A DNA stretch of 64,000 nt from a virus (taxonomy: Duplodnaviria; Caudoviricetes): IMG/VR virus record IMGVR_UViG_3300029822_000006, positions 3,809-67,808 of that record; one strand, given 5' to 3'. The position numbers were made by a program, and so were the translations under genes. Below the pieces are notes generated by a model, which saw only the letters and a program-made list of their open reading frames with translations, did not search any database and had not been told where the DNA came from. How positions within the stretch are numbered: the stretch's first letter is position 1; each line of letters starts with the position of its first letter. Shown here piece after piece: positions 1 to 64,000 of this stretch.

Positions 1-720
1 GATATAACTGCTTATTTAAGAGTAATATTAAATCATAATAACAATGAAGCAATAAAAAGAATAATTAATATTCCTAATAGATATTTAGGAAATGCCTTTA
101 TTAATCAAATATCGAATTATGCAAGTTCACATAATGATTCAATATATAATTGTTTATTAGAAGATAGAATTGTAGGTAGTAAGAAATATTGGAGAAATGG
201 AGCAGAAGGATTATATAATATTATAGATAAATTATCAGAATTAGATATTCCAGTAAAAGGATTGATAAATGTAATAATAGAAAAAATAGAATATGTAGAA
301 TATTTACGAAAATTAAATGATGATAGTGATATTCAAGATAAAGTTGATAATATAAATGTATTTAAATCTGTATCTGAAAAATTTGATAATTTAAAGGAAT
401 TTTTAGAATACATAGATAAAATGATTAAAGAATCTTCTAAGAATGTTAACAAACAGGATAAGGTGAAACTATTAACGATACATCGTAGTAAAGGCTTGGA
501 ATTTCCTATTGTATTTTTAATAGATGTAAATATAGGACTTCTTCCCCATAAGCGATCAAATAATATTGAAGAAGAACGTAGAATTTGTTATGTGGGATTA
601 AGTAGAGGACAAAAAGAATTATATATTTCTTATACAGATACATATAATGGTTCAATTGCAGGTGAAAGTATTTTTATATCAAATATAAAAAGTAAAAATT
701 TTTTAAAGGAGATTAAATAA
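1..720 (+). CDS. UvrD/PcrA-family SF1 helicase, C-terminal part (5'-partial)
   Basis: Frame 1 is open from base 1 (DITAYLRVILN...IINIPNRYLG). Motifs LLTIHRSKGLEF and EEERRICYVGLSRGQKELYIS match UvrD/PcrA motifs V and VI. Confidence 0.9.
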   Translation, partial: DITAYLRVILNHNNNEAIKRIINIPNRYLGNAFINQISNYASSHNDSIYNCLLEDRIVGSKKYWRNGAEGLYNIIDKLSELDIPVKGLINVIIEKIEYVEYLRKLNDDSDIQDKVDNINVFKSVSEKFDNLKEFLEYIDKMIKESSKNVNKQDKVKLLTIHRSKGLEFPIVFLIDVNIGLLPHKRSNNIEEERRICYVGLSRGQKELYISYTDTYNGSIAGESIFISNIKSKNFLKEIK

Positions 721-2160
721 ATGAAAATGATATTTACAAATGATTTACCTAAATACAAAGAAGGTAGATATAAAAATAAGATTGACTGGAAAAATAGTCT
801 AGGTTATTTTATAAAAGGAATTTATGATGATATAAATTTTATAATACAAATTATTGATTATTATAAAAAAGATAATAAATATTATTTAAATATAAAATAT
901 AATAATAATATTTATTGTATTAGATTAGATCGATTTATAAATTGTGAATTACAAAATATTTTACATGAACAAGTATTTAATTATAAATATAATGTTGGAG
1001 ATATAATAATAGATGTTAAATCGGGAAAATTAAAAATATTAGAACAGATTAAAACAAAAAATAATATTAGATCATATAAATATAAATGTCTTATATGTAG
1101 AAATGAAGATATAATTAATGAATACAATTTAATAAATAATCATAATGGTTGTAATGTATGTTGTAGTCCATCTAAAAAAGTATTAAAAGGCTATAATGAT
1201 ATGTGGACTACCAATCCTGAATTAGCTAAGTTATTGACAAATCCTAACGATGGTTATAAATATACTCAAAATAGTCATAATAAAGTTGATTGGAAATGTT
1301 CAGTTTGTGGAACTATTATTAAAAATAAAAGAATAAGTATGGTATATGATCAAGGATTAAGTTGTCCTAAATGTTCGGACGGAGTATCATATCCAGAGAA
1401 ATTTGTCTTCAATATTCTACAACAATTAAATATAGAATTTATATATCAATTAACTAGAACGACATTCAAATGGTGTGATAATTGTAGATATGATTTTTAT
1501 TTTAAAATAAATAATGAAGATTATATAATTGAGACACATGGAATGGGTCATTATCAAGAAGGATTTATTAGTTATGGAGGTAAAACGTTAAAAGAAATAC
1601 AAGAGAACGATGAAACAAAGAAAGAATTAGCTTTACAAAACGGAATTAAGGAAAATAATTATATAGTTATTGATTGTAGATATTCTACTTTAGATTGGAT
1701 AAAAGAACATACAATTGACAGTGAATTAAATAATATATTTGATTTATCTAAAATAGATTGGCTAGAATGCCATGAACATACGTGTAGTTCATTAGTGAAG
1801 AAAGCTTGTGAATTATGGAATAGTGGTATTGAAAATACAGTTAAAATAGGCAAATTATTAAAATTAGAAAGAAGTACAATAGTAAGATATTTGAAACAAG
1901 GGAAATTGCTAGATTGGTGTAATTATAATCCTAAAAAAGTAATGAAATATAATGGTCAAAGAAATAACATAAAAGTAATTTGTTTAAATAATAATAAAAT
2001 ATTTAAATCTTTAAAAGAAGCAAGTATTTATTATAATCTTAAATCTTTAACTAATATTACAAATTGTTGTAGAGGTAAGCAAAAATCAGCAGGAAAAGAT
2101 CCAATTACCAAAGAAAAATTACATTGGATGTATTATGAAGACTATATGCAAGAAAAATAA
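721..2160 (+). CDS. free-standing homing-type endonuclease (zinc ribbons + Vsr/EDxHD-like PD-(D/E)XK domain + NUMOD1-like C-terminus)
   Basis: Several CxxC pairs; SYPEKFVFNIL...RYDFYF...IIETHGMGHY; C-terminal KVICLNNNKIFKSLKEAS...ITNCCRG. Confidence 0.7.
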   Translation: MKMIFTNDLPKYKEGRYKNKIDWKNSLGYFIKGIYDDINFIIQIIDYYKKDNKYYLNIKYNNNIYCIRLDRFINCELQNILHEQVFNYKYNVGDIIIDVKSGKLKILEQIKTKNNIRSYKYKCLICRNEDIINEYNLINNHNGCNVCCSPSKKVLKGYNDMWTTNPELAKLLTNPNDGYKYTQNSHNKVDWKCSVCGTIIKNKRISMVYDQGLSCPKCSDGVSYPEKFVFNILQQLNIEFIYQLTRTTFKWCDNCRYDFYFKINNEDYIIETHGMGHYQEGFISYGGKTLKEIQENDETKKELALQNGIKENNYIVIDCRYSTLDWIKEHTIDSELNNIFDLSKIDWLECHEHTCSSLVKKACELWNSGIENTVKIGKLLKLERSTIVRYLKQGKLLDWCNYNPKKVMKYNGQRNNIKVICLNNNKIFKSLKEASIYYNLKSLTNITNCCRGKQKSAGKDPITKEKLHWMYYEDYMQEK

Positions 2161-2197
2161 ATTGAAATTAAAAATGTTTAAGAGAGGATAATTTGTT

Positions 2198-2254
2198 ATG
2201 CATAATGGAAGTATTGTTGGATCAAGTGAATTTATATCTAATATGAAAAAATAA
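2198..2254 (+). pseudogene. orphan duplicate of the helicase C-terminus
   Basis: Encodes NGSIVGSSEFISNMK, versus helicase NGSIAGESIFISNIK at 646-690 (11/15 identical). Confidence 0.6.
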
Positions 2255-2277
2255 ATTCAAAATTTTCTAAAAATATA

Positions 2278-2306
2278 TTGACTAAAGATTAAATAATTGA
2301 TATAAT
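2278..2306 (+). promoter_or_regulatory. sigmaA-type promoter
   Basis: TTGACT-17 bp-TATAAT. Confidence 0.7.
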
Positions 2307-2336
2307 AAAAATATGGAAGGAGGTGAGTAATAAGTA

Positions 2337-2513
2337 ATGAAAGATAATATTATTTCATTAGAAGAGATAGAAAAATTTGTGGAAGTAATAAATACACAAA
2401 GACCTTATGGAATGAAATACATATTTGACAAAGAAAATAATGCTTGTTACTGGATACCAATTGAAGAAGAATTAAATAATTTAAAATTGAGAAATGGGCT
2501 AAAAGAAATATAG
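2337..2513 (+). CDS. small hypothetical protein (58 aa, not in ORF track)
   Basis: AAGGAGG upstream; MKDNIISLEEIEKF...GLKEI*. Confidence 0.55.
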   Translation: MKDNIISLEEIEKFVEVINTQRPYGMKYIFDKENNACYWIPIEEELNNLKLRNGLKEI

Positions 2514-2540
2514 TTAATTAAAGGAAGTGAAGATTAAATA

Positions 2541-2780
2541 ATGAATGAAAATGATAAATTGTTTAATGAATTAATAAAAGATGGCAAGGATTTTAAAGAA
2601 GCATTAGGTTTAACAGATGAAAAGGTATATGAGTTATTGAATAGAAGGGATAAAAACATTGATGAATTATTAGATAGTGATATTTGTATTGAATCAATGT
2701 TAAACTTTAATAATAGAAAAAAGATTAAAGAATATTTTGATAAACATTATAAAGAAACTGAAGAAGAAAAAAATATTTGA
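2541..2780 (+). CDS. hypothetical protein
   Basis: ORF with upstream AAGGA. Confidence 0.55.
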   Translation: MNENDKLFNELIKDGKDFKEALGLTDEKVYELLNRRDKNIDELLDSDICIESMLNFNNRKKIKEYFDKHYKETEEEKNI

Positions 2781-2806
2781 AGATTGGAAAGAGAGGAGAT
2801 TAAAAA

Positions 2807-3037
2807 ATGGAAAACAATAAAAATAAAAAAAATAAATTATTAAAAAGTGAGGATGATTTTATCTTTACAGAAGGATTTGATAAAGTTGTTGAAAGCATAG
2901 GAGAAGAAGAGTATGCAAAAATCAAAAAAGAGTTAGATGAAATTTGTAGTAAATTGCCTATACATGAATGTAAAGACGGGGTGATATTATTAGATAGAAA
3001 TAATCCTGATGATGTTGATTGGTATAATGAAGATTAA
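2807..3037 (+). CDS. hypothetical protein
   Basis: ORF with GAGGAG RBS. Confidence 0.6.
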   Translation: MENNKNKKNKLLKSEDDFIFTEGFDKVVESIGEEEYAKIKKELDEICSKLPIHECKDGVILLDRNNPDDVDWYNED

Positions 3038-3053
3038 TAATTAAATAAAGGAG

Positions 3054-3848
3054 ATGGTTGTTATTAACATATTAAATATAAAAGAAATATTAGATAAAGT
3101 ACATCCTAAAGATTGTATAGAATTTATGAAAACATTACCTGATAAATGTATAAATCTTATTATAGCAGATCCACCATATAATCAAGTGGTAGATAAAAAA
3201 TGGGATAATCAATGGAAAACTGAACAAGAATATTTAGATTGGTGTATAGAATGGATTAAAGAATGTAGTAGAATTTTAACAGACAATGGTAGTATTTACA
3301 TATGGGGTGGTATGGGAGATAAAACTATTAATTTTGCTAAATTAATTTGTGCTATTGAATATAATATAACTACTTTAACTAGAAAAAATGTAATAACAGT
3401 AAAAAGGAATAAAGGTCGAGGAAGTAATAAAAATTATATGCCTTGTAGAGAAGAATTAATATGGTTAGTAAAAAATCCTAAAGATTTTGTATTTAATAAA
3501 CCATATACTAGTGAATTAAAAAAGAAATATGGATATAAAAATAATAAAGATAAACCAGATTATAAAGTTGCAGGGAATATATGGACAGATATAACATTTC
3601 CTTGGTGGGGTAGTAAAGATGAACCATATATAAATGCTTGTCAGAAACCATTAAAAGCTTGTGATAGAATAATACAAACATCTAGTAATGAAAGAGATTT
3701 AGTTTACATACCTTTTGCTGGTAGTGGTTCTGAAATAATCAGTTGTATGAATAATAATAGATTATGGGTAGCCACAGAATTAGAAGAAAATAGTATAAAC
3801 AATATTATTACACCTAGAATAAATAAATTAAATAATAAGACAAATTGA
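3054..3848 (+). CDS. DNA N6-adenine/N4-cytosine methyltransferase (beta class)
   Basis: Catalytic IIADPPY precedes SAM-binding PFAGSGS; QKP motif. Confidence 0.9.
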   Translation: MVVINILNIKEILDKVHPKDCIEFMKTLPDKCINLIIADPPYNQVVDKKWDNQWKTEQEYLDWCIEWIKECSRILTDNGSIYIWGGMGDKTINFAKLICAIEYNITTLTRKNVITVKRNKGRGSNKNYMPCREELIWLVKNPKDFVFNKPYTSELKKKYGYKNNKDKPDYKVAGNIWTDITFPWWGSKDEPYINACQKPLKACDRIIQTSSNERDLVYIPFAGSGSEIISCMNNNRLWVATELEENSINNIITPRINKLNNKTN

Positions 3849-3888
3849 TATTTTGTTTAAGTTTTAGTATACTATAATAAAAAAGGAA

Positions 3889-4101
3889 GTGTTTTTATAT
3901 ATGTGGTATTTAGTTGTTAATGATAATTCAGAAAGATTTTTTATTAAAAAGAAAGATGATAATATAGTATATTTTACAAAAGAAAATTCCAATATATTAC
4001 AAGAAAAAGAATTACGAGAATTAAGAGACAATAATTTTAAAGTAGTTGGTGAAGCTTTCACATATGAAATTAAAAAATTAGATAAATTACTTATAATATA
4101 A
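3889..4101 (+). CDS. hypothetical protein
   Basis: ORF with AAGGAAG upstream. Confidence 0.5.
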   Translation: MFLYMWYLVVNDNSERFFIKKKDDNIVYFTKENSNILQEKELRELRDNNFKVVGEAFTYEIKKLDKLLII

Positions 4102-4106
4102 AGAAG

Positions 4107-4748
4107 GTGAACAAAATATTACTACCAAATAATTACCAAAATAAAAATGAAAGCAAGGAACACTATGAGTTAAAACAAATTGCCAAATACATATTAAAAT
4201 CGAAAAATTGTAATGTAATAGGAGAAGAAATCAATATAGGTAAAGGATGATATTATCTTAATGAATACGATCAATTTAATAAAAATAAACTAGATAAAAG
4301 TATTATTGATACAATAGGATTAATTATTAAAGGATGTTTTTCTCCTAGAAAGGAGCCAGTATTTAAATCTATAGGTATAGAAGCTAAAGTAAGTCTTGCA
4401 GATTTCAAGAATGGCTTCTGTACAATGTGTGAGAGGATTTATATTATAGCTCCTAAAGGAATAATACCTATTGAATTATTACCACCTAAAATAGGGCTTA
4501 TAGAAGTAAATTTAAAGGATTATAAGATTGTATATAATAATAAAGATAATAAGTTTGAATTTAGTGGGATTAATGAAGTAGTTAAGGCTAGAAGCTATTT
4601 AGATGAATACTTTGGAAAGAATAAAGTTAAAGCTAAAGATAATAAGAAGTATCAGCAATGGTGTAAGCAAATGTTGAGAATGATTGGTAGTAGATATACT
4701 ATTGATGGGTTATTTAAGAAGTATGAGATTAATGTAGAATTTAAATAA
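4107..4748 (+). pseudogene. PD-(D/E)XK nuclease-like gene (MmcB-like) with in-frame TGA at 4248-4250
   Basis: GTG at 4107 after AGAAG; one continuous frame except the TGA; IDTIG...IGIEAKVSLADFKNG...IYIIAPKGII motif. ORF track shows only 4425-4748. Confidence 0.65.
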
Positions 4749-4767
4749 TGATTAAATAAGAAGGGGT

Positions 4768-5571
4768 ATGATTAAAATAAATAAAAAATTAAATAATATT
4801 TATAATGAGGATTGTATAGAATTTATGAGAACTTTACCAAATGAAAGTGTAGATTTGATTATAGCAGATCCACCTTATTATAAAATACATGGAGAATTTG
4901 ATTTTATATGGAATACAGTAGATGAATACATAGATTGGTGTAAACAATGGATATTAGAATGTAAAAGGATTTTAAAACCTATTGGAAGTTTTTATATGTG
5001 GGGAAAAATTGGATTTAATAATGGTTATCCTATGTTTAAATTAGCAGATTGGATTGAAAATAATAAATTATTTGTAGTTAGAAATTGGATAACTCAACGC
5101 AATACAAGAGGTCGTGGTAATAAGAAAGGATATATGGAAGCAAGAGAAGAATTGTTGTTTATGACAAAATCAGATAATTATATATGGAATCCAGCATATA
5201 CAAAAGATAAATCTATTCGTAAAGATTTAGGAGCAGATGGCAAACCTAGAAAAAATGAATTTAAAAGATGTTCTGATGTATGGATAGATATAACTGAAGC
5301 TTCTCAAAGTAGTAAACAACGTTTTAAATTAAAAGATGGAACAAATTTTCCTACAGTAAAAGCACAAAGATTATGTGATAGAATAATACAAGCTTCTAGT
5401 GATATAAGTGATATAGTATATATACCGTTTGCGGGTTCGGGTAGTGAAATTGAGTCATGTACTAATAATAATAGAAATTGGATTGCTACAGAAATAAATA
5501 AAGAATATATAGATGATATTATTATGCCTAGATTAAGTAAGATAAATAGCAAGGAGGAATCTATGAAATAA
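4768..5571 (+). CDS. DNA N6-adenine/N4-cytosine methyltransferase (beta class), paralogue of 3054
   Basis: IIADPPY, REELL, CDRII and YIPFAGSGSEI are shared with the 3054 gene. Confidence 0.9.
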   Translation: MIKINKKLNNIYNEDCIEFMRTLPNESVDLIIADPPYYKIHGEFDFIWNTVDEYIDWCKQWILECKRILKPIGSFYMWGKIGFNNGYPMFKLADWIENNKLFVVRNWITQRNTRGRGNKKGYMEAREELLFMTKSDNYIWNPAYTKDKSIRKDLGADGKPRKNEFKRCSDVWIDITEASQSSKQRFKLKDGTNFPTVKAQRLCDRIIQASSDISDIVYIPFAGSGSEIESCTNNNRNWIATEINKEYIDDIIMPRLSKINSKEESMK

Positions 5572-5909
5572 TGTTTAATGAATTTGGACATAGCACGAAG
5601 ATATATTGTGATTTAACTAAAGGAATGACTACATATAAATTAAGTGAAGAAGATATACATAAAATTGATGAAAGATTAAATAATAAGGTGTTACCTAATC
5701 AAAAGAAATTAGATAGAGAATATAAAGGATATACTGGATATTGGCGAGTAAATAGAAAGAATAAGATGAATAGTTATCGTAGTAGTAAACAAAGAGATAA
5801 GAATGGTAAATTAACTAAACAACAGTTCATGGCTTTATATTATAGGGATATTAATAGGAAATTAAATAATAAGAAGAAACAGATAGGAGGTGGCGAAGTT
5901 GCATTATAG
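5571..5909 (+). CDS. hypothetical protein
   Basis: ORF with AAGGAGG upstream; coupled to the MTase stop. Confidence 0.55.
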   Translation: MFNEFGHSTKIYCDLTKGMTTYKLSEEDIHKIDERLNNKVLPNQKKLDREYKGYTGYWRVNRKNKMNSYRSSKQRDKNGKLTKQQFMALYYRDINRKLNNKKKQIGGGEVAL

Positions 5910-5943
5910 AAGATGCTTGTAACTTTCTATTTGCAATATAATT

Positions 5944-6204
5944 ATGATTGATAATAAAAGAATTTTTGAAACAGAAGATATAGATAGAGTACAAGAAATA
6001 TATGAGGATATGACTGAGAGTTTTAATGGGCGAGGAATTAAATATGATAATACTAGATATGCTAAGTTATTTAAAAGTTTATGGGGAAATGATAATTGGA
6101 GAGAATATTTTTATAGTATTTATGGAGATGATTTTGAGGAATTTAAGAAAGATTATGAGTTTGAATTAAATGAATTTATAGATAATGAACATGTAAAAAT
6201 ATAA
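5944..6204 (+). CDS. hypothetical protein
   Basis: ORF only; start uncertain. Confidence 0.45.
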   Translation: MIDNKRIFETEDIDRVQEIYEDMTESFNGRGIKYDNTRYAKLFKSLWGNDNWREYFYSIYGDDFEEFKKDYEFELNEFIDNEHVKI

Positions 6205-6224
6205 GATAAAGGGGAGATTAAATA

Positions 6225-6815
6225 ATGACTTCAATTGTTGGTTATATTGATAGAGAAAATGGAATTACATACCTTGGAGGAGATAGTTTAGCTTCTAATA
6301 GTTATTATAAGGAAGTTATAAAACAAAGAAAAGTATTTAAATCTAATGATAGTAAAAATATGATTATTGGTTTTAGTGGAGCATTAAGAGATTTAGATTT
6401 ATTAACTTATGCGGAGAATTTAATAGATAAAAGAGATGAACCTAATATAGATCATAAATATATGGTTACTAAATTTATACCAAATATAATACAATTATTT
6501 AAAAATAATGATAGAAATGATAATTGTAGAGGAGTAAGTGAAATAGAAAGTTGTTTTCTTGTAGCTTATAAAGATAAATTGTGGACTATAGAAAGCAATT
6601 ATTGTGTAACTGAACTGGTAACTAATTATACTGTTATAGGTAGTGGAATGTATTATGCTTTAGGAAGTTTAAAGACTACTGAAGGTATGGATTTAACACC
6701 TATTGAGAAAATTCATTTAGCATTACAATCAGCTAGTGAATTTGCTCCAGAAGTAGCACCACCATTTTATATTATTAATACTGAAAATGATGATGTAGTA
6801 GAATTTAAAGATTGA
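6225..6815 (+). CDS. HslV/ClpQ-like Ntn-hydrolase protease
   Basis: N-terminal M-T-S-I-V-G (Thr nucleophile), GGDS, RKVF, GFSG, IGSG..YALG. Confidence 0.75.
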   Translation: MTSIVGYIDRENGITYLGGDSLASNSYYKEVIKQRKVFKSNDSKNMIIGFSGALRDLDLLTYAENLIDKRDEPNIDHKYMVTKFIPNIIQLFKNNDRNDNCRGVSEIESCFLVAYKDKLWTIESNYCVTELVTNYTVIGSGMYYALGSLKTTEGMDLTPIEKIHLALQSASEFAPEVAPPFYIINTENDDVVEFKD

Positions 6816-6833
6816 TAAAGGAGTGATAATTAA

Positions 6834-7883
6834 ATGATGCCAATAAAACATAGTGATTGTTTTAAAGACTTAGGAAGTAATTCAGCACAAATGACATTGC
6901 GTAGATTAGATAAGAACTGGAAGAGTTTCTTTGAAGGTGTTAAAAAATATAAGAAACATCCAGAAAAATTTTTAGGTAGACCAAAAATTCCTAAATATAA
7001 AGAGAAAAATGGAAGATTTGTTTTAGAATTAACTAATATGCAAACTCATATTAAAGATAGCTATTTATATTTTGCTTGGAAACCTCTTAGACATTTTAAT
7101 AATAAAATGAAAACTAATGTAAAGGGTAGATTATTACAGACTAGATTTGTGCCTAAGAATAATTGTTATATATTAGAAATTGTATATGAATTAAATATTT
7201 TTGATATAGAAGATAAAGAATCTAAAAATATATGCAGTATTGATTTAGGAATTAATAACTTTGTAACTATAGTAAATAACATAGGGATTATACCTATTGT
7301 TATTAATGGCAAAGGAATTAAATCATATAATCAATACTGGAATAAACAAATAAGTAAATATAAATCTATACTTAAAAAAATAAATAATAAAGATTGGAGT
7401 AATAGATTAGATAGGTTGACATTAAAAAGATACAATAAATTAAATAATTTTTTACATAAAGCTTCAAAACAAGTAATTGAATATTGCAGATGTTTAGATA
7501 TTGATACAATTATAATTGGTAAGAATGATGGTTGGAAACAAAATAGTAAGTTAAATAAAAAGATTAATCAGGGTTTTATACAATTACCTTATAATGATTT
7601 TATTAATATGGTGGAATATAAAGCAGAAAACATAGGAGTTAAAGTAATTTTAACTGAAGAATCTTATACTAGTGGAACCTCATTTTTAGATGAAGAATTG
7701 CCTATTAAAGAAAATTATAATAAAACAAGACGTGTTAAAAGAGGTTTATTTAAATCAAATAATGGTAGATTAATAAATAGTGATGTAAATGGAGCCTATC
7801 AAATAATGAAGAAAGTATTTCCAAAGGTGTTTGCCAATGGAATAGAGGGTGTACATTTACATCCAATAATTATGAATTTATAA
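6834..7883 (+). CDS. tnpB: TnpB-family nuclease, N-terminally truncated
   Basis: LDKNWKSFF, RuvC-I IDLGINN, IIIGKN...EESYTS, RuvC-III NSDVNGA. Lacks the LYNxANY segment present in the 18512 TnpB. Confidence 0.85.
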   Translation: MMPIKHSDCFKDLGSNSAQMTLRRLDKNWKSFFEGVKKYKKHPEKFLGRPKIPKYKEKNGRFVLELTNMQTHIKDSYLYFAWKPLRHFNNKMKTNVKGRLLQTRFVPKNNCYILEIVYELNIFDIEDKESKNICSIDLGINNFVTIVNNIGIIPIVINGKGIKSYNQYWNKQISKYKSILKKINNKDWSNRLDRLTLKRYNKLNNFLHKASKQVIEYCRCLDIDTIIIGKNDGWKQNSKLNKKINQGFIQLPYNDFINMVEYKAENIGVKVILTEESYTSGTSFLDEELPIKENYNKTRRVKRGLFKSNNGRLINSDVNGAYQIMKKVFPKVFANGIEGVHLHPIIMNL

Positions 7884-7949
7884 TTATAAATGATTTTTTA
7901 AAAGTCAATAAATGTTAGTTTTTATTTGAACTGAAAGGAGAGAAAATTT

Positions 7950-8558
7950 ATGGAAACCATAGTTAAAGGAAAACATATAAAATATAATTATTCTGTATCA
8001 GATTGGTTTTTTCCATTTTTGCGTACATATAGATTTATTAGTCCTTGGTTTCATTCTGATAAAAATGGAAAAGTAAAACAGTATAATAACAGTATAAATA
8101 TGATACGAGAATTTATAGTTGATTTACAAAAACTTAATATTAAAAAATTTATAAATACAAATAAAATAGTATTAAATTATGAAACTTTTTATAATAGTAA
8201 AGAATTAGATTTTCAATTACATGATAATAATGAATTGTATATTGGAGAAAATATTTATAAAGTTGAAAAGGTGGTAGGTACAGATAAAAATCAAATTATA
8301 TATTATGTAAATAAAGAGTTGAGTATTATTGATAATGTTGAACAATATAAAGAAGTAGAAAATGAAATTAAAAGAATAATAAATATTAAAATTTTTAAAT
8401 TAGAATCATATATTAAAGAATATCAACAAGATATACAGTGTATTATAGAACAGAATAATAAAATGAGAGAAGGTAAATATAATGAAAGTTTAAAAGAAGA
8501 TAATAATAAAGAATCTTGGATAAAAAGAGTTGTGAAAAAATATATAAAGATTAAATAA
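7950..8558 (+). CDS. hypothetical protein
   Basis: ORF with AAAGGAG RBS. Confidence 0.6.
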   Translation: METIVKGKHIKYNYSVSDWFFPFLRTYRFISPWFHSDKNGKVKQYNNSINMIREFIVDLQKLNIKKFINTNKIVLNYETFYNSKELDFQLHDNNELYIGENIYKVEKVVGTDKNQIIYYVNKELSIIDNVEQYKEVENEIKRIINIKIFKLESYIKEYQQDIQCIIEQNNKMREGKYNESLKEDNNKESWIKRVVKKYIKIK

Positions 8559-8586
8559 TATAAATAAAAAAAGGAGAGATATTAAT

Positions 8587-9501
8587 ATGAAAGAAATTGA
8601 ATTATTAACAAAGAAAGAATCTAGAGAAAGTGTTATAGGCAGAACTGAAGTATTAGACAAAGTAGGAGATTTACTATTGCTACCAAATAGCGAAAAGGCT
8701 ATTACTAAACAGGTAGCTACATATTATGGCGTAGGAATAGAAGCAATTAATTCATTAGTAAAAGATAATAGAGATGAAATTACAAGTGATGGAAGTAGGG
8801 TTATTTCTCGAAAAGAAAGCGAAGAGTTTTTTAAAAGTTCTACAAGGACTTTCAAAAATACAAAAGGAAAAATGGTTATAAATTTAAAAGATGGTACAGA
8901 ATTAAATATAACTAATAGAGGTATTAGAATTTTTCCTAAGAGAGCAATATTAAGAGTTGGTATGTTACTTAGAGATAGTGAAATCGCTAAAGAAATTAGA
9001 ACTAGATTATTAGATATTGTACATGATACAGAAAAGCAAATTCCAGAAATAATACATAACGTAGTCAATGAAATCAGTGAAGAAAAACAATTAATGTTAG
9101 ATAGAGTTGAAGCAGAAATAAATGGAGATTATGATAAAGTATCAGTGGTTAATGCAAAATTATTTAACCTTAAAAATAAAAGAATAGAAGAATTAGAAAA
9201 TGAAAATAAACAAATAACAACTCATGCATTAACTATAATAGAATCTAGAAGTGTAATAAATAGAATAGTTAGAACTATAGCTATGAGAGAATATAATAGT
9301 ATGTTTGGAAAAGCTTTTGGTGATTTGTATGCAAAAGTAAATTACATATTAGGAATTAACATTAAAGCCAGAGATAAAAAGAAAAGTGAAAGTTATTTAG
9401 ATACTCTAACAGAGAAAGAAACTTTTGAAGTAGAAAAGATTGTTAGAAATTGGGCAGTAAAAGTTGGAATAGATTTAGATGAATTATTAAAGATAGCTTA
9501 A
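8587..9501 (+). CDS. phage antirepressor-like DNA-binding protein
   Basis: KQVATYYGV...IFPKRAILRVGMLLRDSEIAKEIRTRLLD helical N-terminal domain followed by a coiled coil. Confidence 0.55.
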   Translation: MKEIELLTKKESRESVIGRTEVLDKVGDLLLLPNSEKAITKQVATYYGVGIEAINSLVKDNRDEITSDGSRVISRKESEEFFKSSTRTFKNTKGKMVINLKDGTELNITNRGIRIFPKRAILRVGMLLRDSEIAKEIRTRLLDIVHDTEKQIPEIIHNVVNEISEEKQLMLDRVEAEINGDYDKVSVVNAKLFNLKNKRIEELENENKQITTHALTIIESRSVINRIVRTIAMREYNSMFGKAFGDLYAKVNYILGINIKARDKKKSESYLDTLTEKETFEVEKIVRNWAVKVGIDLDELLKIA

Positions 9502-9522
9502 TAATTAAACAATAGAAAGAAG

Positions 9523-10258
9523 TTGATTGATATAAAAACAAATATTGTTTTAAATGAAGATTTCTTACAAAATGATTTACCAGATAAAAGTATTGACTTA
9601 ATAGTTACTGATCCTCCCTATAAAACTATTACGGGAGGTGATAGTAATGGAGTTAATTCAGAAAGACCTAAAGGTATGTTGGGTGGAAACAGGAAATTAT
9701 TTAAATATCAAAAATTAAAAATATCTGATTGGATGCCACAATTATTTAGAGTTCTTAAACCAGAATCACATTGTTACATATTCACTAATGTTATTAATAT
9801 GGAAGAAATGCTTAGAGAAGCTAGAATAGCAGGATTTAAATTACATAATATACTTTGGATGGCTTAAAAACAATTGCACACCCTCACAATATTATATGAA
9901 GAATTGTGAATATGTTTTATTTCTTAGAAAAGGTAAAGCTAAATGGATTAATAATATTGGTGGAAGTAAAACTAAGCATGAATTTTTAGTTGAAGATAAT
10001 CCAATAACTATACAAATTGATAATATAATAGGACATAAATTACATCCTACTGAAAAACCTGTAGAATTATTAAAATTTTATATATTTAATAGCAGTAAAG
10101 AAGGAGATATAATATTAGATCCATTTGCAGGAAGTGGGAGTACATTGGTTTCAGCTAAAGAATTGAATAGACAATACATAGGTTATGAAATAGATAAACA
10201 ATATTATGATGTAATAGTTAAAAGATTAATAAGGAGGATATATAAATGCAACAGATAG
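9523..10258 (+). pseudogene. beta-class DNA methyltransferase split by a +1 frameshift near 9853-9856
   Basis: DPPY half (9523-9867) and HPTEKP/DPFAGSGST half (9896-10258). The +1 frame reads WLKNNCTPSQYYMKNCEY directly after LHNIL. Confidence 0.85.
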
Positions 10259-10554
10259 AACATACATATTGTGATTTAGTTAGACAATCTATAAGAATAA
10301 AAGGTGTTATTAAGAATACAACTAAAGGTTTAATTGTAAATTTAAGTGATAACAAAATAAGTAAAGAAGAATTAGTTTTAAGTTTTTTAAAATGTTTTAG
10401 AAGTAATTATGATATATATCCAGATAAATATAATTTAAAAGAATATAAGAATAAATTTTTAAAAGAAAAAATACTAGAAAAAGAGAAAGAATTAGAAGAT
10501 TTAAAGTTTGCATATAAAATTTGTGGTAGAAAGATTTTAAAGGAGGATATATAA
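10246..10554 (+). CDS. hypothetical protein
   Basis: ORF with AAGGAGG RBS. Confidence 0.6.
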   Translation: MQQIEHTYCDLVRQSIRIKGVIKNTTKGLIVNLSDNKISKEELVLSFLKCFRSNYDIYPDKYNLKEYKNKFLKEKILEKEKELEDLKFAYKICGRKILKEDI

Positions 10555-10809
10555 ATGTCAGATATAGCAAGTAGAGAAGATATAAAGAGATATTTAGAAA
10601 AAGGAAAGAAAAATGGAGCAAAATATATGTTGATGGTATGTGATACTTTTAGTTTTGAAGATTATCCTGTATATGTTAAAGAAAATGAGAAATTGGTTGA
10701 TATAATAAATAAATATGATGATAAGAATATGCAGGAAATTCAAGAGATTTATAATTTAGAAATGGATATTGACATAAAATTAAATAAAGACAGAGTTTGG
10801 AATACATAA
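10555..10809 (+). CDS. small hypothetical phage protein
   Basis: AAGGAGG RBS; VCDTFSFEDYPVYV. Confidence 0.65.
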   Translation: MSDIASREDIKRYLEKGKKNGAKYMLMVCDTFSFEDYPVYVKENEKLVDIINKYDDKNMQEIQEIYNLEMDIDIKLNKDRVWNT

Positions 10810-10824
10810 TTATCTTGGCTATTG

Positions 10825-10867
10825 GAAAGGAGGTGATATTTTGGATTTAGATAAAGAGAAAATATTA
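10825..10867 (+). repeat. linker repeat A, copy 1 (copy 2 at 11769-11812)
   Basis: GAAAGGAGGTGAT..TTTTGGATTTAGATAAAGAGAAAATATTA is nearly identical in both copies. Confidence 0.9.
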
Positions 10868-10999
10868 AAAGAAAAGAGATATCAGGAATATAGAGACAAA
10901 GTTTTTAAATGTAATAATCAATATGTTAGAGATATAAATTGGTATCTGACAGATAGTTATCAAAATTATATTAATAAAATAAAAAAGAATAATAATTAA
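10841..10999 (+). CDS. small hypothetical protein (52 aa, not in ORF track)
   Basis: TTG start after AAGGAGGT; LDLDKEKIL N-terminus shared with the 11777 ORF. Confidence 0.6.
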   Translation: MDLDKEKILKEKRYQEYRDKVFKCNNQYVRDINWYLTDSYQNYINKIKKNNN

Positions 11000-11020
11000 A
11001 TGATTAGAAAGGATATGATT
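10990..11020 (+). repeat. linker repeat B, copy 1 (identical copy at 12098-12128)
   Basis: 31-nt exact repeat TAATAATTAAATGATTAGAAAGGATATGATT, containing a stop codon, RBS and ATG. Confidence 0.95.
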
Positions 11021-11752
11021 ACCATCCAATATGTAGGAAGTAAAAATAAAATATCAAAGGAATTGGCACCTATAATTCAATCTTATATACATAGTGATAC
11101 AAAAGGATATTTAGAACCATTTGTTGGTGGAGCTAATATGATAGATAAAATACAATGTAATAACAAAATAGGATATGATATACATGAAGAATTAATAGAA
11201 TTATTAAAATATGCCCGAGACAATGAATTGCCAGAAACAATTTCGGAACAAGAATATATGGAAGTTAAAAATAATAAAGAAAAATATGAACCTTGGTATG
11301 TAGGATTAGTTGGGTTTTGTGGAAGTTTTGGTGCAAAATATTTTGGAGGTTTTGCAAGAAGATATAATAAAGATGGAACTTTATTTGATGTTCCAAAACA
11401 AGCAATTAATTCATTAAGAAAACAAAGTTTGTTAACAAGTTTTAAGGATATTATATTTGTTTGTTCTAATTTTTTAGATTTGCCAATAGATAAAATAAAT
11501 AATTATGTAATATATTGTGATATACCTTATAATGGAACTACAAAATATAAATCAAACAATTTCCCATATGAAGATTTTTATGAATGGGTAAAGAAATTGA
11601 GTACATATAATACAGTATTAATAAGTGAATATAACATGCCTAAAGAATTTACTTGTATATGGCAGAAAGAATTAAAAACTTCTTTAGGAAGTGGAATAAA
11701 TAAAAATAGTGATAAATCAAGAATAGAAAAATTATTTACATATAAAAATTAA
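11015..11752 (+). CDS. Dam-like (D12/alpha class) DNA adenine methyltransferase
   Basis: YVGSKNK, YLEPFVGG, IYCDIPY, VLISEY. Start moved from 11000 to the ATG downstream of the AGAAAGGA RBS. Confidence 0.85.
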   Translation: MITIQYVGSKNKISKELAPIIQSYIHSDTKGYLEPFVGGANMIDKIQCNNKIGYDIHEELIELLKYARDNELPETISEQEYMEVKNNKEKYEPWYVGLVGFCGSFGAKYFGGFARRYNKDGTLFDVPKQAINSLRKQSLLTSFKDIIFVCSNFLDLPIDKINNYVIYCDIPYNGTTKYKSNNFPYEDFYEWVKKLSTYNTVLISEYNMPKEFTCIWQKELKTSLGSGINKNSDKSRIEKLFTYKN

Positions 11753-11776
11753 ATAATATCATATGATAGAAAGGAG

Positions 11777-12100
11777 GTGATGTTTTTGGATTTAGATAAA
11801 GAGAAAATATTAGATGAATATGGGGTAGCTATAATAAGTGCTATGTTGAGTTTTGCTGAATATAAGCCAAATATAGATATACCATGTGAAATGTTTATAG
11901 ATGATGAAATTGAATTGTTTGGAAAGAAAATAAAGTGTAAAAGTAGTAATCCTGAATTTACTGAAGATAAGAAAAAATATTATGATGATTTAATGGACGA
12001 ATATAGTAAAGAGGAAGAGGAGTTTATTTATAATTATTTAAAAGAGAATTATGGAGATACAGATTATGCGGAGAGATTTATGAAGAATAAAATTAAGTAA
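11777..12100 (+). CDS. hypothetical protein (start probably TTG at 11786)
   Basis: Starts with repeat A (LDLDKEKIL). Confidence 0.6.
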   Translation: MMFLDLDKEKILDEYGVAIISAMLSFAEYKPNIDIPCEMFIDDEIELFGKKIKCKSSNPEFTEDKKKYYDDLMDEYSKEEEEFIYNYLKENYGDTDYAERFMKNKIK

Positions 12101-12122
12101 TAATTAAATGATTAGAAAGGAT

Positions 12123-12992
12123 ATGATTGAGATTAATAATATAGAAGAATTAAAAAATAAAATATTTAATGAAGATTGTATTTCAGAGAATTTAAATGAA
12201 GGAATGAATAGAATACCTGATAAATCAATAGATATGATATTATGTGATTTACCTTATCAAAAGACAGAAATGTCATGGGATACTATTATTCCATTTAATA
12301 AACTATGGAAGCAATATGAAAGAATAATTAAAGATAATGGAGCAATAATTCTATTTGGTAATCAACCTTTTACATCTATGCTTATTATGAGTAATTTAAA
12401 ATTATTTAAATATTGCTTAGTATGGAATAAAGAAATATGTGGAAGTTTTGCTATGGCTAAATTAAGACCTATGATTATACATGAAGATATTTGTGTATTT
12501 AGTAAAGGAACTACAGCTAATGGAAGTAAAAGAAATATGATATATAATCCTATATTAAAAGATGCAGAAGAAAAGAATATTAGACCTGTTAATCAAGGTA
12601 GTTCTTTTAGTAATGCTACATTTGGAGAACGTTCTAGTCAAAGAATGGCTAAAAGTGATAAAAATTATAATCCTAAGAAAAGATATCCTAAAAGTATATT
12701 TACATATTCAAAATATAATGCTGAATGTAATCAATTAAAAAGATTACATAGCACACAAAAACCTGTAGAATTATTAAAATGGCTTATTTCTATGTATAGT
12801 AATGAAAATAATATTATATTAGATAATTGTTGTGGTTCTGGTAGTACTGCAATAGCTAGTATTAATACAAATAGAAATTATATATTATTTGATAATGGTA
12901 AATGTGATAAAAAAGGTGATAACTATAGTAGATATTGGGCTGATATTTCTCAAGAAAGAATTAATACATATTTAGAAAATAAGATTTTATAA
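12123..12992 (+). CDS. DNA N6-adenine/N4-cytosine methyltransferase (beta class)
   Basis: ILCDLPY, HSTQKP, ILDNCCGSGST. Start taken at the ATG after the RBS in repeat B. Confidence 0.88.
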   Translation: MIEINNIEELKNKIFNEDCISENLNEGMNRIPDKSIDMILCDLPYQKTEMSWDTIIPFNKLWKQYERIIKDNGAIILFGNQPFTSMLIMSNLKLFKYCLVWNKEICGSFAMAKLRPMIIHEDICVFSKGTTANGSKRNMIYNPILKDAEEKNIRPVNQGSSFSNATFGERSSQRMAKSDKNYNPKKRYPKSIFTYSKYNAECNQLKRLHSTQKPVELLKWLISMYSNENNIILDNCCGSGSTAIASINTNRNYILFDNGKCDKKGDNYSRYWADISQERINTYLENKIL

Positions 12993-13115
12993 AAGCATTA
13001 TTTTATTTGAAGATTAAATGATAATTCATTAAAAATATGAGGTATTTTTTATGAAATAGATAAATAGAAAGGAAATTATTGAGATAATGTTAATAAAATT
13101 TAAGGAGGAAATATA

Positions 13116-13616
13116 ATGGGGTATTTATGTTTAAGTTGTTTTGAAGAATTTGATGGTGATTTATTAAAATTAGAATATAATGATGGATATAGATATTATT
13201 GTCCTAATAAAAAATGTGGCGATATGAATTTAGTTGAAATTGATGATTTAATATTACCTGTAATTAAATTGTTAAACATAAAAGGATATTATACAGAGTA
13301 CACATGTTCAGCTCATTCATATGAAAATAATACTAATACATATATTGTATTTAATGAGGAATGTGTACCAGATGTAATACCTAAAGGATTTTTTATTGAG
13401 GATAATGAGTATTATAGGAAAAATTACCATTGTAGTAGATCAGGAGATACTATGTGTATAAGAAAATGGTATAGTAAAGAATTAAATGAATATGAATTAC
13501 ATAAAGAAATTTGTAAGACTATGATTGATTTAATGGAATGGGTAGAGAAATTACCTTATAGAAATGAATTTGAAGAAGATGAGCAATGTAATTTGAGGCA
13601 GGAACATGAAATCTAA
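13116..13616 (+). CDS. hypothetical protein with zinc ribbon and LNxKGYxTxxxCxxH motif
   Basis: CLSC...CPNKKC; LLNIKGYYTEYTCSAH. Confidence 0.55.
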   Translation: MGYLCLSCFEEFDGDLLKLEYNDGYRYYCPNKKCGDMNLVEIDDLILPVIKLLNIKGYYTEYTCSAHSYENNTNTYIVFNEECVPDVIPKGFFIEDNEYYRKNYHCSRSGDTMCIRKWYSKELNEYELHKEICKTMIDLMEWVEKLPYRNEFEEDEQCNLRQEHEI

Positions 13617-14370
13617 AAAATTAATTAATTTAGTTATATCTACATTAGTTGGAACTTTTATTACATTGTCAGGATATTGTGGATATAAGGTTTATTTAAA
13701 TTGTAGATATGAAAACAATATTAAAGTTCAACAATTACAACAGGATAATACTAATAAACAAGTATTAAAAGATTGGCAATATAAATTAAATCAGTTTAAA
13801 GTAAGTTGTAATAAAGAAGAAAAATTATTAGTGTTATCTGGTATAGTTGATATAACTAATACATTTACTGATAAAGATGAAATAGTAAAATATCAAGGTG
13901 ATGATAGTAGAATTAGATTTTTAGCTAATAAATTAAATGAATTAAAGAGTAAGAGTATGACAGTAAATACTGAATATAGGTTTGGTTATACATATAATTT
14001 GAGGGATTTTATGAAAGTTAGTTGTGATAATAGCATGTTAGATATTGAGATTAGTAAGCAATATTTAAATCTACAATATCTTGATGAGGAAACTAATAAA
14101 ACTACTATAGATACTGATACACATTTATTTAGTGGTAAATTTACTCCTCAAGAACAACAAGCCATTATGGATGTGACTAAGGTTAAGGTATGGAATAGTG
14201 TTATTAGTAATAGAGATATTCAGGATAAAGCTATAGAAGTTGCTAGGGATAGTATTACGGATATGGGGAAGAAGTTTGGTTTTGATAAGGTTAATGTGAA
14301 AGTTGTTGATTCGGTAGGGAATATTAGTAATCAGGAAGTGAAAATAAATAAGATTAAGTTTGATAAATGA
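13606..14370 (+). CDS. membrane-anchored protein, DUF4230-like
   Basis: N-terminal hydrophobic helix; C-terminal IQDKAIEVARDSITDMGKKFGFDKVNVK resembles DUF4230. Confidence 0.4.
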   Translation: MKSKKLINLVISTLVGTFITLSGYCGYKVYLNCRYENNIKVQQLQQDNTNKQVLKDWQYKLNQFKVSCNKEEKLLVLSGIVDITNTFTDKDEIVKYQGDDSRIRFLANKLNELKSKSMTVNTEYRFGYTYNLRDFMKVSCDNSMLDIEISKQYLNLQYLDEETNKTTIDTDTHLFSGKFTPQEQQAIMDVTKVKVWNSVISNRDIQDKAIEVARDSITDMGKKFGFDKVNVKVVDSVGNISNQEVKINKIKFDK

Positions 14371-14401
14371 TTAAATAATAATTAAGGAGAGGAAATAAAT
14401 T

Positions 14402-14734
14402 ATGGGTTATGGTTTTATTTGTGCAAAAACTAAAAAAGATATAAATGAAGATAAAGAAATATTGTTTTTTGAATGTCAATATAATTATCAACAATATTTT
14501 AAGAAAGCTTTTGGAGAAGAAATAACTAACTATAGTGGCAGAATAACTAAAAGTAATATTGATGAATATATAAATGGTATTGATAATTTTATTAATATTT
14601 TAGAAAAAGGTGTTGATGTGCCAATGTATAGAGGTTATATAGGGAATTGTAGTCAAAATAATTTAATAAAATATTTCAAAGAGTTAAAAGATTTAATTGA
14701 AGAGGGTAAAGTAAAATATATAATGATAGGATAA
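14402..14734 (+). CDS. hypothetical protein
   Basis: ORF with AAGGAG RBS. Confidence 0.6.
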   Translation: MGYGFICAKTKKDINEDKEILFFECQYNYQQYFKKAFGEEITNYSGRITKSNIDEYINGIDNFINILEKGVDVPMYRGYIGNCSQNNLIKYFKELKDLIEEGKVKYIMIG

Positions 14735-14778
14735 AATTTATTTTTTATAAAATATTTAAAAATAGAAAAGGAGCTGAA

Positions 14779-17538
14779 ATGTTGAAACAAAAATCAGAAT
14801 TAAGATATATATATAAAATTCATTCTTCTGTATTAAAAAGAAATGATTGGAATTTAAATATTACATTACAGGAAGCAAGGAATAACGATCAGTTAATTTC
14901 TTTAGCTAATAATCAATTAATAGATTTTATTGATGAAATAAAACATAATAAGATTAATATGGATAATATTCATTTAATAAAACAAACTATTGAAGAATTA
15001 AAAATAAAAGTCTCTACATTGAAAAATAAAGAATTGATTCAAGATTTATATATACAGAAAAATTCTATATTATTTATTGAAGATATTGTTGAAATTGTTA
15101 TGGATAATAAAAAAGATTTTGATAGATGTTGTATGAAAAAAGGATTTTATATTAATGATATCAAATATAAAAGATTACTAGGTACAACAGGTGGTATAAA
15201 AAAATCTACTATATTCTTTGTTTCATATGAATTATATGATGAATTAAATAAAAGATTGAATAATGGTAGAAATGAAGATATACCTTTAGTTCCTGCAAAA
15301 TTAGAAGCATATAAAGCATTAACATGTAGTTCTAGTATTCCTGTGACTGTACCAAAAGGAATATTGGTTGTTAAAGATATAGAAACCACATTTAAAGAAG
15401 ATGTTATTACTATTAAAAATTCTGATACAGATAGACCTGATTTAATATCAGAAGAAAAATATCAAATTAAATTAAGTCCTTGTGATGGTTGTAGTATAAT
15501 ATTACCTTCATTGGCTAAAAAATGGACTAAAGAATTGACAGGAAAAAATGATATTTTATCTGGTTTTTGTATTAGAAATTCTTTTTTAAAAGGTATGCTA
15601 TATCCTTTTGATTTTATTGATTTTGCTAAAAATATTGCTCATAAAGAAATCGTAAAAGATATATGGGGTAATGATATTAATATTAATAATGTTGAAATGA
15701 TTTTAACAGATAATATGTTAAAACTTTGGAATTGCTATAGTAGTATAGATAATTATTTAGATAATTGTAAAAAAAATAATTATAAATTTAGAGTAACTAA
15801 ATATTGTGAACCAGAATTAGAAAATGAAAGAAATCTAAATTACCAATTTATACAAAGTTATAATTTAAAAGATGAAGAAATAGATGAATTGATAAAACCT
15901 ACAGTTAAAGAAATACAAGATGTTTTAGGTGGTGATTATAGAAAAACTTTATTATTCTTAAAAGGTGTACACATGACTGATGATACAGCATTTTCTGGAG
16001 ATAAAAATACAGATATTGTAAAAGCATTGATGATTGAACCAAAATTAATTAATGATTCTTTTATTAGACAAAGAGTTTATAAAGCGATAAATAAAAGAAT
16101 AAAACAAGCAAAAATTGGTGTGTTGAAAGTAAAAGGTTGTTATAATATTGTTGCTGGAGATGTATATGCTTTATGTGAACATATATTTGGAATGGAAGTT
16201 AAAGGATTATTACATGCACATGAATTTTATTCTAAGTATTGGTTAAATAAAGGAATAAATGAAATAGTTAGTTATCGTGCCCCAATGACATGTCATAATA
16301 ATATTAGGAAAATGAAATTAGTTAATGATGAAAATATTACTTATTGGTTTCGATATATGAAAACTTGTCTTATATTAAATGCATGGGATACAACTACACA
16401 AGCAATGAACGGAGAAGATTTTGACGGGGATGCTAATATATCAACCGATAATGAAATATTATTAAAAAATACAATGGATTTACCAGCGATTATTTGTATG
16501 CAAAATTCAGCTCAAAAGAAAAAAATAAAAGAAGTAGATTTAATAGAATCAAATAAAAAAGGTTTTGGAGATGCAGTAGGAAGAGATACTAATAGAATAA
16601 CTACTATGTTTGAAAGATTAGCAAATTGTAAAGAAAATAGTAAGGAATTTAATGAATTAATGTATAGGATAATGTGTGGACAACATTTTCAACAATTAGA
16701 TATTGATAAAGCTAAAGGTATAATCGCAAAATCAATGCCCAAAGAATGGTATGATTATAAGATAAATAAAATAAAAGATGAGGATTCTTTAAAAGTTATA
16801 AAAGATAAAGAATTTAATTTATCTATATTAGCTGAAAAGAAACCATATTTTTTTATATACATATATCCTAAGTTAATGTATTCTTATAAAAAGTATATAA
16901 AAGATAGTAATGATAAATGTATGTTAGTATATAATAAAAGTATTAATGAATTAGAACAATTATCAAATAAAACAAAAGATCAATTAGAATTTTTAAGTTA
17001 TTATAGAAAAAATATGCCTGTAGGAAATAATAATTGTATTATGAATAAAATATGCCATAAAATAGAAAATATTTTTGATAATAATGTTAATTATGATGTA
17101 TCAAATCAATTTGATTATACTTTATTTAAAAATCCTGAAGAGTATTCTAAAAAAGAATATAAATTAATTAAAGTATTATATGAGCAATATAAATCAGAAG
17201 TGCAACAATATATGCAAGTTGCTAAAAGTAATAAAATGGATAAAGATGAAGCGAGAGAACAAAGAGGAATTTTTAAACAGAAATTTAAAGAAAAAGCTTT
17301 TGAAATTTGTAATAATAAATATAAGTTATGTAATATAGTAATAGATTTATGTTATAATAAAAATTCAACAAAACAATTTGTATGGGATATGTGTGGAGAT
17401 GTAGTTTTAGAAACATTATTAAAAAATCACGATTATATAATTACTTATCCGAAAAAAGACGATAAAGGTAATTTCACTTTTGGAGGATATACTTTTTCTA
17501 TGCAAAGTAAGATTTTAGATAAGGAGAGATGGATTTAA
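14779..17538 (+). CDS. yonO: YonO-like single-subunit RNA polymerase (cellular RdRP-related double-psi beta-barrel)
   Basis: 919 aa; SYRAPMT and catalytic NGEDFDGD; IDKAKG; located upstream of HU and the structural module as in SPbeta. Confidence 0.88.
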   Translation: MLKQKSELRYIYKIHSSVLKRNDWNLNITLQEARNNDQLISLANNQLIDFIDEIKHNKINMDNIHLIKQTIEELKIKVSTLKNKELIQDLYIQKNSILFIEDIVEIVMDNKKDFDRCCMKKGFYINDIKYKRLLGTTGGIKKSTIFFVSYELYDELNKRLNNGRNEDIPLVPAKLEAYKALTCSSSIPVTVPKGILVVKDIETTFKEDVITIKNSDTDRPDLISEEKYQIKLSPCDGCSIILPSLAKKWTKELTGKNDILSGFCIRNSFLKGMLYPFDFIDFAKNIAHKEIVKDIWGNDININNVEMILTDNMLKLWNCYSSIDNYLDNCKKNNYKFRVTKYCEPELENERNLNYQFIQSYNLKDEEIDELIKPTVKEIQDVLGGDYRKTLLFLKGVHMTDDTAFSGDKNTDIVKALMIEPKLINDSFIRQRVYKAINKRIKQAKIGVLKVKGCYNIVAGDVYALCEHIFGMEVKGLLHAHEFYSKYWLNKGINEIVSYRAPMTCHNNIRKMKLVNDENITYWFRYMKTCLILNAWDTTTQAMNGEDFDGDANISTDNEILLKNTMDLPAIICMQNSAQKKKIKEVDLIESNKKGFGDAVGRDTNRITTMFERLANCKENSKEFNELMYRIMCGQHFQQLDIDKAKGIIAKSMPKEWYDYKINKIKDEDSLKVIKDKEFNLSILAEKKPYFFIYIYPKLMYSYKKYIKDSNDKCMLVYNKSINELEQLSNKTKDQLEFLSYYRKNMPVGNNNCIMNKICHKIENIFDNNVNYDVSNQFDYTLFKNPEEYSKKEYKLIKVLYEQYKSEVQQYMQVAKSNKMDKDEAREQRGIFKQKFKEKAFEICNNKYKLCNIVIDLCYNKNSTKQFVWDMCGDVVLETLLKNHDYIITYPKKDDKGNFTFGGYTFSMQSKILDKERWI

Positions 17539-17539
17539 T

Positions 17540-18316
17540 ATGAATATTATTATGAATGAAAAAGAAGAAGCTGAAAGAATAATTAAAAATAATGAAATTA
17601 ATATGAAAAAACCTTCAGAAACAATACAATTATTAATAAAATATTATTATAATGAAAAGCATATGAATAAAGAAGATATTCGTACAGTGATAGAATGTTA
17701 TATGCAAAAAAATTATAAAGAATTTAATTCTACTAAATGGCAAAATAGTTTAGACCGAGCAGTTCAAATATATGCAAGTAACAAATATAAATTAATAAAT
17801 ATAAATAGAGTATTTATTACTGATGATGAATTTAAAGAAATTGAAAAATTAAATGATATAGAATTAGAAAAAGTAGCTTTTGTATTATTGGTATATGCTA
17901 AAACATATAATCAAATTAATGAACAAAACAATAATTGGGTAAGAGCAAATAAAATAGATATATTAAAGGATGCAAAAAATAAAAGTAGAAATAAAATAAA
18001 TAAATATAAATTATTTACTGATTTAAATGATAAAGGATATATAGATTTTGCTAAAAAAATTAATAATACAAATATTCAAGTAAAACATGTTAATAATTTA
18101 TCTCCAGTAAAAATAGAAATAAATAATTTAAAGAATTTTATATCTGAATATCTAAAATGTAAAGAAGGATATTGTATTATATGTGGGAAGCCTGTAAAGA
18201 AAAAGAATAATAGAATTAAATATTGTAAACAATGTGCTAAAGAAATTAAACAAAAACAAACAAGAGAAGTTGCTAGAGAAAGTATGCGAAAATTAAGAGA
18301 AAAAAGAAAATGTTAA
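17540..18316 (+). CDS. hypothetical protein coupled to the RNAP gene, with C-terminal zinc ribbon
   Basis: Starts 1 nt after the RNAP stop; CIICG...KYCKQC. Confidence 0.6.
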   Translation: MNIIMNEKEEAERIIKNNEINMKKPSETIQLLIKYYYNEKHMNKEDIRTVIECYMQKNYKEFNSTKWQNSLDRAVQIYASNKYKLININRVFITDDEFKEIEKLNDIELEKVAFVLLVYAKTYNQINEQNNNWVRANKIDILKDAKNKSRNKINKYKLFTDLNDKGYIDFAKKINNTNIQVKHVNNLSPVKIEINNLKNFISEYLKCKEGYCIICGKPVKKKNNRIKYCKQCAKEIKQKQTREVARESMRKLREKRKC

Positions 18317-18476
18317 GAAAATAAGAAAGCTCTGTAGACGTTGATATAACTAGCTTTAGAACATATTTCCTTTAAAAAGTGTAATTTTCTAATATGAAGA
18401 GAAAAAATAAATAATATTAGGCATTTTCAGCAAACACTTAAATTAAACAAAAATGATTAAAGATTAAATAAAACAC

Positions 18477-18505
18477 TTGAAAATTAATATATTATATAGT
18501 ATAAT
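18477..18505 (+). promoter_or_regulatory. sigmaA-type promoter
   Basis: TTGAAA-17 bp-TATAAT upstream of the outer tnpB. Confidence 0.55.
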
Positions 18506-19137
18506 AAAATTATGGAAAGTGAGGTGAATATTATGAAATTAAGTTTTAAGTGTTATTATAAATTTAATCAATTACAAAATAATATTATAAATGAATTGTC
18601 TTATCATACTACAAAATTATATAATATTGCTAATTATGATTGTAGAGAAAATAAATATAATAATTTTTATACTATGAGAGAATTATATAAAAATAATTAT
18701 CATAAACAATTTCTTTATTCTCAATCTTATCAACAAATATTTAAAATATTAGATCAAAATTGGAAATCATATTTTGCAAGTATTAAGGATTATAAGAAGA
18801 ATCCTAATAAATATAAAGGAGAACCAAAAATTCCTAAATATAAAAATCTTAATAATAAAAAGAATGAAATTGTATTTGATAAACAGGGTATAAGATTTAA
18901 AAATAATTATTTAATTTTATCTTTATCTAAAGAAATGCAAAATAAATTTCAGGTTCAAAGTTTAAATTTTAATATAAATTATATTAAAATACCTAATATT
19001 ACAAAGGCTTAGCAGAAAGCCCACGTCTTTTAAGCGTGGGATGAATGCTTATACTACTTAAATATTTTTATATAATAATTAAATAATATTATATTTATAT
19101 TTCATATATGTTATAATTAAATTATCAAGAAAGAGAG

Positions 19138-20613
19138 GTGAATATTTTGGCTAAATCAAAAACTCCTAGTTTTATTTTAACATTATATTTAAAAACAGAA
19201 CTATATCAAGAAAACTTAATTGATAAAGAATTTGAAAAATATAGAAGAATCTATAATGCCTGTATTAGTGAATTATATAAAAGATATAATCATATGAAAG
19301 AATCTAAAATATATCAAGAGAATTGTAAATATAGAGGAAAAGATAGAAATAAAAAATTTAACAATATTAATAAACAATATGGTTTAACCGAATATTCATT
19401 TCATGATTATGTTAAATTAATGAATAAACATTTTAAAACAAATTCGTTTATAACTCAAAAAATAGCAACTAGAGCATTTAATGCTTTTCAAAAATTAATG
19501 TTGCATAAGGCTGATAAAATAAAATTTAAATCATATGGAACTTTAGATAGTATTGAAAGTAAAAATAATACTACTGGAATTATATATAAAAATGGTTATA
19601 TTAAATTTTTAGATTTTCAAATACCGATTATAATTAAACCTAATGATAAATATGCACAAATGGCAATTCAATCAAGAGTTAAATTTTGCAGACTTTTAAT
19701 AAAAGAAATAAAAGGTAAAAAAAGATATTATATTCAATTAATATTAGAGGGTATACCGCCTAAAAAGATAAATAAAGATGGAGAAATTATAGGAGATATA
19801 GGACAAGGAAATGTTGGGATAGATATAGGTACAAGAACTATTGCTTATTCTAGTCAATATGAAGTAGGATTAAATGAATTATCTCCTGAAACGAATGGTG
19901 TTGATAAACAGTTAAAAATATTACAACGTAAAATGGATAGAAGTAAAAGAGCTACTAATCCCAATAAATATAATGAGAATGGTATTATTAATATTAAAAA
20001 TAAAGATAAATGGATATATAGTAATCATTATATAAAAGTAAGAAATATAAGAAAAGAATTATATAGAAAACAAAGAGAAATTAGAAAACAATCTCATTAT
20101 AAATCAATAAATCATTTATTATCTTTAGGTGACAAATTCTATGTTGAAACAATGAATTATAAGGGACTTCAAAAGAAAAGTAAGAAAACTATAAAGAATA
20201 AAAATGGTAGATATAATAAAAAGAAGAGATTTGGTAAGAGTTTAGGGAATAAAGCTCCTGCAATGTTTCTTAGTATGTTAGATCAAAAATTAAAATATAA
20301 TAATGAACAATTATATAAAATAGATACTTATAATGTTAAAGCTTCACAGTATAATCATATTGAAGATAAATTTATAAAAAAAGAATTAGGTGAAAGATGG
20401 AATGACTTTTATTATAATGATGAACAAGTAAAAATACAGAGAGATTTATATAGTGCGTTTTTAATAATGAATGTAAATAATAATTTAAAATCAATAGATA
20501 GAGACAAATGTATTAAGACATTTAATAATTTTAAAGAATTTCATGATAAAGAAATAGAAAGAATAAAATTAGATAAAAATAATAAAAGAATAATAAAGAG
20601 TATGGGAATATAA
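19138..20613 (+). CDS. tnpB: TnpB-family RNA-guided nuclease (long type, no zinc finger)
   Basis: RuvC-I GIDIG, RuvC-II VETMN, RuvC-III QRDLYSA; 491 aa. Confidence 0.8.
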   Translation: MNILAKSKTPSFILTLYLKTELYQENLIDKEFEKYRRIYNACISELYKRYNHMKESKIYQENCKYRGKDRNKKFNNINKQYGLTEYSFHDYVKLMNKHFKTNSFITQKIATRAFNAFQKLMLHKADKIKFKSYGTLDSIESKNNTTGIIYKNGYIKFLDFQIPIIIKPNDKYAQMAIQSRVKFCRLLIKEIKGKKRYYIQLILEGIPPKKINKDGEIIGDIGQGNVGIDIGTRTIAYSSQYEVGLNELSPETNGVDKQLKILQRKMDRSKRATNPNKYNENGIINIKNKDKWIYSNHYIKVRNIRKELYRKQREIRKQSHYKSINHLLSLGDKFYVETMNYKGLQKKSKKTIKNKNGRYNKKKRFGKSLGNKAPAMFLSMLDQKLKYNNEQLYKIDTYNVKASQYNHIEDKFIKKELGERWNDFYYNDEQVKIQRDLYSAFLIMNVNNNLKSIDRDKCIKTFNNFKEFHDKEIERIKLDKNNKRIIKSMGI

Positions 20614-20818
20614 GAATATAATAAAAAAAGGTTTAGAAACGAGCCTAATACTAACGTAAATGTGTCCATAGGGATATTTGTTGGTGAAAGTCTTTTGGAA
20701 TATGATTAGGGTATATATGTTGTAATTTATAGATGAAAGATAATTCCTATAAATGAGAGTATATAAGAAAGTCATTTAGTACAAAAGAACCCCACTCCTT
20801 TAGGTGTGGGAGTTTCAG
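20614..20818 (+). ncRNA. putative omegaRNA scaffold of the inner TnpB
   Basis: Non-coding segment between the tnpB stop and the right-end hairpin, the established position of TnpB omegaRNAs. 5' boundary uncertain. Confidence 0.55.
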
Positions 20819-21264
20819 AGGGGTAAAACAAAATAATACAGCTAAATCATTTGTACAAATGCCTCAACAACGATTAGTAGAAAAAATTAAATATAAAGCT
20901 GAATTATTAGGAATAAAAATAATAATGCAGAATGAAAGTTATACAAGTGGATGTAGTTGTTTAGATTTAGAAGAAGTAAGTAAAAAAGATTATAATAAGA
21001 GTAGAAGAATATATAGAGGATTATTTAAAAGTAATACAGGAATATTAATAAATGCAGATGTAAATGGAAGTATAAATATAATGAGAAAGAGAATAAAATG
21101 TATTCCAAGGTCATTAGAAATGATGATGGATAATGGATTTGTGGATAATCCAATACGTTTAAGGGTGGCATAGAAATATGTAGAAATTTAAATACCAAAC
21201 AATGTATGAAATATGTAACTTTAGTTATAGAAAATTCACAGGGGAGATTTGAGATGAAGTTTAA

Positions 21265-21432
21265 GTGAAGATTAAAGAAACATTATACATAGCAAAGAAA
21301 TGTCAAAAATGTGAGCATAATTGTAAAGTTCAATCGTGTTGTGTAGATGCAACAGTGACAATGTGTAAGAAATATAAGAAGAAAAAGAAAGAATCAAATA
21401 TTAAAAATAAGTCCGAAGAGGACACAAAATAA
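21265..21432 (+). CDS. small Cys-rich basic protein (55 aa, not in ORF track)
   Basis: GTG start; KCQKCEHNCKVQSCC...MCKK. Confidence 0.45.
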   Translation: MKIKETLYIAKKCQKCEHNCKVQSCCVDATVTMCKKYKKKKKESNIKNKSEEDTK

Positions 21433-21481
21433 GTATAAATAAAATAAAAAAATATTAAAGAGAAAAAGGAGATTATAAAAA

Positions 21482-21799
21482 ATGAGTAAAGAAAAGGTAG
21501 AAACAATAAATAAGGCAGAGTTAATAGCAGGTATGGCAGAGAAATCAGGTTTAACTAAAAAGGATTCAGAAATAGCATTAAAAGGATTTATAGAGACTGT
21601 AGAAGATGGATTAGTTGCTGGTAAGAAAATTGCAATTCAGAAATTTGGTAATTTTGAAACAAGAGAAAGGGCAGCTAGAACAGTACAGGCGGTTCCAGGA
21701 AAGCCAGATGAAGGAACTAAAGAAATACCAGAAACTATAGTTCCAGTATTTAAAGCAGCAAAAGCATTAAAGGATAAAGTTGCTGGAATAGAAGACTAA
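21482..21799 (+). CDS. hup: HU-family histone-like DNA-binding protein
   Basis: NKAELIAGMAEKSGLTKKDS...FGNFETRERAAR...PVFKAAKALKD. Confidence 0.92.
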   Translation: MSKEKVETINKAELIAGMAEKSGLTKKDSEIALKGFIETVEDGLVAGKKIAIQKFGNFETRERAARTVQAVPGKPDEGTKEIPETIVPVFKAAKALKDKVAGIED

Positions 21800-21829
21800 T
21801 TATTGATAATTAAATAAGATTACATATAT

Positions 21830-21860
21830 AGCAAGAGGATTAATTTCTTCTTGCTAATTT
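21830..21860 (+). terminator. intrinsic terminator-like hairpin
   Basis: AGCAAGAGGA-TTAATT-TCTTCTTGCT followed by a T-rich tract. Confidence 0.5.
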
Positions 21861-21863
21861 TAT

Positions 21864-23084
21864 ATGAGGGCAGGGATTTTAATGGGGGAGAAAATCAAGA
21901 TAGTTGTAGATACAAATGTATTAATGAGTGAACCAGAGAAATTATTAAAAGATATTGATGGAGAATTATTAGTTTGTTCAACAATATTGGAAGAATTAGA
22001 TAAATTAAAAATAAGTGATAATAGTAAAAAAGCTTTCAAAGCAAGACAAGGAATTAAATATTTAAAAAATAATAGAGATAAATATAGATTTGTGTTAAAT
22101 GGAGATATAAAGAGTAAAGAATTATTAAATGGTGATTTTGATACCAATAAGAATGATAATAAGATATTAGATGTGTGTTTAAGAGAAAAAGCTAATTTAT
22201 TTACATTAGATTTTAATATGGTGCTTAAGGCTGAAGTATTAGGGATTGATGTAATAGAAGCTCAACAGGAAAACGATAATTACAAAGGATATATAGAAAT
22301 ATCTGGAAATACCGAATATATAAATGAAATATTAAATGATTATTTAAATGATAATAATGTATTAAATTTATTAGAAAATCAATATTTAATAATATATAAT
22401 ACTGATACAGATAAAATTATAGAAAATAAATATTCAAATGGAAAATTAGAGAGATTAAAATTACCTCCAAGTAATGTAATTAAAGGACTTAATATTAAAC
22501 AAAGATGTGCTTTAGATTTACTTATGGATAAAGATATACCAATTAAAATAATAGCCGGAAATTTCGGATCGGGGAAAACTAAAATGGCAATAAAAGTAGC
22601 ATTACATCATGTGTTAGATAAAGGTAATTATGGTAAAATCCTTTTGGTACGCAATCCTGTGGGATCGGGGCAAGAAATAGGCTTTATTAAAGGTGATAAA
22701 GAAGCTAAAATAAAAGAATTTTATACACCAATAGAACAAAATCTTGATGGTGGTGAATATCAAATGCAACAAATGATAACTAAAGAACAAATAGAGTGTC
22801 AGATCCCTTATTACTTAAAAGGAACAACTTTTAATGATACTTTTATGTTAACAGATGAATGTGAAGATTTAGATAAGAAATTATTTAAACTTATAGGTAC
22901 GAGAATAGGTAAAAATTCTTGTGCAGTTTTTACGGGAGATTGGGAACAGGCAGAAACAAAATATGTACATAATAATGGATTATCTCAATTTATACAGTAT
23001 GGAAAAGGAAATAAATTAGTAGGTATAGTCGTATTAGATGAAGATGTTAGATCAGAGGCTAGTAAAGTATTTGCTGATTTTTAA
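21864..23084 (+). CDS. phoH: PIN-PhoH (PhoH2/YlaK-like) protein
   Basis: PIN motifs VDTNVL, LEELD, NDNKIL, TLD; Walker A GNFGSGKT; FTGDWEQ. Confidence 0.88.
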   Translation: MRAGILMGEKIKIVVDTNVLMSEPEKLLKDIDGELLVCSTILEELDKLKISDNSKKAFKARQGIKYLKNNRDKYRFVLNGDIKSKELLNGDFDTNKNDNKILDVCLREKANLFTLDFNMVLKAEVLGIDVIEAQQENDNYKGYIEISGNTEYINEILNDYLNDNNVLNLLENQYLIIYNTDTDKIIENKYSNGKLERLKLPPSNVIKGLNIKQRCALDLLMDKDIPIKIIAGNFGSGKTKMAIKVALHHVLDKGNYGKILLVRNPVGSGQEIGFIKGDKEAKIKEFYTPIEQNLDGGEYQMQQMITKEQIECQIPYYLKGTTFNDTFMLTDECEDLDKKLFKLIGTRIGKNSCAVFTGDWEQAETKYVHNNGLSQFIQYGKGNKLVGIVVLDEDVRSEASKVFADF

Positions 23085-23107
23085 TAATTAAATAAAGGAA
23101 TGTTTAT

Positions 23108-24073
23108 ATGCGAAAATACGAAGAAATATGTGAATATATAAACAACAGAGGTGAATTATTAACTACTAAAGATGAATTTGATATAGAAAAAGATAAACAA
23201 AATAAATTTAATTCAGATGTAAAACTTAAAATAAGATGTATTTGTGGAAATAAATTTTATAAATCATTTGCTGAATTTAAAAATTCTCCGCATTGTCAAG
23301 AATGTGGTAGAAAAAGTATGCAAGAAAAACAACGAACTCCGTTTGTAGATATAAAAAAATGTTTTGAAAAAGAAGGATATCAGGTAATCACAGAAGAGAA
23401 AGATTATAAAAATAATCGTACAAAATTACATTATATATGTCCTTCTGGACATGAAGGAAAAATAGATGTACATAGTTTTATGAGAGGAGTAAGATGTAAA
23501 ACATGTGCAGGATTAAAAATGACGAAAGAGAATACTATGCCTTATGAAAATATAAAATCATATATTGAAGGAGAAAATGGGAATAGATGTAAATTAATTT
23601 CATTTAAAAATGAATATCAAAATACCAAGACAAAATTAGAAATACAATGTAAATGTGGAAATACATTTAAGACTGATTTTATAAATTTTAAACATGAGAA
23701 CAAGAAACAATGTAATGAATGTGGTTTAGAATTAAGAAGTAAAGAAAATAGCCCTAATTGGAGAGGTGGAACTTCATCAGAACGAGACATTATAAAAAAT
23801 AGTGATGAATATAAGAATTGGAGAAGTTCTGTATTTAAAAGAGATAATTATACTTGTCAATGTTGTGGGGATAATAAAGGTGGTAATTTAGAAGCACATC
23901 ATATTGAAAACTTTTCTGAATATGAAGAATTAAGATTTGATATTAATAATGGTATTACTTTGTGTAAAAAATGTCATAATCCAAATCAAAAAGGAAGTTT
24001 TCATCATACGTATGGTACACATAACAATACAAAAGAACAATTAAATGAATATATAAAAAACTATAATAATTAA
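23108..24073 (+). CDS. HNH endonuclease with N-terminal zinc-ribbon repeats
   Basis: RDNYTCQCC...EAHHI...NNGITLCKKCH. Confidence 0.85.
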   Translation: MRKYEEICEYINNRGELLTTKDEFDIEKDKQNKFNSDVKLKIRCICGNKFYKSFAEFKNSPHCQECGRKSMQEKQRTPFVDIKKCFEKEGYQVITEEKDYKNNRTKLHYICPSGHEGKIDVHSFMRGVRCKTCAGLKMTKENTMPYENIKSYIEGENGNRCKLISFKNEYQNTKTKLEIQCKCGNTFKTDFINFKHENKKQCNECGLELRSKENSPNWRGGTSSERDIIKNSDEYKNWRSSVFKRDNYTCQCCGDNKGGNLEAHHIENFSEYEELRFDINNGITLCKKCHNPNQKGSFHHTYGTHNNTKEQLNEYIKNYNN

Positions 24074-24083
24074 ATAAAAAGGA

Positions 24084-24269
24084 GTGTTTGAGAGTATGGC
24101 AGTAGAAAATAAAATTTGTAATGATTGTTCAAAAAGTGTGGTTTGTTCTTGGTATAAAACAATAAATAAATTTGATCCAGATTGTACTAAAAATAATGTT
24201 ATAGAAACAGTAATAGAAATAAAAGATTGTCCTGAATTTGATGAGGTTAAAGAAATAAAGGGTGAGTAA
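24084..24269 (+). CDS. small Cys-rich protein
   Basis: CNDC, VVC, KDC; AAGGAG upstream. Confidence 0.5.
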   Translation: MFESMAVENKICNDCSKSVVCSWYKTINKFDPDCTKNNVIETVIEIKDCPEFDEVKEIKGE

Positions 24270-24271
24270 TT

Positions 24272-24733
24272 ATGGATACATATATTTCAGAAATCCACAA
24301 AGAAGCAATAGAAGAATACATAGATAACTTATTAAAAGAAAAACATCTGAATATGCCAAATGTAGATGACTATACAGAACATAGGATTAAGCAATTAGCT
24401 AAAGATATGTTTTATGTTGGATATAAGGATGCTTTAGAAACAGAAGAGTTAGAATTAGTAGAACAATTTGAAATGAAAAGGCTAAAAGGAATAGATAATC
24501 CTGAAACTTTAAAAAAGATAAATAGTTATAAAAAAGATGATAATGTAACTAATGATGAATATTTACATATGTATAAATCAATGAACAAAATTTTCAAAGA
24601 ATATTTTAAAATATATGAGAGTTATATATCAATTAATATTGATAGATTAAATAAAATACAAGATGTAAATGAATTTATAAAAGCATTAGATAATAATGAA
24701 ATATTATTAGAAAAAATATTAACGTGTGATTAA
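24272..24733 (+). CDS. hypothetical protein
   Basis: ORF coupled to the upstream gene. Confidence 0.55.
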   Translation: MDTYISEIHKEAIEEYIDNLLKEKHLNMPNVDDYTEHRIKQLAKDMFYVGYKDALETEELELVEQFEMKRLKGIDNPETLKKINSYKKDDNVTNDEYLHMYKSMNKIFKEYFKIYESYISINIDRLNKIQDVNEFIKALDNNEILLEKILTCD

Positions 24734-24741
24734 TTTAATGA

Positions 24742-24788
24742 TTATGGATAATAACTATTGATTAAATATCTTTAATTATTATCCATAA
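24742..24788. repeat. 13-bp perfect inverted repeat (terminator-like hairpin)
   Basis: TTATGGATAATAA / TTATTATCCATAA; loop contains GATTAAATATC. Confidence 0.75.
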
Positions 24789-24829
24789 AACTGATATTTT
24801 ATTTACATATTAAATAAGAAGGTGAATAT

Positions 24830-25117
24830 GTGAGTTTTAAATTTAAAAATAAAGAATTTGATATAGGAGATATTGTATTTATAACTTGTGATAAAGAAAT
24901 AATGGTAGATAATAAAGCAATAGGTAAAATTAAATCAATAAATAAGAATTCTATTGATTTAATTTTATCAAATATAGATAATTGTGGTATTTTAATTTTA
25001 AATGATTTTGATTTAACATTTGATAATGATAGATATTTTACAATTAATATTCCGATATCTCATTTAAAAACATGTGATTTATGGGGAAATTTTATTAAAC
25101 AATATATAACAATTTAA
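24830..25117 (+). CDS. hypothetical protein
   Basis: GTG start after AGAAGG. Confidence 0.5.
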   Translation: MSFKFKNKEFDIGDIVFITCDKEIMVDNKAIGKIKSINKNSIDLILSNIDNCGILILNDFDLTFDNDRYFTINIPISHLKTCDLWGNFIKQYITI

Positions 25118-25374
25118 AAATTATATTTATATAATTAAATTAAAGCAGAAAGGATTGAGGGGTAAATGCTCATAAGTTATTGGATTATAATTTATGTGAA
25201 GTTTTATTTTAGAACTTTTGAAGCTATCCTAACTAACTTTTCTGTTTTAATATAATTATATAACCATTGGGAGACGTGGGTAATGCCTAAATCCAAATAT
25301 TCCATTTGTGGGATTGAGAGTAGTATATCTATTCTTGATTTTAGAAAAAAGACTAATAATTAAATAAAAAAATA

Positions 25375-25403
25375 TTGACAAGTAATCCAAAAGGTAGTAA
25401 TAT
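25375..25403 (+). promoter_or_regulatory. sigmaA-type promoter for the coiled-coil gene
   Basis: TTGACA-17 bp-TAATAT. Confidence 0.7.
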
Positions 25404-25470
25404 TAGAAGTGTCAAGAAGATATACATAAATCAAAGTTTAAAAATTAAATGATTAAAGGAGAGAGATATT

Positions 25471-26100
25471 ATGGAGATGACAGTTACAAGAGGTTTAGCA
25501 GAAATGAAGTTGCTCAAGAAAAGAATAGAAAGTAAGATAAATTCTACACAGTTTATATCAGGTAAAAAGAGATCTGCAAAGAAAATAGATAATGTATTTA
25601 CAGTAGATGAATTTGGAAAAGAAGTAAAAGCAAATTATGATAGTATTATAGATTTAATTGAAAGATTAAAAATTATAAAATCAGCTATTGTAAAATTTAA
25701 TGCAGAACAAACTGTTATTATTGCAGATAAAGAAATGACTGTGGCAGATGCTATTGAAAGAAAGAATAACATAGTATTTGAAAAAACATTATTGAAAAAG
25801 ATGGTAAATCAATACAATAATATTATTGCAATTATAAATACAAGAAATGAAGATATGGAACAAAAGTTAGATAGACAAATACAGACAATGAATGGTGGAG
25901 ACAGTAAGAAAACAGATACGGAACAAACTGAAGCTTTTTCAAAGTCTTATAGAGAAAGTAATTCGTGGGATATAGTAGATCCTCTAAAACTGAAAGATAA
26001 AATAGATAAATTACAAGAGGATATAGAAAACTTTGAATTAAATGTGGATTTTGTATTAAGCGAAGTGAATAGTAGTAAGAAGATTGTAATTCCAGATTAA
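25471..26100 (+). CDS. long alpha-helical coiled-coil protein (possibly DIP1984/septicolysin-like superfamily)
   Basis: MTVTRGLAEMKLLKKRIE...MTVADAIERK...DPL...IENFELNVDFVLSEVNS. Family assignment is from memory and unverified. Confidence 0.55.
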   Translation: MEMTVTRGLAEMKLLKKRIESKINSTQFISGKKRSAKKIDNVFTVDEFGKEVKANYDSIIDLIERLKIIKSAIVKFNAEQTVIIADKEMTVADAIERKNNIVFEKTLLKKMVNQYNNIIAIINTRNEDMEQKLDRQIQTMNGGDSKKTDTEQTEAFSKSYRESNSWDIVDPLKLKDKIDKLQEDIENFELNVDFVLSEVNSSKKIVIPD

Positions 26101-26119
26101 TAATTGAAAATTAAATAAG

Positions 26120-26513
26120 TTTATTGTGGATTAGATTAATGATTTTAGATTCCAAATTCCCTTATTTCTTTTGGGTTAATAAAGAAGCAGAAGAATTAAT
26201 ACTTCGCAAAAGTATTGATGATTTAACTACAGAACAAGTGTACAAAAGTACATATGTTGAAGGTAAATTATCTAATATAATAGTGATATGTTATATTAAT
26301 AAACAACATACATAAAAAGTTCAAGTATTAAAAATCAAATCTAAAATTTTAAGATTCAAAGTTCTTATTTTTTAAAGTTCAGCTAAGGAATATTATGATG
26401 ATAATATTAGCAATTCAAAATTAATAAGCTCTTAGAAATCTTAGATTGATGGTTATAAGTGCTAATTTGGATTAACTTTAAATCAACCACTAAGTTGTTT
26501 AGTTCACAATAAA
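26120..26513 (+). ncRNA. candidate structured ncRNA downstream of the coiled-coil gene
   Basis: 17-bp closing stem 26120-26136/26497-26513 with 4 G.U pairs; five internal hairpins; TCCAAATT/AATTTGGA long-range pairing; AAAGTTC-type repeats. Confidence 0.65.
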
Positions 26514-26536
26514 AAATTGAATATAAAGTGAGTGAT

Positions 26537-26671
26537 ATGAGAGAAATGAAATGTGTAACAGAATTTTGTGGAACAACCAAATATGGATTAGAATATAATT
26601 GTAGTTTTAAAGAAGAAGATTGTGATGTTTGTAGGGAATGTCACGAATATGTTAAAGAAAAAATGGATTAA
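26537..26671 (+). CDS. small Cys-rich protein (44 aa, not in ORF track)
   Basis: MREMKCVTEFCG...NCSF...CDVCREC. Confidence 0.4.
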   Translation: MREMKCVTEFCGTTKYGLEYNCSFKEEDCDVCRECHEYVKEKMD

Positions 26672-26757
26672 TATTTTGAAAAATTAAATAAAATTGGTTA
26701 TTAGCAATTAAATTGCTTTTAATAAATATTTTTTATAATTTTAAGGAGGAATTTTTT

Positions 26758-27159
26758 ATGACAAACTTTTTAACTAATTTTAATGATGAATTTGAGGAGA
26801 TGGATAAATTTTTTGATAATTTTTTGAAAGCAATCAATTTAAAGTTTTCGCTTCCCAATAAAGATGTATCACCAATACATACAGAAAAGACGAGTGAAGG
26901 ATATAGAATTATCGCTCGTAGTGTAGGGATCGCTCCTGAAGATGTAAAAATCGAATTAAAAGATGAATGTATACATTTGGAAGGAAAAACTGAAAAAAAC
27001 GGGATGGCGTATAGTACATCTTATGATATTCCTTTATTAGATGATATTAGAGATAATATTGAGAATATAAAATATAAAAGTGAAAATGGTATGACTACAA
27101 TATATATAAATACGAAGAAAAGATTAAAAGAAATTGTTGATATAAAAAGAATAGATTAA
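26758..27159 (+). CDS. small heat-shock protein (Hsp20/alpha-crystallin)
   Basis: ATG after AAGGAGG; EMDKFFDNF N-arm; GIAPEDVKIEL...IHLEG...ENGMTTIYI. Confidence 0.7.
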   Translation: MTNFLTNFNDEFEEMDKFFDNFLKAINLKFSLPNKDVSPIHTEKTSEGYRIIARSVGIAPEDVKIELKDECIHLEGKTEKNGMAYSTSYDIPLLDDIRDNIENIKYKSENGMTTIYINTKKRLKEIVDIKRID

Positions 27160-27272
27160 AAAGGTAATTTTATGGGTGCTGTAATAGAGGGGCTTACAGT
27201 TAAATGAGGTGTAAATGAGGAACTAACAGCCCATATTAATAAAATAAGCCGATTATTAAAAGAGGAGAGAAT

Positions 27273-27437
27273 ATGAAAGAATTAATGTTGAAAAATTTAA
27301 CAGAAAGACTAGAAAGATTACATAAAGAAGAAGATGAAATAACTTTTGAAAATTTAGGAATACATTATATAGATAGTCTTATTAAAATACATAAAGAAGA
27401 AGATGAAATTATAGATAGAATTGCATCAGATTTTTAA
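27273..27437 (+). CDS. small hypothetical protein with internal HKEEDEI duplication
   Basis: AGAGGAG RBS; 22-nt repeat at 27319 and 27388, both in frame. Confidence 0.5.
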   Translation: MKELMLKNLTERLERLHKEEDEITFENLGIHYIDSLIKIHKEEDEIIDRIASDF

Positions 27438-27449
27438 TGAGATGATTAA

Positions 27450-27626
27450 ATGGAATCAATAATAACAGTAATTGAAGTTAATCATAATAAATTTGGAATA
27501 TTACATAAATTGTCTTTAAATGTTGATAGTTGGTTAAATTCTAATATAAAAGCAAATTATAAAATATTAAAAGATAGTGATTATGTAAATATTGATGGTT
27601 GTATAGATAATAATGGTGAACTTTAA
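27450..27626 (+). CDS. small hypothetical protein (58 aa)
   Basis: Open frame MESIITVIEV...NNGEL*; weak RBS. Confidence 0.35.
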   Translation: MESIITVIEVNHNKFGILHKLSLNVDSWLNSNIKANYKILKDSDYVNIDGCIDNNGEL

Positions 27627-27725
27627 TTAAATTTATTAAAAGTTAAATAATATATATATTATTAAAGTTTAGATGAATAAGAAATAATTATGGCGTGATG
27701 AATTCAGCCAGTAGGAGGATAAGAA

Positions 27726-28442
27726 ATGGAAAGAGGAAAATTGCAGAAACAAATAGTTGAAACAGCAAAAAATTATTTAGGTACACCATATATTTGGGGT
27801 GGAGAAAGTATTTGTGGATTTGATTGTTCAGGACTAGTTAAATATGTATATTTTCAATGTGGAATAGATATACCTAGAGCTTCATATGAACAGTATAAAA
27901 TAGGAATATCTGTTGAAAAAGAAGATTCAGAATTAGGAGATTTAGTATTCTTTTGTAAATTAAGTCATGTAGGAATATATATTGGAGAAAATCAATATAT
28001 AAATGCTCCAAAAACAGGTGATGTAGTTAAGGTATCTAATTTAGATGATAGAAATGATTATGTTGGTGCTAGAAGAATAATTAGTGAAGATAATAAAATA
28101 ATTATAATGCCTAATATACAACCTAAAATGTATATAGGGGACTTTAAATATACTCTATACCAATATATCTGTAGTATGCAATCTAATAAAGTATCTATTA
28201 AATGTGGGAAATTTGCGTTTAATAAAATAAGTAAATTGGTAGGTTATCATAAATTTGATGAAGATAGTGGATTATTGGATTTAAATGGAGAACATATTAT
28301 TGTTCAAAATTTTTTAGATGAATTAGATAAAAAACAATTGATTATAAGTAAAGAAGCAAATATAGACACAATAGCAGATGGAGATGGATATCTAATAGAA
28401 GAAAAAATATATGATGATGATATTATATTGGAATTTGCTTAA
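27726..28442 (+). CDS. NlpC/P60 cell-wall peptidase with uncharacterised C-terminal domain
   Basis: YLGTPYIWGG...GFDCSGLV...HVGIYIG. Confidence 0.88.
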   Translation: MERGKLQKQIVETAKNYLGTPYIWGGESICGFDCSGLVKYVYFQCGIDIPRASYEQYKIGISVEKEDSELGDLVFFCKLSHVGIYIGENQYINAPKTGDVVKVSNLDDRNDYVGARRIISEDNKIIIMPNIQPKMYIGDFKYTLYQYICSMQSNKVSIKCGKFAFNKISKLVGYHKFDEDSGLLDLNGEHIIVQNFLDELDKKQLIISKEANIDTIADGDGYLIEEKIYDDDIILEFA

Positions 28443-28499
28443 AACGAATAATATTAAAAATTAAATAAACAAAAATATCTCGAATAAAATGTTTGAGAT

Positions 28500-28970
28500 T
28501 GTAATATTAACAAAAATGAAGAATTACGGGTGAGTTCTTTAGTATTATAAGGGAAAGCATTGATACTGTGGGAATGCAAAATTTGGCTGAGTAAAAGGGT
28601 TTATGCTAAATATATCACCACTAGGGTTAAGGCTAGTTTAGAAACAGCAAAGAAGTTGTTTGAAATCTGTTGGTGATGCAGTCATAAGATAATCCTTAAC
28701 TTATCTTATGTAGTAATAAGAAAGTATTTGTAAGGAATATTTTTAAAGATCGAATAAAGATTGCGAAATATATCTCAATTCTTCAATTACAGGGAAATAT
28801 AATGATGAATGAAAAAAGTAGTCATTTGTTCTATATGCTATATAGAATAGTTAAACTGTGCGAACCCCGGAACCTTTGTCTGGCTAGTAGCAAAAGTCCT
28901 TAAGGAAACTATGATTTTGAAGTATATTATTAATTAAGAAGGTGACATAGCACCTATCTTGATTAATGAT
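28500..28970 (+). ncRNA. candidate large structured ncRNA, ROOL-like
   Basis: 604-nt ORF-free gap with many hairpins (e.g. 28683-28710, 28829-28847, 28929-28967), near a tRNA in a phage. ROOL similarity is from recalled motifs only; boundaries approximate. Confidence 0.45.
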
Positions 28971-29046
28971 AGTAATAGAAAATTTAATTCTATGTTGTTA
29001 AAATAAAGTTTTGGTATGGTAAAATAGGAAAGGTAAAGGTGAAATA

Positions 29047-30006
29047 ATGGAGAATAATATTAAAGTAAAAATTAATTATGAGGAGAGTTTTAAACATAAT
29101 TTTAAAAGAGATGTAAATGGAGCTGTAAGATATTATTTACAATTACATACAGGAAATTGTTCAAAAGAAGGATATAATTATGGTATAGGATTTTTATTAC
29201 ATCCTCAAGCATTAAATCCATTTCTTAAAACAATGGAAACATTAAACGAAATAGAAAATGTAATAGTATTGAATATGCCATGTACTTTTTATCAGAATGA
29301 TGATAATGTAAAGTTTAATATACCAACATATTTAATATTAAAATTACCATTGCATAATATGAAAATTGATGATTTAAATATAATGAGTGAAGGTAACAAG
29401 ATTAAAATTGAAAATAATGAAGATGATATATTAAGTATGGATAGAATAAAATCAACAGAGGAAATTGCAAATTATGCAGAATTAGTATTGGATAATATAA
29501 AGGGTTATAATATGGATACGTTGAATGATATGATATTAAAATATGTTAATAGTTATTTTGATGAAAGTAAAATAATATCGTTTAAAAATATGAATGAAGC
29601 ATTAAATTGTATTATATCAAGTATTTCTTCGAAAATGGTGTATAAAAAATTATCTAATTCTTTAAAAAATATTGAATTTAGATATACAAAATATGGAGAT
29701 TCATCACATATAATTACAAATGCTAAGGAAATTAAATTTAATGGTAAAATAATATCATTAAATGAAGATAAAAAATATTGGATTTATACAAATCCAATAA
29801 AATTTCCAGATTTTAAATATGTATTTTTGACATATGATATAATGGAAATTAAACAATTAATAAATAGAGTAACAGAAGTAATAAAAAATTATATAATAAA
29901 AAATACTAATAAAAATTCTAAAAGGATCATCATAATGTTTGAAAGAGAAATAATTTTTAATGATAATGGTAGCATGATGTGGTATATGGGTATTGTTGAA
30001 GAATAA
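29047..30006 (+). CDS. hypothetical protein
   Basis: 319-aa ORF with AAAGGTG upstream. Confidence 0.55.
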   Translation: MENNIKVKINYEESFKHNFKRDVNGAVRYYLQLHTGNCSKEGYNYGIGFLLHPQALNPFLKTMETLNEIENVIVLNMPCTFYQNDDNVKFNIPTYLILKLPLHNMKIDDLNIMSEGNKIKIENNEDDILSMDRIKSTEEIANYAELVLDNIKGYNMDTLNDMILKYVNSYFDESKIISFKNMNEALNCIISSISSKMVYKKLSNSLKNIEFRYTKYGDSSHIITNAKEIKFNGKIISLNEDKKYWIYTNPIKFPDFKYVFLTYDIMEIKQLINRVTEVIKNYIIKNTNKNSKRIIIMFEREIIFNDNGSMMWYMGIVEE

Positions 30007-30108
30007 ATTAATAATAGTAATAATATCAACAGTAAATCCTATGATATGCGTTTATCTTCGTAAGCATTATGTATTAGTGTCATACATAGGTAATTGATAT
30101 TTTTATAT

Positions 30109-30186
30109 GAGAGTATAGCTCAGTTTGGTTAGAGCAACTGCCTGTTAAGCAGTAGGTCAAAGGTTCAAAGCCTTTTACTCTCGCCA
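30109..30186 (+). tRNA. tRNA-Asn(GTT)
   Basis: Acceptor stem GAGAGTA/TACTCTC, anticodon arm ACTGC-CTGTTAA-GCAGT, T-arm AAAGG-TTCAAAG-CCTTT, encoded CCA. Confidence 0.95.
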
Positions 30187-30372
30187 TGTAAGTTTAAAAA
30201 TGCTTTTTTCATTAATACAATCCTTTCAATTTATAATTTATTTATAGTGGCTATATGGTATTAATTTATTATATAGTCACTGAAAATTCAAGCAAAGGAA
30301 GAGAGCAATGTTTTTAAAGATTGTTATGTCTGTGGTTGCAGGGCATGTAAAATAATAAGTGCAACTACCAAA

Positions 30373-30428
30373 TTAATAATTAATATAGAAAAACTGGACG
30401 TTCTGGTTAGTTCTATATTAATTATTAA
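30373..30428. repeat. 18-bp perfect inverted repeat
   Basis: TTAATAATTAATATAGAA / TTCTATATTAATTATTAA with a 20-nt spacer. Confidence 0.85.
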
Positions 30429-30575
30429 ATAAATTCTAAGGTGTTTTTTATTTTGTAATGTAGCTATAAACTGTCACAAGCCAGTTTTAAAAATACAGAG
30501 TGAAAAATAAATCTAATTGACTTTAAATAAAAATATATGATGTTAGTCAATCATCAGTAAAAAGGAGAAAATTAA

Positions 30576-31346
30576 ATGTATAAAGAGAATTTTGTTGCAT
30601 GTATTAAAACTAGTGAAGGAAAGATTTTGCGAGAAGATAAGGATGTTATTAAATTACCTTTTGGTAGCGAATATTCTATCTATTTAAAAAATCTTAATAG
30701 TAGAAAAGCAAAAGTTAATATCTCTATAGATGGAACAGATGTTTTAGACGGAGATTCATTGGTTGTTAATGGTAATGATATTTCTGAAGTAGAAGGTTTT
30801 CTTAAAAATGGTGTGGCAAAAAATAAATTTAAATTCATAGAGAAAACTAAAGAAATATCTGAATTTAGAGGAGATAAGATTGATGATGGAATAATTAGAA
30901 TTGAATTTACCTTTGAAAAAGAAAAACCAATAGTTAGAGATGTTATATATAATCTAGTATATACGACTTTATGTGATTATACATATCATAATGATAATAT
31001 AACTTATTGTCAATCTAATACAATATCAGAAAATAATTCAGTTCAATCAAAATCTATAAATTTAGACTGTTTAAGAAGTATGGATTTACAAAATAATAAT
31101 ATAAATGATCAAGGTATTACAGTTAAAGGCAGTGAGATTCAACAAAACTTTGTAAAAACTAACATGGATACTTTAGAAGAGGTAAGTCATGTGATAATAT
31201 TGAAATTAATTGGCTATAAAAAAAATAATGAAAAAGTAGAACAACCTATAACTGTAGATAAAAAAATACAATGTAATGTATGTGGGAAAGTCTGTGAATA
31301 TATAGATAAATTTTGTAGTCGGTGTGGAACTTATTTAGAAAAATAA
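30576..31346 (+). CDS. conserved large-phage hypothetical protein with C-terminal zinc ribbon
   Basis: LPFGSEYSIYLKN...IDGTDVL...FKFIE...GIIRIEF; C-terminal CNVC...CSRCG. Confidence 0.65.
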   Translation: MYKENFVACIKTSEGKILREDKDVIKLPFGSEYSIYLKNLNSRKAKVNISIDGTDVLDGDSLVVNGNDISEVEGFLKNGVAKNKFKFIEKTKEISEFRGDKIDDGIIRIEFTFEKEKPIVRDVIYNLVYTTLCDYTYHNDNITYCQSNTISENNSVQSKSINLDCLRSMDLQNNNINDQGITVKGSEIQQNFVKTNMDTLEEVSHVIILKLIGYKKNNEKVEQPITVDKKIQCNVCGKVCEYIDKFCSRCGTYLEK

Positions 31347-31409
31347 TATAATTATTATAAATTAAATACCTCATAGAAGGATTAAATAATAAAGGAGAGA
31401 GAAATATTA

Positions 31410-31718
31410 ATGTTTACTCAGTTTAAAGATGTTAAAAATTTAAAAATTAGTGAAGAAAATATGAAAGAAATTAGTTTTGATTGTATATATCATGATGCTC
31501 TATTGTGTCGAGATAGAAATGTAAAAATACATATTCCTAAAGCTTTTCTTAATGCAAAGATTATTCAGAATAAAGATATTAAAAAATTAGAAAATCATGA
31601 TATAACGTGTAATTCAATAAAATGTAAATTAAGATTAGATTTTGATTTAGTATCTGATACAGATGTATATGGGAATAATTATTATTATACAGTATCAGAA
31701 ATATTTGATAATAATTAA
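31410..31718 (+). CDS. hypothetical protein
   Basis: AAAGGAG RBS. Confidence 0.55.
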   Translation: MFTQFKDVKNLKISEENMKEISFDCIYHDALLCRDRNVKIHIPKAFLNAKIIQNKDIKKLENHDITCNSIKCKLRLDFDLVSDTDVYGNNYYYTVSEIFDNN

Positions 31719-31785
31719 ATACTGCTATTGCAGGTTTAAAATAAATTAAATGGTGTTGTTATTACAAGCCAAAAGGAGAATAAAT

Positions 31786-32268
31786 ATGAAAGAGTCAAAT
31801 AAAATTTTAGAACAAATTAAAAATGTATTAGAGTCAGATGGTAAGACAAAAATTTATTTCAAAGAACAAAATGGGAAAATATTATTAAAAGATTTTTTAG
31901 AAACGATTGTTGAATATTGGGGAAAATTAAATAATAATCAAAAGAATATACTTTCAGATATAATATTGAATGAAAAACCTGATTATTTAATTGGAAATGA
32001 AAAATGGATACTTTATAATTATATTTGTGAATTTCAAGGTTCAGTTACAATAAGAGCAGGTAATTATGCATTTTATAAAATAAAGAAAATGTTAGATGAT
32101 ATAAAAAATATTGAACATTCAACATATAATGAAATTTATATTGGAATGTTAAATGGAGAAGAAATTAAATTAATAAAAAATAATTATAGTATAGAAAAAA
32201 ATGAAATAATAATATCTAATAATAAATATAGTAATAATCCAAAAAAATTAATATTATATTTTAAGTAA
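31786..32268 (+). CDS. hypothetical protein
   Basis: Start moved from 31750 to the in-frame ATG after AAAAGGAG. Confidence 0.55.
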   Translation: MKESNKILEQIKNVLESDGKTKIYFKEQNGKILLKDFLETIVEYWGKLNNNQKNILSDIILNEKPDYLIGNEKWILYNYICEFQGSVTIRAGNYAFYKIKKMLDDIKNIEHSTYNEIYIGMLNGEEIKLIKNNYSIEKNEIIISNNKYSNNPKKLILYFK

Positions 32269-32273
32269 AGTCG

Positions 32274-32301
32274 CCTAGAGATTGATTTCTCTAGGTTTTT
32301 A
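32274..32301 (+). terminator. intrinsic terminator
   Basis: CCTAGAG-ATTGATTT-CTCTAGG followed by TTTTT. Confidence 0.7.
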
Positions 32302-32597
32302 TATTGTATAGGAGTGTAGAGAGATAAATATTTATATTGAAGGTTATTATGTATTAAATTTTATTAGTGTAAAAATATATTATAATGGTAAATTCATATC
32401 AAAAAGAATATTTATAGATGAGTTTATAAATTATATTAGAACTTTAAATAATGATATAGTAGACAATTTAAGTCAACATAACAAACACTATGTAAATAAG
32501 CATTGTATTTGTAAACCAGTTTATGATTTATTAAATAAAGAATTGGGAAATATTATATAAATTAAGAAAATACAAGAAATGGAGTGATTAGAGAGAA

Positions 32598-33044
32598 ATG
32601 AAGAAATTAACTATGATGTGTGGATTACCGAGGAGTGGTAAAAGTACATGGGTAGAAGAGAATAAACTAGACGGAGAGGTAATCTTAAGTGCTGATAAAC
32701 TCAGATATCTAGTCTATAATCAAAGATTCTGGACTGGTGGAGAACCTTTAATGTGGGCGGTTCATGGTATTATATTGAAGATGTTATTGGAACAAGGTGT
32801 AGATATAATCGTGGATGAGACAAATGTAACCAAGGCAATTAGAGGGAAAATAATTAAATTAGCTAAAGAGTATGACTATGAGGTTACAGGAATAGAATTT
32901 AATACACCTAAAGAGATATGTAAAGAAAGGGCTATTAAAACTGGTCAAGAAGATTTATTAGATGTAATTGATAGACTTGCTGAAATATACGAAAATATTA
33001 GTTTGGATGAGGATTTTGACTATATCGATAGCTATGGAATATAA
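32598..33044 (+). CDS. AAA_33/polynucleotide-kinase-like P-loop kinase
   Basis: MCGLPRSGKSTW, LSADKLR, IVDETN, FNTPKEICKER. Confidence 0.8.
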   Translation: MKKLTMMCGLPRSGKSTWVEENKLDGEVILSADKLRYLVYNQRFWTGGEPLMWAVHGIILKMLLEQGVDIIVDETNVTKAIRGKIIKLAKEYDYEVTGIEFNTPKEICKERAIKTGQEDLLDVIDRLAEIYENISLDEDFDYIDSYGI

Positions 33045-33072
33045 ATGAGAGTTTGAGAGGAGTTTAATAAGA

Positions 33073-34044
33073 GTGGATAAGAGATATTTAAAAAGAATAG
33101 AAGAAACAGATTTTGATTATAAGGCAAGATTATTAAAATATAAATTAGAATATAAAGAGGATATTGATTGGTCAGAAATTGCTAATTTATTAAAAATTAA
33201 ATGTAGTAGCGACCATTTACGAAAAACCAGCTATGGGTTCTTAGAAGCATATAATCATTCTTTCAAAGATGATAAATATATAAAAGTTTTAATTATGAAT
33301 GATTTACATTTACCTTATCAAAGAGATGATGTACTAGAACAAATTGAAAAATATAAAAATGTAGATTATTTAATATTTGCTGGTGATTTAGTGGACTGTG
33401 AAAGTTGTACTCATTTTCCAAATTTTAAACATCCAGATGTAAATGAAGAATTAATAATAGCATATAATTTTATTAATAAAATAAATAATATTATTGATAA
33501 AAATAAAACAAAAATAATTACAATTTTAGGAAATCACGAAAATCGTTTTAAAAAATCTATTATGAATATGCAAGAAAAGCAATTACAGAAGATGTTAAAT
33601 CCAAATTTATTATCTATGTTGGAAAAAGGATTTACTATTTACGAAGATGATAAAGAAATTATATATAAACCAATAGAAAATTTTAAATACATAAATAAAT
33701 GGTATGCGAAATTGTTTAATAATTTAATAGTAGCACATCCTACAGATTTTAGTTCAATAGATGGGAAAATGGCTGAAAAAGTAAGTGAACATTTTCTCAA
33801 TAAAAGAATAGCTGACAGAGATGATATTATTATATTTGCCCATACGCACAAACATTCAAGTATGTATGTAAATAGAAGACAGGGGATATATGTGATAGAA
33901 AATTTTTGTTTATGTAAAGAACAAGAATATGCTGATACAGGAAAATTAAAATATACTCCTCAGAATTATGGATATACATATTTAAAATTTAAAAAAGGTA
34001 AGAAAATAAATATAAATGATATAAAATTAAATTTTCTTAAATAA
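33073..34044 (+). CDS. calcineurin-like metallophosphoesterase
   Basis: NDLHLP, GDLVD, GNHE, AHP, AHTHK. Confidence 0.85.
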   Translation: MDKRYLKRIEETDFDYKARLLKYKLEYKEDIDWSEIANLLKIKCSSDHLRKTSYGFLEAYNHSFKDDKYIKVLIMNDLHLPYQRDDVLEQIEKYKNVDYLIFAGDLVDCESCTHFPNFKHPDVNEELIIAYNFINKINNIIDKNKTKIITILGNHENRFKKSIMNMQEKQLQKMLNPNLLSMLEKGFTIYEDDKEIIYKPIENFKYINKWYAKLFNNLIVAHPTDFSSIDGKMAEKVSEHFLNKRIADRDDIIIFAHTHKHSSMYVNRRQGIYVIENFCLCKEQEYADTGKLKYTPQNYGYTYLKFKKGKKININDIKLNFLK

Positions 34045-34057
34045 GGAGTTGAGATGA

Positions 34058-34612
34058 ATGAATTCTGAATATTCTAAGTTTAAAAGTTATGCAGAACAAT
34101 TAAAGTTTTGTAGAAAAATAATAAATGATAATATAAAAGTTTTATTAATTGGTTCGGAGCAATTTAAGAAGGATATATTAGGAAATAAAAAAGAAAATAA
34201 ATTATCTAAAGGAAAATATAATGTTTGTATTTGTGAAGAAGATAGTATTAAAGAATTAAATAAATATGTAAAAAAAATAAAAGATAATATATTTGTTGTG
34301 AGTAATGATGAAAAATCAGAATTGATATTAGAATGTAGGAAACCTTCTATGAATGAAAATGAGAATAATGAAGAAATTAAATATGAAAATTATTATGATA
34401 ATGAATTAAGTAATGAAATAAATGATGTGATAAGTGAATATTCAGATGTGATATTAGCTAATCCAGAAGAAATTCATGATATATTATGTGAATTTTATGT
34501 AGAAATATTTAATGGTTCTAGATTTTTAACTAAGTTGGAACAATTAAATTTATTACATGAAGAAATACAAGAAGATGCTGAGGAATTAAATATTAATCTT
34601 GAAGATAATTAA
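34058..34612 (+). CDS. hypothetical protein with acidic C-terminus
   Basis: AAGGAG RBS. Confidence 0.55.
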   Translation: MNSEYSKFKSYAEQLKFCRKIINDNIKVLLIGSEQFKKDILGNKKENKLSKGKYNVCICEEDSIKELNKYVKKIKDNIFVVSNDEKSELILECRKPSMNENENNEEIKYENYYDNELSNEINDVISEYSDVILANPEEIHDILCEFYVEIFNGSRFLTKLEQLNLLHEEIQEDAEELNINLEDN

Positions 34613-34666
34613 CATATTTTGAGTAGAGGAGTGATTAAATAAAAAAAAGAAAGGAAGTAATTAATA

Positions 34667-35008
34667 ATGAAAACTGTAAATTCTTTAAAATTACAAGACA
34701 CTGTTACTTCAGCTAGTGCAGGTAAAATTATTTCTTGTTGGAATACTAATAGATTAGTTGCACATGTTAAAGGAACATCAACTACTTTTACAATTAATTT
34801 TCAAGCTTCTTTAGATGGGAAGAATGATGAAGATTTTTTTAATGTTGAAGGATATAAAAAATCAGATATAACTACTAGAACTTCATCTGTAACATCTACA
34901 GGAGATGGATGGGATTTTGATGTAACACCATATAAGTATTTTAGAGCAAATGTTTCTAGTATTAGTGATGGCAATATTACAATAATAGCCAATATTATTC
35001 GAGAATAG
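34667..35008 (+). CDS. small beta-rich protein, possibly virion-associated
   Basis: S/T/G-rich, alternating hydrophobic pattern. Confidence 0.45.
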   Translation: MKTVNSLKLQDTVTSASAGKIISCWNTNRLVAHVKGTSTTFTINFQASLDGKNDEDFFNVEGYKKSDITTRTSSVTSTGDGWDFDVTPYKYFRANVSSISDGNITIIANIIRE

Positions 35009-35023
35009 GATTGGCTATTATAG

Positions 35024-36067
35024 ATGATTTATAATGAAAAATTAGAAAGTTTAATTTATAAAAATATGAAAGATACAAATTTAGCTATAGTAAAACCACA
35101 AAATTATTTATATGTTGGAAAAAATGGAAATGATACTACAGGTGATGGTAGTGCAGGAAATCCATATTTAACTATAAGTAAAGCTATAACTGTAGCTAGT
35201 TCAGGAACTACAGTATATCCATTTCCAGGTACATATATAGAAGACATAACTTTTAAAGCAGGAGTTAATATAGCAAGTCCTATAAAATTAGGAGTTTATA
35301 TTACAGGAAATCATATTGCAGATTTTTCCGGTACAGTAATATGTGATAATATAGTTTTAAATTCTACAACAGGAAACACATTATCATTTAATGGAACTCA
35401 TGCACAAAATTTTCAATTATTAGCTTCTAGTGTAAATGCAACTGCTGGAGATGCTATTAATTGGGTAAATACAAATTCTTCAAGTAAAATTTATTTTGAA
35501 GATGGTACTTGTAATGTAACAACATCAGGTGAAAGTGCAAGATGTGTATATACAGATAGTTCATCAGCAGGAACATTTATAGCAAATAGAACTACATTTA
35601 GATTAAATGATAATCCTGATAATGTTTGTATTTCTTTAGGAGGTTCTGTATCATTTACTCATACAAGTGATCAAATAGTTGGACAAGTAACAGTAGTTAA
35701 TTCTGCTAGTGCTACTATAGCAATGGTGGGAATGATTACTACTTCGGTAGCTGTATTAAATACTACTTCTACAGGTACAACAACTGTTATTAATGATACT
35801 GTAACTACTACTGCTTCTCCTGCATTTACTGGTTCAGGTGTATTGGTAGATGTAGCTTTATTATATACTAGTACAGGTGTTGGTGGAGCTAGTACTTTGA
35901 ACGGTGGCTTGTCGGCAATTACCTTACCTATGAGCAGTGTAAAATTAAGAGCTTCTGATTTAGTACCAGCAGGACAAGTTAGTAGTGGTCAAAATTCAGG
36001 AAATTTAGAATTTGATGGAAGTCATTTGTATTTTACTATAGGAACTACTAGAAGTCAGATAGTATAA
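35024..36067 (+). CDS. right-handed beta-helix (pectate-lyase-like) protein
   Basis: YVGKNGNDTTGDGSAGNPYLTISKAI...PGTYIE N-cap motif; very T/S/G/N-rich. Confidence 0.7.
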   Translation: MIYNEKLESLIYKNMKDTNLAIVKPQNYLYVGKNGNDTTGDGSAGNPYLTISKAITVASSGTTVYPFPGTYIEDITFKAGVNIASPIKLGVYITGNHIADFSGTVICDNIVLNSTTGNTLSFNGTHAQNFQLLASSVNATAGDAINWVNTNSSSKIYFEDGTCNVTTSGESARCVYTDSSSAGTFIANRTTFRLNDNPDNVCISLGGSVSFTHTSDQIVGQVTVVNSASATIAMVGMITTSVAVLNTTSTGTTTVINDTVTTTASPAFTGSGVLVDVALLYTSTGVGGASTLNGGLSAITLPMSSVKLRASDLVPAGQVSSGQNSGNLEFDGSHLYFTIGTTRSQIV

Positions 36068-36090
36068 TAAATAAATTACATTTAGATATA

Positions 36091-36114
36091 GGACATCTCA
36101 AAAGGGTGTCTTTT
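36091..36114 (+). terminator. intrinsic terminator
   Basis: GACATCT-CAAAA-GGGTGTC followed by TTTT. Confidence 0.55.
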
Positions 36115-36174
36115 AGTGTGGATATAATTCGCAAATATTAAGGGTGGTTTCCTGTCAACCAGAGGAGAGATAAT

Positions 36175-36393
36175 ATGAATAAAGAAAATAATATAGAAAT
36201 ATATTCTGATGAAGATGTAATATCAAAATTGAATTTAGAAATTACTAAATTATGTAAAATGCTAGATGTACATACAAATTTTGATCAATATAAAATGATT
36301 ATTAATAATCTTAGAAATACCATCGAAGCAAGAAGAGATGTTATTAGATTCCCTAATACAAATATTGATGAATTAAATAAGGATGCTAATTAG
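36175..36393 (+). CDS. hypothetical protein
   Basis: AGAGGAG RBS. Confidence 0.55.
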   Translation: MNKENNIEIYSDEDVISKLNLEITKLCKMLDVHTNFDQYKMIINNLRNTIEARRDVIRFPNTNIDELNKDAN

Positions 36394-36395
36394 AG

Positions 36396-36424
36396 AAGAG
36401 TAGATTAATTTCTACTCTTTTTTA
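36396..36424 (+). terminator. intrinsic terminator
   Basis: AAGAGTAG-ATTAATTT-CTACTCTT followed by a T run. Confidence 0.7.
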
Positions 36425-36438
36425 TTTGAGGTGATTTT

Positions 36439-36732
36439 ATGAGTAAAGATTGCGGTTATGTTTATTTTATTAAGTGTAAAAATAAAGTTAAGATTGGCTA
36501 TTCTACCAATATAAAGCGTAGGATTAAAGAGTTAGCTACTGGTAATGGCGAAAAACTAGAATTAATTTATTCTATTCCCGGAAGTAAAGATACAGAGTGG
36601 TCGTTACATAATTACTTTAGTTTTCAGCATATATGTGGAGAATGGTTTGAATTATATCCAGAGATACAAATGTGGATAGATTATGATAAGTTAAGTAGAA
36701 AAGTTTTGAGGGAAGAAGGAATAATTAAATAA
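36439..36732 (+). CDS. T5orf172/GIY-YIG-like nuclease-domain protein
   Basis: GYVYFIK...VKIGYS...RIKEL...GEWFEL. Confidence 0.8.
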   Translation: MSKDCGYVYFIKCKNKVKIGYSTNIKRRIKELATGNGEKLELIYSIPGSKDTEWSLHNYFSFQHICGEWFELYPEIQMWIDYDKLSRKVLREEGIIK

Positions 36733-36782
36733 TAATGAAAAATAAAAAATGACTTTTGAAAAGTAAATAATAAAGGAGATGT

Positions 36783-37073
36783 TTGAATATGTGTATTAAT
36801 AATTTTAGAGTAAGTGATTCTGATTTTGCAACATATCTTACTATATTAGGATATAAAATTAAAAATATTGAAGTTAAACAAGATAAAAAACATAATAATA
36901 AGTTAAAAGCATTCATTTATTTTGAAGGAGAAAAAATAGAATTAGTAAAACTACAAAATGATTATATAAATGATAAAAAGGTAGAAATAAGTTTAAAAGA
37001 GTTCTCTATTAATAGACAAAAAGTAAATAAATTAATTAAGAAGAAATTAAATAATTATCAAAAAGTTGTTTAG
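36783..37073 (+). CDS. hypothetical protein (possibly DUF5659-like)
   Basis: DSDFATYLTILGYKI...FIYFEG. Confidence 0.4.
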   Translation: MNMCINNFRVSDSDFATYLTILGYKIKNIEVKQDKKHNNKLKAFIYFEGEKIELVKLQNDYINDKKVEISLKEFSINRQKVNKLIKKKLNNYQKVV

Positions 37074-37285
37074 TGTTCATAGTTTTGTGGAGGCTGTCGC
37101 CCCACACCCTACTTAGTAAAAGATATTAATTAAGAATAAAGAAGGAATGGTTTCCAAAAGTGTTATTATTACTTACTTTATAAAAATTAAATAGGAATAT
37201 TTTGATTTATATTCGGATTAGAGTACCGATTTTCTTCTGATAAACGGATTCACAGTCCGAATAATTATAAAAATAAGGAGGCATT

Positions 37286-37978
37286 TTGACAATGCAAGAA
37301 CAAAATGATATAAAAAATTTTATTAATAATTTAAATGGTGAATTTCAAGAAATCTTAGGTGGTGGATTTTATAATCTTATTACTGGAGAATTTTTCACAA
37401 AAACGGAAGTTCAAAAATATATTCAAAGACGAGTTGAAGAATACACCATTACTACAGTTGCTACAATTAATAGAACTTTAAGAGAATCAAATGAAATAGA
37501 AACTGAACAAAGATTGATTAATAAACGATCTAAAAATAAGAAATCGAAATTAAAAACTAAAGATAGATATGAAGGTGGAGATTTTAATATTATTTATAGA
37601 GATAGAATTGAGGAAGTGAATGATATGAAGTTAAACAATAATGAAAAATTAGTATTTTATGTATTAAGAGATTTTGCACAATACCCAACAAATTGTGTTG
37701 TTATTAAAGATTCTATTCCCACAATGAAAGAATTGGAGCCAATAATAGGATTAAATGAGAAGACAATTAGGAATTCTTTAAAATCATTACAAGAGAAGAA
37801 TTTAGTTAAATTGAAACAATATGGACATAGAAAATCAATATACATAAATCCTGAATACTATGCGACTGGGAAAGATTTGGATATAGAAACTTTACATATG
37901 TTTGATTTAATAGATTGTGATAATAATAAAATTGACGAGTATATACAATATTCTAAAGAAGAAGGTGATAATAATTAA
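37286..37978 (+). CDS. winged-helix protein, RepL-like
   Basis: EKLVFYVL...ELEPIIGLNEKTIRNSLKSL...YINPEYY. Confidence 0.55.
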   Translation: MTMQEQNDIKNFINNLNGEFQEILGGGFYNLITGEFFTKTEVQKYIQRRVEEYTITTVATINRTLRESNEIETEQRLINKRSKNKKSKLKTKDRYEGGDFNIIYRDRIEEVNDMKLNNNEKLVFYVLRDFAQYPTNCVVIKDSIPTMKELEPIIGLNEKTIRNSLKSLQEKNLVKLKQYGHRKSIYINPEYYATGKDLDIETLHMFDLIDCDNNKIDEYIQYSKEEGDNN

Positions 37979-38249
37979 ACAATTAATACATTTTCAAATT
38001 CCAACTAATGATAAAGGTGAACTAAAAGATTCATTAAATAATATAGTGAAATTCCATAAACAGGCAAAAGAAATGATTTCTGATGATTATTTAATATTAT
38101 TTTCCCCTTTTAAAGTAGATATTAATGAAAATATTGTACATATAAAAATTGATAAAAAATTAAATGATAGAATAAAGAAATCATTCTATAAATTGATTAA
38201 GCAAAAGATAGAAAAAGAAGGATATAAGATTATTACAGAAAAGATTTAA
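37917..38249 (+). CDS. hypothetical protein (start uncertain)
   Basis: ORF overlapping the upstream stop region. Confidence 0.4.
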   Translation: MIIIKLTSIYNILKKKVIIIKQLIHFQIPTNDKGELKDSLNNIVKFHKQAKEMISDDYLILFSPFKVDINENIVHIKIDKKLNDRIKKSFYKLIKQKIEKEGYKIITEKI

Positions 38250-38271
38250 GAGTAAAAGAGGTGAGATAAGA

Positions 38272-39258
38272 GTGCCGAAGAAAGTTGTAAAAAAGAATGA
38301 AGTGACAAATGGTGATAATAAAATACAATGTATTGGTAATTGTCGTTCTATAAAAACAAAAAATGATAGTAATTTCTTTAGATCAAATAATTCTAAACAT
38401 AATAATGATTTATATTCAGGATATGCCCCTATTTGTAAGCAATGTTTAAGAGAACAATGTTTTCAAAGTGATGGAAAAAATATAAATATAGAAGGTTTTA
38501 TGGAAGTATTAAAATTTCTCAATAAACCATTTGTACAAAAAGAATACTTAAGAGTTCTTAATTCTAAGAATGGATTTGATTTAGGACACTATATAAAAAA
38601 TATTGCTTTTAATTATAAAGGTTTAGAATTCAAAAATAGTGATAATAATTCTGAAGCTGTAAAAAATGCAACAGATATAATAAAAATTAATCCTTTAGTT
38701 ACCCAAGCTAATCAAAATATAGATAAATTAAGAGAAAAATTTGGATATGGATATGAGGATAAACAATATATTTTGTTTGAGAAAAAGTATCAGAATTTAA
38801 AACAATCTGTAAGTATAAAAACAGCTATGCATGAAGAATATTTTAAAGTTTATTGTGTAAATATGGTACTTAGTGATTTACACAAAGCAAATACCGATTC
38901 TAAAAAAGCTAAAGAATTTTATGATATGGCTCAAACTGCTGCAAAAGCAGGTAATTTTCAACCAAAAGATATAGATATATCAGGTGGTATTTCAAATTTT
39001 TCTGAATTATCATTAAAAATTGAAGAGACTCCAGAAGGAGAATTGATGGAGGTTTTACCTAGATTTAGAGAAGAACCAGAAGATAAAGTTGATATTGTGT
39101 TATGGGCACAAATTAATTATTTAAGACTAGCAAAAGGATTACCAGAGGCACCTTATAAAGATATATATGCATTTTATGATAGAAGAAGAGATGCTTATGA
39201 GAAACAAATTAATAATCGTATGAATGTAATATTGGGAAGTGAGAATAAAGATGAGTAA
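38272..39258 (+). CDS. putative terminase small subunit
   Basis: Directly upstream of the large terminase; N-terminal Cys motifs (CIGNC, ICKQC). Confidence 0.5.
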   Translation: MPKKVVKKNEVTNGDNKIQCIGNCRSIKTKNDSNFFRSNNSKHNNDLYSGYAPICKQCLREQCFQSDGKNINIEGFMEVLKFLNKPFVQKEYLRVLNSKNGFDLGHYIKNIAFNYKGLEFKNSDNNSEAVKNATDIIKINPLVTQANQNIDKLREKFGYGYEDKQYILFEKKYQNLKQSVSIKTAMHEEYFKVYCVNMVLSDLHKANTDSKKAKEFYDMAQTAAKAGNFQPKDIDISGGISNFSELSLKIEETPEGELMEVLPRFREEPEDKVDIVLWAQINYLRLAKGLPEAPYKDIYAFYDRRRDAYEKQINNRMNVILGSENKDE

Positions 39259-40931
39259 ACAAATTATTGCTAATGAAGATATTTTTCAAAAAAATATAAA
39301 TAAATGGATAAAATTTGCTCAATATATGAAATTTTACCCTGATATATTTTATGATCTTATAAAATCAGAAAAGGGTAGTTTAAGTTTAAATATGGATCAA
39401 AGAGTTTTTCTTCGTAGTTTGAGTAGATTTACAAATACTTATGCTTGTTATCCAAGAGGTTATGGGTAAAACTTTAATTGAATATATGTCTATATATCAT
39501 ACTTGTATATGGTTTCCTGGAATACGTATATCAATGTCAGCACAAACAAAAGAAAATGCTGCAAGTATATCAAGAGAAAAACATAATGATTTAATGGAAG
39601 CATTTCCTTTATTAAAAAATGAACTTGTAGAAAAAGAATGTCATTTTTCTAGAACGATGGCAACAGTGAAATTTAAAAATAATTCTACATATGATGTATT
39701 AGCTAATGCCCAAAGTACAAAAGGACAAAGAAGACAAAGATTAAATATAGAAGAAAGTGCTTTATTAAATAATGCATTATATAAAGATGCTTTAGAACCA
39801 GTTGTAAATGTTGCAAGAAGAACTAGAGGACAACTAGGGAAAGAAAATCCAATGGAACTTAATGGAATGATAAATTTTCTTACTACTACAGGATATAAAA
39901 ATTCAACTGAATATATGAGAGTAATTGATATGATTGATAAGATGGTAAATTTAGAAGGACAAATGGTTTTAGGTGCTAGTTGGAGATTACCTTGCTATTA
40001 TGGTAGAGGTGAAAATGAAGAACAGATATTAAAAAAGAAAAATGATCCTACATCTTCTTATGTAGATTTTCAAAGAAATTATGAAGAAGTATGGGTAGGA
40101 GCTGCCGATGATGCAATAATTGATATAAATAAATTAATGGATTGTCAAAATTATCCTATGGCTGTTTTAAAACCACAAAAAGATAGAGAATATTATTTAG
40201 GTGTTGACGTGGCAAGATCATCAAAAACTAGAAATAATAAATCTGCTTTTGTAGTATTTGAAGTAGAAAGAAATTCAGATAATACTATTAAAAATGCTTC
40301 GGTTGTAAATATAATTGTTCCTAAAAATGGATTGAATTTTTTTGATCAAAGTTTAATAGTAAAAAGATTAAATAAAGTATATAATTTTATATCTGTAATT
40401 GTAGATGCTAATGGTGTAGGTAGTGGATTAGTTGATACACTTATGATGGAAGCTTTAGATCCAAAAACAGGAGAAACTTATCCAGCATGGAATACTGAAA
40501 ACACAGATGATGAACCTAATGGACAAACTAGTTTAGATGCTCCATTATTATATGCTTTAAAAGCCACAGGTATTCAAACTAAAATAATAGTTGATTTTAT
40601 AGATTTTATAGAAAGTGATAGATTAAAATTATTAGTACCACTTAATGCTATAAATTTACCAGAAGAAGATAGTAAAAATAAAGAAGATATAAATAATATA
40701 AGAGCAGCACATTATCAAACAGATCAATTAAGAGATCAAATTGCTAATTTAAGAAAGGTAGATAAAAGTGCAGGAAATATTGATGTGGAACAAGTAAGTA
40801 AAGGTACAGATAAAGATATTTATTCTGCTTTAGTATATGGACTATATTATTTAAGAGAATTTGAGGATAAAAGAATAGAACAAAATAGTTCTTCTTTAGA
40901 GGAATTATTAGATTATACATTTTTTGTATAA
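39239..40931 (+). CDS. terL: terminase large subunit, split by a +1 frameshift at 39464-39469
   Basis: Walker A is restored across the shift (PRGYG-KTLIE); IEESA Walker B region; nuclease GVDVARS, VDANGVG, KDIYSAL. Confidence 0.88.
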
Positions 40932-40964
40932 AAAAATTAAATAATGATTTGAGGTAGAGAAGAT

Positions 40965-41345
40965 ATGGATGGCATAAATAATAAATATGAATTAAAAATA
41001 ACCAAACGATTATTTGATAGTTATATAAGTTTACTGATAGATTCAATTTTTAAATTGTTACCAATTTATGAAGGACTTTCAAAATCTAAAGAAATTGTAT
41101 ATTCTTCAGAACAATCTTATAAACACTATCAACAGCATTTAGAAAAAATTCTTATAGAAATAACAGGAGATTATTATATTTTTTACGATATTCCAGAATT
41201 TATAAAATTATTGACTTTAATTCAAGGAATGATAGATATAAATATAGATGAACATGATACTGTAAGAAGTATGGTTTTTGAGTGTATAAAAATATGTGAA
41301 AATATAAAGAATCAAACTAATGAAAATAATTTAGAAGAAATATAA
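40965..41345 (+). CDS. hypothetical protein between terminase and portal
   Basis: GAGG RBS; helical. Confidence 0.6.
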   Translation: MDGINNKYELKITKRLFDSYISLLIDSIFKLLPIYEGLSKSKEIVYSSEQSYKHYQQHLEKILIEITGDYYIFYDIPEFIKLLTLIQGMIDINIDEHDTVRSMVFECIKICENIKNQTNENNLEEI

Positions 41346-41372
41346 AAAATTAAATAAGGGAGAAGGTGAAAT

Positions 41373-42971
41373 ATGGCTAGAAAGAAAAGAGTAAGACCAC
41401 CTAAAAATCTACAACCTGAACAAGAAAAGATTTCTGAAAGAGAAGTTTATGATGTATTAACCTTTGCTAAAAGTATGATTAGTGGAACAGTATATACTCC
41501 TGAATTAGTAAATGCTAGGATGAAAGATTTAACATTAAATCCTACTGAACCTACTAATGATATGTTAGATACAGCATTAAAAGATCCTAAAAATAATGAA
41601 GATAATTTTCGTGCTATTAGTGAATGGTTTGAAATGACAGATATGTTATATAAAAGAAATTTATATTATTATGGAAATATGTTGAGTTTTGATCTTACAT
41701 GGACTTGTACTAATATAAAAAAATATGAAGAATATAATTCTGCTGCATATAAAAAAGATTTAGCAATATTATATGATTTTCTTGATAAATTTGATTCTAA
41801 ATTTGAGTTTAATAGAGCAGTTAGACAAATGACTAGACAAGATGCTTACTTTGTTGCATTACGTGATGAAGGAGAAAGATATACTTTACAAGAATTACCT
41901 ATTAAATATTGTAAAATAACTGGTAAAAGTAGAGATGATGCTTCTTATCTTTTTGATTTTGATTTAATGTATTTTATTAGAAATATAGCTGTAGATATTA
42001 ATACATATCCAAAAGTATTTAGAAATAAATATAGAAAAAGAATTGAAGATGGAAAAAATAATGGATATATTCCTTCATCATCAACAAATAATAGAAATGG
42101 AGAATGGGTTTATTGGGTTCAGACAAGTCCTGTAGATAATATGTGGTGTTTTAAATTTAATATGGAAGAAGCTACTCAATTACCATATTTTACTCCTCTA
42201 TTTAAAGATTTAATATTAACACCAATTGTACGAAATTTACAAACTAATAAATATATTATTGCTGCTAGTAGAATGTTAGTAGGATTAATTCCATTATTAA
42301 AAGATAACAAGTCAGGTAATTCAAGAAATAAAATGGCTATAGATCCTGTAACATTGGGACAATTTGCATCAGTAGTAAAACAAGGTTTACCAAATCCTGT
42401 ATCATTAGGAGTAGTACCTTTTGATGATATGAAAGAATTTGATTTTAGTAAAGCACAAGAAACTAATATTTATAGAGAACATAATTTAAATATTGGTATA
42501 AATACAGGTTCAAGAATGTCCTATCCTGCACAACAACAAAATGCTATTGAGAGTCAAAGTTCTCTTGATGTAGATAAAATGATGGTTGAATATTTATATC
42601 CACAATTTAACCATTTTTTAAATTATTATGTTAATAAAAGAACTAAAAAATATAAGTTTAATTTTTTCTTTGAGGGATTTAAATTTAATTCTGATAGACA
42701 AAATAGAATAGATACTGCTATGAAAATGGCTTCTGTAGGTATAACTTCATTTCCTAAAATAGCTGCTGCGTGGGGAATGTTACCTCAAGATTTGCAAAGA
42801 CAAATGGCAGAATCTAGTATGATGGGGTGGATAGACAATTTAGTACCACTATTAAATATGTATAATCAATCTCAAGATCAAGGTAGACCACAAAATCAAC
42901 AAATAAATAATGATAATACATTGAAAAGCAGAGAAACGGGATCAAATGTTCAAAAAGGTGGAAAAATATAA
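41373..42971 (+). CDS. portal protein
   Basis: 532 aa, positioned between terminase and protease; portal-like helical pattern. Confidence 0.7.
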   Translation: MARKKRVRPPKNLQPEQEKISEREVYDVLTFAKSMISGTVYTPELVNARMKDLTLNPTEPTNDMLDTALKDPKNNEDNFRAISEWFEMTDMLYKRNLYYYGNMLSFDLTWTCTNIKKYEEYNSAAYKKDLAILYDFLDKFDSKFEFNRAVRQMTRQDAYFVALRDEGERYTLQELPIKYCKITGKSRDDASYLFDFDLMYFIRNIAVDINTYPKVFRNKYRKRIEDGKNNGYIPSSSTNNRNGEWVYWVQTSPVDNMWCFKFNMEEATQLPYFTPLFKDLILTPIVRNLQTNKYIIAASRMLVGLIPLLKDNKSGNSRNKMAIDPVTLGQFASVVKQGLPNPVSLGVVPFDDMKEFDFSKAQETNIYREHNLNIGINTGSRMSYPAQQQNAIESQSSLDVDKMMVEYLYPQFNHFLNYYVNKRTKKYKFNFFFEGFKFNSDRQNRIDTAMKMASVGITSFPKIAAAWGMLPQDLQRQMAESSMMGWIDNLVPLLNMYNQSQDQGRPQNQQINNDNTLKSRETGSNVQKGGKI

Positions 42972-43008
42972 ATATTAAATAATTTATTAGAAAGGAGAAA
43001 TATTATTA

Positions 43009-43560
43009 ATGGGTAAACATACTATGATATCTGATACAGTTAACAATCAGTTAAATTTAATTGTGCAAAAATGTTTTTTAGGTAATCGAATATTAGATAG
43101 GATGATGTCTGTGTTGTCTATAAAATTTGTAATGAATAAGACATCTAATTTATTACATGGATTACTAGCACATGCTTTCCCTTTGCTCGGAGATGAGATT
43201 TCAGAATATCAAGATTCTAGAAATATGTTAACTATATATTTAGAAACACCAAAAGATGAATCTAATTATGAAACACCATTACAATTGTTTGAAACATTTT
43301 TTAATTTTATGGAAGAATTAGAGCAATCAATTGATGATGGTATAAGAATAGCTAAAGAAAATAATGATAGAATGACAAAAATATTTTTAGAAAAATTTTT
43401 ATTACAAATAAATGATTATACTGCTCAAGCTATATTATTATGTGATAAAGCAGAAATGTATGGGAATAATACTATGTCATGGATGAGTTTTGATAGACAT
43501 GTAGAAGAATTTATAATTCTTAAGCCTTTAATTCAAAATATAGAAGAGGATGATGATTAA
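43009..43560 (+). CDS. ferritin/Dps-like four-helix-bundle protein
   Basis: LHGLLAHAFPLLGDEISEY...MEELEQSI...AKENNDRMTKIFLEKFL pattern. Confidence 0.55.
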   Translation: MGKHTMISDTVNNQLNLIVQKCFLGNRILDRMMSVLSIKFVMNKTSNLLHGLLAHAFPLLGDEISEYQDSRNMLTIYLETPKDESNYETPLQLFETFFNFMEELEQSIDDGIRIAKENNDRMTKIFLEKFLLQINDYTAQAILLCDKAEMYGNNTMSWMSFDRHVEEFIILKPLIQNIEEDDD

Positions 43561-43752
43561 ATGAAACTACAAAATAGATATTTAAAATGTTTTTCTAAAG
43601 AGAAATTTCAACAATTAAAAGATGTTGGATTTCTTTTTTTATATGAACAAAATGGAGTTTATTACTTTGAGAATAATGATAAATTAATTAAACAATTTAG
43701 TAAAAATGATTTATTTGAAGATACAAAATCTTCTATGACAATTAACTTTTAA
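43561..43752 (+). CDS. small hypothetical protein
   Basis: Coupled to the upstream gene. Confidence 0.55.
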   Translation: MKLQNRYLKCFSKEKFQQLKDVGFLFLYEQNGVYYFENNDKLIKQFSKNDLFEDTKSSMTINF

Positions 43753-43782
43753 ACAATATTTTCTTATTAGGGAGGTGATAGT

Positions 43783-46700
43783 TTGCAAAAAGAAAAACTA
43801 GATTTTGAAGCAAAATTAGATAATCCAACAAAAATAAATGATTTAATTACTAGATATAAATGTTATATTTGTTCACCTAATGAATTAGCAAATGGATATA
43901 TGTTCCCTCAATCTACTTTAGATAAAATGAAAAATTCTATTCTTGGAACTGCTGTAGTGGCAGCATTTATCGGAGACAATAATGATGGATCACGTTTTGG
44001 TGGTCATGAAGATGGATTAACTAAAAATCAGAATGGAATGACTATAAGAAGTCCTATGCCAATTGGTGTTGGGTTTGCCGATCCTTATCTTGAACCTTGG
44101 ATGGAAGAATATAAGGGAAGACAATTTCTTACATGTTATATATATCTTTGGACGGGTAGATATCAAGGATTGAATACTATACCAGAAAGAACTATATATC
44201 AATCTATGGAAGTTTGCACAGATGATGAACAAAAAGATGGATATAAATTAGTAAATGATGCATTAGTATTAGGATTATGTTTACTAGAAGGTGGAGATGG
44301 AGGAGTTCAACCAGCTTTTGATGATGCAACAATAGTACCATTTTCTAGAAATGATGTTCAATTAGATATTAATAAAATGAAAAAAGAATTTGCTGAAATG
44401 ATGAATAATATTTCAGATAAGTATAAATCATTAAACTTTAAAATACCTCAAAAAGTTAAAGATAATGCAAAAGAAGGATTAGAATTACATAAAAAATATA
44501 AAAGAGGAGGTACTTCTGTAGGATTAGCTACTGCTAATTATCTAATTAATAATGATGTTGTTTCTCCTGATAAAGTAAGACATATAGCCAAATATTTTCC
44601 TAGACATTCAGGTGACAACCTTGATGAAAATGGTAAAAATGATAAACCTGTAAGTAATGGATTTATTGCTTGGTGTTTGTCTGCTGATTCTAAGATACTT
44701 ATGGCAGATGGTAATTTTAAAACAGCAAAAGAAATTTGTGAAAAACATATAACTGATAAAGTTATTAGCTATAATACTATGACAAATAAATTTGAAGAAA
44801 AGAAGATAATAAATTGGTTTATTAATCCCTCAGAACCAAAAGATTTTTATGTAATAGGAAAAAATAAACAAAATCATAGAGGTGTTTTTAATGATACTAA
44901 ATTAATTATTACAGGAGAACATCCTTTTTATAGTAATAATCAATGGATACCTGCAAAAGATATGAAAAATAAAAATCTAAATTCTATACATTATTGTTTA
45001 GATGATATTGGTATGCAAATAATATATGGAAGTATATTAGGTGATGGATGTATTGCTAAAGATGGAAGATATGCAGAAGGTCATGGTATAGTACAAAAAG
45101 ACTATATATTAGAAAAAAAACGAATTTTAAAAAATTTAAATATTAGAGATTATATATATATACCAAAATGTGGATATAGTAAAGGGAAACAAGAAATTCA
45201 AATAAGATCATCTGTTTGTCAATTTTTAAAAGATATAAGAGATGAATTATATATAGATAATAAAAAAACTATTAATTTAAATTTTTTAAATAAAATAAAT
45301 AATATAGGTATAGCAATATGGATAGCTGATGATGGACATTTACATTACAATAAAAAAAATAATAATTCGTATAATTATAGATTGCATATAGAAGGATTTG
45401 ATAAAAAATCAGCAAATATTATTAAGGAATATTTTATTAACAAAGGTTATAATTGTAATTTAATAAAAAGAGAAAATTGTGATGGTTATTGTTTGTATTT
45501 TACTCAAGAAGCTTCTAGAAATCTTGGAAAAAACATTGCTAAATATATGCCTATTTCAATGAAATATAAAATACCATTAGAATTTAAAGAAATAAATTAT
45601 GAATTAAAAGATTATGTATCAAACTTAAAATATTATTTGTCAGAAGAACAAGTTACTAAACATTTAAATTTGACTGAATATAAAGATAGACACTCTATTC
45701 AGCCTAAAAAACATTCGTTAAAGTATAATTTTACAGTAGAAGATAATAATAATTATTTTGCAAATGGATTTTTAGTTCATAACTGTCTTTGGGGAGGGGA
45801 TGAAGCTTGGAAATGGAGTCAAGATTTAGTAGATTCTATGAATAAAATAGATAAAAAAGAAAAGGAGAGAAAAACTGAAGAAAACTTTGATAAAAATGAA
45901 TTGGGTAGTGGTGATTATTCTATAAAAATAAATAAATCTAAAGAGGCTATGAGTAATACATCTTGGGGAAATGTAGATAAAACTTCTCAATTACATAAAG
46001 TTATTAAAGCTAAAAATGTTAAAACAGTAGTTGATGATATTTTTGCTTTAGTTGAAGCAGATTGGGAAAATGCACCATCTAAACATCTTAAATATCCAAT
46101 AATGGAAGTAAAGAGTGATAATGAAGCTGTTTATAATAGAGGAGCTTTGAAATCAGCATTAGGTTATGCAAAAGCACAAAATGAGACTACTGTTATTTCT
46201 AAGTTAGTTAAAATTTATAAAGATTTAGAATTAAATAAAGAGAATGCTAAAGAATTTGATTTTAGTTATGAAGAATATGATGTTATGTTTTCTGATGATA
46301 AAGCTAATATGTCTAAAGATCAAAATAATTCAACAGAAGAAATAATAAATAATGATAATACAATTATAAAGGAGGATAAAAATAATATGTCTAAAAGTTT
46401 TGCAAAAAAAGAAATGTTAGAAAAAATGTCTAAGTGTTTAGAAGAATGTAAATACACTAAAGACGATAAGGAAATGTGTAAATATAGTGTTGTTAGTTAT
46501 GATAATGAAAATATTTATGCAATAGATAAGGAAAATTGTAAAATGTCTGCAATTCCTTATTCTGTAGATGGTGAAGATATAAAACCAGATTGTGGTAATT
46601 GTAAGTGTGCTAAATTAATTTGTGGTGTTTATTCTGATGATGGAGAAGACAATGAAGATAGTGATGTAATGATGGCTTTAAATCAGAAATTTACTACAGA

Positions 46701-47178
46701 TGAAAATATTGAAGGATTAGCTAATATAGCTAGAAGTAAAGATGAAACTGAAGCTGATAAAAAGAAAATAGCTGAAATGGAAGCAAAAATACAAAAGATG
46801 GAAGAAGATTATAATAAATTAAAATGTTCTTATGATGAAATGTCAAAATTAAAATGTGATTTTGAAAATAAGAATAATGATTTGCAAGTTAAAATGAGCA
46901 AATTAGAAACAGATAAAAAGAATACAATAATAAATAATGCAATAGAAGAAATAAAAGGATTAGTTCCAGAAGGAGATATAGAAAAATTACAAAATAAAGT
47001 AAATGATTTTTCTAAAATTGAAGATTGGGTAGAACATACTCAGGCTTTTGCTTTTAAATATATAAAGGAAAATCCTACTAGATTACCTTTAAATGGTGAT
47101 TTTCAAAAAATAGATCCTAATGATATTTGGGGAAAAGATATCTCAAAAGATGATACATGGAATATAGAAAATAAATAA
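43783..47178 (+). CDS. prohead protease/scaffold polyprotein containing an intein
   Basis: N-terminal protease-like region (GGHE...QSMEV...PAF), accessory domains, C-terminal coiled coil; lies upstream of the capsid genes. Confidence 0.75.
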   Translation: MQKEKLDFEAKLDNPTKINDLITRYKCYICSPNELANGYMFPQSTLDKMKNSILGTAVVAAFIGDNNDGSRFGGHEDGLTKNQNGMTIRSPMPIGVGFADPYLEPWMEEYKGRQFLTCYIYLWTGRYQGLNTIPERTIYQSMEVCTDDEQKDGYKLVNDALVLGLCLLEGGDGGVQPAFDDATIVPFSRNDVQLDINKMKKEFAEMMNNISDKYKSLNFKIPQKVKDNAKEGLELHKKYKRGGTSVGLATANYLINNDVVSPDKVRHIAKYFPRHSGDNLDENGKNDKPVSNGFIAWCLSADSKILMADGNFKTAKEICEKHITDKVISYNTMTNKFEEKKIINWFINPSEPKDFYVIGKNKQNHRGVFNDTKLIITGEHPFYSNNQWIPAKDMKNKNLNSIHYCLDDIGMQIIYGSILGDGCIAKDGRYAEGHGIVQKDYILEKKRILKNLNIRDYIYIPKCGYSKGKQEIQIRSSVCQFLKDIRDELYIDNKKTINLNFLNKINNIGIAIWIADDGHLHYNKKNNNSYNYRLHIEGFDKKSANIIKEYFINKGYNCNLIKRENCDGYCLYFTQEASRNLGKNIAKYMPISMKYKIPLEFKEINYELKDYVSNLKYYLSEEQVTKHLNLTEYKDRHSIQPKKHSLKYNFTVEDNNNYFANGFLVHNCLWGGDEAWKWSQDLVDSMNKIDKKEKERKTEENFDKNELGSGDYSIKINKSKEAMSNTSWGNVDKTSQLHKVIKAKNVKTVVDDIFALVEADWENAPSKHLKYPIMEVKSDNEAVYNRGALKSALGYAKAQNETTVISKLVKIYKDLELNKENAKEFDFSYEEYDVMFSDDKANMSKDQNNSTEEIINNDNTIIKEDKNNMSKSFAKKEMLEKMSKCLEECKYTKDDKEMCKYSVVSYDNENIYAIDKENCKMSAIPYSVDGEDIKPDCGNCKCAKLICGVYSDDGEDNEDSDVMMALNQKFTTDENIEGLANIARSKDETEADKKKIAEMEAKIQKMEEDYNKLKCSYDEMSKLKCDFENKNNDLQVKMSKLETDKKNTIINNAIEEIKGLVPEGDIEKLQNKVNDFSKIEDWVEHTQAFAFKYIKENPTRLPLNGDFQKIDPNDIWGKDISKDDTWNIENK
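44674..45783 (+). mobile_element. 370-aa intein with LAGLIDADG homing endonuclease
   Basis: AW|CLSADSKIL ... ANGFLVHN|CLWGG; internal YGSILGDG and IWIADDG motifs. Confidence 0.92.
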
Positions 47179-47193
47179 AGGAGGTTTTATATA

Positions 47194-47562
47194 ATGGCTA
47201 TAGCTATAAGTGATACACAAAAAGTAGCATTAGATAAAATGTGTATGACAGCAAAAGATGTAACTTTAGGTACAGTAATTCAGACATTAGGAACAAATGT
47301 AGATAATCTAGGGGAAATTGTAGATGGTTTAGATACTATTGCTGCAGGCACACATACAGTTTCTTCTAGTGAAGGTACTGCTGAAACTTGTACTATAGAT
47401 ACAGGTAAAACAATTACTGGTTTTATAGTACAAATTTATAGAAGTGGAAAACTTACAACTAATTATGCAGTATCAGCAAGTACAACAAATTTAACAATTG
47501 CTACAAATAGTACAGATTATGTGCTTACAAGTGGAGATGTTATTAATTATATTATATTTTAA
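47194..47562 (+). CDS. putative head-associated structural protein
   Basis: T/S/G-rich; located in the head module. Confidence 0.45.
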   Translation: MAIAISDTQKVALDKMCMTAKDVTLGTVIQTLGTNVDNLGEIVDGLDTIAAGTHTVSSSEGTAETCTIDTGKTITGFIVQIYRSGKLTTNYAVSASTTNLTIATNSTDYVLTSGDVINYIIF

Positions 47563-47598
47563 TAAAAATTAAATAAAAATTAAGGAGGAAAAATAATA

Positions 47599-48141
47599 AT
47601 GGCATATCATACAATTATGTTACCTAGTGCGGTAATGTCAAAAGATGTTGATTCTTTAGTAAGAAGTGCAAAATCAACAACAACTGATTTAGATAATGGT
47701 TCTTTAGTACAATTAAATACAGGTGTTTCTAGTACATATGGAGAAGGACAAGTATATTTAGCAACACAACCTGCTACGGGTTCATTAAATAATTTATGGA
47801 TGATTGGTGATCCAGAAGTTGTAGTTACAGATGGAAAATATAAAGGGATAGATGTAAATGTAAGAGATTTTTATACTCCTACAGGTTCAATATTTTCAGT
47901 ATTTAAACCAAAATTATACGATATTATTGAATTAACTGGAGAAGCCTTCACAAATTCAATAGGAGAGTATACATATGCAAGTGCAGCAAATGGCAGTTAT
48001 TTATTAACTTGGGCAAGTTCACCTACTTCAAATGCTACTTCATTTAAGCTTGTTAAGACAACTTATATTTCAGTACCAATTGGATTTCCAGGTTCAGGAA
48101 ATAGAGTAACTTCTTATAAACTTGAATGTATAACAGAATAA
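47599..48141 (+). CDS. putative capsid decoration/cement protein
   Basis: DLDNGSLV motif; directly upstream of the major capsid gene as in SPbeta-like phages. Confidence 0.55.
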   Translation: MAYHTIMLPSAVMSKDVDSLVRSAKSTTTDLDNGSLVQLNTGVSSTYGEGQVYLATQPATGSLNNLWMIGDPEVVVTDGKYKGIDVNVRDFYTPTGSIFSVFKPKLYDIIELTGEAFTNSIGEYTYASAANGSYLLTWASSPTSNATSFKLVKTTYISVPIGFPGSGNRVTSYKLECITE

Positions 48142-48172
48142 CTAATAATTAAATAAAGGAGGAAAAATAATA

Positions 48173-49297
48173 ATGGCAATTTTAACAAACAATGTAGTTA
48201 AATTCGCAAATGATAGAATGGGCGGAGATTTAACTGTTTTTGAACAAGCAATAGATTTATTCAATCATTATATGGATAAAGATGGTAAGAAAGGATTGAG
48301 ATATAGTCATAAATATAGTTTTGAAGCTAAAAGTAATGCTTTACATAAAACTATGCTTAGAGAAATAAATAAATTAAGTGGTTCTACAAATAATGATATA
48401 TTAACACCAAGACAACAGTTTTCTGATCCGATGAAGAAATGGGCTACATTTGCATTAATATCTGCATTAATAGATCCTATTATTCCTGATACTATTATAG
48501 ATAGTATTGGAATGTTTACAAATGTACAAACAGGTGGATATGGTGATTCTTTTAAATATGATATAGAATCAAATGATTTATTTTATGTAAGTAAAGCAGG
48601 TAGAGGAACTAGACATCCAGAAGCAAAAAAAACATTTAAAGGACAAATAACTATTATACCAGAGGAACATGATGTTTCAACATTTGCTAGTTTGTATAGA
48701 TTATTATCAGGGCAAGAAAATTTAGCTGTATTTGCTATGAAATGTGCTAGAGCAATGGAAACTGAAATAGCTTATGATGCTTATAAAACATTTGATACTG
48801 TAATGGCAACTCTACCATCTGATAGTACTACTGGTGCAGGAGATGGATTAAAAATTTCTGGTATTGATAGTACAGAAATTATTAAATTAGTAGAAAAAGT
48901 AGGAGCTTTTAATAGTGGTAATAAACCAATAATTTTAGGTACAAAAGCTGCTGTAACACAATTGTTACCTTCAGATCCTAATTATAGATATACTTTAGAT
49001 TCTGATTATGTGAAATTAGGGTATGTAAAAGATTATTATGGTGCTGATGTAATAGCATTACCACAAAAAGCAGATTGGCAGACACCATATAAAACATTGA
49101 TAAATAATAACGTTTTATATGTATTATCACCAGCTTCTCAGAAACCAGTTCAACTTGCAATTGAAGGAGAAACTTTAAGTATAGCAGATGATACATATCA
49201 AAATGCCAATCTTACTCAACAGATTACTTTTAAAAAAATGTGGGGAGTAGATGTAGCTAGTAATGCAACTTATGGTTTGATAGATTTATCAGCATAA
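48173..49297 (+). CDS. major capsid protein (HK97 fold)
   Basis: 374 aa; position; ILGTKAAV...YYGADVIALPQ...KKMWGV. Confidence 0.8.
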   Translation: MAILTNNVVKFANDRMGGDLTVFEQAIDLFNHYMDKDGKKGLRYSHKYSFEAKSNALHKTMLREINKLSGSTNNDILTPRQQFSDPMKKWATFALISALIDPIIPDTIIDSIGMFTNVQTGGYGDSFKYDIESNDLFYVSKAGRGTRHPEAKKTFKGQITIIPEEHDVSTFASLYRLLSGQENLAVFAMKCARAMETEIAYDAYKTFDTVMATLPSDSTTGAGDGLKISGIDSTEIIKLVEKVGAFNSGNKPIILGTKAAVTQLLPSDPNYRYTLDSDYVKLGYVKDYYGADVIALPQKADWQTPYKTLINNNVLYVLSPASQKPVQLAIEGETLSIADDTYQNANLTQQITFKKMWGVDVASNATYGLIDLSA

Positions 49298-49366
49298 TTA
49301 ATAAAAATTAAATAAGAGAGATAATTAATATGTGATTATCTCTCTATATTATAAGGAGAGAATTAT

Positions 49367-50098
49367 ATGGAGAAAAATATAGATAAAACAATAAATAATA
49401 ATGTAAAAAAAAGAACAGCTAAAAATAATACAACTAAAAATAATATAGAAGTAGAAAAACTTAAAACAGAATTAAATAATAAAGATAATATTATAAAATC
49501 TTTAGGTGATAGACTTGCAAAAATAGAAGAAATGATGATGAATAAAAAAGTAAATGAGGAAAAAGTAATTGTTAAAAATGTTGAAGAAGAAGACATAGAT
49601 AAACCTCTTGCAACAAATGAATTAATTAATGTGGTTTCTTTAGTTAACAATATTTTAATTTTATCAACAGAAAAGAAAGGTCAAGGAACTTCATATATAT
49701 TTCATGAATTTGGAGAAACGCAGCCTATTATATATGGAGATTTATTAAAAATTATACATGTTCAAAGAGGGTTTACTATAGATGGACATTTTTATATAGC
49801 AAATAAAAGATTTGTTAGAACAAATGGTTTAGAAAGATTTTATAAAAATATAATGAGTCCTGAAAAATTAAAAAATATATTTAATCTATCTTATAATGAA
49901 GTTGTTAATATATTTAAAAATTCTACTAAAACAATTCAAGATTCTATAGTTAGTATCTTGATTGATAAAATGGTAAATGATGAAAAAATTGATGGTAATG
50001 TATTATATGGTATTCAGCAAAATTATAGTAAAAATATAACTAAAGCAGTAGAAGATAGAAAGGAATTATTGAAAGCTAGAATAGCAATGGTACAATAA
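49367..50098 (+). CDS. hypothetical head-module protein
   Basis: Follows the major capsid gene; FHEFGETQPIIYGDL. Confidence 0.55.
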   Translation: MEKNIDKTINNNVKKRTAKNNTTKNNIEVEKLKTELNNKDNIIKSLGDRLAKIEEMMMNKKVNEEKVIVKNVEEEDIDKPLATNELINVVSLVNNILILSTEKKGQGTSYIFHEFGETQPIIYGDLLKIIHVQRGFTIDGHFYIANKRFVRTNGLERFYKNIMSPEKLKNIFNLSYNEVVNIFKNSTKTIQDSIVSILIDKMVNDEKIDGNVLYGIQQNYSKNITKAVEDRKELLKARIAMVQ

Positions 50099-50117
50099 AA
50101 AAAGGAGTGATTAAATA

Positions 50118-50582
50118 ATGGCTACTCCGTTTAGTGATATATATGAATTATGTATGACTTCAATTAGAGATTATAAAATAGATCAATTATTTGACGCAAC
50201 AGATTTAACTAATTTTGAAAATCTTATGTTTGGATTTATGAAAAAAGCTATTCCTAAATTTATTCATTGTAAAAAACAATTAGATCAAATAATGGATATT
50301 ACTACAAATGAATTCACTGAAGATTTAACACTTAATGAACAAGTAATATTATCTGATTTAATGATAATTAGATGGTTGGATACTAAAATATTAGATGTAA
50401 CACAAATGCAATGGAAATTAAATGATACAGATTTTAAACATTATGCGGAATCTCAAAATTTAACTGCAAAAATGAATGCAAGAACTATTTTACAGGAAGA
50501 TGTAGGACAAGATATGACTAATTACGAATTAAAAAATGTGTCTTGGTTAGATTGGCAACAACAAAATTTTTATATTTATTAG
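50118..50582 (+). CDS. putative head-tail adaptor
   Basis: MATPFSDIYELC...; position and size. Confidence 0.55.
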   Translation: MATPFSDIYELCMTSIRDYKIDQLFDATDLTNFENLMFGFMKKAIPKFIHCKKQLDQIMDITTNEFTEDLTLNEQVILSDLMIIRWLDTKILDVTQMQWKLNDTDFKHYAESQNLTAKMNARTILQEDVGQDMTNYELKNVSWLDWQQQNFYIY

Positions 50583-50595
50583 GGGGCTAGTTGGT

Positions 50596-51609
50596 ATGAG
50601 TTACGAATCTTATAAAGCATATTTATCTATAGCTAATAGTCCAATGCAACAATATAAAGATGATTTGCAAGCAACTATAAATTCAGAATTTGAGTGTGCA
50701 TCTAATATATATACTATTCAAGAAGAATTAAATAAGGGTGATAAAACATTTACAGATGTTGTTATTAGAATTAATCATGTTATAAACTCTGAAACTGGAG
50801 AAAAATTAGGTGATGATTGGAGAGGTATAACTTTTAAAGATCTTCAACATAATTATGGATTAGGTTATATGTATCAATTTGATGACAATTATTGGCTTAC
50901 TATTAATTCAGATATTTATAAATTTGTTACTGCATCAACTTGTATTAGAAGGTGTAATAATGTTTTAAGTAGATATTTATATGATGAAAATAATAATAGA
51001 ACATTATATACAGAACCTTGTATCATTGATTATAAAATAAGTAGAGATTTATTTAAATATTCTGATGAAATGATATTACCAGAAGGTATTGTTCAGGTAA
51101 CTACTCAAAATAATGATAATACCAAAACTATAAAAATTAATGATAGATTCATATTTAATGGTCAACCTTTTAAAGTTCAAAGAGTTAATTCATATCTAAG
51201 AGATAAAACAATGGTTGCAGATTCTGTTCCTTTATTATATTATAGTATGTTTTTAGATCAAAAAAGTCCTCAAGATGATATAGTTAACAATATAGCTGAT
51301 GGATTAATAGGTTCTGATATAAATACTGTTATAACAATATCTCCTAATGAAACTAAAATATTACAAGATGATACTCAATCCTATAGTGTTTATAAATACG
51401 ATAGTGATAATAATAAATTAAATAATACATTTACTATTACTACTGGTGGATGTGATTCTAGTTATTATACTTTAACTATTATTGATGGTAATAATTTTAG
51501 TATTAAAAATATTAAGGGTGATGGAGGAGAATATTTGACTGTTACTTGTACAGATACTATTGATAGTACATCTGAAAGTATTACTATTAGATTGGCTGGA
51601 GAATGGTAA
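50596..51609 (+). CDS. putative head-completion protein with beta-rich C-terminal domain
   Basis: Position; TCIRRCNNVL...PCII...FIFNGQPFKV. Confidence 0.5.
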   Translation: MSYESYKAYLSIANSPMQQYKDDLQATINSEFECASNIYTIQEELNKGDKTFTDVVIRINHVINSETGEKLGDDWRGITFKDLQHNYGLGYMYQFDDNYWLTINSDIYKFVTASTCIRRCNNVLSRYLYDENNNRTLYTEPCIIDYKISRDLFKYSDEMILPEGIVQVTTQNNDNTKTIKINDRFIFNGQPFKVQRVNSYLRDKTMVADSVPLLYYSMFLDQKSPQDDIVNNIADGLIGSDINTVITISPNETKILQDDTQSYSVYKYDSDNNKLNNTFTITTGGCDSSYYTLTIIDGNNFSIKNIKGDGGEYLTVTCTDTIDSTSESITIRLAGEW

Positions 51610-51723
51610 GAAGGAAGTGATAATTATAAAGTTAAAAAATAAAATAAAAGTTAGAATGTTAGTTGAACAGGCTAATTCTAATATGGATAATAAGATTAAT
51701 AATTAAATAAAGTAGGTGAGAAT

Positions 51724-52275
51724 ATGGGAGTAACTTTTAATGATTATAACAGATATAATGGTATAACTAAATATCCAATAAATATTATTTCATATTTATT
51801 AAACAATAATGATATTATATGGAAATTATTAAAATATGATACATCTAATGCTTTAAGTCAACCAAATCTAACTAAAAGTCAAAAATCGTCTTTAATATAT
51901 GCAGGACAAACAGATGAAACACCTTATAGAGTATTTACTAAAGCATTACCTAATGGAGCAACAGAAACAGCACAAACTCAATTAAGAGTGTGGTTAGGAA
52001 GAATATTACCTACTAATAGAGTACAAGGACAAGTAGATATAAAAATACAAGTTGTTTCATATAATTCTATATTAACATTGGATACATATGAAAATAGAAA
52101 TGAAGTAATATTGCAACAGTTAATTTCTACTTTAAGTCAACAAAATATTAAAGGAATGACTCCTTTATCTTTTGATCAAATGGGTAATGGATTAGACAAC
52201 AATGCTAGTTGGTATAGAATGGGAGAAAAATGGTATGAGGGTTATATGTTAACAATGTCCTGTAAAGTTGGATAA
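51724..52275 (+). CDS. putative tail terminator/completion protein
   Basis: Position upstream of the tail tube gene. Confidence 0.45.
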   Translation: MGVTFNDYNRYNGITKYPINIISYLLNNNDIIWKLLKYDTSNALSQPNLTKSQKSSLIYAGQTDETPYRVFTKALPNGATETAQTQLRVWLGRILPTNRVQGQVDIKIQVVSYNSILTLDTYENRNEVILQQLISTLSQQNIKGMTPLSFDQMGNGLDNNASWYRMGEKWYEGYMLTMSCKVG

Positions 52276-52278
52276 TAT

Positions 52279-53163
52279 ATGGATAAATTAAATATCAATA
52301 TATATGAAGAAGAATTAACAAAAGATAAACCTATTCCTTATTTGCCAGTAGCTACAGAAAATTTAAAAAAAGAATTAGCCTGTCTTTCTATTAAAGTCAA
52401 TAAGACTGATGAAGATATTCAACGTTTTAATATATTGAATGAATATTTAAAAACTCAAATTATATATATTTATCCTTTTTTAATTGATAATTATTTCACA
52501 TTTTTTTCAAACATAAAATTTCTACAAATTAGAAAAAATGAAGTGTCTAATCCTAATATACAAATTGATCCAAAAGTAATCAGTATGAAATATTTGGATT
52601 ATTTATTTTATTTAGCAGAAAAATCAAATGATGATAGATATGTTCAGGCAATGATTACTATATTAACAATTGGTTTAAAAGCAAAAGAAATAATTGTCGT
52701 ACAAGATAAAAAAAGAAGAAAATTATTAAAAATAAATAATGTATTTTGTACATGGGAAGATTTTGATAATATTAGAAGAATTATTTGTTATCAAAATATT
52801 TTAGATTTTGATGATGGTTATGTAGATCCAAAATTTAGACAAGCTATGGAAGAAGTAGAACAATTTAAAAGTAAACATATAAAACAAGCTTCATTAGAAG
52901 AATTAATGTCTTGTATTGTAGTAAGTACAGGATATAAATACGAAGAAATATATAATATGTCAATTAGAAAATTTTATTTAACTTTAAGACGAGCAGGATA
53001 TAAATTAGATTATCAAATAATGAAGACTGGAATGGTAAATGGAACTATAAAATCAGATTTTAAAATTCAAGGATGGACAGAATCTTTATCAAATAAAGAC
53101 AAGTATAGTGATATGCTTGTTGATTTTGATGAGTTCAAAAATAAAATTAACAAAGCAAATTAA
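52279..53163 (+). CDS. hypothetical tail-module protein
   Basis: YEEIYNMSIRKF C-terminal motif resembles tail-assembly chaperones. Confidence 0.45.
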   Translation: MDKLNINIYEEELTKDKPIPYLPVATENLKKELACLSIKVNKTDEDIQRFNILNEYLKTQIIYIYPFLIDNYFTFFSNIKFLQIRKNEVSNPNIQIDPKVISMKYLDYLFYLAEKSNDDRYVQAMITILTIGLKAKEIIVVQDKKRRKLLKINNVFCTWEDFDNIRRIICYQNILDFDDGYVDPKFRQAMEEVEQFKSKHIKQASLEELMSCIVVSTGYKYEEIYNMSIRKFYLTLRRAGYKLDYQIMKTGMVNGTIKSDFKIQGWTESLSNKDKYSDMLVDFDEFKNKINKAN

Positions 53164-53196
53164 ATAAAAATTAAATAATTAGGAGGAAATAAAATT

Positions 53197-54234
53197 ATGG
53201 CAAGATATTATTTAGTAGGTGTAGCTAATGTGTTTTATCATGCACCAGTTACAGATAACATAATATTTCAAGCAAAGACAATGACAAATACGGCAGTAGA
53301 TATAAAAATCTCAAATACTAAGATAAATGCCGGATATGGAAATAAATTACAACTTATATATTTTCATACTCCAGAGCTAGATTTGACCTTAGAAGAGGCT
53401 CAATTTAACCTTGGGATGATAGCTGCTACAACAGGTTCTACTATAAATACAGGAGGTAAAATTTGGACAGAAGAAAATGTTACATTAGGAGCAGGTGGAA
53501 CTGGAACAGTAGATGGTACACCAATAGTTTCTCCAGATGTAACTAGCACTATTTATGGATGGGTAACTGATAGTAATGATGTAGTTACTAAAGTTACTTT
53601 TTCAGGAAAAAATTTTACTTTATCTGGTGGAAGTGAAAATGAAGTAGTTACAGTTAGATATTATGAACAAAATAACAATGTTTCTCAAATGGATATAGGA
53701 GCTAATTTTATTCCAGCAAAAGGAAGATTAGTTATGGAAGCACAATTAGCGTCTAGTGATAGTGGAGAAGCAAATGATTCAACTATTATAGGAAAAGTTC
53801 AGTTTGAAATACCTAATTGTCAATTAGATGGTACTGCAAATTTAGCTATGAGTAGTTCAGGAGTATCTAAGACCCCACTCAAAGCAATGGCTCTTTCAAA
53901 AACTAAAGATAGTAATGAAATATATGCTACAATTAGTCGTATTGATAATAATGCACATTGGTATGATAATGTACAATTATTAGCTTTAGAAGATGATAAA
54001 ATTACCTTATCTACGGGAGAAACTGCAACATTAGTAGTTTGGGCTATACCAAATCAAGGTTCTGCATTTTTAGCACCAACTGCGGACGTAACCTTTACAT
54101 CAGGAAATAGTTCTACTGCTTCAGTAAATTCTAGTGGAATTGTAAGTTTTGTAGCATCTGGTAGCACTACTGTTAATGTTAAAATAACATCAAAAACAAG
54201 TGTAGAAACTAATGCAGATGTAACTTGTTCATAA
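53197..54234 (+). CDS. major tail tube protein with C-terminal Ig-like domain
   Basis: VTFTSGNSSTASVNSSGIVSFVASGSTTVNV (Big_2-like); no sheath gene nearby, consistent with a siphovirus. Confidence 0.7.
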   Translation: MARYYLVGVANVFYHAPVTDNIIFQAKTMTNTAVDIKISNTKINAGYGNKLQLIYFHTPELDLTLEEAQFNLGMIAATTGSTINTGGKIWTEENVTLGAGGTGTVDGTPIVSPDVTSTIYGWVTDSNDVVTKVTFSGKNFTLSGGSENEVVTVRYYEQNNNVSQMDIGANFIPAKGRLVMEAQLASSDSGEANDSTIIGKVQFEIPNCQLDGTANLAMSSSGVSKTPLKAMALSKTKDSNEIYATISRIDNNAHWYDNVQLLALEDDKITLSTGETATLVVWAIPNQGSAFLAPTADVTFTSGNSSTASVNSSGIVSFVASGSTTVNVKITSKTSVETNADVTCS

Positions 54235-54257
54235 TTAAATAAATACATAAAAAAGTA

Positions 54258-54286
54258 TTGACTGAAGATTAAATAAATGATAATAT
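54258..54286 (+). promoter_or_regulatory. sigmaA-type promoter for the endonuclease gene
   Basis: TTGACT-17 bp-TAATAT. Confidence 0.6.
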
Positions 54287-54401
54287 AAGAATAAGGGATA
54301 GGTAAAGTGTCATGAACTTTATCGAAAGTAGGTATTCCGAACCTATTTCCCTTAATTTTATTAAATCGGAAAATTAAATAATAACTGCGGAGGTTATATA
54401 A

Positions 54402-55703
54402 ATGAAAAAGAAAAATTGCACAAGATGTGGAAAAGAAATAGAAGTTAGAGATCTAAGAATTAGATATTGTGAAGAATGTAAAAAAGAAATAGAAAAAATT
54501 AAAGCAGATAAATATAATAGTATACAATCTAAAAATAACAAACAAAAAGCTTATAATAGAGCAAAAGAATATATTGAAAAATACATAACAGAGAAAAAAT
54601 ATTCATTACCATATGAATTTGATAAAATATCTCCTATAACATCAAGACAAATAATTCAATCTTTTAGAGGTAAGAATTGGATAGATATTTTAAAAATGTT
54701 TGGAAAAGATAATTTATTGAAAGAATATATAAAAGAACAATATTTAAATTTTGTAAAAGAAACAGGTTTGAAATCTATTAAAGATTTTTGTCAAAGAAAA
54801 GAATCCAATATCCCATATCAATTAATTAAAGGATTTGGAGTGAGAGAATTTTTAGATTATTGTGGAAGAAAAATATATCGAAATACTGATGAAGATTATA
54901 AAAATAATTTTTTAAGTGTATTAATTAAATATGGTAGAATTCCATTATATAATGAATTTTTAAGTAATACTAAAATATCAATGAGTAATTACATAAAACA
55001 TTTTGAAGGAAAATTGTATGATGAATTTATAAAAAAATATGTTAGTGAATTACAATATAGAAAATATTTAAAATTAAAAATGTTTCATAAAGCTAGTGTA
55101 GGAAGACAAACGTGTAATATAGGAAAAATATTATTGACTGATGAACAATTAAAAAATGGTTTTATAGAAATATTTGAATCTTTTAAAAAAGAATATGGAA
55201 AATTTCCATCTAGAAGAATTTTTAACAAAATTTCTAAGCATGAAGATGGTGTATATAGAAAAAAATATAATTTATCTTGGACTGAAATATGTAAAATGTA
55301 TGGATATGATATAACTGATAGGTGTTCAGGTGAATATATAATGCTACATAAAATTAATAAAATAATGGGATATGAATGTTTTAGACAAAAAACATGGGAG
55401 TGGTTAATAGGAATTAAAAGTTATCCTTTAAAAGTAGATGGATATTATGAAAAGGATAATTTTGTTATTGAAGCTGACGGAAGACAACATGAAGAACCTG
55501 TATTAGATTTTGGTGGAGAAGAAACCTTTAAAATTCAAAAGGCTAATGATAAAATAAAAGATAAATTGATACCACAACATGGAATAAAATTAATAAGGAT
55601 TAGTTTTTCTGAAGATTGGTTTAATGAAGAATATCTTAAAGAAAAATTAATTAAAAATGGTATTAATATAACTAACACAGAAAACATAGAAGATGTATCT
55701 TAA
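54402..55703 (+). CDS. free-standing homing-type endonuclease (PD-(D/E)XK/EDxHD-like C-terminus)
   Basis: N-terminal CTRC...YCEEC, repeated helical units, PLKVDGYY...VIEADGRQH. Confidence 0.7.
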   Translation: MKKKNCTRCGKEIEVRDLRIRYCEECKKEIEKIKADKYNSIQSKNNKQKAYNRAKEYIEKYITEKKYSLPYEFDKISPITSRQIIQSFRGKNWIDILKMFGKDNLLKEYIKEQYLNFVKETGLKSIKDFCQRKESNIPYQLIKGFGVREFLDYCGRKIYRNTDEDYKNNFLSVLIKYGRIPLYNEFLSNTKISMSNYIKHFEGKLYDEFIKKYVSELQYRKYLKLKMFHKASVGRQTCNIGKILLTDEQLKNGFIEIFESFKKEYGKFPSRRIFNKISKHEDGVYRKKYNLSWTEICKMYGYDITDRCSGEYIMLHKINKIMGYECFRQKTWEWLIGIKSYPLKVDGYYEKDNFVIEADGRQHEEPVLDFGGEETFKIQKANDKIKDKLIPQHGIKLIRISFSEDWFNEEYLKEKLIKNGINITNTENIEDVS

Positions 55704-55719
55704 CAGATATGTCTTTTTT
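55690..55719 (+). terminator. intrinsic terminator
   Basis: AAGATGTATCT-TAAC-AGATATGTCTT followed by Ts. Confidence 0.65.
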
Positions 55720-55785
55720 AACTTATAAATTAAACAATAACTATTAAATAATATAAACTAATAAAAAAGAAAGGAATGAATATTA

Positions 55786-56151
55786 ATGGATACTAAAAGT
55801 ATACTTAATAAATTAAATCCAGAAGATAATAAAGAAGATAATAAGGGAAAAGAACAAACTAATCAAACTAACATATCTACAGAAAAATCTAATAATAATT
55901 CAGAAATAAATAAATCTAAGAAAGATAATATATCTAATCAACCATTAATATCAAAAGAATCTAATATAAAAACAAAAATAGAAGCATGTAAAATTAAATT
56001 TATACACAAAGAAAAAATATATTTTACGTTTAAAGATTATACTTTAACAGTAGATATGCCAAAAGACTTTCAAAAAGATTCTAAAACAATCAAAATAGCA
56101 TATGAATCAGAGATTGGCAAACCTGATTTTAAATATTCTATGAAAAAGTAG
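55786..56151 (+). CDS. hypothetical protein
   Basis: AAAGGAA RBS; low-complexity N-terminus. Confidence 0.55.
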   Translation: MDTKSILNKLNPEDNKEDNKGKEQTNQTNISTEKSNNNSEINKSKKDNISNQPLISKESNIKTKIEACKIKFIHKEKIYFTFKDYTLTVDMPKDFQKDSKTIKIAYESEIGKPDFKYSMKK

Positions 56152-56219
56152 CCTAGAGGGGTTGCTTTTTTATTTAAAAATAAATTATTAAATATAAATT
56201 AAGGAGGAAAATTGATAAT

Positions 56220-56987
56220 ATGATAATAACTTATGATTTTGGACATGGATGTGGTGCTGATAGAGGAGCAGATGGATATTTAAACGAAGAAAAAGTTGTT
56301 AGAGAATATGGTACTCTTGTAATTGAAAAATTAAATGTATTAGGACACACTTGTTATAATTGTACTCCTTCTACAAGTTCAAATTTAAGTTTAGCTAATT
56401 CATTGTCTTATAGAGTTAATAAGGCAAATTCTTATAATTCAAAATTACATTTATGTTTTCATGCAAATGCATTTGAAACAGATAAAGCAGAAGGATGTGA
56501 AGTAGAATATATATCTAATACAGGTAAAATCTATGCAGATAAAATATGTACAGAAATAAGTAATTCTTTAGGTTACAGAAACAGAGGTAGTCAATTAAGA
56601 ACTGGTTTATATGTTTTAAAATATACATATATGCCAGCAATATTATTAGAACCTTTTTTTGTTGATAACAAGAGTGATTGTAATAAATATAATTTTGAAA
56701 AATTAGCTACAGCAATAGTAAAAGGAATTACGGGAATAGATACTTCTACTCAAACTGATAAAAAGAGTACCCCTGTAGAACAAGTTGCACAAAAATATGA
56801 AGAAACTATTCCAAATGGAGCTAATATATTTCCTATATTGAATTCTTTTTATATTGAAAAGAGAATAGATGGAGATATGGCAATTCATCTTGATAGGGGG
56901 AATTATATTGTCATAAGAAAAGGTGGATCACCAGAGGTATATTGGAATAACAATCAAGGTTCAGGAGGAGTTAAAAGACTATTTTAA
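56220..56987 (+). CDS. N-acetylmuramoyl-L-alanine amidase (Amidase_3) endolysin
   Basis: DFGHG...LNE...SYRVNKAN...HLCFHANA...AILLEPFFVDN. Confidence 0.9.
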   Translation: MIITYDFGHGCGADRGADGYLNEEKVVREYGTLVIEKLNVLGHTCYNCTPSTSSNLSLANSLSYRVNKANSYNSKLHLCFHANAFETDKAEGCEVEYISNTGKIYADKICTEISNSLGYRNRGSQLRTGLYVLKYTYMPAILLEPFFVDNKSDCNKYNFEKLATAIVKGITGIDTSTQTDKKSTPVEQVAQKYEETIPNGANIFPILNSFYIEKRIDGDMAIHLDRGNYIVIRKGGSPEVYWNNNQGSGGVKRLF

Positions 56988-57013
56988 TTTATATATGTTG
57001 GGAGTGAAATATT

Positions 57014-57427
57014 ATGTTGGACGAAATATTAAAAATAATAATAAATGGAGTAATAACTATTTTAGGAGCATTAGGTTCTTATGGAATTACAGTTATTGTT
57101 ACATATTTAAAGAAAAAAAAAGAAGCGTTAATACAACAAATAGGTGATGAAAAATATAATGCTAATTATAAAATAGCAAAAGAAATTTATTATATAGTAG
57201 AAGAAAAATTTAGATTTTTAACATCTACATCAGAAGAAAAAATAAAAGAATTTGATAAACTTTTACTTGAAAAAATTCCACAGTTAGAACAAAAGGATTT
57301 AGATCATTTAAGACAAACAATTTGTGGAGAAATCAATGATGAAGTAAAAAAGAGCCAAATTTTAGCACCAGCATTTGATGATAAAATAGATATTGCAGAT
57401 ATTATAGAAATTAAACAAAACAATTAG
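57014..57427 (+). CDS. putative holin (LL-H type)
   Basis: Single N-terminal TM helix followed by KKKK; adjacent to the amidase. Confidence 0.6.
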   Translation: MLDEILKIIINGVITILGALGSYGITVIVTYLKKKKEALIQQIGDEKYNANYKIAKEIYYIVEEKFRFLTSTSEEKIKEFDKLLLEKIPQLEQKDLDHLRQTICGEINDEVKKSQILAPAFDDKIDIADIIEIKQNN

Positions 57428-57439
57428 GGAGGAAAATAA

Positions 57440-58237
57440 ATGCCAAAATATAAATATGGATTAAAACCAGATAAACCAGATGATAGAGATTATAGATTGT
57501 CAAAATTAATAGGAAAGGAAGTATTAGATAAACCAATTGATGTAGATTTAAGACCGGAATTTATAAAACCATTTATGCAAACTGAACAAGATTGTACTGC
57601 AAATGCAGGTACAGCAAATAAAATGTATTTGGATGGCAATAAATTTCAATATTCAAGACAATTTTTATATAATCAAGAACGTATATTTGAAGGTACATTT
57701 CCTGAAGATGAAGGATCTCAATGTAGAACGATTTGTAAAGTTTTACAAAAATTTGGTATATGTGAAGAATCTTATTTACCATATGGAATACATAATATCG
57801 CAACAATACCTTCAGAAGATGCTTATAAAAATGCATTATTACATAGAATATCAAATTATTATAGAGTAACAAGTCCTACAGAAATGAGAGCTGCATTAAA
57901 ATTAGGACATGCAGTTCTTTTTGCTATTGCAGTATATGAGAGTTTTGAAACTGAAGTAGAAGACGATGGATTTATTCCAATGCCTAATATAAAAAAAGAA
58001 AAATTATTAGGGTATCATCAAACGTTATTAGTAGGAACACATTATAAACCTCGTAAAAAACTTGAAAAAATTGTAGATTTTATAACAAGAGATGAAAAGG
58101 ATAATTATTTTATCTTAATGAATTCATGGTCTGATAAATCAAAATCAGAAGGAGGATGGGGAGATAAAGGATTTGGATATCTTCCTGAAGATGTATTGAA
58201 AAAAATTATGGTAGATGCTTGGGTTATAACTAAATAA
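57440..58237 (+). CDS. papain-like C1 cysteine peptidase
   Basis: YGLKPDKPDDRD, Q...CTANA, GYHQTLLVG, NSWS...WGDKGFGYL. Confidence 0.85.
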   Translation: MPKYKYGLKPDKPDDRDYRLSKLIGKEVLDKPIDVDLRPEFIKPFMQTEQDCTANAGTANKMYLDGNKFQYSRQFLYNQERIFEGTFPEDEGSQCRTICKVLQKFGICEESYLPYGIHNIATIPSEDAYKNALLHRISNYYRVTSPTEMRAALKLGHAVLFAIAVYESFETEVEDDGFIPMPNIKKEKLLGYHQTLLVGTHYKPRKKLEKIVDFITRDEKDNYFILMNSWSDKSKSEGGWGDKGFGYLPEDVLKKIMVDAWVITK

Positions 58238-58274
58238 ATTATAATAATTAAACAATACATAAACAAACAAAATC

Positions 58275-58308
58275 AAGGCGGTGTTCACACATCGTCTTTC
58301 TTATTTTT
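58275..58308 (+). terminator. intrinsic terminator
   Basis: GGCGGTG-TTCACA-CATCGTC followed by a T-rich tail. Confidence 0.55.
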
Positions 58309-58488
58309 ATTCTTATATATTGTAATGGGCAATCTCCTTTGTCCAGTTATAGTAATGTATAAGGGCTATAGAATAAAAACTATAGCCTAATTTTTTATTT
58401 TACTATAATTGAGGATTGTCGATTAGAATGTATAAGATTTTTATTTTATACATTACTATAATTAAAATATTAAAGGAGAAAAAATTAA

Positions 58489-59586
58489 ATGAAACAAAAT
58501 GTAATGAATGAAAATCAGTTAATGAATTTTGAGAAAGAATTTGAAGGAAGAAATGTAGGTTTTAGAATTAACAAAGTAACAGGTGTATCAGAAGTTAGAA
58601 TAGACGATGTCGCAAAGTTTTGTGGTTGGAGTTATAAAAGAGCAGATCGAGGTGGAAAAGAATTTATTAGATGGAATACAGTTAATGATTTTTTACATGA
58701 TTTAGGTGTGTCGCAGGAAGTTGCGACAGATGATTTTATACCAGAATGCATAATGTACCCATTAATTGGCAAGGCTAAAAATGAAAAAGCTACAAAATTT
58801 ATGTTATGGGTTGGACATGTATTAGTAGAAATACGTGAACATGGAGGATATATTATTGAAAATGCAACAGAGGAACAGGTTGATAAATTAACTAAATATT
58901 CTTTACCAAAATTAAAAAATACATTTATAACAGAAAATATAGAAAGTATACATGATATATATTATGATGTAAAAGAATTTTATAAGAATAAGAATACAAA
59001 TTTTAGATTAAAAATGATGAAAAACATTAAATGTGGTTTAGAAGAAAGAATTAATATTTATAAAGATAAAAAACAAATAGCATTAATTACATTATGTGAT
59101 GATTTAATTAAGATTATATTGTCTGATATTGATCAATTAAGACAACGAATTTCGGGAGGACAAAAATCTCATAAAACTAAATTAATAAATAAATTGCAAC
59201 CAAAAGATGATGAATATATGATATTAAATTGTCATGGTATGAGTGAGAATTATATGTATGAAACTATATATGATAAAGAATTAAATGAAAATATAACTAG
59301 AAAAACAAAATCATATAATAATTGGATTAAAAATTTTCCTGAATATCAATTAAAAAATAAAGATGAGTTAAATATAGATTGGACAAGAAAAATTAATGTA
59401 TTTTTAAAATTTGATTGTTTGGAAACTTTTGATACACAAAATATGATAAAAAGTACAATCGATCAGATTATAACTCGTTGTTATTATGAAGATGATAGAA
59501 TTGTAGAAAAAATAGTAACTGAAAAAAATAAATCTGTAAAAAGTTATAAAGATGGTAAGATTTATATTTGTATTAAAAATATATAA
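58489..59586 (+). CDS. antirepressor-like (Bro/AntA-type) N-terminal domain protein
   Basis: DDVAKFCGW...IRWNTVN...FIPE..MYPLIGKAKNEKATKFMLWV...IREHGGY. Confidence 0.65.
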   Translation: MKQNVMNENQLMNFEKEFEGRNVGFRINKVTGVSEVRIDDVAKFCGWSYKRADRGGKEFIRWNTVNDFLHDLGVSQEVATDDFIPECIMYPLIGKAKNEKATKFMLWVGHVLVEIREHGGYIIENATEEQVDKLTKYSLPKLKNTFITENIESIHDIYYDVKEFYKNKNTNFRLKMMKNIKCGLEERINIYKDKKQIALITLCDDLIKIILSDIDQLRQRISGGQKSHKTKLINKLQPKDDEYMILNCHGMSENYMYETIYDKELNENITRKTKSYNNWIKNFPEYQLKNKDELNIDWTRKINVFLKFDCLETFDTQNMIKSTIDQIITRCYYEDDRIVEKIVTEKNKSVKSYKDGKIYICIKNI

Positions 59587-59629
59587 ATAATACAAAATTA
59601 AATAATAACAAAAAAGGAGAGAGAATAAT

Positions 59630-60001
59630 ATGGAACAATATTTAATGGAGATTTTAACAGCTATAATAGGTTTAGCAATTCCATTTATAGTAACTTATAT
59701 TAAGAGGGCATTATCTGCGATAGAAGTTAAAGCAGTACAAGAACTTGGAGAAAAAAGAGAGGTAGCAATTAAAGCTTATATAGTACAAATTGTAAAAGAT
59801 ATTTATCAGAAACATTATACTTTAGATAATGTAAAGAAAGCAGCAAAAGCAATAGAACTTTTTGAAGAAAAATTTGGTACTAAGGTTTTATCAGAATCAC
59901 AATTAGAAGTATTAATAGAATCTGCATATCTTGATTTAAAGAAAGAATTAGGATTAATAGATACTACTACACAGAAAACAGAAATTACACCCGTACAGTA
60001 A
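59630..60001 (+). CDS. putative holin (LL-H type)
   Basis: N-terminal TM helix; IVQIVKDIYQ...LEVLIESAY. Confidence 0.55.
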   Translation: MEQYLMEILTAIIGLAIPFIVTYIKRALSAIEVKAVQELGEKREVAIKAYIVQIVKDIYQKHYTLDNVKKAAKAIELFEEKFGTKVLSESQLEVLIESAYLDLKKELGLIDTTTQKTEITPVQ

Positions 60002-60069
60002 TTATAAGGGGGATTAAATATCTCCCTTCTTTTAAAGATTAAATGAGAGGAAAGTGAGAAAGAAATTAA

Positions 60070-60267
60070 ATGGATACATTAATAAGTAATATAATAAGAG
60101 ATTTTTGTTCAATTGCGTTCACAGCAATGTTTGGAATTGTAGCATATTGGGCAAAGAAGTATATAGATACAAAAGTAAAATTAGACAAAGAATTAAAAGA
60201 TAAGCAAATAGAGTTATTAAATGAACAAATTCAAGATATTAAGTTACAGAGAGATAATAATAAATAA
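60070..60267 (+). CDS. small membrane protein
   Basis: One TM helix plus coiled coil. Confidence 0.5.
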   Translation: MDTLISNIIRDFCSIAFTAMFGIVAYWAKKYIDTKVKLDKELKDKQIELLNEQIQDIKLQRDNNK

Positions 60268-60308
60268 TTAAATAAAAAAATACATAATAAAATAGAAAGG
60301 AGAAATAA

Positions 60309-63124
60309 ATGGCAAATACAATAAATTATAATTTAGAAAAACCAGTACATGGAACACAGAATTGGGATACTATAATTAATGGTGATTTAGATATTATAGA
60401 TGAAACTATGAAAAATAATTCTGATAATATTCAAACTCAGATATTGGAAAGTACAGGATATGGAGTTATATCAGGATTGTCTGTAACATCACAATCTACA
60501 CCTAATATGTCTGTATTAGTAGAATTAGGACTTGTATATATGCCAAATGGACAAAGAATTAATTTCCCTACAGATATAACTGTTCCAGTTACTACAGCCG
60601 ATGCAACTAAACCTCGTACAGATATAGTTTACATAAACAGTAGTGGAGCTATAAGTTATTTAGCTAGTTCCTTAGGTACAGCAGCAATAGCAGGCTCAGA
60701 AACTTATACAATAACTACAAATGCAGTAGGAGCAGTTGCAGGAAGTAATACATATACTTTAAATATAAATTTTGTAGCTAATGATACAATTACTTTTGGG
60801 GTGTAACATTTACAGCTACAAGTGCAACACAAGATAGTACTCATTTTATTGTAGGATCTAATATAACAGATTCTATGAATAATTTATCAACAGCATTAAA
60901 CGCAAATTCTACTATTAGTGCAATTTATACAGCAAATGCAGCTAGTGGAGTAATATCTATTACAGAAAAAATTGTTGGAGGTGGTAATACTCCTGGAGAT
61001 ATGACTGTCGTAGGAACAGGAACAATAACAGTAGGAACTGCTACAAATAGTAAAACTAATGATACAATAACAATTAATGGGATTGTATTTACAGCAGTAA
61101 ATTCAGGTGCTTCTGGTAATCAATTTAATATAGGAGCAGATACTACAGAAACAGCAACTAATTTAAAAAATGTTTTAAATTCTAATAGTACAATTAATGC
61201 TTTATATACTGCAACTTCTTCTAATAATATAATTACTTTAACAGAAAAAATTGTTGGAGGTGGTAATACTCCAACAATAGCTACAGTTACGGGAACGGTT
61301 GTTATAATTAATGGAACTATAATAACAAGTGCATCACAAATTTATCCTTCTGCACCAGATACACCAACAGGAGGGTTATTGTTGGTAAAAATTGCGGTGG
61401 GAGCAGGAGTAACTTCAATAATTCAGAGTAATATTACGGATGAAAGAAATTTTAAGGTAAATAATAATACACTTACGTCACAAATGGCTGAAAAGGCGTC
61501 AGAAATTACTTTTAGCGTAAAAAAATTTGGTGCAAAAGGTGATGGAGTTACTGATGATACCATTGCACTTCAAGCCGCTTTCGATTATGCTACACAAAAT
61601 AATGTAAATATATTTATTGATGAAGGTGTTTATATCGTCACAAGTTCTTTAGTGATTAATATTAATATGGGTTCACAATGGGAATTAGGACATTCAAAAT
61701 TTTCTATTTTAGGTGCATCAAATAAGACTATTTTTAGTTCTAAAATTTCAAGTGGTGATGTACTTAAAATAAAAGCAAATATAAATGGTACATTTGCGAC
61801 TGGAGTTTTGATTGGAAATTTTAAAATTGTAAACTTTGACACCTCGACTATATATTTGTCTAATGCTTTAGTTATAGAAGATACTCAGCACATAGAATAC
61901 AAAAATATAGAAATATATAAATTTAAAAATGGGCTTATATTAACAAATAGTGATTTAAATACATGGACTGAATTTAACAAATTTAATAATATAATAATTA
62001 ATTCATGCGTTAATAATTTGGTGTTTGATGGTAAAAATTCAAGTTTTAGAAACAATCGTTTTGAAAATGTATATCTAGTTGCGGTTGATAACCAAGGAAC
62101 ACCGGAAGAACAAACAGCAATAAAAATGCTGAGTGGAATAATTTATAATAATTATTGGGATATAGCTATAAGTATATCCGGAAAAGCAACAATGTTTTTT
62201 ATAGGTTCAATGTCACAAATGAATTTCGGTAATATTACCTATGAAATAAACAAAAGTCTTGTTGACAATTTATATCATCTCCCAAGAATTAAAGCCTATC
62301 CAAAAACTGGGGAGGGTACATTAGATAGTGACTCATATATATTTAATTTTACAGGTGTTATTTGTGGGATGAATGACCAATCAGCACCAAAATTTGAATA
62401 TGTTGATGGTTGTGAATTTACGCCAACAGGAAATAATAGACTTAATTCATCAGCAGTAAGACCTGGCGTTAAATTGACATCACAGCAAATTGTAGGTTGG
62501 GGAACAAATAATTATGAGCTTGAATATTTAGATAGACGTACTAGAGACGGTTGGGATGGTGGAACAACAAAATTTAATATTCTCAGATACATTTCAGATA
62601 GTAATGATGATGAAGGATATGTAATATCATCATTTCAACGATCAAGTGCAAATCCGAAACCGAACAAAGTAAGCATAGGACTTGTTCCTGTTGATGGGGA
62701 TATGACAGGATATGTAAGAGGGTTCAATCTATATATGGATGGTTCTATTATAGAAGCAGGAAACGGACAAAAATTAGTATTTGACACTAATGGAATTAAA
62801 AGAGGTACTTATAAGATTTATGACGTAGGAACAATTACAAAGTTTTGGGGTTCGCCTGGTATTGAAATTTCACCGAATGGTAAAGTTGAATATTGGGGAG
62901 AGATAACCGCTTCAACAATTGCAGATGGTCAAGAGTTTATAGTAAATTCTTTTAATGGTAATTTTGATAATATAAGAAATATTCAATTAACATTAGTTGG
63001 AAATACACTCGGTTCACAGGCAGTTGTAAAATCATTTACATCAACAAGCATGGTTGTTAAGGCAAATATAAAAGCGTCTTGTACTATACATTATAGGATA
63101 ATAGGAGATAAAACAATTGGTTAG
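60309..63124 (+). CDS. tail fibre/spike with beta-helix domain, split by a frameshift at GGGG 60798-60801
   Basis: The -1 frame continues TITF-G-GVTFTA into the 60875 ORF; VKKFGAKGDGVTDDTIALQAAFD tailspike motif; ~93-aa repeats span the break. Confidence 0.75.
60962..61272 (+). repeat. 32-nt exact direct repeat marking ~93-aa protein repeats
   Basis: ACAGAAAAAATTGTTGGAGGTGGTAATACTCC at 60962 and 61241 (279 nt apart). Confidence 0.9.
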
Positions 63125-63175
63125 TGAGATATCTTATATTTACGAAATGTAGTATAATTATTTGGGGGTGTATTT

Positions 63176-63730
63176 ATGAACTTTAAAAACAAGATAATAA
63201 TATTATTTAGATATAAACTTATGGGACGATTGAATTTAGAAGCATTAAAACAAAGAGGATTGAAAGTAGGCATTAATTTTAATATGCAACAAGGATGCAT
63301 TATTGATGAATCGCATTGCTGGTTAATATCTATAGGAAATAGTGTAACATTAGCACCAAATGTACACATATTAGCTCATGATGCTAGCACAAAAATGTTC
63401 TTGGGATATACGAAAATTGGTATTGTAACTATTGGAAATAATGTATTTATTGGTGCAGGAAGCATTATATTGCCTAATGTTAAAATTGGAAATGATGTTA
63501 TTATTGGTGCAGGAAGCATAGTTACAAAAGATATCCCAGATGGAACTGTAGTCGCAGGAAATCCAGCTAAAATAATATGTAAGATTGATGAATATTTAGA
63601 TAAAAACAAGGAAAATATGGATAATAGACCTGTGTATGATGAAAAGTGGACAATAAGAAAGAATATATCTAATGATATGAAAATCAAGATGATAAACGAT
63701 TTAGAGAATGGTATAGGCTATTTAGAATGA
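63176..63730 (+). CDS. hexapeptide-repeat (left-handed beta-helix) acyltransferase
   Basis: ISIGNSVTLAPNVHILAHD...VTIGNNVFIGAGSIILPNVKIG...VVAGNPAK. Confidence 0.9.
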   Translation: MNFKNKIIILFRYKLMGRLNLEALKQRGLKVGINFNMQQGCIIDESHCWLISIGNSVTLAPNVHILAHDASTKMFLGYTKIGIVTIGNNVFIGAGSIILPNVKIGNDVIIGAGSIVTKDIPDGTVVAGNPAKIICKIDEYLDKNKENMDNRPVYDEKWTIRKNISNDMKIKMINDLENGIGYLE

Positions 63731-63821
63731 TACAAAATAGAAAAATATTACGACTTAACTTATAAAAAGTAAAAAAAAATAGAAAGGCAATAATTAAATA
63801 ATAAAGGAGTAGTGAGAATAG

Positions 63822-64000
63822 ATGAAATTAAGTGATTTTTTACAGGAAAGAAAAATTAAATTATATTATAATAAAAATGGAGAACTACATAGTAAGTCAA
63901 TTGAACCAGAATTACCAGAGGGGGAGATTGTTTTCTATAATGTTAATATGGAATTATTAGAAGAAATAAATAAAATAAAAGATGACATTGCAAATATTTC
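63822..64000 (+). CDS. hypothetical protein, 3'-partial
   Basis: AAAGGAG upstream; frame open to the window end. Confidence 0.5.
   Translation, partial: MKLSDFLQERKIKLYYNKNGELHSKSIEPELPEGEIVFYNVNMELLEEINKIKDDIANI

What the first reader, a model, noticed from the sequence alone, without database searches (positions are those of the whole stretch)
25375..26513. Best candidate novel system: coiled-coil protein plus downstream ~390-nt structured RNA sharing a repeat motif with the gene's own 5' UTR
Seen directly: a sigmaA promoter (25375-25403), a 209-aa helical protein, then an RNA-like element closed by a 17-bp stem (26120-26136/26497-26513) whose four non-Watson-Crick pairs are all G.U on the + strand. 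Inside are hairpins at 26195-26219, 26238-26253, 26274-26297, 26389-26408 and 26440-26494. TCCAAATT (26151-26158) is complementary to AATTTGGA (26464-26471) in the last loop, a possible pseudoknot. An apparently unpaired tract carries AAAGTTCA (26316, 26374), AAAGTTCT (26358), AAGATTCA (26351) and AAAATCAAA (26331). The 5' UTR has TACATAAATCAAAGTTTA (25423-25440), sharing TACATAAA, AAATCAAA and TCAAAGTT with that tract. Inference: the protein binds this motif, represses its own translation and is titrated or scaffolded by the multi-site RNA (CsrA/CsrB- or type III toxin-antitoxin-like logic). My recollection that this protein family is often followed by similar sequences is unverified.
Basis: partly seen in the sequence, partly recalled or inferred. 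Interest (0 to 1): 0.85.

Follow-up and report, generated by a model that had tools for sequence, protein, structure and literature searches.

The report
Phage heptad-repeat RNA with partner protein
Behind a small helical-protein gene this Clostridium-type phage encodes a real, knotted 394-base non-coding RNA with a row of 7-base repeats; the same gene-plus-RNA pair occurs in hundreds of large phages including model phage T5, and its function is unknown.

Summary
The 209-aa protein belongs to phrog_1491 (T5.085 family; its "tail fiber" label is probably wrong). All 89 homologous loci examined carry the same RNA just after the stop codon.

The RNA has:
- a long closing helix, P1, whose sequence differs between loci but still pairs;
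- a covarying pseudoknot;
- a covarying 3' domain;
- a tract of about seven units with a strict 7-nt period (invariant UYAA cores).

G-U asymmetry places the RNA on the + strand. In T5, RNA-run contigs end at the foot of P1, which hints at a discrete RNA of about 366 nt.

A mini-array of two to three phased cores abuts the gene's own Shine-Dalgarno in 27% of lineages, against 4% of neighbouring genes. The protein is modelled as a homodimer.

My best reading is an RNP: the protein binds the phased heptads and represses its own translation. That is inference, and the function is unknown. The module usually sits in tRNA clusters.

It is not CsrA/CsrB and not a type III toxin-antitoxin. No Rfam family matches this copy; RAGATH-27 appears to cover the 5' domain of some relatives.

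This scan has already found the module at least 42 times on other DNA.

The parts
25375..25403 (+). sigma-70/sigmaA-type promoter TTGACA-17-TAATAT of the unit
   Evidence: 10/12 match; such matches are at chance density here. Conserved in win and L005-L009 while the flanks diverge.
25431..25461 (+). 5' UTR mini-array: UYAA cores at 25431, 25438 and 25445 in exact 7-nt phase, a fourth at 25453, then the SD GGAG at 25458-25461
   Evidence: Phased arrays abutting the SD are enriched in this family's leaders. A 3-core chain alone is not rare in this AT-rich window.
25471..26100 (+). 209-aa helical protein, phrog_1491 / T5.085 family
   Evidence: E 5e-62, full length; 734 phage records; pLDDT 91; homodimer model.
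26120..26513 (+). whole non-coding RNA, 394 nt from the start of P1 to the end of P1
   Evidence: The T5 counterpart has RNA-contig ends at the foot of P1.
26120..26136 (+). P1, 5' strand (pairs with 26497-26513)
   Evidence: an uninterrupted helix of at least 10 bp in 57/66 distinct loci, against 4.2% of non-native combinations.
26151..26158 (+). pseudoknot, 5' strand TCCAAATT (pairs with 26464-26471)
   Evidence: at least 6 bp in 49/57 native pairings against 15.7% of non-native ones.
26159..26187 (+). CCC/GGG hairpin followed by the conserved GGGTTAATAAAGA
   Evidence: Invariant in win and L005-L009. T5 has GGTTAAATAAGA at the same place. A second H-type pseudoknot here is only my inference.
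26195..26297 (+). variable region with three clade-specific hairpins (26195-26219, 26238-26253, 26274-26297)
   Evidence: present in win, L005 and L007; replaced or deleted in L006, L008 and L009.
26316..26381 (+). heptad array: seven contiguous 7-nt units from 26316 plus one more at 26374
   Evidence: strict 7-nt period with an invariant U and A in each unit.
26389..26408 (+). variable hairpin with a compensatory change in relatives
26426..26507 (+). conserved 3' domain: Pc 26440-26444/26490-26494, Pd 26450-26454/26485-26489, Pe 26457-26460/26475-26478; the Pe loop carries the pseudoknot strand 26464-26471
   Evidence: Model R1 scores 69.5 bits, E 1e-12. Pc is 98.5% paired and Pe 93.9% paired, both with many double changes; Pd is only 56% paired.
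26497..26513 (+). P1, 3' strand

Best explanation
This is one copy of a widespread phage module that forms its own transcription unit: promoter, a 209-aa helical protein (phrog_1491, the T5.085 family), then a ~394-nt non-coding RNA starting 19 nt after the stop codon.

Shown:
- The RNA is a conserved fold of the + strand. It has a long closing helix P1, a pseudoknot between the 5' junction and the loop of hairpin Pe, and a three-helix 3' domain.
- It displays a tract of about seven heptads with invariant UYAA cores.

Hinted: in T5 the RNA accumulates as a discrete species trimmed to the foot of P1.

Inferred:
- The protein, a homodimer, binds the phased heptads to form an RNP.
- When in excess, it binds a two-to-four-core copy of the array that abuts its own Shine-Dalgarno and represses its own translation. 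This is the logic of ribosomal proteins that recognise an rRNA mimic in their own leader.

What the particle does is unknown. Its usual position at the head of phage tRNA clusters suggests a role linked to tRNA or translation during infection.
For: Protein family:
- phrog_1491 match, E 5e-62.
- 734 phage records hold a homologue.

Linkage of gene and RNA:
- The median ORF-free gap after the gene is 387 nt across 87 loci.
- The covariance model of the 3' domain hits once, on the + strand, at the same place in 77/89 loci. It has no other hit in 543 kb.
- With filters off it hits at that same place in the other 12 loci.

Structure:
- Pc and Pe are 98.5% and 93.9% paired, with double changes in 8 of their 9 pairs. 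The covariation score is 0.548, against 0.187 for shuffles (0/500 reach it) and 0.10-0.18 for slid partners.
- P1 is at least 10 bp in 57/66 distinct loci, against 4.2% of non-native combinations.
- The pseudoknot reaches at least 6 bp in 49/57 native pairings, against 15.7% of non-native ones.

Strand:
- P1 averages 13.8 bp when G-U is allowed and 6.7 bp when A-C is allowed.
- AAAGTTC occurs in 58/88 downstream regions; its reverse complement occurs in none.

Heptads:
- Autocorrelation is 0.56 at lags 7, 14 and 21, against 0.15 in the troughs.

Expression hint (T5, assembled contigs only):
- In a RIP-seq run, contigs cover 7965-8330 at depth 831-3833. The gene contig has depth 328 and the downstream contig 477.
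- A sequencing adapter follows directly after 8330.
- Contigs of three studies break at 7943-7980.

Autoregulation:
- At least 2 phased cores abut the SD in 17/63 own-gene leaders, against 4.0% of 226 other leaders (Fisher 5e-7).
- At least 3 phased cores occur in 8/63 own-gene leaders and 0/226 others.
- The lineages with such arrays include T5.

Dimer:
- Score 0.66, best of 3 controls 0.00.
- The mark was reached by 20 of 30 proteins solved as pairs of one chain and by 1 of 23 solved as single chains.
- The runs agree in at least 97% of contacts, and the partner's pLDDT is at least 87.
Against: - No test of protein-RNA binding was possible. Synteny and a shared motif do not show contact.
- The protein is near neutral or acidic overall (pI 6.5 here, family median 5.6). 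Only residues 1-44 carry net positive charge (+7).
- About three quarters of lineages lack a phased array in the leader.
- In this AT-rich window, 3-core chains occur 5 times on the + strand against 2.2 expected, so the window's own UTR array is weak evidence taken alone.
- Related lineages are not independent, so the Fisher values are optimistic.
- The RNA evidence comes from assembled contigs, which cannot measure levels or strand.
- Pd is only 56% paired, so part of my 3' domain model is wrong or holds only for a subfamily.
- The protein fold gives no functional clue.
Confidence: 0.5

Rival explanations
1. The RNA works without the neighbouring protein, either as an RNA-only assembly or as a sponge or decoy for a host factor that reads phased UYAA units. 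The gene is linked only because both share one transcript. Any factor that binds the heptads would then also control the gene through the leader array.
For: - Large phage RNAs near tRNA genes with no dedicated protein are known (ROOL and GOLLD; bioRxiv 10.1101/2024.12.08.627333, listed).
- The module sits in tRNA clusters: tRNA genes lie within 2.5 kb in 36/60 loci.
- The protein is not basic.
- No binding was shown.
Against: - The gene precedes the RNA in 89/89 loci across protein identities down to about 33% and hosts from Clostridium to Escherichia. Mere co-transcription would hardly preserve that.
- A host factor common to Gram-positive and Gram-negative hosts would be required.
- The leader array sits on this gene in particular.
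Confidence: 0.3
2. The element is a cis-acting 3' UTR that only stabilises or regulates the mRNA of the upstream gene.
For: It starts a median of 16 nt after the stop codon, and there is no terminator between gene and RNA.
Against: - Conserved, doubly knotted structure of 230-400 nt plus a phased repeat array is far more than mRNA protection needs.
- In T5 the RNA contigs are separate from the gene contig and deeper.
Confidence: 0.08
3. It is a type III toxin-antitoxin-like or abortive-infection pair: a toxic protein neutralised by a repeat RNA.
For: Only the general picture of a protein gene beside a repeat-bearing RNA.
Against: - There is no ToxN/AbiQ/CptN or any PADLOC match, and the fold is all-helical.
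- The repeats are 7 nt, lie inside a closed RNA and sit downstream of the gene.
- The module is carried by virulent phages such as T5.
Confidence: 0.03
4. It is a DNA-level element: an origin with iterons, a packaging site, or a MITE with terminal inverted repeats.
For: An inverted repeat flanks an AT-rich stretch that carries short direct repeats.
Against: - The wobbles are G-U on one strand only (173 G-U against 82 A-C; helices collapse if A-C is allowed).
- Compensatory changes preserve pairing, not sequence.
- A 7-bp period does not fit the DNA helical repeat.
- There is a single copy in its own contig.
- RNA contigs end at the foot of P1.
Confidence: 0.02

Closest known systems
RAGATH-27 RNA motif (Rfam RF03100, orphan candidate sRNA, 86 positions)
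   Same: Its consensus carries the ACCGAAAA...AAAC junction that follows P1 in most relatives. It gives a sub-threshold match (22.9 bits) exactly on the first ~80 nt of the RNA in L039. It probably describes the 5' domain of one subfamily.
   Different: It covers only ~86 of 230-400 nt. It has no P1 partner strand, no pseudoknot partner, no heptad array and no 3' domain, and no protein partner or function is given. It does not match this window's copy at E up to 10. It reaches gathering score in none of the 32 relatives' loci scanned.
Ribosomal-protein autogenous control (a protein binds an rRNA site and a mimic of it in its own mRNA leader)
   Same: The main RNA target and a short copy of its motif next to the SD of the protein's own gene are both present.
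   Different: Binding has not been shown, the protein is unrelated to ribosomal proteins, and the leader copy is present in only about a quarter of lineages.
TRAP with the trp leader and HutP with the hut leader (Bacillus): oligomeric proteins reading phased short repeats (from my own knowledge)
   Same: Short invariant cores at a fixed spacing on single-stranded RNA. HutP's UAG-N4 spacing also gives a 7-nt period.
   Different: There is no TRAP or HutP domain. The fold is a helical dimer. The repeats sit inside a large closed ncRNA, not in an attenuator.
CsrA with CsrB/RsmZ sponge RNAs
   Same: A multi-site RNA and a motif overlapping an SD, so the titration logic is similar.
   Different: There is no CsrA domain. 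The motif is phased UYAA rather than GGA in hairpin loops. The RNA is encoded in the gene's own 3' region.
ROOL and GOLLD RNAs (large ornate phage or prophage RNAs)
   Same: Large, knotted phage RNAs of unknown function that are commonly beside tRNA genes (for this family).
   Different: There is no Rfam match to either. This RNA is smaller. It has an obligatory upstream protein gene and a heptad array.

Membership tests
phrog_1491 (T5.085-like phage protein) | Full-length match to the family profile | tested here: met
   E 5.2e-62, residues 2-207 on profile positions 4-209 of 211. The T5-like homologue is annotated T5.085.
Heptad-repeat RNA family defined here (model R1 plus P1, pseudoknot and array) | 3' domain matches model R1 just downstream of a phrog_1491 gene | tested here: met
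   69.5 bits, E 1e-12 at 26426-26507. The window was in the seed alignment, so this match is partly by construction. Six loci outside the seed also hit.
Heptad-repeat RNA family defined here | P1 closing helix anchored 1-2 nt after Pc, and a pseudoknot between the junction and the Pe loop | tested here: met
   P1 is 17 bp. The pseudoknot is 8 bp, with its 5' strand 15 nt after P1, at the family's usual position.
Heptad-repeat RNA family defined here | Tract of 7-nt periodic UYAA units | tested here: met
   26316-26381.
RAGATH-27 (RF03100) | Covariance-model score at or above the gathering score of 76.1 bits | tested here: not met
   No match in the window at E up to 10. The best relative scores 22.9 bits.
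CsrA/CsrB | CsrA-family protein | tested here: not met
   No Pfam match other than a chance-level SKA2 hit.
CsrA/CsrB | Many GGA motifs in hairpin loops of the sponge RNA | tested here: not met
   The repeated unit is AAAGNUY with a UYAA core in a tract with no supported pairing.
Type III toxin-antitoxin (ToxIN, AbiQ, CptIN) | ToxN/AbiQ/CptN-type endoribonuclease | tested here: not met
   No PADLOC or Pfam match. The fold is all-helical.
Type III toxin-antitoxin | Tandem 34-45-nt RNA repeats upstream of the toxin gene, with a terminator between them | tested here: not met
   The units are 7 nt, lie downstream of the gene inside a closed RNA, and no terminator is present.
Type III toxin-antitoxin | Protein toxic unless the RNA is present | not testable with these tools
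   Needs expression tests.
TRAP / HutP type | TRAP or HutP protein domain | tested here: not met
   No Pfam match.
ROOL / GOLLD | Match to the Rfam models | tested here: not met
   No match at gathering score or at E up to 10.
Tail fibre protein (the label carried by phrog_1491) | Fold or domain of a known fibre or receptor-binding protein, in a structural gene module | tested here: inconclusive
   No fibre among the fold matches. The neighbours are PhoH, HNH and Hsp20 genes, and tRNA genes in relatives. No virion data are available.

The most novel reading that the evidence does not exclude
The protein and the RNA form a stoichiometric particle in which protein dimers line up on the phased heptads of a knotted scaffold RNA. 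On this reading, tRNA-rich virulent phages from Clostridium phages to T5 use the particle to act on host or phage tRNA or translation machinery, for example as a decoy against tRNA-directed host nucleases. That would be a new class of viral ribonucleoprotein.
Probability: 0.12. Interest if true: 0.9.

Novelty: new variant of a known kind. Interest (0 to 1): 0.72.

Why it matters
Model phage T5 and hundreds of other large phages infecting Gram-positive and Gram-negative hosts carry an unannotated RNA of roughly 230-400 nt that is tied to one uncharacterised protein. A conserved RNA-protein pair of this breadth with no known function is rare, and it can be tested directly in T5 and E. coli.

It would also correct a widespread mis-annotation. 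The protein is labelled "tail fiber protein", and the RNA is left as an empty intergenic gap or as small spurious ORFs, such as the 63-aa frame at 26124-26315 here.

The phased leader array offers a simple, testable example of autogenous control in phages.

Tried and rejected
- The search for related loci with the single protein found nothing. The alignment was needed.
- Fold searches gave no informative match. 3kdq (function unknown) scores Z 9.9 at rmsd 8.6, within helical-bundle noise. BFVD returned only uncharacterised viral proteins. The PDB profile search and the protein atlas gave no named family.
- The first duplex script timed out.
- The unanchored 5'/3' duplex test and the free pseudoknot search (non-native pairings reach 6 bp in 57%) discriminated poorly in AT-rich RNA. 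I replaced them with anchored tests.
- Helix P2 of the six-sequence fold (26142-26146 with 26480-26484) is not conserved in T5, so I dropped it.
- The pairings of the heptad tract predicted break in L009, so I dropped them too.
- Literature: no paper was found for T5.085, T5p083 or phrog_1491. The T5 ncRNA searches gave nothing relevant. The PAK_P3 sRNAs are ~100 nt and unrelated.
- The catalogue of 10,006 viral structured RNAs (PMC10690425) may contain this RNA, but its supplements are not held.
- RAGATH names are not in the main text of PMC5737381.
- RNA run X1 gave one 14-kb contig across the whole region, so it says nothing about ends. Parts of T5 without contig cover are no evidence of absence.
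- A regulon of phased arrays elsewhere in the window: the other 3-core chains are at chance level.
- The 63-aa ORF at 26124-26315 is not coding. The region has non-triplet indels and replacements in close relatives.

Full report
**Where the window comes from**

The window is most of a 67.8-kb IMG/VR viral contig estimated 37% complete. All its genes lie on one strand, and it is very AT-rich. Its nearest deposited relative at this locus is Clostridium phage D-1873.

**Checking the observation**

- The closing stem pairs 26120-26136 with 26497-26513 over 17 bp. Thirteen pairs are Watson-Crick and four are wobbles that read G-U only on the + strand.
- The region 26101-26527 folds at -81.2 kcal/mol, z -3.5 against shuffles, and the fold contains the stem and the named hairpins. 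The opposite strand folds nearly as well, so energy alone does not decide the strand.
- The promoter TTGACA-17-TAATAT is at 25375-25403. Such matches occur at chance density in this DNA, and no intrinsic terminator lies between 24700 and 27300. This promoter is nevertheless conserved in six relatives whose flanks have diverged.

**The protein**

- ORF 25471-26100 matches phrog_1491 over its full length (E 5e-62). No Pfam, NCBIfam or PADLOC family matches.
- tblastn finds it in 734 phage records: T5-like, Vi1-like and rV5-like phages, Bacillus phage G, jumbo phages and lactococcal phages. In DT57C it is the homologue of T5.085.
- AlphaFold gives a confident model (pLDDT 91) that is mostly helical with a small sheet. 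No solved structure or named family is informative.
- The "tail fiber" label has no support in its fold or its neighbours.
- A homodimer is modelled. The score is 0.66 and the best of 3 controls is 0.00. The mark was reached by 20 of 30 proteins solved as pairs of one chain and by 1 of 23 solved as single chains. The runs agree in at least 97% of contacts, and the partner's pLDDT is at least 87. This supports dimerisation but does not show it.
- The protein is not basic: pI is 6.5 here and the family median is 5.6. Only residues 1-44 have net charge +7.

**The RNA is a family**

In three annotated relatives the gene is followed by an unannotated gap of 440-1230 nt. Across 87 loci the median distance to the next ORF of 60 aa or more, on either strand, is 387 nt.

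Close relatives align through the whole element, with compensatory changes in the closing stem, the pseudoknot and hairpin 26389-26408.

Iterated nucleotide profiles found two blocks in about 70 of 88 loci, T5-like phages included:
- Block C is a three-helix 3' domain.
- Block B is a repeat tract.

*3' domain.* A covariance model of the domain (R1) hits once per locus, on the + strand, 200-400 nt after the stop, in 77 of 89 sources. It has no other hit in 543 kb. With filters off it hits at the same place in the other 12 loci, with E from 1e-4 to 2.1.

On the model-based alignment:
- Pc is 98.5% paired, and one of its pairs reads AU 26, UA 25, CG 9, GC 4.
- Pe is 93.9% paired.
- The covariation score is 0.548, against 0.187 in shuffles (0 of 500 reach it) and 0.10-0.18 with partners slid.
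- Pd is only 56% paired, so that helix is uncertain.

*P1.* An uninterrupted helix of at least 10 bp (median 14) is anchored one or two bases after Pc in 57 of 66 distinct loci. Non-native combinations of 5' and 3' segments reach that in 4.2% of cases. The sequences are unrelated between clades.

*Pseudoknot.* The junction 9-24 nt after P1 pairs with the Pe loop over at least 6 bp in 49 of 57 loci, against 15.7% for non-native combinations.

*Strand.* P1 averages 13.8 bp if G-U is allowed and 6.7 bp if A-C is allowed instead. AAAGTTC occurs in 58 of 88 downstream regions, while its reverse complement occurs in none.

*Size.* RNA length from P1 to P1 has a median of 333 nt and a range of 232-397. 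This copy, at 394 nt, is among the longest. P1 starts a median of 16 nt after the stop codon.

**The repeat tract**

Block B has a strict 7-nt period. Autocorrelation is 0.56 at lags 7, 14 and 21, against 0.15 in between. Each unit has an invariant U and an invariant A, giving about seven UYAA cores in phase.

In the window the units start at 26316, with an extra unit at 26374. No pairing of this tract survives comparison between relatives.

**Expression**

T5 itself was recovered as L095. Its element runs from 8325 to about 7967 on the minus strand. RNA-library runs from several studies hold the region, but only as assembled contigs.
- In one RIP-seq run, contigs cover 7965-8330 at depth 831-3833, with a sequencing adapter directly after 8330. 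The gene contig has depth 328 and the downstream contig 477.
- Contigs of three studies break between 7943 and 7980.
- These ends lie 5 nt before and 2-3 nt after P1.

This hints at a discrete RNA of about 366 nt. It is not a measurement.

**The leader**

The single 6-mer AAGTTY is only weakly enriched before the gene. The phase of the cores is more telling.

The window's leader has UYAA cores at 25431, 25438 and 25445, exactly 7 nt apart, a fourth at 25453, and then the SD. Against the leaders of 226 other SD-anchored genes in the same loci:
- At least 2 phased cores occur in 17 of 63 own-gene leaders (27%) and in 4.0% of the others (Fisher 5e-7).
- At least 3 phased cores occur in 8 of 63 own-gene leaders and in 0 of 226 others.

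The arrays abut the SD and occur in many clades, T5 included.

Caveats:
- Related loci are not independent.
- Three quarters of lineages lack the array.
- In this AT-rich window, 3-core chains occur 5 times on the + strand against 2.2 expected.

**Context**

tRNA genes lie within 2.5 kb in 36 of 60 loci. All but one are on the same strand, and they often begin right after the RNA.

**Interpretation**

The structured, strand-specific, gene-linked RNA is established. It is an inference that the protein binds the heptads and, through the leader array, represses its own translation. That inference rests on three things: universal synteny, the shared phased motif, and a modelled dimer.

The main rival is an RNA that acts alone or with a host factor. 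A cis-acting 3' UTR, a type III toxin-antitoxin pair and a DNA-level element are all unlikely, for the reasons given under each rival.

**Comparison with what is known**

No Rfam 15 family matches this copy, even at E up to 10.

Earlier notes of this scan pointed to RAGATH-27 (RF03100). It reaches gathering score in none of the 32 relatives' loci scanned. It does give 22.9 bits exactly on the first 80 nt of the RNA in L039 and shares the ACCGAAAA junction. It therefore probably catalogues the 5' domain of one subfamily.

I found no paper on the protein or the RNA.

This scan has reported the same module at least 42 times on other DNA. My results agree with those reports.

Noticed in passing
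L002:4401-4508 (Clostridium phage D-1873): A drum RNA (RF02958) match at 47.7 bits, above its gathering score of 43. It lies about 430 nt downstream of the heptad RNA, in the same unannotated gap.
   Followed up: no
L007:2616-3782: An IS605-type OrfB/TnpB gene (388 aa) sits directly after the RNA. It is absent from L008, which encodes the identical partner protein. This looks like a recent insertion next to the module.
   Followed up: no
L053:3197-3271: A tRNA-Ser(tga) gene lies inside the RNA, between the P1 5' strand (about 3119-3141) and the 3' domain (3400-3478). The variable region can therefore host a tRNA.
   Followed up: no
L011 and L014 (both from IMGVR_UViG_3300024999_000029, 349 kb): One large viral contig carries two copies of the gene-plus-RNA module, about 157 kb apart.
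   Followed up: no
L055:1268-1340: ARAGORN calls a tRNA with anticodon tta (reads UAA) in a phage tRNA cluster next to the module. It may be a suppressor tRNA.
   Followed up: no
window 26528-26671: A 47-aa Cys-rich ORF (two CxxC-like pairs) follows the RNA. The same sequence follows it in L005 and L008 but not in L006, L007 or L009. No family matches.
   Followed up: partly
window 47360-47448: ARAGORN reports a tRNA-Tyr with anticodon ata inside ORF 47194-47562. Rfam's tRNA model does not find it, so it is probably a false call.
   Followed up: no
window 21864-24073: A PIN-PhoH fusion protein gene is followed by an HNH endonuclease gene with a CapR-homology domain, upstream of the module. PhoH is also the upstream neighbour in D-1873.
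   Followed up: no

Follow-up and report, generated by a model that had tools for sequence, protein, structure and literature searches.

The window analysed in this study is a stretch of 64,000 nt (positions 3,809 to 67,808 of the IMG/VR virus record IMGVR_UViG_3300029822_000006) from a large, AT-rich and uncultured phage; the record is a virus fragment with an estimated completeness of 37% and a G+C content of about 24%. Its gene order comprises a YonG-like gene (38272-39258, + strand; PF27269 YonG_N on the copies in the loci L004-L008, and phrog_3314), the gene of the large terminase subunit (terL), a small ORF, the portal gene of the packaging module (41373-42971, + strand; phrog_2739, E 1.7e-53) and a YonD-like gene, which places terL at the packaging-module position. 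The 1131-aa YonD-like protein (43783-47178) gave matches to PT-HINT, Intein_splicing and LAGLIDADG_2 on identical copies (L004, L006 and L007), so that one of the head-module genes of this very phage contains a homing intein. A tRNA-Asn (GTT) at 30109-30186 is called in agreement with Rfam. The ARAGORN call of a tRNA-Tyr (ATA) at 47360-47448 lies inside an ORF (47194-47562), has no Rfam support and is probably false.

The terL gene, which is the only visible large-terminase gene in the window, is broken into two ORFs (ORF1 and ORF2). Profile and similarity searches assign it to the large terminases of the SPbeta/YonF type: ORF2 matches phrog_2 (large terminase subunit, E 1.8e-11), and in tblastn (127 phage records) the best match was the terminase of Psychrobacillus phage Perkons with 48% identity, followed by YonF proteins of the SPbeta group. 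Neither ORF1 nor ORF2 matched in a Pfam search, a PDB sequence search with the terL family profile gave no match, and a search for related loci with a single protein query retrieved none among viral or metagenome contigs. The structural model of P0004, an uninterrupted relative with 58% identity (mean pLDDT 65), matches T4 gp17 (3cpe, E 2.6e-12) and also HK97 TerL and the G20c nuclease domain (TMt 0.73). The predicted structure thus displays the two-domain TerL fold with an ASCE ATPase and an RNase-H-like nuclease.

Direct reading of the window at 39452-39473 gives the letters CCA AGA GGT TAT GGG TAA AAC T, just as an earlier note on this DNA had described them at the Walker A motif of the terminase. 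ORF1, the 5' part of terL (39251-39469, + strand; ORF reading, phrog_15503 and dN/dS), encodes 72 aa from the ATG at 39251 up to CYPRGYG, directly before the TAA at 39467-39469. The 3' part (39468-40931, + strand; phrog_15503, phrog_2 and the 48% identity to Perkons) begins with KTLIEY in the +1 frame and encodes 487 aa plus the stop, namely the remainder of the ATPase domain and the nuclease domain. This +1 frame reads GGT AAA ACT from 39465 and is open up to 40931, and there is one extra base between the Gly and the Lys codon of the Walker A motif. The candidate shift site is G GGU (39464-39467, + strand), where a P-site GGG (39464-39466) overlaps with a GGU available for re-pairing (39465-39467), and the zero-frame stop stands immediately 3' of the shift codon, a so-called shifty stop; the letters are alike in the loci L156 and L165 (see below).

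The profile phrog_15503 spans both pieces without a seam, since residues 5-72 of ORF1 correspond to profile positions 30-97 and residues 1-179 of ORF2 to positions 97-245. If GGGT is taken as a single step, an uninterrupted protein of 559 aa with the motif PRGYGKT results, and it is only after this +1 join that a P-loop of the form PRGxGK[TS] is present in the window's TerL. The statement of the earlier note that a +1 slip from GGG to GGT yields RGYG-KT is correct, and the motif is that of the relatives: it has the same length of seven codons in 111 of 111 readable uninterrupted loci. With a motif of invariable length, a +1 step at GGG is the sole way of restoring it. Shifts of -1 or -2 would alter the length and were rejected, as was read-through of the TAA, because the two parts lie in different frames and a TGA follows.

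The break is present in real DNA. The protein collection lists the exact 496-aa ORF2 protein in 35 blocks, and ORF2 lies on at least 22 contigs (ENA, JGI, Logan and NCBI), each time with the 72-aa ORF in front; one of these contigs has 196 kb at 47x coverage. In six loci (L004-L008 and L011) the terL DNA is identical to that of the window. The stretch was found in runs of 2014, 2024 and 2025 from several studies and assemblies, with the same genotype in fermentation samples of 2014 and 2024. The caveat that the additional G might be a read error has thus lost its ground, and a sequencing or assembly artefact is excluded, because independent assemblies made with different assemblers agree on the same site. 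The same phage is also represented by L010 (JGI 3300038321), which exhibits a 30-nt in-frame deletion in terL (window 39758-39787) and a 4-nt deletion (window 40822-40825), so that the called ORF has only 452 aa; these deletions may be genuine or may stem from the assembly.

A relative with the same break is L003, a Logan contig of 3 kb. It differs from the window at 92 of 1681 bases (5.5%) and is identical in the 22-nt site, and its substitutions flank this site closely (39451, 39474 and 39476). For this reason, the site was not brought in by a recent recombination tract. Compared to L003, ORF1 has a dN/dS of 0.09 with 12 of 17 changes in third codon positions, and ORF2 has a dN/dS of 0.12 with 49 of 73 changes in third positions. 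In the wrong frames, dN/dS between the window and L003 is about 1 or higher, and the third-position bias is confined to the frame proper to each part. Both halves therefore stayed coding in their own frames while the shift was present, and no further stops or indels occur across the 1.7 kb of terL. In principle, the shift common to the window and L003 could be parallel instead of inherited, if the site is a mutational hot spot.

Most relatives are not interrupted. From IMG/VR and GTDB, 115 loci were sampled regardless of the site, and about 110 of them are uninterrupted, with a short gap in none. A Logan contig from a sludge metagenome (run X14; 352 nt, depth 4) is about 94% identical to the window and has most of the L003 substitutions, and its 14-nt overhang appears to be in frame, with GGA TAT GGA before AAA ACT. 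This suggests, from a single low-depth contig, that shifted and unshifted alleles coexist among phages that are about 94% identical. Other contigs of run X14 are identical to the window, which suggests that the genome is mosaic or the population mixed. Since relatives are mostly uninterrupted, including the one with about 94% identity, the shift appears to be a derived and dispensable allele rather than a regulatory device that is fixed in the family. The earlier note had reckoned with the case that all relatives have an uninterrupted gene; this applies to about 110 of the 115 loci and to the sludge relative, but not to L003, L156 and L165, which keep the shift.

The two loci mentioned last represent an independent lineage. 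L156 was found via a search of short proteins with an alignment of N-terminal parts, and its relative L165 afterwards by a DNA pattern scan of IMG/VR for the +1 design, in which 14 of 15 matches were ordinary P-loop genes out of frame and L165 was the sole real one. The corresponding scan for a 5-nt gap design gave chance matches only, and a search for short N-terminal ORFs with ORF1 alone retrieved only the window's lineage. The N-terminal part of L156 and L165 is 44% identical to that of the window, and the two loci form a distant and well-supported clade. Both carry AGG GGG TAC GGG TAA followed by G AC, that is, the same GGG-TAA design as the window. Between them, ORF1 differs by five synonymous and no non-synonymous changes and ORF2, over 165 aligned codons, by 20 synonymous and no non-synonymous changes.

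Interruptions of other lengths exist at the same codon boundary. L032 and L038 have a 5-nt gap, GGT TAG GT before AAR ACT, with matched GGT codons on either side; L032 was seen in 11 contigs of one study, and the proteins of L032 and L038 are 58% identical. L155 has an 8-nt gap, GGT TGA GAG GA before AAA (GGT to GGA), and in L019 (also L030 and L031) GGT is followed by an 11-nt gap that opens with TGA and closes with GGT, and then by AAA ACA. As both frames are closed by stops in L019, a single slip cannot join them. The gaps of 5, 8 and 11 nt thus share one build, consisting of a Gly codon, a stop, a Gly codon and AAR ACN. L032, L038, L155 and L019 have long intact ORFs on both sides and keep the GKT codons with no start codon before them, and all four show what is expected of a bypass, matched take-off and landing codons and a stop in the A site. 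In the window the take-off and landing codons overlap due to the 1-nt gap, and the event would therefore be a frameshift and not a hop. L039, from a sister lineage of L032, has a 4-nt gap (GGT TAG C before AAA ACA; L039:2166-2195) without a Gly landing codon and a downstream ORF of only 166 aa; the hop may have decayed in this allele, or the contig may be of poor quality. Overall, the stop directly follows a Gly codon in all seven short-gap alleles found, and the design of a slippery Gly codon with an immediate stop is present in six of the seven. P0098 (L028 and L029) was rejected as a further gap, since its contigs merely end at Walker A.

On a tree of 121 sequences the label "recoded" needs five changes, at least three of which are forced by well-supported branches. 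The tree indicates that the recoded alleles arose independently more than once. Judged by these sequences, the window's allele is the 1-nt member of a set of recurrent, stop-led coding gaps of 1, 5, 8 and 11 nt in YonF-type terminases.

It is probable that full-length TerL is made by a +1 frameshift at the shifty stop GGG-TAA that is actually used. Two phage lineages keep the break under strong purifying selection, and the ribosomes therefore most likely slip by one base; the same observation in two independent lineages favors a used frameshift over an inactivating mutation. According to the proposed mechanism, the peptidyl-tRNA-Gly would occupy the rare P-site codon GGG (39464-39466) while UAA stands in the A site, and would re-pair with the overlapping GGU, so that AAA ACU (Lys and Thr) would be read next and the product would continue as PRGYG-KT. 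Non-shifting ribosomes would release a fragment of 72 aa. Since full-length TerL could only arise via the one-base forward move, the shift would be required for packaging, and it would probably limit the amount of TerL made. At every gap length, the peptidyl-tRNA would be able to leave a Gly codon in front of a stop and to re-pair with a Gly codon for landing, be it by a slip or a hop. Alternatively, Lys-tRNA may bind out of frame, without any slippage in the P site. The slip at the site, its efficiency and any help from the upstream GAGGU are what we infer from these patterns.

The elements around the shift codon support this mechanism to a different extent. Among the Gly codons of the window, GGG is rare (58 of 891), and TAA is the usual stop. 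UAA is served by both release factors and there is no sign of slow termination, which counts against a shift. Also against it, a tRNA-Gly with the anticodon UCC, should the host use one here, would form a U:U wobble mismatch on GGU after the slip. The purine-rich stretch AAGAGGT (39454-39460, + strand), which consists of the last A of the Pro codon and of the Arg and Gly codons, is a candidate Shine-Dalgarno (SD)-like stimulator. The best pairing with the 16S tail is GAGGU at 39456-39460, with a spacer to the shift codon of 3 nt counting the U at 39460, or of 4 nt from the last G. Measured through this pairing, the distance to the shift codon exceeds that of E. coli prfB by one base, and the two geometries agree only with the U at 39460 taken as part of the SD. 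In the window, AGA accounts for 82% of the Arg codons and GGT for 38% of the Gly codons, and codon usage alone predicts the SD-like letters at about 0.3. The element is therefore unproven, and its reading as a special signal by the earlier note is weakened, since codon usage yields those letters anyway. AGAGGT occurs in three of seven recoded lineages compared to seven of 111 uninterrupted loci (Fisher 0.013, or 0.035 on distinct sites), a weak enrichment that is suggestive only. RNA folding of 39440-39580 revealed no significantly stable structure (z -1.5), and neither a suppressor tRNA nor a tRNA-Gly was found in the window.

The alternatives have to be weighed against the same observations. 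The extra base might be an inactivating lesion that is tolerated in a defective prophage or in a non-viable subpopulation, with no full-length TerL being made from this allele. That most relatives are uninterrupted, and a close one is seemingly in frame, would fit such a dead gene; the identical genotype in the fermentation samples of 2014 and 2024 could reflect the prophage of one bacterial strain; and the L039 allele, with its 4-nt gap, missing Gly landing codon and short downstream ORF, resembles decay. We nevertheless regard a dead gene as unlikely, for strong purifying selection acts on both halves in two independent lineages that each share their own shift, 1.7 kb have remained free of further stops and indels, the window and L003 agree around the site over just 22 nt, which were not recently spread by recombination, and the slippery Gly codon with its immediate stop recurs in six of seven alleles. 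Purifying selection on both halves is equally compatible with a terminase in two pieces, in which ORF1 and a re-initiated ORF2 (ATG 39462, MGKT) would assemble non-covalently, the start of ORF2 being coupled to termination at 39467-39469 with the assistance of AAGAGGT. Indeed, there is an in-frame ATG one codon 5' of GKT that overlaps the stop region and has the SD-like sequence just before it. But the ATG arises here automatically from TAT followed by G, its spacing to the SD-like sequence is just 1-2 nt, and the cut would lie within the P-loop itself. Moreover, L156/L165, L032, L038 and L019 have no start codon before GKT and their first ATG follows it, and separate translation of the second part would therefore lose the Walker A lysine in these sister designs. 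We regard a terminase in two pieces as unlikely too, slightly more so than a dead gene.

A correction of the frame prior to translation, by transcriptional slippage or RNA editing, is, together with the artefact already dealt with, highly improbable. Nothing specific speaks for a correction in RNA apart from the G3 and A4 runs that flank the site, and productive slippage of RNA polymerase is known from far longer runs. Gaps of 5, 8 and 11 nt as in the relatives could not be removed in this way either.

There are similarities and differences between the proposed frameshift of the terL gene and other recoding systems. To our knowledge, bacteria and phages rarely depend on +1 frameshifting, and short hops over a stop are known almost exclusively as engineered constructs, with T4 gene 60 and the phiHau3 terminase as the natural exceptions. 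In E. coli prfB, the SD-like AGGGGG is reportedly separated from the shift codon by a 3-nt spacer (Baranov 2002, as cited in PMC10732093), and L156 and L165 likewise have AGGGGG with a spacer of 3 nt. The window shares with prfB a P-site codon that allows its tRNA to re-pair one base forward and a stop as the A-site codon, and a few bases upstream it has a purine-rich stretch resembling an SD as a candidate stimulator. It differs in the shift codon, which is GGG (to GGU) and not CUU (to UUU), in the stop, which is UAA and not the RF2-specific UGA, and in the SD register, which is one base longer. The "perfect prfB-style" cassette of the earlier note is consequently correct as to the slip codon with an immediate stop but not as to the identity of the stop and the SD register. 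Furthermore, since the stop of the terminase gene is UAA, there is no autoregulatory feedback loop via RF2, and the gene is that of a phage terminase with a derived allele that is no family-wide trait.

A parallel in gene identity is provided by the Streptomyces phage phiHau3 and two prophages, in which gaps of 7-10 nt in the large terminase are bypassed with a change of frame (PMC10732093; Smith et al. 2013 cited there). Such gaps are found in a small minority of relatives (3/100), the take-off codon is Gly, the junction is GWG, the product has no extra residues and mass spectrometry detected the peptide that spans the junction (PMC10732093). The window has in common with phiHau3 the large terminase of a phage, the short frame-changing gap, the Gly take-off codon and the status as a minority allele. 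In phiHau3, a rare sense codon, UUA, acts as the trigger in the A site, whereas a stop takes this place in the window, and the phiHau3 sites lie outside Walker A, whereas the window's gap is a single base within it, with overlapping take-off and landing codons. T4 gene 60 also has a Gly take-off codon, a stop directly after it and a matched Gly landing codon. However, its gap of 50 nt needs a nascent-peptide signal and a take-off hairpin (PMC5009743; bioRxiv 10.1101/2022.08.31.505936), and no significantly stable fold was found at the window's site (z -1.5). The shifty stops and synthetic +5/+6 stop-hops constructed in E. coli (Weiss, Dunn, Atkins and Gesteland 1987, as cited in PMC5009743) share with the mechanism proposed for the terL sites the re-pairing of the peptidyl-tRNA at an overlapping or nearby matched codon with a stop in the A site, and the series of +1, +5, +8 and +11 in terL mirrors these constructs. 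While those were engineered reporters of low efficiency, the terL sites occur naturally, in a gene that is essential, and selection maintains them. For terL, frameshifts have until now been a matter of speculation in single genomes only (PMC9030533, PMC11512304), and in the literature we found no description of a conserved +1 site or of a stop-led gap series in the Walker A motif of a terminase.

An essential enzyme is thus interrupted within its catalytic P-loop, and the interruption is conserved under selection. The natural set of alleles at one codon boundary can be used for testing how gap length, the identity of the stop and the SD-like sequence set the efficiency. The observation is also of interest for annotation, as a terL gene of this kind is called as a pair of ORFs or as a pseudogene and its phage might be scored as defective.

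The codon boundary concerned is flanked by the insertion sites of mobile elements. In Perkons, L122 and L154, the Walker A motif of terL contains an intein between GK and T. This intein of about 440-450 aa (Perkons at L001:869-3985) starts with C, ends with HN and is followed by T. In L035 (4292-5325) and L036 (2577-3600), an insert of about 1 kb with a LAGLIDADG ORF follows PRG, the ORF of L036 lying at 2621-3352; the insert of L035 matches the Rfam group I intron family RF00028 below the threshold (35.7 bits, E 3e-7). L142 (187-480) carries a 294-nt version without the LAGLIDADG ORF, for which Rfam gave no match, and the protein collection contains about 30 more short ORFs that stop exactly at PRG. 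The group I-like intron site lies 6 nt upstream of the Gly/Lys boundary and the intein site 3 nt downstream of it.

It is tempting to ask why such gaps should exist at this place. In T4 gene 60 the gap lies in the target DNA of a homing endonuclease and protects against MobA (PMC5009743; bioRxiv 10.1101/2022.08.31.505936), and a similar protection is a possible reason for the gaps in terL. By this analogy, the gaps of 1, 5, 8 and 11 nt might be "saviour indels" that destroy the homing-endonuclease targets of the intron and the intein at Walker A, an explanation that is plausible but that we put forward only tentatively, as less likely than not. The cost of immunity against the endonuclease would be a ribosomal slip or hop past a stop. 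If this were true, the conflict with selfish elements would have turned the YonF-type terminases into a family of naturally occurring shifty stops and short stop-hops, and recoding would serve a phage gene as a defense against selfish nucleases.

Two further observations concern the vicinity of the motif in relatives. A GIY-YIG/NUMOD3 homing-endonuclease-like gene (L038:1171-1977) is located directly 5' of the interrupted terL of L038, after the YonG-like gene. Finally, L028 and L029 are two independent assemblies that end exactly at Walker A, as is expected if the population is polymorphic there, for instance with regard to an intein.
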